Shown here in pieces: positions 1 through 38,695 of a stretch of DNA of 38,695 bases. Both the position numbers and the translations under genes were made by a program. Under the pieces are notes generated by a model. It made no database searches and was not told the origin of the DNA. It worked only from the letters and a program-made list of their open reading frames with translations. The stretch is taken from assembly GCF_001194135.2 (NCBI RefSeq), contig NC_069001.1, positions 37,144,060 through 37,182,754 of the forward strand, read 5' to 3'. Positions within the stretch are counted from its first letter, which is position 1, and every line of letters begins with the position of its first letter. Origin of the DNA: Octopus bimaculoides (lineage: Eukaryota).

Positions 1-1
1 A

Positions 2-265
<264 letters not shown>

Positions 266-551
266 TATTTATAGCAAACTAGTTTTCTGACTGACATAAC
301 TTCAGATGATAAATATAATCATAGAAAGGAAAAAAGACAACAGATATCTGTGGTAAAATCTCTGAGAAAGTAACAGTTCATGTATTTATTGATACAAAAC
401 TATAGCTGTAGCACTGTCAAAAGTCATTCATCATCTTGTAAGGATATTCGCACATGAAAGAAGATATAACAGTGTGATAACAACACTTTATTTTTTTTGT
501 AACCATAACTACATCTATATTGGTGAGGTAACTTACCATTGTCATAATGTT

Positions 552-557
552 AATAAA
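552..557 (+). promoter_or_regulatory. Candidate polyadenylation signal of ZNF-0
   Basis: AATAAA within ttAATAAAacattgtttc. The same context recurs downstream of ZNF-B on the minus strand. Confidence 0.5.
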
Positions 558-694
558 ACATTGTTTCTGGATAATGATTTGCATTCCATGTAATAATATA
601 TTTTGTCACCATGTATCGTGTACTAATGGTATATTGTGTTCATCATCCTCTCTTCTATATACATACATACATGCATATATGTAATGTACATTCA

Positions 695-822
695 AAAAGC
701 ACCTAGTACACTCTGTGGAGTGGTTGACATCAAGAAGAGCTTGGTGCACCCTTCTGGCTTGTCAGTTCCTATCAAAGCATCTGACCCCTGCCAGCATGGA
801 AAATAGATATTAAATGATGATG
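695..822 (+). mobile_element. Degenerate 3' tail of the RTE-LINE/RTE-tailed SINE family
   Basis: aaaagcacc..ggagtggttg..ccagcatggaaaa..taaatgatgatg matches the reverse complement of the 3632-3830 element end. A second decayed piece lies at about 953-1060. Confidence 0.6.
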
Positions 823-2490
823 GTATATATATGTATGAATGAACACACATACATGCATGTATCTATATATTGTACATGCATATACACACACACTCACACA
901 TATATATATACTGCTTGACCAACAATCTTCTGTGTGAATCTAATTGATGCTGGGTGGTTGGTGTTACAAAGGGTATCCATCCATAAATCTCTGAAACCTG
1001 GTGCAGGCTCTGCCTGGCCACCTCCTGTCAAACCGTCCAGCCTATACCAGCATGGAAGGCCTCCACTCTTCTATATAGTTTAATAGTGTTAGCCGTCATA
1101 TAATACAATTTGGAACACACAAGAAGAATAATTTTAAATGTCTTCGTGCTTATAGAAAACATTGAAATGAATACTAATTTTCAACAGAAAACTACTTATT
1201 ACCTTACAATAAAATTGAATAATATAAGCTTCTCATTTGCATAACTCTTCTCACAAGTAGACAAGTAGAGGGGGTGAAAGATTTCTTCCCCCAGTACCAA
1301 ACAAAAGGCAAAATTGAATTTGTGCTTCGTATTTATACTTTTTTCATAATTAAATTAACTCAGGCTAAACAAAGGATTTTTCATCTGTTATCTGCCTAAG
1401 TTTGGCTCGAAAGGTTATAGGTTAACAGTTCATTCTCATAAATTTGTGAGTGCTAATGCCGAGAACAATAGAAAGGAACTCCTAGAAAAATCTAGGTTAG
1501 GCTTCAAGTCTTGGCTAAGAACCTATTCAGTACAAAGGAAAGTAAATAAAAAGGGGGAAAAGCAATAGTTTGCACACCTCAGTATGAACGGTGTGTTCAG
1601 CTGTGCCTCGCAGACATAATTGTGAAGGCATTGCCTTGGAGAGTGGCCAGTGATACTCACTGCAACAGTGACCCCATCTCACAAATGTCATTTCTCAGAC
1701 AGGCCACTGTTATCCCGAGTTTGCAGACAAAATTAGCAGTGCAACCTCCAAGAACACCCGAGAGCTCATTAGCAGCCGGTCAGGCTCTGGAATTTAATTA
1801 TCTTTCTCCCCTTTGTATTATGGGTGGTGATACCTGAATTTGCAGCAAGGTCTCAGATTAGGGATTTTTCCATTCCTTGTATGGGAAGAGGGTTATTCTG
1901 TCAGGGGACTTACTATCCTTGCAGTCAAGACCTGCTGATTCCAGTTGTGTCAAGGCCCCTTTTTGGTCTTGATCAGAGTAGTGTGTCAGGAGAATTAGCC
2001 TGCGCTATGGATACAAGCCAAATTTGTCAACTACAACCCCAGAATGGCATTTGTGTGGCTCACTTATGCAGAGGCAGAGGCGATGGGCCACTTCGATATC
2101 AAGAAAGGTACCATTTGATTAGGAGGGCACCAAATTGAACCATGCACTGCTGTTTGACCTTGAAGCAGAATAGAGGCAGGCAAAGCAAAAGTCTGTCTGC
2201 CTGAAGGTAAAGTTGTTCTTGGTAATGCCCCAGTTGCAATGGACATCTGAATTCTGGGGGACAGTGAGGCCTTCAACGGTTCACTAGGCCAGAGATGACT
2301 TAAAGTTTCTGGGCCATATCAGGTTTAGCCAACCCACAGAGTACCTCACCAATAAGGGGGCAGCTGGAGGAGATTGAGAAAAGATAGGCTGGCAGCACCA
2401 GGTCCAAAGCCAGGATGGTCGAACATAGAATCTCTGGCTACAAGCATTACTGAATTTATGAAGCCATAGCTCATATATTTCTTAAATACC

Positions 2491-2690
2491 AGGCATATGG
2501 CGTAGTGGTTAAGAGCGCGGGCTACTAACCCCAAGATTCCAAGCAGTGACCTGAATAAACATCGAAAAATACCTTAGGAATGAGAACCCAGGTTCGAAAT
2601 TTCCCAAGACACCCGATGAAGGCTGGAGGGTATATCAACCGAAACGTTGTGTTAATAACAAACAAGATGAGGACAAATATCCATCAAATA
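2491..2690 (+). mobile_element. tRNA-derived SINE-like element with a Penelope-type hammerhead in its 3' part
   Basis: Pol III A-box-like TGGCGTAGTGG at 2498-2508 and tRNA-like head (gttaagagcgcgggctactaacccc). The 3' part contains c-c-gatga...gaaacgtt. Confidence 0.6.
2608..2653 (+). ncRNA. Minimal type I hammerhead ribozyme fold (this copy probably mutated)
   Basis: Stem I gacac(2608-12)/gtgtt(2649-53); core C-c-GAUGA (2613-19; U4 replaced by C); extra A; stem II ggctg/caacc (one mismatch); GAAA (2641-44); palindromic ACGU stem III; GUU cleavage triplet. Confidence 0.55.
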
Positions 2691-2981
2691 TAAATAGTGT
2701 TTGATATTTATTCTTACTTTAGCGTTTCATGGACTCCAACAATAAATGTGAAACATTCTTCCACAATTACAAGGGAATACCTCGATTATCTCCCTTCACA
2801 CACGTACACCTTCAAGATAACAGTCCTGCTTCAAGCTAATCATAGTCCCATATCACATTCTGCTTCGACTTCTTGGAGGAATGTCTATCTCTGCTATTGA
2901 ATTCCAGTTGAATAAGAATTCAGCAAAAATTCGTAGGTATCAGAATAGTAACGAAAATTCTGTTAAAATAGTTTATTCATA

Positions 2982-3350
2982 GGCGCAGGAGTGGCTGGGT
3001 GATAAGTAGTTTGCTTACCAACCACATGGTTCTGGGTTCAGTCCCACTGCGTGGCACCTTGGGCAAGTGTCTTCTACTATAGCCTTGGGCCAACCAAAGC
3101 CTTGTGAGTGGATTTGGTAGACGGAAACTGAAAGAACCCTATCGTATATATATATATATATATATGTATGTGTTTGTTCCCCTCCCCCCCCTCTACATCA
3201 CTTGACAACCAATGCTGGTGTGTTTATGCCCTCGTAACTTAGCAGTTCGGCAACACAGACTGATAGAATAAGTACTAGGCTTAAAGAGAATAAGTCCTGG
3301 AGTTAATCTGCTTGACTAAAGGTGGTGCTCCAGCATGGCTATAGACAAAT
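2982..3350 (+). mobile_element. tRNA-derived SINE, family C (near full length)
   Basis: ggcgcaggagtggc head, B-box-like ggttcagtccc, internal (TA)n and tail gatagaataagtactaggctt..gactaaaggtggtgctccagcatgg. Homologous copies at 9367, 13669 and 15240. Confidence 0.75.
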
Positions 3351-3631
3351 GGGAGGCCTGGATCATATCGGGTTTAGCCGTCCCACAGTACCTCACCAAT
3401 GTTCAGTTCCACTACACAGCACCTTGGACATGTGTCTGTTATAACCTCCGACTGACTAAAGGATTGTTGGTGGATTTAGTAAGGAAAAACCAAAAGAATA
3501 TTTTCATAGGTACAATGTGACAGTCAGTTCACAACCCTCATCATGTAGTAAAAATACGTGAAGAAGATCGTGAAACAGCTGTAATCCTATAGAAGTCACA
3601 TGGTTAAATAAATATATATTCACTTGTCATA

Positions 3632-4146
3632 CATCATCATCATCATCATCATCGTTTAACGTCCGCTTTCCATGCTAGCATGGGTTGGACGATTTGACTG
3701 AGGACTGGTGAAACCGGATGGCAACACCAGGCTCCAGTCTGATTTGGCAGAGTTTCTACAGCTGGATGCCCTTCCTAACGCCAACCACTCAGAGAGTGTA
3801 GTGGGTGCTTTTACGTGTCACCCGCACGAAAACGGCCACGCTCGAAATGGTGTCTTTTATGTGCCACCCGCACAAGCCAGTCCAGGGGCACTGGCAACGA
3901 TCTCGCTCGAAAATCCTACAGGAGCCAGTCAGGCGGTACTGGCAACGGCCACGCTCAAAATGGTGCATCTCATGTGCCACCCGCACAAGAACCAGTCCAG
4001 GGGCACTGGCAACGATCTTACTTGGCTTGCCGGGTCTTCTCACGCACAGCCCATTTCCAAAGGTCTCGGTCCGTAGTCATCGCCTCGGTGAGGCCCAATG
4101 TACGAAGGTCTTGCCTCACCACCTCAGCCCAGGTCTTCCTGGGCCT
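3632..4146 (-). mobile_element. 5'-truncated RTE-clade LINE: ORF2 C-terminus, 3'UTR with internal tandem repeats and (GAT)n tail
   Basis: Minus strand 4146-4018 translates to RPRKTWAEVVRQDLRTLGLTEAMTTDRDLWKWAVREKTRQAK* (RTE C-terminal GRPRKTW..DL..LGL..DR..W motif). (CAT)n tail at 3632-3652. Confidence 0.85.
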
Positions 4147-4836
4147 AACTTTATGGTTTTACATATATTTATAAATACACACACACACACGTGTTTACAT
4201 TAGCCATACATACACACAGAAACACACATTGAAAGTGTGTGAGCATCTGTTTATTTCGTTGCTCCCTGTAAACTGCTCAGCTGCCAGAAGTGATGACACT
4301 TTCACTGTCAGCACAGCATCTGCTGTCTTTATATCTTCGAAGAAATGCAGAACAGGAGATTCATTCGATGCAAAACAAGGAGGAGGCCAGCTATCTGTAA
4401 AACAATATCTCAATGATATATTTGTCAGACTTAAGTTAGCATGGAAAAATAGACATGAAAATGAACAAACATATTAGTTGAATAATTTATATAAGAGATC
4501 ATAGGAATATCGCATTATGATAAACTATTTTATTTCATATTTTGTATAGTATGAGTAGCATTAACAATTCTCTTTTCTCTCTCCTACTCAATTCAGTCAT
4601 TGGACTGCAGCCATGCTGCAACACTGCCTTCAGAAATGTAGTTAAAATAAACCAGCCCCAGTACTTGTATGTGTTGAGGGCTAAAGCATGATAGAGAGAC
4701 AAGCATGAATTTAAGTAGCTTTTTTGAAAGAATGAATTATCATATATAAAGCTTTTTCCATGTATGAATATAACTGTGTCTAGTTGAGTGACTAGAATAA
4801 AAAAAAATATGTTGCAAATATAACAACTGTGGTAGG

Positions 4837-6756
4837 TCAGTGAATATGTTTGTGCTTCTTTAAGATACCACTTCCAGAAAACGATTTACCACAGATATCA
4901 CAGTGATATGGTTTCTCTCCTGTATGAGTATGTTTGTGATAAGATAAGCCATGTTTTTGAGAAAATGATTTACCACAAATATCACAGTGATACGGCTTCT
5001 CACCAGTGTGAATACGTTTGTGAGCAATTAAGGCACCACTTTGAGAAAATGATTTATCACAGACATCACAGTGATACGGTTTCTCTCCTGTATGAATGTT
5101 TATGTGCCTCGTTAAATAATTATTTCTTGGGAATGATTCACCACAGATTCCACACTGATAGGGTTTCTCTCCTGTATGAATACGTTTGTGAATAGTTAAA
5201 TCACTGCTTTGAGAGAATGATTTATCACAGACGTCACAATGATATGGCTTCTCCCCTGTATGAATACGTTTGTGGCTTCTTAAGTGACTTTTTTGAGAGA
5301 AAGATTTCCCACAGATATCACAGTGATATGGTTTCTCTCCTGTATGAATACGTTTGTGATCAGTCAAGGAAGTATTTCTAGAGAATGATTTACCACAGAT
5401 ATCACAGTGATATGGCTTCTCTCCTGCATGAGTGCGTTTGTGCTTAGTTAAGTCACAATTTTGAAAGTATGATTTACCACAAATATCACAGGGATAAGGT
5501 TTCTTTCCTGGATGGATGCTTTTGTGAGAAGTTAAGTCACCACTCTGAGAGAAGGATTTGCCACAGATATCACAGCAATATGGCTTCTCCCCGGTATGGA
5601 TTCGTATGTGTATAGTCAATTTACCATTGGAAGAGAATGATTTACCACAGATATGACAGTGAAATAGTTTCTCTCCTGTATGAATTAATTTGTGTGTAGT
5701 TAATTTAGCATTCGAAGAGAATGATTTACCACAGACATCACATGAATATGGCTTCTCACCTGTATGAATACTTTTATGTAAAGTTAAGTGGATTCTTTGA
5801 GAGAATGATTTACCACAAATATCACAGTGATATGGCCTCTCACCTGTATGAACGCATTTGTGTTTTGTTAAGATACTACCATTAGAGAATGATTTGCCAC
5901 AGATATCACAGCAATATGGCTTCTCCCCAGTATGCGTACGGTTGTGAATAGCCAAGTAACTGTTTGCAGAAAATGATTTACCACAAATATCACAGTGATA
6001 TGGTTTCTCCACAATGTGAATGCGTTTGTGTCTAGACAACTCACTACTTTGGGAGAATGGTTTACCACAGGTATCATGAAGATATGATTTTTGACTTGTG
6101 TGAACAAGTTTGTGTTTAGTCAAGTGACATGTTTGAGAGAATGAATCCCCACAGATATCACAGAGATACGGCCTCTCACCAGTATGAACACGCTTATGTT
6201 TAGATAAGTTACCAGTTATCGAGAAATATTTTCCACATATATCACACCGATATGGTTTCTCTCCTGTATGAATACGTTTGTGTTTTGTTAACACACTATT
6301 TTCAGAGAATGATTTACCACAGATGTCACAGTGATAAGGTTTCTCTCCTGTATGAATGCGTTTGTGTCTGGACAAATGACATTTTTGAGAGAATGCGTCA
6401 CCACAGATATTACAGTGATATGGTTTCTCTCCTGTATGAATACGTTTGTGAGTAGTTAAATTACCAATCTGGGAGAATGATTTGCTACAAATATCACAAT
6501 GGTATGGTTTCTCTCCTGTATGTATACATTTATGCTGACTTAAGGGAGTACATTCAGAAAATGATTTCCCACAGATATCACAATGATACGGTTTCTCTTC
6601 AGTATGAATGCATTTGTGAGTGATTAGACTATCTTTTTGATTAAAAGATATTTGACAGATATTACATCGATACAATGTTTTATCTGTCTCTTTCAACATC
6701 TCATCAGAAAAATCAATATATTTCAGATCTTTTGCAACTGTCACCTCACAACTCAT
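4837..6756 (-). CDS. C2H2 zinc-finger protein ZNF-A, 639 aa, 22 tandem fingers (finger 8 lacks its first Cys), short acidic N-terminus, no KRAB/SCAN/BTB
   Basis: Uninterrupted ORF of CxxC-x12-HxxxH repeats with TGEKPY linkers. Confidence 0.95.
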
Positions 6757-7125
6757 TCTTCATAATATTGCTTCTCTTTCACTACAATACAGATATTTTT
6801 TTTCTAGTTTTAGCTTTTTAAATTTCTCTTGACAAAATATTTCTACTGTTATATTTCCATCACCGGTTACTTTTGTCAATATCTGGAATCGTTGTCAACT
6901 CTTTTGTAAATTTGTCTTAATTTATTCCAATCAATGAAGCAGAAAAGTTTTGCCATTTTTCCCAGTTCACAGGAAATATTTCATTTTCCAATAAATTCCA
7001 TCATGGATTTGCATAAGCAGGGTTATATCTGTTCTCTGGAACATTATCCTTTAGTCTTGAAAAGATAAATATTGTTGATGGAGCTGAAGTAAAATATTTT
7101 TGTGGGCCAATGTCATCTGATATTT

Positions 7126-7145
7126 CTGAAATAAAAAAGAAACAG
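7126..7145 (-). promoter_or_regulatory. 3' splice acceptor opening the large ZNF-A exon
   Basis: Minus strand ctgtttcttttttatttcAG|aaatatcagatgac. An equivalent acceptor context precedes ZNF-D at 32682-32700. Confidence 0.6.
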
Positions 7146-8572
7146 TATAAGATACTTGTCTGTGTATATAGTACATTCTACATATTTTGTGCATAGATTG
7201 GCCTAAGTATATGTGTATATAGCCTACATATTTAGTGTGTGTATATAGTTATCTACATACTTTCTCTGCATAACAGTCCAAGTATTTAGTTTATGAATAG
7301 TTATCAACATACTTTGTGTATATAGTGGTCCATGTACGAGTTTTATATTATCTACATGTTTAGTTTATGGATATAAACTGTTACACACATGGAGAACTTA
7401 GCAGATACAAAATAAATAAAAAGGTCCAGCTATAGATATTACAATAATCAGGTTAGCTATCAGGTATATTCAAGGTTAGAGACATTGTTTCTAAAGGTGA
7501 TCAACAAAGAGAGCATCTCCTCAGAAAACCAATTTTATTAAAGAAGGATGTGATGACACTGATATTTTTGGGGGGGGAGTTCAACTTTCAACATTTGAAA
7601 ATTCTAAGAGAAAGATTCCTGTTCATAGTTTTATTGATATCGTAAGCTATTTGAAGAGAAAACAAAAAGGGAAGCCCGCTGATGGGCAGTTACCAAATAT
7701 TAGAGATTTGTAAAAAAAATTGGTAATTGTTACTAATAATTCCTGCAAAATCTGTTCTAGCTAAAGTAACAAAAACAAAGATCTATCCTTCATCAAGAAT
7801 AACATAATTAAATAATAGACTATATACACGTATAAAGATTATTAGGATACTTCAAATAAGCATGTAATTGTTTATATTTGTTAAATCGCTGAATTCAGAC
7901 CAGTGAGAATAAAATTAATATAGACGCGAGACTAGCAACATTAAAAGGATTTCAATTACCAAACACTGTAATTTACTTTCGATTTGTAACAGTTAATCCT
8001 GGATTTTCAAAAATAAAACGTAAAAATTTCGGTTTGGAAGTATGATCTTGTAGAGAGAAATCAGAAATACGAGAAATATCTCCTTCCCCGCCCCCTGATG
8101 TAATGATTTTTAACTTTGTAACCTTTCCAGCCTTTAATCAACAATTCATAATCTCAGAATAAAGCGACGAAGCTGATGTCATATCTTAAGCCGCACTTTC
8201 GATACAACACGTTTGTGCAAATTGGAATCTCGCACATTACTCCTTGTTTGTTTATATGTGTGTATATTTTGTATATATGATAGATAGATACATAGATTTA
8301 ATATACATTTGCTATAGTCAAGGAGAACGACTCCAATAACAAAATGCTTCATTAACACTAAAATAAATATTACGTATTATTGTTTTCACAAAGAACAAGT
8401 TCAACGGAGATGGAAAACAAAAGATAACTGCATTTGTAGAGAACGTTGAAAACAGTGGGCAGGTAGAAAGAACGAAAGAACCATGAAACATTGTTAGTAT
8501 TTATAGCAACACGATGAAAGGCAAACATTTCTGAAAGTTTACATTATGTTGTGTGCACGTGTGTGTGTATGT

Positions 8573-9354
8573 GTGTAACTTTTTTAGGCCAGGTTCAAAG
8601 AACCCTATTTCTTATCCTGAAAAAAAAAAAAAAAAAATCTGAAGTCTTCAATTGACTCTGTTTCTGAATGGGATCTACCTCTTATAAAATGTTCTAATAA
8701 TCGGAACGATGGAAATCTGTAGGTGCTGAGACGAGTGAGTACGGAGGATGTAGAAGAACTTACCATCCTAACTGTCTTTCCCTTCCTTGGGTTTGCTGCA
8801 GACGATGAAACATTGTGTTCGGTTCTCAAGCATGAGATCATGTGGAACCCAAATTCCTTCTTTGCATGTTTTGCCAATTTGCTTGAGATGTTCGTGGACA
8901 GTTGAACGTGACACATTAAATTTTTGCGCCAAATTTCTGGTGCTTTGACGCGGATCCGATTCGATAGTCTCATTCAAAAATTCGTCATTCAGAGCGGATG
9001 GTCTTCCAGAGCGAGGCTTGTCGGATATGTCATAATCACCATCTTTAAACCTTTTAAACCACAGTCGACATGTACGAGCTTTCACTGCATCCGGATACAC
9101 TTCACAAATGTTTTTCATCGCTTCTATAGTGGTACTGTTCTTTCGAAACTCATACAGTAAGCAATGACGAATATGTTGTTTGAGAAATTTCTTATCATCC
9201 ATGGGATTAATTACTGAAATAGCTATGATAGAAGAGACGATATACCATTTCTAGGCATTTCCCTCCCATTCGACCTTAACTGTGTCGTGATTGGTTGATA
9301 CATACTTCATAGTGGTCAAAAAAACAAAAACAATTACTTTCTGAACACCCTCGT
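8573..9354 (-). mobile_element. Internally deleted mariner transposon (HTH region intact, catalytic core missing)
   Basis: ORF 8768-9202 has HIRHCLLYEF, WFKRFKDGD, PRSGRP and WVPHDL. It is joined directly to a decayed C-terminal GW*VLLHPPYSLVSAPTDFH..FFEPGLKKL. A mariner-type end (acgagggtgttcagaaagt, reverse complement) lies at about 9336-9354; the other TIR was not found. Confidence 0.9.
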
Positions 9355-9366
9355 GTATGTGTATAC

Positions 9367-9690
9367 GCACAGGCGTGACTGTGTAGTAGAAAGCTTGCTT
9401 CCTAACCACGTGTTTTAAGGTTCATCCCCACTGCATGGCATCTTGGGCCTACCAAAGCCCTGTGAGTGTACTTAGTAGATGGAAACTGAAAGCAGCCTGT
9501 CGTATATGCATGTAGCTGTGTCTTTGCATTTGGGTATGTCCCCACCACCACTTGACAATGGGTGTTGGTGTCTTTACGTCCCTGTAACTTAGTGGTTCAC
9601 CAAAAGAGACAGATAGAATAAAGTACCAGGCTTTAAAAACATAAGCACTGCAATTGAATCAAATGACTGAAACAAATAAAGGTAAAAGAT
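9367..9690 (+). mobile_element. SINE family C, diverged copy
   Basis: Collinear with 2982-3350 (head, ggaaactgaaag, cgtccctgtaacttag, gatagaataaagtaccaggc, aaatgactgaaac). Confidence 0.7.
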
Positions 9691-9718
9691 ATATATATAT
9701 ATACAATATATATATATA

Positions 9719-9880
9719 TCATCCTTTAACGTTTCCATGCTGGCATAGGTTGGATGGTTTGACTGGAGCTGGTAAGCTAGAGAGCTGCACCAGTTTCCAG
9801 TCTGACCTGGCTTGGTTTACAGTCTGTGCTGGGTGCTTTTAACATGATACCGCATGAGTGCCATTACGTGGCACTGGTAC
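9719..9880 (-). mobile_element. RTE-type 3' tail fragment
   Basis: tcatcctttaacgtttccatgctggcataggttgga..ctgcaccag..gggtgctttt matches 3650-3815. Confidence 0.6.
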
Positions 9881-10652
9881 AGGACCCTTGTAGGCCAATC
9901 CTCCTCACCTTAACACTTCTGCTGTATAGGACAAGTCTTCTTGAGTACAGGAAGGTGCCAGGTATCTCAGTATATATACAAGATAGCAGCATACGGTTGC
10001 GTGCACAGTGAGAGCTACAATGACCTTCATGAGGCAATGTGCCAAATGACACAATTGGGTTTACTTTGCATGTTGTGAACTTTGTGTTTTTGTGATCACA
10101 TGTATGCTGTAGACTGTGATTTTTGTCATGGACATGGTCAGTGCATAGATATACAGTAAGATTTAAATATAAATATGTATATAAAAAGTGAAAATATACA
10201 TATACATATAAAAAGGTACAATGTGTGAATAAGAAATATATATAAATATAAAAAAGTAAAAAAATATGCAATTGAAAAATATAAAGATTTAAATATAAAT
10301 TATATATAAATGGAAAGATATACATATATATATATATATACATATAAGAAAAAAAGATACATGCATATTTTCAGATATTTTGTTGGATGGCCGTTGACTG
10401 TTGAGGAGTTCTTAATTTGACAAGTTTTTATGTCTTCCCTTTTTCAACAACAGCCTGACATATTGGTGAACAGTCAACAGTGTTGGAGAGCATAAGGATA
10501 AGGAGTTGTAGCTGAGATGTAGGACTAGAAACCATCTGAATATTGGAAAAGAGTTACCTATATCATGATTTGCACTGGATATCAAAATGCCAACACCACG
10601 ACTGTTGCTCAATGTCCTGTGAATGCTGTAAGACAGGACAGAGACAGCTACA

Positions 10653-10902
10653 ATCATCATCATCATCATCGTTTAACGTCCGCTTTCCATGCTAGCATGG
10701 GTTGGATGATTTGACTGAAGACTGGTGAACCGGATGGCTGCACCAGGCTCCAATCTGATTTGGCAGAGTTTCTACAGCTGGATGCCCTTCCTAACACCAG
10801 CCACTCTGAGAGTGTAGTGGGTGCTTTTACGTGCCACCGGCACGAGGGCCAGTCACACGGTACTGGCAATGGCCACGCTCAAAATGGTGTTTTTTACGTG
10901 CC
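10653..10902 (-). mobile_element. Young RTE LINE 3' end running into an assembly gap
   Basis: (CAT)n-cgtttaacgtccgctttccatgctagcatgggttgga is nearly identical to 3632-3860. Confidence 0.8.
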
Positions 10903-11584
10903 NNNNNNNNNNNNNNNNNNNNNNNNNNNNNNNNNNNNNNNNNNNNNNNNNNNNNNNNNNNNNNNNNNNNNNNNNNNNNNNNNNNNNNNNNNNNNNNNNN
11001 NNNNNNNNNNNNNNNNNNNNNNNNNNNNNNNNNNNNNNNNNNNNNNNNNNNNNNNNNNNNNNNNNNNNNNNNNNNNNNNNNNNNNNNNNNNNNNNNNNNN
11101 NNNNNNNNNNNNNNNNNNNNNNNNNNNNNNNNNNNNNNNNNNNNNNNNNNNNNNNNNNNNNNNNNNNNNNNNNNNNNNNNNNNNNNNNNNNNNNNNNNNN
11201 NNNNNNNNNNNNNNNNNNNNNNNNNNNNNNNNNNNNNNNNNNNNNNNNNNNNNNNNNNNNNNNNNNNNNNNNNNNNNNNNNNNNNNNNNNNNNNNNNNNN
11301 NNNNNNNNNNNNNNNNNNNNNNNNNNNNNNNNNNNNNNNNNNNNNNNNNNNNNNNNNNNNNNNNNNNNNNNNNNNNNNNNNNNNNNNNNNNNNNNNNNNN
11401 NNNNNNNNNNNNNNNNNNNNNNNNNNNNNNNNNNNNNNNNNNNNNNNNNNNNNNNNNNNNNNNNNNNNNNNNNNNNNNNNNNNNNNNNNNNNNNNNNNNN
11501 NNNNNNNNNNNNNNNNNNNNNNNNNNNNNNNNNNNNNNNNNNNNNNNNNNNNNNNNNNNNNNNNNNNNNNNNNNNNNNNNNNNN
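10903..11584. other. Assembly gap (further gaps: 14495-14538, 15831-16324, 16849-16948, 29100-29122, 31210-31651, 33027-33350)
   Basis: Runs of N. Confidence 1.
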
Positions 11585-11664
11585 GCTTTACATCTGCCAA
11601 GTTCTTTTGTGAAAAATTAAATTAAAAAACAAAAAGAAAAGCAATACATTTTACTCGAGAAAAT

Positions 11665-12555
11665 TCAAAAACAAAAGCTTGAAATACACTCGAGGAGTTT
11701 CTCAAACAAATTACAATTCTCATATCTCTTGCGCCACATAAACTCGCAGAGATACAAGTCAATGGTAGAACTTTTGGTTCCACAGCGTTGTTTTCTCCCT
11801 CGTTTTAAAGGGATTCTTGTGTTTTCCACTAGTTTCATATGGGTACTACCTTCTGAGTTAACAAACTCCACACTGTGGTTCACTGTTCTATAACGCAACG
11901 CATAATCATCAATTTTAAGAATGGGAGAATAGGATTCCCAAATGTCACTGAAAATTGTGGTTCCTGGAAGAATTGACTGACGTATGCATTCCTCTAGTGT
12001 GTCGCGATTCAGACATGATGCCGCATAAAGGAAAACATCCTTGGTCTCGCGACACACTCCTCCGAATACCCACTGCTCAGGTAGCAAACTTCTTCGGTTA
12101 CATTTACCTCTTGAGAAGACTATTTTGTCTAAGTCAACAGTCTTCCCAGGACCACCTATCTGAACTGGGTGGCGAAGCAAGTCCTCTGCACATATTTCAC
12201 GAACATAGCTGTTGTAATCAACAATTGTGCTGTGCTTCATCCCCAGTTCTTCAACACAAAAATGGACTGAAGTCAATTCCTTGGACCATGAGTAAAGGAA
12301 AAGCACTACAGTCCTAAGAGGAAGAGTCCTTCCTTCCAACCATGTACCTCTTCTGACAGAAATACACACACAGCATCCTTTTTGGGAGCATCGCCAATAA
12401 ACCTTCCCATGAACCATCTTTTTCCTCATATAGTGTTTGTTTGCACATAATTTCCTTTTAGGGATAATACCCTTTTCTTGTAAATAAGAAACCACATCCT
12501 CCTCAGTTTTCAATTTCTCCATCAGACTTGAAAGGTTAGAGTTGGCTGTGGCCAT
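11665..12555 (-). CDS. Merlin/IS1595 (ISXO2-like) DDE transposase-derived ORF, 296 aa from the probable ATG at 12555 (323 aa from the upstream start in the ORF track)
   Basis: N-terminal C..H / WRC....C zinc-ribbon-like motif; IGGPGKTVDLD, QWVFGG, TTIFSDIWESY, TVNHS..FV, H..LVEN and YLCEFMWRKRY match Merlin transposase motifs. No stops or frameshifts. Confidence 0.88.
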   Translation of the reverse strand: MATANSNLSSLMEKLKTEEDVVSYLQEKGIIPKRKLCANKHYMRKKMVHGKVYWRCSQKGCCVCISVRRGTWLEGRTLPLRTVVLFLYSWSKELTSVHFCVEELGMKHSTIVDYNSYVREICAEDLLRHPVQIGGPGKTVDLDKIVFSRGKCNRRSLLPEQWVFGGVCRETKDVFLYAASCLNRDTLEECIRQSILPGTTIFSDIWESYSPILKIDDYALRYRTVNHSVEFVNSEGSTHMKLVENTRIPLKRGRKQRCGTKSSTIDLYLCEFMWRKRYENCNLFEKLLECISSFCF

Positions 12556-13668
12556 ACTTCTATTTAGTTTGAAAAGATCCAGGAAAACACACAGTTCAAA
12601 ATTATGAAAATGAGGTAGTGACAGGACAGCAACCAATAATGAGTTTCACAAAAAAAAAACGCAGAGGTGAAAATAATGGTCAGAAAATAGGAACTCGTCA
12701 AAGAAAACAGACAAGTGTGGTAGTAGTTTTAAGCAGAATACAGCTCGAAACAATAGAAAACTGTGACAGCAACAGAAAAGATTCTATATTCTTTTACTAT
12801 GTGTCTTTTATCCTCTGAAAACGATGTTTATGCCAACATAATCTGATTTTCTGAAAGAGAGAAAAAATGGAAGATATAAAGAGTAGGCAAGAGAAATTGA
12901 ACAGCAGAAATTTCATAGCAATAAATAACAATGAATACACACCAGGCCCAGGCCATCAGTAATTACTCAGGGTAGGCAGTTGGCTCCCTTTATATAGTAA
13001 AACACGAAAAAATAAGTGAAACACAGGCGCATGATTTACTTCTGCTTTTATAGCACGTATAGAAAATGGTGTTGTAGGAATGCACACAGCACATGTATTA
13101 CATCAGTACTATGTCTAGCTTAAATACTGAGATTGAAAAGCTGGGGTGAATTATGCCTACCTAATCTACAAAAAAAATTAAACACTTTGCATTTTGTGCA
13201 TAGTAATCAGAGTAACCTTCATAATTTTATGGAATTAGATGCATATTTTGCCATAAAAGGAAAATGTTGCTATCAATTTATTTTATTCAGGTGGCACATC
13301 CCTGCCACATACTAAGCCAACTGAATGACATTAGAAATAAGTTCACAGAAGCTATATCACTGACACTTTCACATGGAGATCTTTTGGGAAAAGTCTGTCT
13401 TAAATTTTTTCCCCAGCTGAATTACTTATGTTTATGTGTGTATGTATGCATACTTGCGTATGTATGTGTTTATGCACATGGGCATAGAACACATACAAAA
13501 AAAACAACAACAAAAATCAGAGGGGTCGCTTTCGTCAGACTCGCCTTTTTTTAATGTTATGATTTTAAAATAAAGACATTTCAAATTGTTCGGGATGTTA
13601 AAAAAGTAAATAAAAATCAAGAGGAAGATAGTGAAGAGACAAAAGTCAACATGAATACTGGACGGTCT

Positions 13669-13846
13669 TTCATTCTGTTGCTTCAGCCATTTGACCGCAG
13701 TCGAGCAAATGGACCCCAGGACTTATTCTTTGTAAGCCTAGTACTTATTCTATCGTTTACTTTCGCAGAACCGCTAAGTTAAGGGCATGTAAACACACCA
13801 GCATCGGTTGTCAAGCGATGTGCGGGGGGGGGGGGAACAAACACAG
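13669..13846 (-). mobile_element. SINE family C, 3' half
   Basis: ggacttattctttgtaagcctagtacttattctatcg..ggttgtcaagcgatg is the reverse complement of the family C tail. Confidence 0.7.
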
Positions 13847-14148
13847 TTGACAAGACAAAACGTGTTCACGAAAATTACCGAGTTCTTTTGTTGACAAAAT
13901 TCGAGTCATATCGAAATTATGCCAAATTACCAAAGAAACTGGTGCCGCTGCAGAATTTTATTAAAAAATATGCAATATAAAGAAACAGCTGGGTATCTAT
14001 AACTTGGCTACTATCTTTAGCAGATCAAACATCCACATAGAGCAGCCAAAGCCCAAATCATGCCACTCAAAAGCAGCGTTGAATTATTTCGAAATATTAA
14101 CCGCAACATCACCAAGGAAGTAAATTGTAATTCAAAGGGAAAATTAGG

Positions 14149-14318
14149 GTACTACTTAAATGCAGAGGTCCCGACGTATCGACATAAAGGGTAGGTGATC
14201 TAGTTTGGTAGATTTTTGTACGCTGTGTGGACGTTTAATGACACCCTAACCCTAACGAGAGTGTACTGTAAAAACATCGTTACGAAGATGCACCGGGACC
14301 TCTGTATTTGGTAGTGCC
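14149..14318. mobile_element. Merlin-type MITE (170 bp) with a perfect 8-bp TSD
   Basis: Left end GGTACTACttaaatgcagaggtccc; right end (reverse complement) GGCACTACcaaatacagaggtccc. AAAATTAG occurs at 14141-14148 and 14319-14326. Internal ccctaaccctaa. Confidence 0.8.
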
Positions 14319-15239
14319 AAAATTAGTTACTATTTGATGCAGGGACTCGTTATTTAGACCCAGATTAGCCGTGATTCAACAGATCTATAACAAGTAGGTT
14401 GTTCTATCTATTGATTTTCGAGGAAAAGACGGATGAATTAAAATAAAATAACATTCTTTAAAAAATACCTCATATAATAATAACTATAGTAGCTNNNNNN
14501 NNNNNNNNNNNNNNNNNNNNNNNNNNNNNNNNNNNNNNACTGAAACTAATAGTTTCTTGAAAAACGTATTAGATAAATACTTTCCTTCGTGGTTCACTAA
14601 GGTATAACTGGTACGGGGGGGCGGGGGCGATGTTGGATGTTCATTGGTTAGTTTTGGTCATGTGGCAAGATGTCTAGCAACGTTCAAGAAACACGACGTA
14701 TTTTCAAAATGGGAAATATATAAAAATAAATGAGAGTTCAGTGAAGTACCGAATAGAAAAGCAATGGTCGTTTATTTTATAAAGAAAAAACGAAAACATT
14801 TAGGTAACTTAAAATTTTTGCTCATTCGAATGAATGAACAGAAATTTAGAAAATGTGCGATTTATTTGCTGTCGCTTCGTTTCACATTGTCACAAATACT
14901 TCCCTGCCTAGCAACCGCGTGTTTATAAACGATTACTTCGTTGATCCACATGAAATACAAACAAAGAATATTAAATTTACATCTTTTCCGCATTGCTATT
15001 AACTTTTACACCATTTTCTCGTATAGTCCTTTTGTGTGTGTGGTTTCTAAATACTTCTAAGCTGCCAAAATCCTTTAGGGCCATAATTGGACGGACGTGA
15101 TGACAGTGATGTCTGATAACCTGATGGGAAGAATTAATGTAACGTAGCTAATGCATAGAACGTACTTATACAAGCTTATTTTATACTAGCAGTTATACCT
15201 TATGTTGCTCGGGATTAAAATGGCACAGGTTGTTTTTTG

Positions 15240-15440
15240 TTTTTTTTTCGGACAAGTGACTGCGGTCATGTTGGAGCCACCACCTTTAGTCGAAGAAATC
15301 GATCTCTTGATTTATTCTTTGTAAGCCTAGTACTTATTCTATCGGTGAGTTTTGCCAAAAGTGTAAGTTACGGGCATGCAAATACAGCAACAGCGGTTGT
15401 CAAGCGATGGTGGGGGTACCAACACAGACACACATAAACA
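15240..15440 (-). mobile_element. SINE family C, 3' half
   Basis: ttattctttgtaagcctagtacttattctatcgg..ggttgtcaagcgatggtggggg. Confidence 0.7.
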
Positions 15441-15489
15441 CTGGCTGACTGGCCAGATTGCTAACTTGCCCGAAGACAAGTGGACTCCT

Positions 15490-15740
15490 GTCATATAGGA
15501 GTTCTCATGAACAGCTAATCTTAAACTCCTCTGTCATGGCCTGATGAATAAGAGAGAGATGAGGATTGAGCCTTGATGAATACCTAACTTCACACTAAAT
15601 ACAATACTGAACTCATTATTGACTCACTTTACTTACTACATCATTGTACAACCCCCACAAGCATTCATCTATACCTAGTTTCTTAGTGCCCACCACATTA
15701 GCAGAGCGTGACACCCTGTCAAAAGCCAAATGTACCACCT
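15490..15740 (-). pseudogene. Decayed RTE reverse-transcriptase fragment
   Basis: Minus strand with frameshifts reads AFDRVSRS..WWALRKLGIDE..VKLGIHQGSIL..QAMTEEFKISC.*ELLY, the region just before YADD. Same family as 27011-27495. Confidence 0.7.
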
Positions 15741-16411
15741 TCCTATACTAGTACCACATTGGAAATCTGTTAAGTCACTCTTCCTCAAGAGTGACCAGTG
15801 AGCAAAATAATCTCTCTTCTGCTGGTACCANNNNNNNNNNNNNNNNNNNNNNNNNNNNNNNNNNNNNNNNNNNNNNNNNNNNNNNNNNNNNNNNNNNNNN
15901 NNNNNNNNNNNNNNNNNNNNNNNNNNNNNNNNNNNNNNNNNNNNNNNNNNNNNNNNNNNNNNNNNNNNNNNNNNNNNNNNNNNNNNNNNNNNNNNNNNNN
16001 NNNNNNNNNNNNNNNNNNNNNNNNNNNNNNNNNNNNNNNNNNNNNNNNNNNNNNNNNNNNNNNNNNNNNNNNNNNNNNNNNNNNNNNNNNNNNNNNNNNN
16101 NNNNNNNNNNNNNNNNNNNNNNNNNNNNNNNNNNNNNNNNNNNNNNNNNNNNNNNNNNNNNNNNNNNNNNNNNNNNNNNNNNNNNNNNNNNNNNNNNNNN
16201 NNNNNNNNNNNNNNNNNNNNNNNNNNNNNNNNNNNNNNNNNNNNNNNNNNNNNNNNNNNNNNNNNNNNNNNNNNNNNNNNNNNNNNNNNNNNNNNNNNNN
16301 NNNNNNNNNNNNNNNNNNNNNNNNCCAACAACGTCAAATTCAGATAAGGTGCCTTTTCACTTTTTCAAAATATGCTGAATAAATTAGTTAAGACCATTCT
16401 GAAACAATGCT

Positions 16412-16417
16412 TTTATT
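16412..16417 (-). promoter_or_regulatory. Candidate polyadenylation signal of ZNF-B
   Basis: Minus strand ttAATAAAagcattgtttc, homologous to the 552-557 context. Confidence 0.5.
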
Positions 16418-16644
16418 AAAAATTTCATAGTGTATATTATTTCACTGTTGTGGATGTAATTTCAGTTTTATAAAACAGTGTTGAGAGGTCCTCATTACCA
16501 TGTTTAATCATATTTCCTGTAAGGATATATTTACAGTTATATGAAGTAGTTTTTATATGGATCGACTTGAAATTGATGGTTGCTTTTCTGTATGAATAAA
16601 CACATGAACAATTGCTTCTTTGAAAGGTGTACTTGTCACAGATA

Positions 16645-16848
<204 letters not shown>

Positions 16849-17101
16849 NNNNNNNNNNNNNNNNNNNNNNNNNNNNNNNNNNNNNNNNNNNNNNNNNNNN
16901 NNNNNNNNNNNNNNNNNNNNNNNNNNNNNNNNNNNNNNNNNNNNNNNNTAGTGGTTTCCACGGCGTCGACTAATTACGAATTTATACACGTACGAAAAGT
17001 ATTGACTTTCTTGACTTTCATTCATATATACGTGTGTGTGTGTCTATACATGCACGTGTGTGCGTATCCCTGTCGATTTACAAAGGAATACGATGGGTTC
17101 T

Positions 17102-17320
17102 AAATCAGCATCATTGTCTCACTGTCCTACAAGTTGTTTGGTTCCAGTCTTCTGTAAAAGAAACCTGTCAAGCTATGGGGAAAACATCACCTTGCTTGGA
17201 AAGAGGTGAAGGTCAGTGGAAAGAGGTGAAGGTCAGTGACAGGAAAGGCTATTGAAAATCAGCATCAACAACTTCCGTGTGACCTATGCAAGCATGGAAA
17301 AGTGTATTTTAAATGATGAG
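17102..17320 (+). mobile_element. Degenerate SINE with an RTE-like tail
   Basis: ggaaaacatcaccttgcttggaa..ggtcagtgacaggaaagg..gacctatgcaagcatggaaaag..taaatgatga. Contains a 20-bp tandem duplication (ggaaagaggtgaaggtcagt). Confidence 0.45.
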
Positions 17321-17344
17321 GTTATCCCTACAACTATACAGTAG

Positions 17345-17345
<1 letters not shown>

Positions 17346-17387
<42 letters not shown>
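17346..17387. repeat. (TA)n microsatellite
   Basis: Direct inspection. Confidence 0.95.
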
Positions 17388-17389
<2 letters not shown>

Positions 17390-19436
17390 TACGATAAGAA
17401 AGTACACAGTAAGGTGAAGAGCAAGAAAGCTATCACGTTTTGGTCGGATACTGCAGATACGCAAGTACTAAATCCAATTTAAACCGTAAATCCGACTCTG
17501 AGATTGGTTCCAGTTGTGGCATGGGGTTTGAAATTTATGACAGCTGTTTCGGTAAAAGTTTATTGATGTATTCATAGATTAGATCCTAACATAATTACGT
17601 AAGTCACCATCCTGAAGTAAAATTTTAAAACAGGTATGATGTCAAGTTTGTGAGGTTTAATACATCAAACCATGACAAACCCATCGTTGTTGGATTCGAC
17701 AGGTTTCTGAAATCGACACCGTCCCTGTTTAAAATTTTAGCTGAAGATGGTTAATTTATATCATGTAGTTTATGACAATAAGAATCTACCGAAACAATTT
17801 TGTCGTAAATTTCAAACCTCATTTCTGTTCTCTGTATATACAAACACGAATATATATTTAAAGCTAAAAAGTGTTGAATAAATCAGAATGACACGTTTTT
17901 TTTTTAAATGCTGAATCGCGAAAAGATGATGCTGTAACTTCAGATCAGTATTCCACGTGGATTTTCTACATAACTTTGTGGATTATGATTATGTGGATAA
18001 TTTATTTCAAAGAGCTTTCTTGAGAGGAGTTCCTAATCATTTCGTTTGTCTCTCCACTTCCATACCACCAATTTGAGTTTTTTTGTTTGTTTTTTTGGAG
18101 GGGGAGGATAAACATATGCTTGAAACATCAACATTACGTAATTTACATTCTCGAAAATGTATTTCTGCAAAATGTCATTTAAAAACATGCACTTTAAAGA
18201 AGAATTAAAATTCCTCGGATAAAACTATCCGAAACTTATCAACCCACATATACAAAATTTACCAGAATTTTTATCATTACTATCGTAATCGACACTTTCG
18301 AAAACAATGCCAGCAAAATATGTATTTTTCGGGAAATTTATGCAGAAATAAAGTCGATAGGCTGGGGCACGAAACTGTAGTAAAGCAGCATTAAAAATAT
18401 AAGCATATACCAAAATATGTTGACTTAGCAGCATCTACATTTGATGGAAAATCTAGCTATTATTTTTTCTTCTTCTAGAATAATTAACAATTCATGAACA
18501 CGATCGTAATCTATACATCGGAAAATGTTGATCCGCAAAATTTCGTTCGAAGAGTTTTTGAAAAAGTTACGAGGAAAGAAACTAGGGCGATGGAGGTGAC
18601 TAAGTTGTAGGTATGCCATTTTGGCTACTATTTCTAGCAAACTAAACATCCCTAAGTCCTAACCGAGCATTATATAAAAGGCAGATTATTATATTAAAGA
18701 AAAACAAATATCATTGATGAACGAAGAAATGACATTTCAGTGGAAATAATATTAAGCTAAAATGATACCTCGTATAATTTTAGTTGAGTAATGCCGATGT
18801 TTGAATTGGTAGAAAAGTAGCTTGGTCTCTATTAGTTTCCAGTTGTTGGTTAAGAAATGTCGTAGATTGTTTATGTGTGTGTAAGTAGTGGACGTCAAAA
18901 TAAATGGTTAATTGTATATTGTCAATGGAATTGGGCTCACAGAACACTGTCTTAGAGAAAACCCAGCAACACTGGAATCGTATGAAATAAATAAGTCTTT
19001 ACTGAGCATCATAATGGAATAATGGTAACTTATTGTTCGGGAATAAAAGCGGAAGTTGAATTATTTGGAATTTCATTGGTCAACTGGTAAGACTGGGGTG
19101 TTAGTCTTTTCAAATGTCTTTTAATACATATATGTGAGTGTGTGTTTATCTTTTCTCTTTGTCTCAGTCGATATTCACCCTCATACGTTTATATAATTTT
19201 TCATCTCATCCGTAACCGAAACTTTGTTGTGTAAGAATGTAATGGCTGTCCCTTGCGATGTCCCCTCTATGTGTACCTTTTATAGGTTAATAAAGAAATT
19301 CTTTGTCTCAGTCGTCGTACTGCGGCCAAGCTGGGCACTGCCTTGATGGTATTACTATTATTAAAGCCTCGCAATTATTCTTAACTAGTGGTTTCCAACC
19401 TTTGGTAGACAAAGGGATCTGTTCAGTTTGGCGCAC

Positions 19437-19698
19437 AGATTTTTAAATTAATTTGTTTTTAACTAAACAGTTTGAAACTTCGTATACTAGTGTAATGTCT
19501 CACGCAGAACAGTTTACTGTGAACGTTTCTGACAAAATTTGGTATTTTAGAAGTTATTGGGTGTTAAATTTGTCGTATTTCGGTAATTTCAATCAATCAA
19601 CAACGTGTATTCGATTGAAGAAAGTCACTGCTGTTTGCGATAGTAATCGAAGAGAAACAACTTCCGGGTCTTCTCAACTAAACGTCACCACTCTGTTC
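19437..19698. repeat. Left inner arm of a long inverted repeat (partner 20443-20692)
   Basis: aactaaacagtttgaaacttcgtatactag..aacaacttccgggtc..accactctgttc is the reverse complement of 20443-20692. Confidence 0.9.
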
Positions 19699-20129
19699 CA
19701 TTTGTATGCCGAGCGAAGACAATGCCACCTTTATCCTTTCTAGTCAGCACCGTGCATTCCTACCTCTTTCTCTCCCATCTACACTATCAACAAGTAACCA
19801 GCGAGCGAACTTGTCACTGCCACTACAATTACCGTATTTTCCGCTATTTGTTTTGTTTTACCTTCATGTTTTGGTAATGTTATTTTTTATCTTATAAAGA
19901 CTTTTATATTGACGAAATGTGTTCGTTGTAGATGATAAAATCATGATAATAACAATATAATCTCATAGTTGAAAAATAAGGTATTTTGAAACTACATACG
20001 CGTCAACAACAAAAAAGCTAGCTGCGGATTCGTAGCTCTATAGGTCTTTTAAACACCGGTGCGCTTTATGTGTGGATAAAACACTGATGTTGGGCAAAAG
20101 AATAAATATCTGTAAATAATATTTCTCTC

Positions 20130-20328
20130 GGTACTACTAAAGCAGCGCGGACCCGAACGCGCAGCCGCGCTAGCTAGTCTTGAGTGGTCGATCCTAACCC
20201 TAACCCTATCCCTAAACCGCGTGTGCAAATGAATACGTGTTTAGGGTTAGGGTTAGGATCGACCACTGACGACTAGCTAGCGCGGACGCGCGACTGCGCG
20301 TTCGGGTCCGCGCTGCTTTAGTAGTACC
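20130..20328. mobile_element. Merlin-type palindromic MITE (199 bp) with telomeric repeats in both arms
   Basis: Perfect 35-bp terminal IR GGTACTACTAAAGCAGCGCGGACCCGAACGCGCAG, extending imperfectly to about 90 bp. TSD tttctctc (20122-29) / tttctttc (20329-36). CCCTAA and TTAGGG tracts inside. Confidence 0.85.
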
Positions 20329-20442
20329 TTTCTTTCTTCTTGATGTTGATTCCTCGATTTTTACTGGTTAATCCGACGCGAGAACAAAAAAAAAAAAAAA
20401 GCAAGTAATCTGCAACACAGGCAGTAAACAAAAAATAACGTA

Positions 20443-20692
20443 GAACAGAGTGGTGACCCGGAAGTTGTTCCTCTTCGCTTACTATCGCAAACAGCAGCAG
20501 CTGTCTTCAACTGAATACACATCGTTGATTGGTTGAAATTACCCAAATACGACAACTTTAACACGAAATAACTTCTAAAATACCAAATTTTCTCAAAATT
20601 GTTTACAGTAAACTGTTGTCTGCGTGAGACATTTCACCAGTATACGAAGTTTCAAACTGTTTAGTTAAAAAAAAAAAAAAAATTAAAAATCT
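20443..20692. repeat. Right inner arm of the long inverted repeat; contains ETS-type CCGGAAGT (20458-20465)
   Basis: Reverse complement of 19437-19698, where acttccgg lies at 19660-19667. Confidence 0.9.
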
Positions 20693-21112
20693 CCTCACGT
20701 GACCTAAAACTAAATAATAAAAATCCAATGATTCTATCTTCGCTCAGTGAAATATGTCTAAATATTATACCGTTTGTTATTTACGGAAAGGACCATACTT
20801 TCTGCTGTGTTCTGTGAACTAAATTCTTCTTGTATTCAGCTTAACATCGACCTACAATTGATGTAGAAACAACATTTCTTCCCCATCAATCGGAAGCTAA
20901 AAATAGACATCCACCAATTCAAACGTAGTCGTTACTTAACTAGAATTACACGAGGTAATTCAACTAACTTTTCTTCGTTCATCAATAAGTGAATCTTGTT
21001 TTTGTTTAATAACTCTACTTTTTCTTGATTTGATCACTCACGAATGAGCCTGGACAATACAGCAGCAACAACTGGCTATGTACACGACCGTCAACTCAAA
21101 TAGGATTTACCT

Positions 21113-21125
21113 GTTGCTAAGCAAC
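21113..21125. promoter_or_regulatory. Palindromic RFX/X-box-like site upstream of ZNF-C
   Basis: GTTGC-TAA-GCAAC resembles the RFX consensus GTTGCY-N-RGCAAC. Confidence 0.4.
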
Positions 21126-21189
21126 TGCGAATGATCTGTCTGGGCAGAGAGCCGAATGTTTTCGTCCATTATTGTGTAGTTCAACATTT

Positions 21190-21298
21190 ATAATCCCTTC
21201 TAGTAAAGGCCCAAGGCCTGAAATTTGTGGGGGAGGGGACAAGTTGATTACATCGACACCAGTGTTTCGCTGGTACTTAGTTTATCGACCCCGATAAA
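21190..21298 (-). mobile_element. SINE family B, 3' part
   Basis: ggcccaaggcctgaaatttg..gattacatcgacaccagtg..ctggtacttagtttatcgaccccg is the reverse complement of 37280-37385. Confidence 0.65.
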
Positions 21299-21727
21299 CT
21301 AAGTAGTCATTACTTAAACAATTCCTCATCTCTCAAATATAGAACTGTAATATCAGATGATGTTGGCATAATTACTTTTTCTTTAATTTCAGATGCATTA
21401 TCAATTTTTATCATTCAAAGATTAAGGGAAGACATCATAAAGAACAGATATAATATCTTTTATGTAAATTTATGGTTAAATTACTGAGAGATATTTTCTG
21501 AGTGAAATTAATAACAAAAGTTATTGTTATTCACTGCTTGGAATATGTACAATAGTATTTTAGATTTAATAAGATTTGAGGAAATTTAGAATAAGATAAG
21601 GGACATCAACAAATATTGATGAAGATAACAGTTGCAGTTATATAACAGCAGAAATATTTGTAGGAATATACTATATAATATAAAACAATGTAGAAGATAA
21701 CATGCATATATTGAAGAGAGAGAAAAA

Positions 21728-23185
21728 ATGATGGAAAATAAATTGCGTGGGAACGAGCTTAAATGCAGAACAGAGTTTCCAAGGAATAATTTCCCTGGAG
21801 AAAAGCTGAACGAATTTGGAAGAACATCTAAGTTTGGTGATATCAGTGAAAAATCATTTTCTCAAAAAGATAACCCAACTAAATACAAACATTTTCATAC
21901 CGGTAAGAAGAAAACATATCAGTGTGATATCTGTGGTAAATCATTTTCTGGAAGTAGTGACTTAATTAGTCACAGATGTATTCATACAGGAGAGAAACCA
22001 TATTGCTGTAATGAATGCGGGAAATCATTTTCTAGAAATAGTAACTTGGTTGTACACAAACGTGTTCATACAGGAGAGAAGCCATATCACTGTGATATCT
22101 GTGGTGAATCTTTCTCTAGAGGAAATCACTTAACTACTCACAAACGTGTTCATACAGGAGAAAAGCCATTTCATTGTGATATCTGTGGTAAATCATTTTC
22201 TCAGTCTGCTAACTTAACTACTCATAAATTTGTTCATACAGGGGAGAAACTATATCAGTGCGATATTTGTGATAAATCATTCTCTGTGATAAGTCACTTA
22301 ACCACTCACAAGCATATTCATTCAGGAGAAAAACCATATCCCTGTAACATTTGTGGTAAATCATTCTCTCAAAATTATCGATTAACAATACACAGACGTG
22401 TTCATACAGGAGAAAAACCTTATCAATGTGATGTCTGCGGTAAATCATTCTCTCAAAGTGGTGAATTACCTACTCACAAACGTATTCATACAGGCGAGAA
22501 GCCATATCCCTGTGATATCTGTGGGAAATCGTTTTCTGGAAGTAGTAACTTGGTTGTACACAAACGTATACACATGGGGGAGAAGCCATATCATTGTGAT
22601 ATCTGTGGTGAATCTTTCTCTAGAAGAAATAACTTAACTACTCACAAACGTGTTCATACAGGAGAAAAGCCATTTCATTGTGATATCTGTGGTAAATCAT
22701 TTTCTCAGTCTGCTAACTTAACTGCTCATAAATTTGTTCATACAGGGGAGAAACTATATCAGTGTGATATCTGTGATAAATCATTCTCTGTGACAAGTCA
22801 CTTAACCACTCACAAGCAAATTCATTCAGGAGAAAAACCATATCCCTGTAACATTTGTGGTAAATCATTCTCTCAAAATTATCGATTAACAATACACAGA
22901 CGTGTTCATACAGGAGAAAAGCCTTATCAATGTGATGTCTGCGGTAAATCATTCTCTCAAAGTGGTGAATTAACTAATCACAGACGTATTCATACAGGAG
23001 AGAAGCCATATCCCTGTGATATCTGTGGTAAAGCATTCTCTCAGAGTGGAGAATTAACTACACACAAGCGTATTCATAGTGGAGAAAAACCATACCACTG
23101 TAATATCTGTGGTAAAGCATTCTCTAGAAATAGTCACCTAAAGAAGCACAAACTTATTCATACAAGAGAGCAGACGTTTGTTTGA
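21728..23185 (+). CDS. C2H2 zinc-finger protein ZNF-C, 485 aa, 15 fingers, with an internal 6-finger (504 bp) duplication
   Basis: Uninterrupted ORF; fingers 3-7 recur as fingers 9-13. Confidence 0.95.
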
Positions 23186-24129
23186 TTTTCGTGATAATTC
23201 ATACTGTCGGAAATGTCATTTAGCAACATATGAATGTATTCACACAGGAGAAAAGCCCTATTGCTGCCTGTGATATATTATTCTTGCTAACAAGTAGCTT
23301 GACTAGATTGAAGTATATTTAAACATGAGAGGTGCTGTATCACTGATATTGGTGGTAAATGATTCCTTGAAAGGAAGTCCCTTCATTCAACAGATTTATT
23401 CAGACAGAAGAATAACTATTAATATCAGAAGTCATTCTATAAAAAAATAATTTTTTTAAATCATAAAGATTTCTTTCAGAAGAAAGAAGATATAATATCA
23501 TCACAATAAGCTTTAAACCCTTTATTTTATTTGGCCATATCAGCATGTGATAACTTACCACTATGATATTCTTGAAAATCATTCTTTGAAAAAAAAAAAA
23601 AATACCATCGAATTATTTGACATAGTGGGTATATAACTGGGAAATTTATACTCATAGATCAGGGATGACAACACTGCACAGTTATGTTAGAAATAAATAC
23701 ACAGATCATGAGAGACTCTTTTATCACACCTTAATATGTATGAACTATATACAGTATGAAATATTATGTTGTGGACTCATGAAGGAACTGATTCTTTTGG
23801 ATAATGGTTATATAACATTATCTGGTTTCTTTTAAACTTTATTTTCCATTCAGTTATAATATTTGCAAAAAGAAAAAACTACAAAAGCTGTCTTCTGTAA
23901 ATTGGTAGGAAAGAAATAAGTCTAAATACAATTGAGAATGAAGAAGTAAAGAAGCTATGTTTTGTGGAATATGAAAAGAAGAATTCTAGCATGGTAAATT
24001 GTTTGCTACTGTTGTTCTGAATAAATAAAAATTGCTGAAGTTTCAACACATGTTCTGTTTTATATTAGAAGTAGCTCAGAAAGAGACAAACATTTCTGGA
24101 AAAATGTAAATTTTTCCGCTTTGACAAAG

Positions 24130-24312
24130 GCAGAGAGCTGGCAGGATTGCTAGCACGCCAGGCAAAATGGCACTAAGCATTTTGTCCGTCTTCGTGTTCT
24201 GAGTTCAGATTCCACCCAAGTAGACTTTCCCTTTCACCCTTACAGAGTTGATGTGATCAATTTTTTCCCTCCCCCAAATTGTTGGCCTTGTGCCAAAATT
24301 TGAAATAAGTAT
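24130..24312 (+). mobile_element. SINE family B, diverged copy
   Basis: ggcagagagctggcaggattgctagcacgccaggcaaaatg..gttctgagttcagattcc..ggccttgtgccaaaatttgaa. Confidence 0.6.
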
Positions 24313-24359
24313 TAACATTTTGGGGTAATTAATCCAGAGTTGTTAAGTAGAAAAAGAAC

Positions 24360-24510
24360 CATCATCATCATTCGATGTTCATGTTCCATGCTATCATAGT
24401 TTGGATGATTCGACTGGATCCAACAAGTTCAAAGACTGCAGTGTCTGCTTTGACCTGGTTTCTCTGACTAATGTCCTTCCTCAGTCTACTGGTTGCTTTT
24501 TTCGTGGCAC
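24360..24510 (-). mobile_element. Degenerate RTE-type 3' tail
   Basis: catcatcatcattcgatgttcatgttccatgctatcatagtttggatg. Confidence 0.5.
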
Positions 24511-25313
24511 AAGCACTAAGTGAGGTCTATGTAACTTTCGAGACTAATATCCCTTTTGACTGGGTGGGGTTATAGTAAAGAAGGAGATAGTCTTATGCAA
24601 TGAGATAATTAGCAAGAAATGGGTGGCATATCACAGGTTTTTTGCTGTCTTTCAACAGGAATTTTGTTGGAGACATTTAATGAACCAATAATATTGAACA
24701 TAAAATCTTAGAACAAGGGAAAGAATTTAATTTGTAAAATATAAATTGCATTGATTTTGATTCAGTTATTTAAAATTGTTTACTGTAACATGAAAATTCA
24801 GATACTGTGAAAAGAGTGGTGTGTAGAGTTTACTTTGTATTTCAGTTGATGTTATATATTTAATAAAATCACTGGATATTATATTGCACCAGTTGTGGTG
24901 TATAAATGTTCATAGTAGTTGTATATACACAGTTAGTGTGTATACTTTGGTATATATGTTCATTTTGTATATATTGTATTGTACCAGTTGTGCTACATAA
25001 GTGATTAGTGGTGGATGTTTGTTTGGTTTTTACCATATTACCATTGAGATACACTGCCTTTGTTTTGGTCAATTTTGAAAATAATGAAGAATTTTGTGAA
25101 ATAATTTAAGCTGGTGTTTGGAACACAAACATGAAAGTTCAATGGAAGCTATTTAAATATGGCTCAAGCACATTGGTATTAAAAGGGTTAAATCAATCCT
25201 GTGAGCTTTGGATGGAGCAGAAAATTCTGGACGTATTTCTTCACATTGCAAATATATATGAATGCTTCTTCATATGAAATCAAAGACATTAACATCATCA
25301 TCATCATCATAAT

Positions 25314-25505
25314 AATAACCATTTCTACTATAGGCACAAGGCCTGCAATTTGAGGGAGGGGGACAGTCGATTACATTGACCCAAGTACTCAACTGGTACT
25401 TAGATTATCGACCACAAAATGATGAAACATGAAGTTGACCTTGGCGAAATTTGAACTCGGAATATAGTGACAGGCACGCTAACAATTCTGCCAGCTCACT
25501 ACCTT
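25314..25505 (-). mobile_element. SINE family B
   Basis: (AAT)n-ccatttctactataggcacaaggcctg..gtcgattacattgaccc..ttgaactc..aattctgccagctcact. Confidence 0.7.
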
Positions 25506-25525
25506 AATGATAATAATAATGATAG

Positions 25526-26077
25526 ATGCCCTGATACAGTAACAGGCAGTTGCTCTCATGGTTTCTGATCTTAAATGATTGAAAGTTGTACATGTACATG
25601 TTTTGTCTTGATGTAAAAGATAGGTTACAGCAAATATGCTGCTCAGTATCACAGATTTGCTTGTTAGATGCTTGACCTTAACCAGTTAAGCATATCCTTT
25701 ACTGGATGACAATCCATGCATCTCTGATCACGAGCAGGAGTAGTGGGGGAGCATTATAGTCATGTGTTGAGAGGTATTATTTGGGGTTTGAATACTTCAC
25801 CTCTGGAAACATGTTTTGTTCATCATCCTTAAACAATCCTTAATTAGGGAGCTTTTGCGCAAGGTGGGCTATTCAACCTGAAGAAAATTCTAGCTGGGCC
25901 CCACCTGCAAGGTCATGCACTATTTGTCTTGATATGAGATCACCATGTCGTGCACATATCGTTGTGATGCATGTGCCTGGTATACCCCTGTCAGATGGGT
26001 TGTTATGATGGATATATTCGGTTTTGTATATTTCCACCCTAGTGTCACTTTCATGGCATGCATTGCTCTTTCACTCA
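25526..26077. repeat. Unclassified ~550-bp repeat-like segment bounded by (TAA)n on both sides
   Basis: Sharp composition change between taataataat (to about 25523) and ataataat (26078). No convincing ORF. Repeat status inferred from context and recalled similarity to an octopus repeat. Confidence 0.4.
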
Positions 26078-26079
26078 AT

Positions 26080-26200
26080 AATAATTTTGGCCCAAGGCCA
26101 GCAAATTCGAGGATGGGGTTAACTCCATTACATCAATTCCCAATACTCAACTGGTACTTTATTGACCCCAAAAAGATGAAATGCAAAATCGACCTTGGTG
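26080..26200 (-). mobile_element. SINE family B, partial
   Basis: ttttggcccaaggccagc..ctcaactggtactttattgacccc..gatgaaatgcaaaatcgaccttgg. Confidence 0.6.
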
Positions 26201-26240
26201 GAAGATAATGATGATGATAATAATAAGAGAAAAAAATTCA

Positions 26241-26457
26241 GACAAATACGTAACGAAAACACCAGGACTTACAAGTATACAGAACATATAGAAACTAACA
26301 CTCCTAGGCACACCCTACGTAAAGCACTTTCAATACAGTGAAAACAAGAACACCACAACAAACGACAGCACATACCCAAGGCACACAGACCTACGCTCGG
26401 TAGTGCAGTGAAAGCACGTGATAAAAATAAGACTACTGAATAATAATAATAATAATA
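26241..26457 (+). mobile_element. 3' end of an R4/Dong-type (RLE-encoding) non-LTR retrotransposon with (AAT)n tail
   Basis: Decayed frame DKYVTKTPGLTSIQNI*KLTLLGT[del]LRKALSIQ* resembles the QKxxLLGTAHILRKxL C-terminus of R4/Dong ORFs. About 100-bp 3'UTR, then (AAT)6. Confidence 0.65.
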
Positions 26458-26462
26458 GAGAT

Positions 26463-26570
26463 AATGATTTAAAATTTTGGCACAGGGCTGTAATTTCGGA
26501 GAAAGGAGTAAGTCGATTACTTATTTTATCGGCCTCGAAAGGATGAAAGCTAAAGTCGATCTCAGTTGAA
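26463..26570 (-). mobile_element. SINE family B, partial
   Basis: aattttggcacaggg..aagtcgattacttattttatcggcctcgaaaggatgaaagctaaagtcgatctc. Confidence 0.6.
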
Positions 26571-27010
26571 TAATAAATAATACATATGAAGGAAAGCGGG
26601 ATGTACTGAGAATTGTCTCCCTTGATATATGTCCGTATTTGTTGGTGTTGGTTCTAGTGTTGTTTCGTTAAAATCTGTTCTGGTTTATGTGAATGTTTCA
26701 TTCTGCTTTGATGGTAAAAAGTAATCTAGTTTTTTTATTTTTTATTTTTAATGTACCCACTTCAGAGTATTCGGCCCATGATCGTAAAGTCATGTGTATG
26801 ATTCCTGGCGGCCCGCTGTGTTGTTGAACAAGGTACTCTACTTCACCTTGCTGCAATCCAATCAGCTGACAAAAATTAGTTATAGCTGTAATTCATTGTT
26901 ATTTTCTGAAGTATAAGTTCAATAAAAGTTAGTCAAATAAAATAATGACTAAAGATACATGTGTCCGCAAATACTATCTGCTCCCTGCATTCCACCCAGT
27001 TTTTCTCTAG

Positions 27011-27495
27011 GTCATAACAGGAATTTAAGACTGGATGCCCTTGGGAACTACGATATGCTGATGATCTTGCATTTATAGCAGAATCTGTAACAGGGCTAGA
27101 AATGATTCCAGGTGTGGAAGCAAACCTGGAATTGAAGTGTCTTACAGTAAACTTAAAAAAGACCAAGGTCCTATTAATTTAAAAAATGGATAGGACCCTA
27201 ACACCTTCAAATAAATGGCCCGGTTTGATATGTAGGAAAGGTGTAGGCAGGAATTCCATACAGTATCCAGTGACAGCTATGGATATACAAGAGGTGCAGT
27301 GGAATAATAGGAATGTTAACAGAGAAAGGAGCATTTGTGTATGGGAGATGCACAGGAGTGTTAAAGTCTACAGATACAAGGGAAGACTGTGTTAGTGCAG
27401 TCGTGCTGTAAATAGACAAGGACAGTTGCATAAAGAAGTACCAATCACTTAAAGCAGATAAAACTTGCAGAAGAGGGAGACCTAGGAAGACATGC
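27011..27495 (+). pseudogene. Decayed, internally deleted RTE ORF2 (RT core, Cys/His insert and C-terminus)
   Basis: EFKTGCPWELRYADDLAFIAES..LELKCLTVNLKKTKVL, then KWPGLICRKGVGRNSI..W(I)HKRCSG.., then ..CRRGRPRKT, with frameshifts. Confidence 0.8.
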
Positions 27496-27498
27496 TCT

Positions 27499-27672
27499 AT
27501 GCTTACTAATGAATTGAAAAGGCATGCTCTGATTGTAGCCTTGAAGGCTAAGCATGGTGATTTAAACATTTTTCGTCTTCTGAAAGTTGCAAGATCTTCT
27601 GTCCACAAGATTCAATGTGAGTTAGAGAAAGATGGAAGCATATTACCTATAATAGAGCGCGATTTCTTTTGA
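27499..27672 (+). pseudogene. Tc1/mariner-superfamily (possibly maT-like) transposase N-terminal HTH fragment
   Basis: MLTNELKRHALIVALKAKHGDLNIFRLLKVARSSVHKIQCELEKDG has an HTH pattern of the KR..II......I...L.V.RS.V type. Confidence 0.5.
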
Positions 27673-27695
27673 AGTTAGCATGGCATGCTACGTAT

Positions 27696-28080
27696 CACAG
27701 TGGCTGTGGTAAACATACCTTCTTCCCCCCCCCCTTACACACACATGCCAGTTATCTCTCTTTCTTTCTCTCTCTCCCTCTCTCTTACACACACAGCAAC
27801 ATTACACACACACACCCACATGCCATTCTCTCATACTAACAAAAGAACTTCACATACGCACCACACTTTCTGTCTCGCATACTCACTATAAAAAGATCGC
27901 CTCTTATTTCTTTCGAAGTTGGCACGTGTGTGTGTAATGTTGCTGTGTGTGAGAGAGAGAAAGAAAAAAAAAGAAAGAGAGATAACTGGCATGTGTGTGT
28001 GTAAGGGAGAGAGAGAGAGAAGGTATGTATTTTTTTTTTTTGCTTGTTTGCTGCTTACCACAGCCACTGTGGTAAGCAGC
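27696..28080. repeat. Foldback (inverted) repeat built from microsatellite-rich arms, ending in a 13-bp-stem hairpin
   Basis: 27696-27824 is the reverse complement of 27921-28071. gctgcttaccaca-gccac-tgtggtaagcagc at 28050-28080. Confidence 0.75.
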
Positions 28081-28750
28081 ACCCAACACTTTTTACGGAA
28101 AATGCCGAAGTGGTGTAAATAAACACCCCTCATACCCGGACTAGTATCGAAAGATCGCCCGTACTACTGTATGTTTACACACACACACACACACACATGT
28201 ATAGTAGGTAGATTTGACTTTTTTTTTCAATTCCAAAGCCTTAGTGACGTTTGTTTGTCAATAGCTGTCAAAAGCCACATCCGGTTGAGCATGCGCAGAA
28301 AATCATTTCATTCCAATACATACGTTTTGTCGTCTCCAATATTTCTATATTGACAGCAGTTATCTTTACGACGTCTATGCTGCAATTATTGGCGTCTGAA
28401 TCATGCAGTTGTACCTCTTATCATGAGCTAGCTCATCAATCAGGCTCGTTGTGGATATATGCTTCGGAATTCGGAGCTTCTACCTGCTGGCTTAAAAGTT
28501 CAGCTTTTGAACTTTAGGCAGACAAGGACCGTTTCTTTAACTCTTTCCATAATTCTGCAAACTTCCATTTTAATTTGCTGGTTACTGACACTGACTTACG
28601 CATTTACTTCGAGTTTAGCCATTTCTCTTGACAGGCATGTTTGTCTGTGCGTGTATTTACATATAAATGTACCACTCCAGTACTACTCTTAAACTTCGTT
28701 TTTCTCTCTCTCGTAGACATTTATTGTGATCAGACATGATAATTGTGATT

Positions 28751-28950
28751 ATCGTCGTTTAACGTCCGCTTTCCATGCTGGCATGGGTTGGACAGTTTTG
28801 ACTGAGGGCTGGCGAGAGAGAAGGCTGCACCGGGCTCCAATCCAATCTGACGATGTTTCTACAGCTGGATGCCCTTCCTAACGCCAACCACTCCGAGAAT
28901 GTGGTGGGTGCTTTTTACGTGCCACCAGCACAAGGGCCAGTCAGGCGGCA
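28751..28950 (-). mobile_element. RTE LINE 3' end
   Basis: cgtttaacgtccgctttccatgctggcatgggttgga..ctacagctggatgcccttcctaacgccaaccactcc. Confidence 0.8.
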
Positions 28951-30726
28951 TGCATTTATCAATGTACTTCTAAGTTCCAATCCCACGGGAATAAAATAAT
29001 GTCCCATGCAAGTATTATTTATACGTGGTTTGTGCGAGGGAGGCTGCCTCGTAATGGCAGTGAGAGTGAGCGTTCAAGAGAATCATTAGTAAGTTTTTCN
29101 NNNNNNNNNNNNNNNNNNNNNNGTCTTCAGTTGATCAGCTCTAGGCAGAAGTGGAAAATGAAGAGAGTATACTTGTTTTTTCATACGATTTATTCCCTAT
29201 TAATAGAATAGTTGCGTATCCTTCCATACTGCCTTCGTTAGGGTTCATCAGCACAACTTGACTCAACATTTTAGTCAACAGTTTGTCCATCTACAGACAT
29301 TTAAGACTTACAATTCAAATTGAAGATGATCATTTTTATTTTTATTTCTATAGAATGAGAGTCATAAGTATTGTTTCCTACCCTTTACCTATGTACAAAA
29401 GAAACAGCTGCTGTTGTAGAAAAAGGCTTGTTTGCTATGCTGTGCTGTGAAAACATTTGTAGAATCAATTTTCCGTTTGCAAGATGTTACATGAAGACAA
29501 CTAATAATAACATAAATGAAATTTATTAATACTCTCACATACACGATATGAAACTTTATTTAACTTGAATCTTTAGTTATTTCAAAAACATACAAACTTA
29601 AATCATAAAATATATAATCAGGCAACTAATCCCCACTCCTTAAAATTACTGGCCTTGTGCCAAAATTTGAAACCGATATTGATAATTACAAATACCACAA
29701 TATAATTTAGTGTGGTATTCTTATCAGTTCTGTAAGTGTGGCACAGATGGTAATGTACTGAGCAGTAATTAATTTCATTGATTAATGAGGTACTTCAAAT
29801 CCTACCAGTCAGCCTCAACATTACATTTCATTTCATTATTGATCTGCAGGAAATGTTTGCTATGGACTACTGTTGCTCCAACACATTTGTGTATGTGTAG
29901 GTACAAATGATATTATGCAACAGAAATTTATACAGGACCAAGAAAGAGGTCTCCAACTGACCTGGTTACACTAAAACCCAAGAAATGTAAAGGACAGAGA
30001 ATAGAAATAGTGAATTGAGCAAAACAACAGAGGTATACACAGACAATGCCAAAACGAATTCAGAAGTGATGGCCTTTGTCTGTGTAGGGCAAATCCCATT
30101 CCTTACCTATGGGTATCACACCTACCTCCAAAAACAAATATGCTGATGAGAAACAAATATTCAGGGTATTTATCAGTCCAACCTGAACAAGTTGCAATGC
30201 TAAGTCTCAACCTAGTTTTGCGTTTGTGCTTTAGGTGTTGGGTGTGGGTCATATAAACATGCTGAATATAAGTTTAAACAGACACAAACACACAGAGTTA
30301 TAAGAAATAGGCATCACTGTTATTATGTCTAGAATTTTCTCTATAGAATGGGTTAAGCAAAATACATTGATCATATTTCTTGTTCTTCAATCAGTCACAT
30401 AGTCTATTTGAACAGGCAGCATAGATTCAATGTGGTGACCACAATTTGTCTTGGTCACTTAGATAACAAAATCAAATCTGGAATATTTCCTAAGATCTTT
30501 TGCAATAGTTCACTCTTGTGCCTTTGCACCAGATAAAAGGAAATGTCTAGAGGATTTTTATGTTCACAACACACACTATTAAAATAGCAATGACATAAAT
30601 AGATATTATCTAAAAATTTTCAATTTATTGTATTAAAAGATTATTAGTTTCTTGAAAACAATACATGCTACAGGGAAAATGAAGACAGTTTTCAAATCAT
30701 CATGAAAAATATATTTTGATCTACTG

Positions 30727-31209
30727 AAACGCAATTCTTTGACAGAAATTCCTTGATGAATAGAATGAACATTTTTTACGAAGTAAAAACCAAAAAGATT
30801 TCATTAATTAGCTTTCTTTTATTGTTTAAATCACAAAGCATTCCATTGTTAAATACGTAAAATTTAACACGGAATATAGAATAGATACAAATATGAATGA
30901 AGAGAAGATCGATTTTATACAAACACCAAAAATTATCTTTGATAGAAATTGTTTGTTGAAGACTCATTATTTTCATTAATTTGCTGGAGTATATACATGA
31001 ATGAATGTATAAAAGAGAAAGTATATAAGATATCATACTTATAGCCCAATGTGGTACGATGAAATAATTTCTTTTATCATTTGCAATTTGTAAACTGTAC
31101 AGTGATGTTATCCCTGAATTATGAGAATAAATTTCTCAGTTATTTACCCACAAAGTTCAATAAATTCATTATATTCTGCTTTCCCCCAGGAAATATGTTA
31201 GTTCCAATA
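30727..31209. repeat. Segmental duplicate (3' flank/3'UTR of ZNF-D); partner 38185-38626
   Basis: Near-identical direct repeat (about 95% by eye), offset about 7.4 kb. Confidence 0.9.
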
Positions 31210-31651
31210 NNNNNNNNNNNNNNNNNNNNNNNNNNNNNNNNNNNNNNNNNNNNNNNNNNNNNNNNNNNNNNNNNNNNNNNNNNNNNNNNNNNNNNNNNNN
31301 NNNNNNNNNNNNNNNNNNNNNNNNNNNNNNNNNNNNNNNNNNNNNNNNNNNNNNNNNNNNNNNNNNNNNNNNNNNNNNNNNNNNNNNNNNNNNNNNNNNN
31401 NNNNNNNNNNNNNNNNNNNNNNNNNNNNNNNNNNNNNNNNNNNNNNNNNNNNNNNNNNNNNNNNNNNNNNNNNNNNNNNNNNNNNNNNNNNNNNNNNNNN
31501 NNNNNNNNNNNNNNNNNNNNNNNNNNNNNNNNNNNNNNNNNNNNNNNNNNNNNNNNNNNNNNNNNNNNNNNNNNNNNNNNNNNNNNNNNNNNNNNNNNNN
31601 NNNNNNNNNNNNNNNNNNNNNNNNNNNNNNNNNNNNNNNNNNNNNNNNNNN

Positions 31652-32343
31652 NGTACTGTTAATTTACTAATCGAAGACATTGATTTACCACAGATGTCAC
31701 AGTGATATGGCTGTCCTCCTGTATGAATATATTTGTGTATATTCAAGTGACCACTTCGGGAGAATGATTTACCACAGATATCACAGTGATATGGCTTCTC
31801 TCCCGTATGAGAACGTACATGATTAGTTAAGATGCAACTTTTAGAAAACGATTTTCCACAGATATCACACTCATATGGTTTCTTACCTGTATGAATGCAT
31901 TTATGTCGAATTAAGGGACCTCTCTGACTAAATGATTTACCACACGTATCACACTCATATAGTTTCTCTCTTGTATGAATACGTTTGTGCCTAGTTAACA
32001 CACTATTTCTAGAAAAGGATTTACCACAAACATCACAATGATATGGCTTCTCCCCAGTATGTATCCGTTTGTGTATAGTCAGTGCATTTTTGTTAGAGAG
32101 TGCTTTGCCACAGATATCACAATGATGTAGCTTGTCTCCTGTATGGGTACTACTCTGAGCAGTTATGGGACTTGTTTCAGACAGTGATATACCAATGATA
32201 TCACTGTGTGTAGAATTTCCTCCTTTGTCTTGCAGCATATCATTAGGAAAATCAATGTCTTCAGACTCTGTTTTTATAGGAATTGGTGTCTCACATAATT
32301 CCCTTTTAATCACAATTGGTGTCTCACGTAATTCACATTCCAT
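31652..32343 (-). CDS. C2H2 zinc-finger protein ZNF-D, N-terminal part (5 complete fingers and part of a sixth); 3' end in a gap
   Basis: [69 protein letters not shown]...; the ORF runs into Ns at 31651. Confidence 0.9.
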
Positions 32344-33350
32344 AATTATTCTTACCACTTTTAATTCCTATTTTCTTCTTGTATATTTCCATCAACTGTG
32401 ATCTTTGTTGATATCTGAATAAAATGAAACTCCTCTGTAAATTTTTCCAGGTTTATGTAGAATTCCAATCATTCTTGAACATTACAGACAGAGATATAGT
32501 AAAATTGTTATTATGATAATTTCAGTTCAAAGAAAATTTTTCACAGAAATTCCACCATGGATTATATGCATAGGGTTGTATCTGTTTAGTATAACATCTT
32601 CCTTCATTTTTGCAAAGATGATAAATACTGACGATGAAACTTGAATAAAATATTTTTTCATGCCAATGTCATCTGATATTTCTGAAATAATAGAGAAACA
32701 ATAAGACATATAGATGGTACTTAAAACAGAGATTCAACAGCAAAAAATAGTGCTGAATGGCAAATATAAATATTCAGCTCAACAGCTTCACTTTTTAATC
32801 TGCTACCTTTAATCATAGTGACTACACAAAACCTACATGATCTGCACATATAACACAGACTACAGCTACATCTTTTCATTGTCTAACATTATCTACGTCA
32901 AACTACAGAATAGTTGGAGATAACATTCAGCTCTCTGACCAGTAAAGTCATTTGTCATTCATAGTTTAGCCCCACTATTTCTGGTTTCCCTGGAAGTGTT
33001 TACTTTGTTGGAGTTTGCTATATAATNNNNNNNNNNNNNNNNNNNNNNNNNNNNNNNNNNNNNNNNNNNNNNNNNNNNNNNNNNNNNNNNNNNNNNNNNN
33101 NNNNNNNNNNNNNNNNNNNNNNNNNNNNNNNNNNNNNNNNNNNNNNNNNNNNNNNNNNNNNNNNNNNNNNNNNNNNNNNNNNNNNNNNNNNNNNNNNNNN
33201 NNNNNNNNNNNNNNNNNNNNNNNNNNNNNNNNNNNNNNNNNNNNNNNNNNNNNNNNNNNNNNNNNNNNNNNNNNNNNNNNNNNNNNNNNNNNNNNNNNNN
33301 NNNNNNNNNNNNNNNNNNNNNNNNNNNNNNNNNNNNNNNNNNNNNNNNNN

Positions 33351-33715
33351 ATGGTTAATGCAGGTGCTTGGTAGACTAGAACAGGTGAATATCTCAGTCT
33401 CTGTGATTTTGTTTTGCCACTTTATGGAAGGAAGTTTTCTGAGGAAGCCGTTGCGAAGGTGGTTCAATTTTCTCACATAATGTTGCTAATCTGTCAACGT
33501 TTCACAGCCAGAGTATAGATGTGAGAACTATGATCCATTACACCTTGATTTTTTGTTGCCGGGGTGATGCTCTCCCGTTCCACAAGTTCCTATTTAGTCT
33601 CGCTTTAGAGTCTGACATTTGTCTTGTAATCAATGACATCGCTGGACAGTTTGCTCACAATGCATGTGAACGTACCCACTGTATTCAGTCGTTGCCCATT
33701 GATAGTAATGGAAGG
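33351..33715 (-). pseudogene. Decayed RTE-1/BovB-like ORF2 fragment (post-RT region)
   Basis: PSITINGQRLNTVGTFT..; ..TKIKV..VLTSIL.GCETLT; HYVRKLNHL..FLRKL.SIKWQNKITETEI..SLPS. Confidence 0.75.
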
Positions 33716-35083
33716 TTTAGTGTAAAACTAACAAAAAAGAAAATCTAGTGCCACGTCATTTTGAGTGAGCACACAAAATCAAAGGCAGCTGATTTCAGTT
33801 GACTATAAATTTATCACTCTTATCGTACGTAACTTCATTGTCACAAAATGAAATTACATTGCAAGCCAATATATCGTCAACAAATTCGATAATCGTCGTG
33901 GTTTTCATTCGCAGATTAGTGACATTGCTCATCAAAATTGATAACATCCTTCGCTGATCCAAAATATGCATTTGAATTAATAATTGTCATATTTCACGAA
34001 GTTTGTGACCCACTGTCCACTGACTGATACTCTCAGTGTTTCACAACCTATTTTCCCCCGTCCCCCACTATAACTTTCCAGAAAAATGTATGCCCTCACT
34101 GGTGGCATACGCAAAAAAATTGATAATTTATCAACGTCTAATAATTATATACTTTCCTGAAAGAATTATCCACACTAGATCATGAGGAAAGCGCTGTACT
34201 GTAGCAGACGGAGTTCAGACGATAATACTTGGCTGGAGGGAATGATTTGGCTAGGCTGAGTATATGTGTTATATGATTGCTGTGATAAACAAAAGATTTT
34301 CACAATTTCATGTCCCCCCCCCAAAAAAGGGAAAAAACTTGATCCCCAAGTCCTACCGGTGGGACATATATCCAATATTGGGAACCACTGCCCTAACTTG
34401 TTTGTAGAGGCACAAAGGTTGACAACTCCTGACATAGAAACTCATACGCGGCGGGGAAATAATTCAAAATATTCAGTTAATATATTATTTTTAAAACTTA
34501 AATTGGAAGATAATCAACAGTATCAACAACACTAAACATAAATGTTGGCAGTATTAAAAATATCCCCTAATTATAAACAAGGTGGGCACTGCATAGTGTC
34601 GAAACAAGAAAAACGTGCACGTGATGTGTTCAAGACAAAGATCACAAAATATTGATAGAAGAAAAGACGGCAACATGAAGAAAACATGAATAAAAAAAAT
34701 ACCTCGGATAAATCACTAGCCAGTGGGGTGGCATTATTCCAAATCTAAAACAATGGGAAGCGCATTGCGATCAGAGATGTAAAGTGCTATCTGATTGTCT
34801 AATCGATATTGTGATGAATAACAACCATCGTTAATCAGTTTTGTTATGTGTGTTGATCGACGGCGAAGTCTTTACTGCTACATGTATACATACACATAAA
34901 TATGAATGTAGATAAATATAATAATTTTTTTTTTCAAGCTAAATAAATTTTCCTTTCGCAGCTGGCAACATTCAAAAGCGTCAGCAAGATATACTTCTCA
35001 ATGGCAGTGTAAAATCCATATCCGGTTGAGCATGCGTAGTAAATCGTGTCATAGAACTCCTACGTCGTGTCGTCTCAAATATT

Positions 35084-35217
35084 GATTTTAAATTTAGGCA
35101 CGAAGCCAGCGATTTTGTGGGAAGGGTAAATCGATTACATCGACTCCGAAAGGATGAAAGGCAAAGTCGATCTCGACGGAACTTGAACTCAGAGCTAACG
35201 ATTTTGCCGGCTCGCCA
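35084..35217 (-). mobile_element. SINE family B, internally deleted
   Basis: taggcacgaagccagc..tcgattacatcgactccgaaaggatgaaaggcaaagtcgatctcgacggaacttgaactcag. Confidence 0.65.
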
Positions 35218-37186
35218 ACGGTAGTTAGGGTTGGATGAGTGGGTTAGAATGAGTAATATTTACTGTATTCTTGACTTTGAGAAAAAAGAAATTTTTACAA
35301 ATGTTTATTACCTAACAAAAACTATATCAGCTAAGCAAATGACCTCTAAACGTGTTAAAAACACTATGGCATATTCAGAACACGATTTCTAAAAGTTATC
35401 TCCCTTCTCTTTCATATATATAAAGGACAAATTTAGGCGGGGCAAAATTAGTAAGACAAGATAGCGTAAATTTACATCTTCAGTTGTCCAGAATTACATT
35501 TAAAAAAGACTCTTATATATCAATGTCCATCCTTAGATATCAGGAAGATCAGAAATGCACCAAAACGTTTAAATAGGTGAGTCAAATGAAAGAGGGACAT
35601 GTATAAATGGCACATGATATGAAATTAATGAGACTCGACATGATATATTCTCTATAGCGTCTTTACGACCTGCAGTAGTGGTTCTCTTCATGATATAGTT
35701 ATTGGAATTAGTGATTTTGAAATTATCAAATTACACAGCGTGGAATACATCAGAGAAAAGAGGGATTTAGTCTTTCTCATTCGCAAAATAAACCCCCTTA
35801 ATTTTGCTTAGATTGCTTTCAATTTTGATGTATCGATGCAACTGAATTTTGATTACGACCAACCAATTACTTTATCTCGTAAATTAAAAAAATCGGATGC
35901 TATTTGGAATTGAAGTTGGGAAATTTGGGTTACCATTGACAACTGCACGCTATGTTGTGGTTCAAAGTTGTCTGTTCTGCTGTTGTCCATGTTGATTTTT
36001 CACACTTAGTATTTTAACAGATTTTTTCATTTCATATATTTTGGGGACTCATTGACTCAGATAGCTGGATTTATGATTTCACTATCCATAAAAATTTTAA
36101 TTAGAAGTATTCTTAAACCATTAGCTTCACATTTCAACAGCTTAACTGATATTTAGCACACGTAGCAGGAACTGAGAGGGATATCATGGAACAGAGAAAA
36201 GTGTGGATGATACAGATAATTCGACGTTATTTTTGAATTCTGCATGCAAAAACATATAAGATGCTGGTATTCTTTTCATTGGGACGAATTCGTAGTTGAC
36301 TAGTGTTATTCTCATCGTAGTTTACAAATCCAAACACGAAAACATTACTCAACTTTGGAGTTTTGAAGACAGACACCCCATTTTCACACATACACCTATT
36401 AATGATATACATAAATACATGGCAGGTATACATAACACTGAAGTATGCATAAAGTAAACACATGCAAATAAAGATATTAATAGAACAAATTTTCAAAAAA
36501 TGATAAAACCATACAATCAATGAAGAGACAAAAGAAACAGTAAAATGATACATGTTGATTTTATTACGTATTTCTGTTTATTTAGAAACCTACAATGAAC
36601 AGGTTAGACACTAAACTATAAATTTCACAGTGTACAACCTTAAAGTTGACACTGTTCTACTAAATGCAGAAAATTTCTCTCTCTCTATTGGCTAAAGATA
36701 CCCTTTTTTGATTTTTAAACCTCTGTAACTTTTTCCCCCAATTTTTTTCTCCACAACATCAAACCTTCAAAGCAATGAGACTGGAAGGCTACATTATTAT
36801 AGCCAATTTTCAGATTTTTTATTTACTTTTAAAAAATGCATATTTTGCAAATGGAAAAACTAGATTCAGAAACAATATTGATTGTAAAACACTAAAAATT
36901 ATCCACATATTTTATTAGCAACCTCAATTACAATCGTGTCAAAGTTGTGTCTCGAAATAAAAGTACCTGTCACATGACTATATTTGGCTCTCAGCTTCAA
37001 CAATAACAATTATGTTGTCCAATTTCAACGCCCAAATATGGTGGAATAGCACATAAAGAGGATACATTACTTGCAATGTAATGGTTTCAAAGAAGTAGGG
37101 GGAAATAAGGAAAATTAGAAATGACTCATTGTGCCTCACCCCTGCACTTGTGCTGACTTTGTTGGCATTATTTACGTCTAAATTAC

Positions 37187-37388
37187 GGCGGTGAGCAGGC
37201 AGATTCATTAGCATGCCGGGCGAAATGCTGTTGTTATGTTCTGAGCTCAAATTCTGCCAAGGTCGACTTTGCCTTTCATCCTTTCCGGGTCGATAAATTA
37301 AGTACCAGTGAAACACTAGGGATGATGTAATCGACTAGTCTCCATCTGACAAATTTCAGGCCTTGCACCTATAGTAGAAAGGATTATT
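37187..37388 (+). mobile_element. SINE family B, near full length
   Basis: ggcggtgagcaggcaga head, B-box-like gagctcaaattc, ggtcgactttgcctttcatcctttccgggtcgataaattaagtaccagt, tail aggccttgcacctatagtagaaaggattatt. Confidence 0.75.
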
Positions 37389-38184
37389 TGCATCTGAGTT
37401 GTCCATCTCCTCATTACAGGTTCGCTCATCAATCACAGCTTATCCAGGTTCGTCCTGGATATCTGCTTTAGAATTTGGAGCTTCTTCCAGCTGGTTTAAA
37501 AGTTCACCTTTTGAATCTAAGACAGAGAAGTCCATTCCTTTAACTCTTTCCATAGTTGAGCAACCTTTATGTTACTATATTGGTTCCTTGCAATATCTTT
37601 TGTGGAGAGTGGATTCTTTACCAATATATAGAAACAAATTTATAGTATTAAAGTATAAAAAAACAGGAAAAAGAGATGAGAAAGAAGGGAGAACGATGGG
37701 GAAAAGCAAAGGAGAGACTATTTTCTGTTGTCAGTTTTCTGTGTTCTTTGCAATTTTATTGCAATTGTTTCCAAATTTGGTGCACTAACATTAGTTTGTA
37801 CACTAATTTTGAAAAGGAAAATTATTTTTACTTAAGTTAAGAAATAAAAAGTTAACAGCTTTTAAATTTTGAGTAATTGTAACCAATCAAAAGTCAAACA
37901 CATTGGTGTCTGTTTCCATAGAAACAAGCGGAGTGTAGTCTGCTTAAAACTATCATCACTTGTATTTTCTTTACCTATCTATTTTCTGAATAACTGTATG
38001 TCATTTTCAACTGTGTTATTTACAGAAATGGATATTTTTGGCTGCGATCCTGCCACTACATCATTCTAAACAGTGTTTTTCTGAACTCCAATCCTAAACC
38101 CTAACATACAGTTGGTTTGTTTTGTAATATTTCGTCTGTTTCACATGACTTTATTAATTATGAGAAATATATTTTCATCCACCC

Positions 38185-38626
38185 AAACGCAATTCCTTGA
38201 TGAACATTTTTTACGAAGTAAAAACCAAAAAGATTTCATTAATTAGCTTTTTTTTATTGTTTAAATCACAAAGCATTCGATTGCTAAATACATAAAATTT
38301 AACACGGAATATAGAATAGATACAAATATGAATGAAGAGAAGATCGATTTTATACGAACACCAAAAATTATCTTTGATAGAAATTGTTTGTTGAAGACTC
38401 ATTATTTTCATTAATTTGCTGGAGTATATACATGAAAGTATATAAGATATCATACTTATAGCCCAATGTGGCACGATGAAATAATTTCTTTTATCATTTG
38501 CAATTTGTAAACTGTACAGTGATGTTATCCCTGAATTATGAGAATAAATTTCTCAGTTATTTACCCACAAAGTTCAATAAATTCATTATATTCTGCTTTC
38601 CCTCAGGAAATACATTAGCTACAATA
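38185..38626. repeat. Segmental duplicate of 30727-31209
   Basis: Near-identical direct repeat. Confidence 0.9.
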
Positions 38627-38695
38627 TATATATTTTCTGAAACAATACTTTTCTTAAAACTATCAAAGTGCTAAGTTATGTGAACGTAGATATTA

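What the first reader, a model, noticed from the sequence alone, without database searches (positions are those of the whole stretch)
11665..12600. Intact, TIR-less Merlin transposase ORF behind a splice acceptor: candidate domesticated gene inside the ZNF cluster
Seen: 296 codons with no stop or frameshift. The three putative catalytic residues appear retained (VDLD, SDIW, LVEN), but usually conserved neighbours are altered (IDES to LDKI, KYNRGR to KCNRRS, HTQ to HMK, IESxW to VENTR). The ATG at 12555 is preceded by a pyrimidine-rich tract and TAG|AAGT (AG at 12561-12560, NAGNAG-like), the same layout as the neighbouring ZNF genes, whose ORFs sit in one large exon after an acceptor. No GG-type TIR is visible in the about 1.5 kb upstream or the 80 bp before the gap. 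A GC box (14617-14627), an inverted CCAAT and ctagcaac motifs lie about 2 kb upstream. Established: Merlin is the eukaryotic relative of IS1595, and I know of few described domestications. Inference: a host gene under purifying selection, or an immobilised but still catalytic source of transposase.
Basis: partly seen in the sequence, partly recalled or inferred. Interest (0 to 1): 0.76.

Follow-up and report, generated by a model that had tools for sequence, protein, structure and literature searches.

The report
Octopus gene candidate from Merlin transposon
An old, immobile copy of a Merlin "jumping gene" in the octopus genome has kept its 296-codon reading frame intact at the same chromosomal site in three Octopus species and is transcribed as a spliced two-exon message, so it is a plausible but only weakly constrained case of a transposon enzyme adopted as a host gene.

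Summary
The 296-codon ORF (11665-12555, minus strand) is real and encodes a Merlin/IS1595-type DDE transposase. The window is Octopus bimaculoides.

Evidence for a host gene:
- An equally long, intact orthologue sits at the syntenic site in O. sinensis, and O. vulgaris has an annotated 296-aa protein of the same 90% cluster.
- RNA contigs show a conserved two-exon mRNA.
- A 49-nt CCAAT-containing block upstream of exon 1 is identical between species. The GC box is not conserved.
- No significant TIR is found.
- The ORF has no indel (about 6 expected, P~0.002) and no stop (P~0.085).

Evidence that tempers it:
- Whole-gene dN/dS is 0.65, not significantly below 1. Only the catalytic core is constrained (0.31-0.44, p~0.02-0.03).
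- Residues invariant elsewhere in the family are replaced next to the catalytic residues.
- The ORF belongs to an old family of roughly 50-100 copies at 80-85% identity, many internally deleted.
- At 95% identity or more it is single-copy apart from one processed retrocopy.

Verdict: a candidate young domesticated Merlin gene (confidence about 0.6). The main rival is a lucky neutral relic inside a host exon. It is a new member of a known kind and moderately interesting.

The parts
11665..12555 (-). Coding sequence of 296 codons plus stop for a Merlin/IS1595-type DDE transposase-derived protein.
   Evidence: ORF listing and sequence. Pfam PF12762 scores 32 bits against a cut-off of 27. There are 167 homologues, the best being O. 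sinensis LOC115222964 at 88% identity and the same length.
12172..12447 (-). N-terminal DNA-binding module, residues 37-128. It has a C37/H41/C56/C61 zinc-finger-like beta unit followed by three helices (HTH-like). This is the fastest-evolving part.
   Evidence: C37, C56 and C61 are conserved across the family. H41 is read from the alignment and is not among the 55 conserved columns. The AlphaFold model gives strands 42-66 and helices 80-128 with pLDDT around 90. Omega for residues 1-111 is 1.19. The 12341-12448 stretch is near single copy even at 80% likeness.
11824..12129 (-). Catalytic core spanning the retained D-D-E triad: D143 (12127-12129), D204 (11944-11946), E244 (11824-11826). Spacing is D-60-D-39-E.
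   Evidence: Family alignment and conserved-column table. Codon coordinates. In the model D143 lies in strand 139-147, D204 follows strand 200-203 and E244 lies in helix 242-258. Omega is 0.31 for residues 112-232.
11585..12850 (-). Exon 2 of the mRNA. It has a 295-nt 5' UTR, then the whole ORF, then at least 80 nt of 3' UTR running into the assembly gap.
   Evidence: RNA contigs in X1 (1451 nt) and X2 cover 11636/11585-12850 without interruption. In-frame stops lie upstream of the ATG, and there are two short uORFs.
12851..14468 (-). Intron of 1,618 nt with GT..AG ends on the minus strand. It contains highly expressed SINE-like repeats.
   Evidence: The joint 12850->14469 with ends CT..AC on the + strand appears in two RNA runs from different studies. 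Donor TATATGAG|GTATTTTT and acceptor TCTCTTTCAG|AAAA are identical in O. sinensis. The same junction is seen in transcripts of organisms B and C.
14469..14617 (-). Exon 1, non-coding, minimum extent. It spans assembly gap 14495-14538, whose true sequence is longer.
   Evidence: The X1 contig continues 14469-14494, then 131 unplaced nt, then 14539-14617. An X28 DNA contig places 249 nt between 14484 and 14630.
14630..14678 (-). Candidate core promoter block. It is 49 nt long and 100% identical between O. bimaculoides and O. sinensis, and contains CCAAT (14643-14647) and GTTGCTAG.
   Evidence: Alignment. Coordinates, and P about 0.015 for 49 identical bases at the flank divergence. The neighbouring GC box 14617-14627 is not conserved.
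11585..12783 (-). Extent of homology to the dispersed Merlin family, that is, the element remnant. Its 5' boundary is near 12783. Its 3' boundary is hidden by gap 10903-11584.
   Evidence: Summed DNA-contig depth at 80% likeness reaches 50-100 times single copy over the ORF. It is 18-35 times at 12588-12615 and 12742-12783, and single copy from 12784 to the acceptor. Loose ends with unrelated flanks sit at 12782-12784.
12101..12113 (-). Internal splice-donor-like site caagag|gtaaatg (exon|intron at 12108|12107), after codon 149. It corresponds to the junction used in an annotated O. vulgaris isoform. Its use is not seen in O. bimaculoides RNA.
   Evidence: O. vulgaris P0121 consists of residues 1-150 plus a C2H2-like tail. 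The tail exon lies at L001 12842-12943. Site coordinates. No such joint was seen.

Best explanation
This is a fossil copy of a Merlin (IS1595-like) DNA transposon. It inserted before O. bimaculoides split from the O. sinensis/vulgaris lineage. It has lost recognisable terminal inverted repeats.

The remnant now lies wholly inside the second exon of a two-exon transcript. That transcript starts from host DNA about 2 kb upstream, near a conserved CCAAT-containing block, and is spliced through a conserved GT..AG intron into a single-copy host acceptor at 12851/12850.

The 296-codon ORF has been kept open at the orthologous site in O. sinensis as well, and O. vulgaris has an annotated 296-aa protein of the same cluster. 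Constraint is detectable only on the RNase-H-like core. The most likely reading is a young, weakly constrained domesticated transposase gene.

Shown: orthology, the intact ORF, the spliced and conserved transcript, family membership, copy number, and germline expression (a processed retrocopy exists).

Inferred: the protein is made, enters the nucleus, and binds DNA through its zinc-finger/HTH N-terminus. It may recognise the roughly 50-100 decayed relatives of its own family. The RNase-H-like core would serve as a folding, oligomerisation or DNA-holding module rather than as an efficient transposase, because family-invariant residues beside the catalytic ones have been replaced.
For: Orthology. 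A colinear chain of about 12 kb links the window to the O. sinensis locus, with the same downstream HTH_48 ORF and ZNF gene. The ORF has the same length and is intact in O. sinensis. O. vulgaris P0122 is a 296-aa member of the same 90% cluster, but its locus was not examined.

ORF maintenance. The aligned flanks show 20 indel events in 2,935 bp, so 6.1 are expected in 891 bp. None is seen (P=0.0023). After 63 random substitutions, 8.5% of simulated ORFs stay stop-free. Jointly this is about 2e-4 per copy.

Selection. The core (residues 112-296) has omega 0.44 (p=0.029), and residues 112-232 have omega 0.31 (p=0.02).

Host-type expression. The GT..AG joint 12850->14469 appears in two RNA runs. 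Both splice sites are identical in O. sinensis, and the same junction is used in organisms B and C. The acceptor lies in single-copy DNA outside the element remnant. A 49-nt upstream block is identical between species.

Immobility. No significant TIR was found. No paralogous contig closer than about 80-84% was seen, apart from one copy at about 95%.

Germline expression. The exon1-exon2 junction is present in genomic DNA contigs of X25, X27 and X28, which come from three studies. It was confirmed reciprocally from the exon 1 side in X28 only.

Protein integrity. The AlphaFold model has pLDDT 77.8 with the strand and helix order of an RNase-H-like core. Foldseek matches only DDE transposase and integrase cores.
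Against: - Whole-gene omega is 0.65 and is not significantly below 1 (p=0.13). Codon-position differences of 23/15/25 are close to uniform.
- The ORF's nucleotide divergence equals that of the flanks (p=0.29).
- The N-terminal third evolves at omega about 1.2.
- Recent omega is higher than the clade's long-term 0.20-0.38.
- The indel expectation comes from AT-rich, low-complexity flanks and may be too high by about a factor of two.
- The ORF is one of roughly 50-100 family copies, and the genome has 191 annotated Merlin-like proteins (PMC8101967).
- The main ATG follows about 400 nt of leader with two short uORFs. No evidence of translation was available.
- No orthologue more distant than O. 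sinensis/vulgaris appeared among the listed protein hits.
- Model confidence is low around E244, residues 226-265.
Confidence: 0.6

Rival explanations
1. Neutral relic in a host exon. The element landed in, or was captured by, the last exon of a pre-existing non-coding or ZNF-associated transcript. Transcription and splicing are conserved for reasons unrelated to the ORF. The ORF has stayed open in both lineages by chance and is slowly decaying.
For: - Whole-gene omega is 0.65, not significant. The ORF's substitution rate equals that of the flanks, and codon positions are nearly uniform.
- Family-invariant residues are replaced, including the lineage-specific E144K.
- There were many family copies from which a lucky one could be drawn.
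- In the O. sinensis gene calls, an upstream 475-aa gene has a CDS ending at L001 9733, which is 23 nt into this same exon. The exon therefore also serves as a terminal, mostly UTR exon for another gene model.
- The long leader has uORFs.
Against: - The joint probability of no indel and no stop since the species split is about 2e-4 per copy, or about 4e-3 if the indel rate is halved. More than about 100 intact copies at the time of the split would be needed for chance to be comfortable.
- Constraint on the core is nominally significant, whereas a neutral relic should show omega about 1 everywhere.
- No other protein within 65-88% identity exists in the database, so this is the only intact survivor of its subfamily.
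Confidence: 0.27
2. Immobilised but catalytically active transposase source. The copy cannot move itself but supplies enzyme in trans to mobilise deletion derivatives and MITEs of its family.
For: - The D-D-E triad is retained in all three species.
- The core is the most constrained part.
- The family contains many internally deleted, non-autonomous-looking copies.
- The gene is expressed in the germline, as the retrocopy shows.
Against: - The paralogous genomic contigs seen are 16-20% diverged. At 95% or more only one extra copy exists, and it carries the splice junction, so it is a retrocopy rather than a transposition product. There is therefore no sign of mobilisation since before the species split.
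- An immobile copy gains nothing from mobilising others, so element-level selection cannot maintain it.
- Family-invariant E144 (to K, in O. bimaculoides only), G155 (to R) and W247 (to R or G, differing between species) are replaced beside the catalytic residues.
Confidence: 0.08
3. Host-transposase fusion precursor. The functional product is not the full transposase. It is an isoform in which the N-terminal DNA-binding module (residues 1-150) is spliced from the internal donor at 12108|12107 to a downstream C2H2 finger exon.
For: - The O. vulgaris annotation contains such a 183-aa protein, P0121.
- Its tail exon exists 1.95 kb downstream of the stop in O. sinensis.
- The donor-like site caagag|gtaaatg is present in the window.
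Against: - No joint from 12108 was seen in O. bimaculoides RNA contigs or raw reads.
- The tail exon has no specific match in the window. The corresponding region is the assembly gap.
- The tail is a single degenerate finger followed by a stop.
- This isoform would not explain why the 3' two-thirds of the ORF stays open and is the most constrained part.
Confidence: 0.05

Closest known systems
Merlin superfamily DNA transposons (eukaryotic relatives of bacterial IS1595/IS1016; Feschotte 2004, as summarised in PMC8101967)
   Same: - The protein has the DDE_Tnp_IS1595 domain, a typical length of about 300 aa and the D-D-E triad at the aligned positions.
- It belongs to a dispersed family with internally deleted copies.
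- O. bimaculoides is already noted as Merlin-rich, with 191 proteins.
   Different: - No TIR beginning with GG and no target-site duplication can be found.
- The copy is fixed at an orthologous site in at least two species.
- It is transcribed from an upstream host exon through an intron.
- It departs from the family consensus at 9 of 55 highly conserved columns, against a mean of 2.3 in other members.
Candidate Merlin domestications proposed in protists (Stentor, Symbiodinium, Bodo/Perkinsela; PMC8101967)
   Same: The argument has the same form: preserved ORFs without TIRs or TSDs, in part syntenic between species.
   Different: Here the case is in an animal. It adds a conserved spliced host transcript, a quantitative test of ORF maintenance, and an explicit copy-number estimate. 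Those protist cases were not tested for selection in the passages read.
Host-transposase fusion genes formed by transposase capture in vertebrates (Cosby et al., bioRxiv 10.1101/2020.05.07.082677), and the frog KRAB + IS1595-domain proteins P0062/P0064 found here
   Same: - A transposase ORF is brought under host splicing and promoter control.
- Catalytic-site erosion occurs. In the frog proteins the third catalytic position reads K in P0062.
   Different: - In the window gene the upstream exon is non-coding, so no host protein domain is fused.
- The whole transposase is retained, not only the DNA-binding domain.
- The survey's main text does not mention Merlin.
C. elegans MAB-31, a nuclear factor of the Sma/Mab TGF-beta pathway (PMC2921377)
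   Same: NCBI names the stomatopod homologues of this ORF (48% identical, 16-member cluster) 'mab-31-like'. This suggests MAB-31 may itself be Merlin-derived.
   Different: The link is not verified here. The 2010 paper states that MAB-31 resembles no protein outside nematodes.

Membership tests
Merlin / IS1595 transposase (protein family) | DDE_Tnp_IS1595 domain (Pfam PF12762) above the curated threshold | tested here: met
   32 bits against a gathering cut-off of 27, residues 161-275. The bacterial NCBIfam model NF033547 covers residues 77-277 but scores 47 bits, below its cut-off of 75.
Merlin / IS1595 transposase (protein family) | D-D-E catalytic triad at the aligned positions on an RNase-H-like fold | tested here: met
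   D143, D204 and E244 align with the family columns. The model has the expected strand and helix order, but pLDDT is below 50 for residues 226-265 around E244. Foldseek hits are only DDE transposase and integrase cores, with E of 1e-3 or weaker.
Merlin transposable element (mobile unit) | Terminal inverted repeats beginning 5'-GG | tested here: not met
   No credible pair brackets the ORF in the gap-free O. sinensis locus. The best candidate, with one arm at the mapped 5' boundary, scores 26 against 21.9 +/- 2.6 for shuffles, and 8.7% of shuffles reach that score. The 3' end in the window is hidden by gap 10903-11584.
Merlin transposable element (mobile unit) | 8-9 bp target-site duplication | not testable with these tools
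   The element ends are not defined at base resolution. A family consensus from the whole genome would be needed.
Merlin transposable element (mobile unit) | Multiple related copies, including deletion derivatives | tested here: met
   About 50-100 times single-copy depth at 80% likeness. The paralogous contigs are 80-84% identical, with joints skipping 87-815 nt.
Active autonomous element | Near-identical copies elsewhere in the genome | tested here: not met
   At 95% or more, most of the ORF is at single-copy depth. One variant contig type (5 differences in 110 nt) points to a single extra copy, and a DNA contig carries the exon-exon junction, so that copy is probably a retrocopy.
Domesticated (exapted) transposase gene | Orthologous, syntenic position in species separated by substantial neutral divergence | tested here: met
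   A colinear chain of about 12 kb links the window to the O. sinensis locus, with flank identity 91.8%. Only this one species split was sampled, O. bimaculoides against O. sinensis/vulgaris. The O. vulgaris locus itself was not examined.
Domesticated (exapted) transposase gene | ORF intact in all orthologues beyond chance | tested here: met
   296 codons in O. bimaculoides, O. sinensis and the O. vulgaris annotation. P(no indel)=0.0023 and P(no stop)=0.085. The indel expectation may be inflated by low-complexity flanks.
Domesticated (exapted) transposase gene | dN/dS significantly below 1 | tested here: inconclusive
   Whole gene 0.65 (p=0.13). Core residues 112-296 give 0.44 (p=0.029), residues 112-232 give 0.31 (p=0.02), and the N-terminal third gives 1.19. 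This is a single pairwise comparison.
Domesticated (exapted) transposase gene | Transcription under host control (host promoter or exon, conserved splicing) | tested here: met
   A GT..AG intron joins a non-element exon 1 to a single-copy acceptor. The junction appears in two O. bimaculoides RNA runs and in organisms B and C, and the splice sites are identical in O. sinensis.
Domesticated (exapted) transposase gene | Protein product and organismal function | not testable with these tools
   No proteomic, ribosome-profiling or genetic data were available.
Host-transposase fusion gene | In-frame splice joining a host protein domain to a transposase domain | tested here: inconclusive
   Exon 1 is non-coding, with in-frame stops. 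An annotated O. vulgaris isoform joins residues 1-150 to a C2H2-like tail. No such joint is seen in O. bimaculoides RNA.

The most novel reading that the evidence does not exclude
The octopus-type Merlin clade comprises the window gene, O. sinensis LOC115225419 (P0003), LOC115225578 (P0123) and the unplaced P0006 lineage, with 100% NJ bootstrap support. Under this reading it is a set of repeatedly domesticated transposase genes. The window gene would be the one member that keeps a working D-D-E nuclease under host transcriptional control, serving as a host-used DNA-cutting or DNA-joining enzyme in cephalopods. A fast-evolving zinc-finger recognition loop would retarget it between species.
Probability: 0.08. 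Interest if true: 0.85.

Novelty: new member of a known kind. Interest (0 to 1): 0.5.

Why it matters
Domesticated DDE transposases such as RAG1, SETMAR, the PGBD genes and THAP9 relatives are a classic route to new genes. In the passages read here, Merlin-derived candidates were proposed only in protists (PMC8101967).

If this gene is real, it would be a documented animal case caught early. The transposase is still complete, the triad is intact, and host promoter, intron and splice sites are already in place. Yet constraint is weak and invariant catalytic-site neighbours have begun to change.

It also sits in the expanded C2H2 zinc-finger cluster typical of octopus genomes. The neighbouring ZNF gene likewise uses a transposon-derived (mariner HTH) first exon. 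The locus therefore illustrates how transposon pieces are being wired into cephalopod gene structures.

If it proves to be a neutral relic, it is a useful caution. An intact, spliced, syntenic transposase ORF is not sufficient evidence of domestication over about 8% neutral divergence.

Tried and rejected
- TIR search by inverted repeats in the gap-free O. sinensis locus gave only low-complexity pairs and a separate MITE-like insert at L001 10992-11692.
- A candidate TIR with one arm at the mapped 5' boundary was not significant.
- Comparing the paralogue loci L003 and L004 to recover element ends failed. Homology stops at the ORF boundaries, at 75% and 69% nt identity.
- The splice acceptor at 12559 was rejected. 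Transcripts are contiguous there.
- No splicing from the upstream ZNF gene into exon 2 was seen in O. bimaculoides.
- No splicing from the Merlin exon into the downstream ZNF gene, and no use of the internal donor at 12108, was seen.
- A sequence search of the PDB found nothing meaningful. The fold search gave only weak generic DDE cores.
- The first tree script timed out and the second crashed while drawing the tree. A hand-written NJ script was used instead.
- A single ancient domestication followed by gene duplication was rejected for the window gene. The 80-85% identical dispersed copies with internal deletions are closer to it than paralogue P0003 is (75% nt). Its lineage was therefore still transposing after those paralogues split off.
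- The link to C. elegans mab-31 could not be verified.
Full report
**What is there.** The window is from Octopus bimaculoides, assembly GCA_001194135.2, chromosome record CM046621.1. On the minus strand an ORF runs from ATG 12555 to TGA 11665-11667. It has 296 codons with no stop or frameshift. It matches Pfam DDE_Tnp_IS1595 above the gathering threshold (32 against 27 bits). It matches the bacterial NCBIfam IS1595 model over residues 77-277, but below that model's cut-off. A database search returned 167 homologues. Most are about 290-300 aa and carry PF12762, from many animals. C2H2 zinc-finger ORFs surround it.

**Motifs and fold.** I aligned 37 family members (A1).
- The catalytic triad is present at the family positions: D143 (VDLD), D204 (SDIW) and E244 (LVEN), with spacing D-60-D-39-E.
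- Among 55 columns that are at least 87% conserved in 31 non-octopus members, the window protein deviates at 9. The changes are E144K, G155R, R156S, V179A, R182L, H222Y, T240M, W247R and S267L.
- Other members deviate at a mean of 2.3 columns, with a maximum of 6. Those columns were defined from the same members, which biases their counts low.
- E144K is specific to O. bimaculoides. O. sinensis, O. vulgaris and all others keep E, so this change arose after the copy was fixed.
- W247 is R in O. bimaculoides and G in the sister species.
- An AlphaFold model built on the alignment has mean pLDDT 77.8 and pTM 0.74. It shows a confident N-terminal beta unit plus three helices, followed by the strand and helix order of an RNase-H-like core. 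Confidence is low for residues 153-158 and 226-265, the latter around E244.
- Foldseek against the PDB returns only DDE transposase and retroviral integrase cores, with E of 1e-3 or weaker. There is no close solved relative.

**Orthology.** The best hit, O. sinensis LOC115222964 (P0002), is 88% identical and also 296 aa. O. vulgaris has a 296-aa member of the same 90% cluster. Its genomic locus was not examined. Once ZNF-repeat noise is set aside, the O. sinensis locus (L001) aligns colinearly with the window over about 12 kb at 89-92% identity. It has the same downstream neighbours: an HTH_48 ORF and then a long ZNF gene. The insertion therefore predates the split of these lineages.

**Selection.**
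- The two ORFs differ at 63 of 891 nt, distributed 23/15/25 by codon position, and at 37 residues.
- Nine aligned non-coding blocks (2,935 bp) are 91.8% identical against 92.9% for the ORF, which is not different (p=0.29). They contain 20 indel events. That predicts 6.1 indels in the ORF, where there are none (P=0.0023).
- After 63 random substitutions with the observed transition bias, 8.5% of simulated ORFs remain stop-free.
- A pairwise codon-model likelihood-ratio test gives omega 0.65 for the whole gene (p=0.13).
- By region, omega is 1.19 for residues 1-111, 0.44 for residues 112-296 (p=0.029) and 0.31 for residues 112-232 (p=0.02).
- Between the octopus paralogues, long-term omega is 0.20-0.38, all highly significant. 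Recent constraint is therefore relaxed relative to the clade's history.

In sum, the reading frame has been protected. Amino-acid constraint is modest and confined to the core.

**Transcript.** RNA contigs from two independent studies of the same organism (X1, X2) cover 11636/11585-12850 without interruption. They then join 12850 to 14469, skipping 1,618 nt whose ends are CT..AC on the + strand. That is a GT..AG intron on the gene strand.
- The acceptor is tctctttcag|aaaatc at 12851/12850.
- Exon 1 runs from 14469 to at least 14617, across an assembly gap that the transcript fills with 131 nt.
- Exon 1 is non-coding. In-frame stops precede the ATG, and two short uORFs (15 and 3 codons) lie in the roughly 400-nt leader.
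- The donor and acceptor sequences are identical in O. sinensis.
- Transcript contigs from two other organisms (B and C) are collinear with the ORF. They break at 12852 into a sequence that is the reverse complement of the O. sinensis exon 1 end. The same junction is therefore used there.
- Upstream of exon 1, a 49-nt block (14630-14678) containing CCAAT and GTTGCTAG is 100% identical between species (P about 0.015).
- No junction links this exon to the upstream or downstream ZNF genes in O. bimaculoides RNA.
- The O. sinensis gene calls include an upstream 475-aa gene whose CDS ends 23 nt into the orthologous exon.

**Copy number and element boundaries.** I laid whole-genome contigs of three DNA runs on the region at 80% likeness.
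- Single-copy depth is about 20, 64 and 20 in the three runs. Summed depth over the core reaches 1,356, 7,397 and 2,018 respectively, which is roughly 50-100 related copies.
- Depth is near single copy over the zinc-finger loop region 12341-12448.
- The longest paralogous contigs are 80-84% identical, and many carry internal deletions of 87-815 nt. This is the signature of an old DNA-transposon family with non-autonomous derivatives.
- Upstream of the ATG the multi-copy signal persists to about 12634 and again at 12742-12783. It is single copy from 12784 to the acceptor. Loose ends with unrelated flanks sit at 12782-12784.
- The element remnant therefore lies entirely inside exon 2, and the acceptor is host DNA.
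- These dispersed copies are closer to the window ORF than paralogue P0003 is (75% nt). The window's lineage was thus still transposing after the annotated paralogues diverged. A single ancient domestication followed by duplication does not fit.
- At 95% likeness or more, most of the ORF is at single-copy depth. One variant contig type (5 differences in 110 nt) occurs at equal depth in all three runs, which indicates one extra copy.

**Retrocopy.** DNA-run contigs covering 12753-12852 continue into the exon 1 end rather than the intron. This is seen in X25, X27 and X28, which come from three studies. Reciprocally, an X28 DNA contig aligned to exon 1 carries the start of exon 2 just before 14469. 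The intron-containing form is also present in DNA. The genome therefore holds a processed, intron-less copy. That explains the extra copy at about 95% identity and shows that the spliced mRNA was expressed in the germline.

**TIRs.** No credible inverted pair brackets the ORF in the gap-free O. sinensis locus. A candidate with one arm exactly at the mapped 5' boundary is no better than shuffled controls. The paralogue loci share no flanking homology. The 3' end in the window is hidden by the 682-N gap. In O. sinensis a separate MITE-like inverted repeat starts about 100 bp after the stop.

**Family context.** The window protein, its two orthologues, O. sinensis P0003 and P0123, and P0006 from an unnamed run form a clade with 100% NJ bootstrap support on a long stem. 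The clade is sister to canonical-looking Merlins such as the multi-copy stomatopod 'mab-31-like' proteins. P0123 has lost conserved positions around the third catalytic residue, while an E still aligns at the E244 column. P0006 has H at both Asp positions and lacks the E-bearing region, yet both keep ORFs. The Merlin survey PMC8101967 lists O. bimaculoides as unusually rich in Merlin proteins (191) and proposes possible domestications only in protists. The vertebrate transposase-capture preprint does not mention Merlin in its main text. The mab-31 paper reports no homologues outside nematodes, so NCBI's label is only a lead.

**Interpretation.** The best-supported reading, at about 0.6, is a young and weakly constrained domesticated Merlin transposase gene. 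The copy is immobile and orthologous, is driven and spliced by host sequences, and has its frame preserved. Its core is under some constraint, and its catalytic neighbourhood is beginning to erode.

I infer, without direct evidence, that the product is a nuclear DNA-binding protein. Its zinc-finger/HTH module may still recognise remnants of its own family. Efficient transposition is unlikely.

The main rival, at about 0.27, is a neutral relic that happens to lie in a conserved host exon and has stayed open by luck. The near-neutral whole-gene omega and the many family copies argue for this. The joint probability of about 2e-4 per copy and the core constraint argue against it.

A trans-acting active transposase source (about 0.08) is disfavoured by the absence of any young copies and by the lineage-specific loss of invariant residues. 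A fusion isoform with a C2H2 tail (about 0.05) is suggested only by an O. vulgaris annotation.

**Verdict.** The specific splice acceptor is wrong. This is a new member of a known kind, of moderate interest.

Noticed in passing
window 12753-12852 joined to 14469-14563 in genomic DNA contigs; the locus of the copy is unknown: A processed, intron-less retrocopy of this gene exists in the O. bimaculoides genome. DNA-run contigs in X25, X27 and X28 (three studies) carry the exact exon1-exon2 junction. A second ORF contig type at about 95% identity (11943-12052, 5 differences) is probably the same copy.
   Followed up: partly
window 7126-9718, minus strand (ORF 8768-9202; intron 7126-8763): The neighbouring 639-aa C2H2 ZNF gene (ORF 4837-6756) has its own 5' exon (8764 to about 9718) and a GT..AG intron. 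That first exon contains a 144-aa mariner-type HTH_48 ORF, which is also called at the syntenic place in O. sinensis. A second transposon-derived piece is thus wired into a host gene in the same cluster.
   Followed up: partly
L001 12842-12943 (O. sinensis); window donor-like site 12108|12107: The O. vulgaris annotation has a 183-aa isoform (CAI9738361.1, P0121). It joins the first 150 residues of the Merlin protein to a degenerate C2H2-finger tail encoded 1.95 kb downstream. The corresponding region of the window lies in the assembly gap.
   Followed up: partly
window 13595-13862, 15203-15470, 10627-10900 and 16622-16915: Short repeats with extreme RNA contig depth (1e4-1e5) and hundreds of genomic copies. 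They look like SINEs, and they sit in the intron and between genes.
   Followed up: no
L001 10992-11692: A MITE-like element with 95-nt inverted arms (83% complementary, 511 nt apart) lies about 100 bp after the stop codon in O. sinensis. It is probably what fills gap 10903-11584 in the window.
   Followed up: no
window 14484-14630 and 11839: Two apparent assembly issues. A DNA contig places 249 nt between 14484 and 14630, where the reference has 145 including 44 N. Reference base A at 11839 reads G in all three DNA runs and in the X1 RNA.
   Followed up: no
window 20130-20137 (+) and 20321-20328 (-); also 11842, 14148, 32146: GGTACTAC occurs 5 times where 0.62 are expected (0 of 100 shuffles reach 5). 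One copy lies inside the ORF itself.
   Followed up: no
proteins P0062 and P0064 (frogs Mixophyes fleayi and Pseudophryne corroboree): These are KRAB (PF01352) + IS1595-domain fusion proteins of 473-481 aa. P0062 has K in place of the third catalytic E. They look like Merlin-derived host-transposase fusions in amphibians.
   Followed up: no
proteins P0123 (O. sinensis LOC115225578, locus L004) and P0006 (Logan run SRR11869384, locus L005): These clade members keep open reading frames but have degraded catalytic regions. P0006 has H at both Asp positions and lacks the E-bearing region. P0123 keeps D, D and an aligned E but has lost most conserved positions around the E. P0123 also has two RefSeq isoforms that differ by an internal 10-aa segment.
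   Followed up: partly
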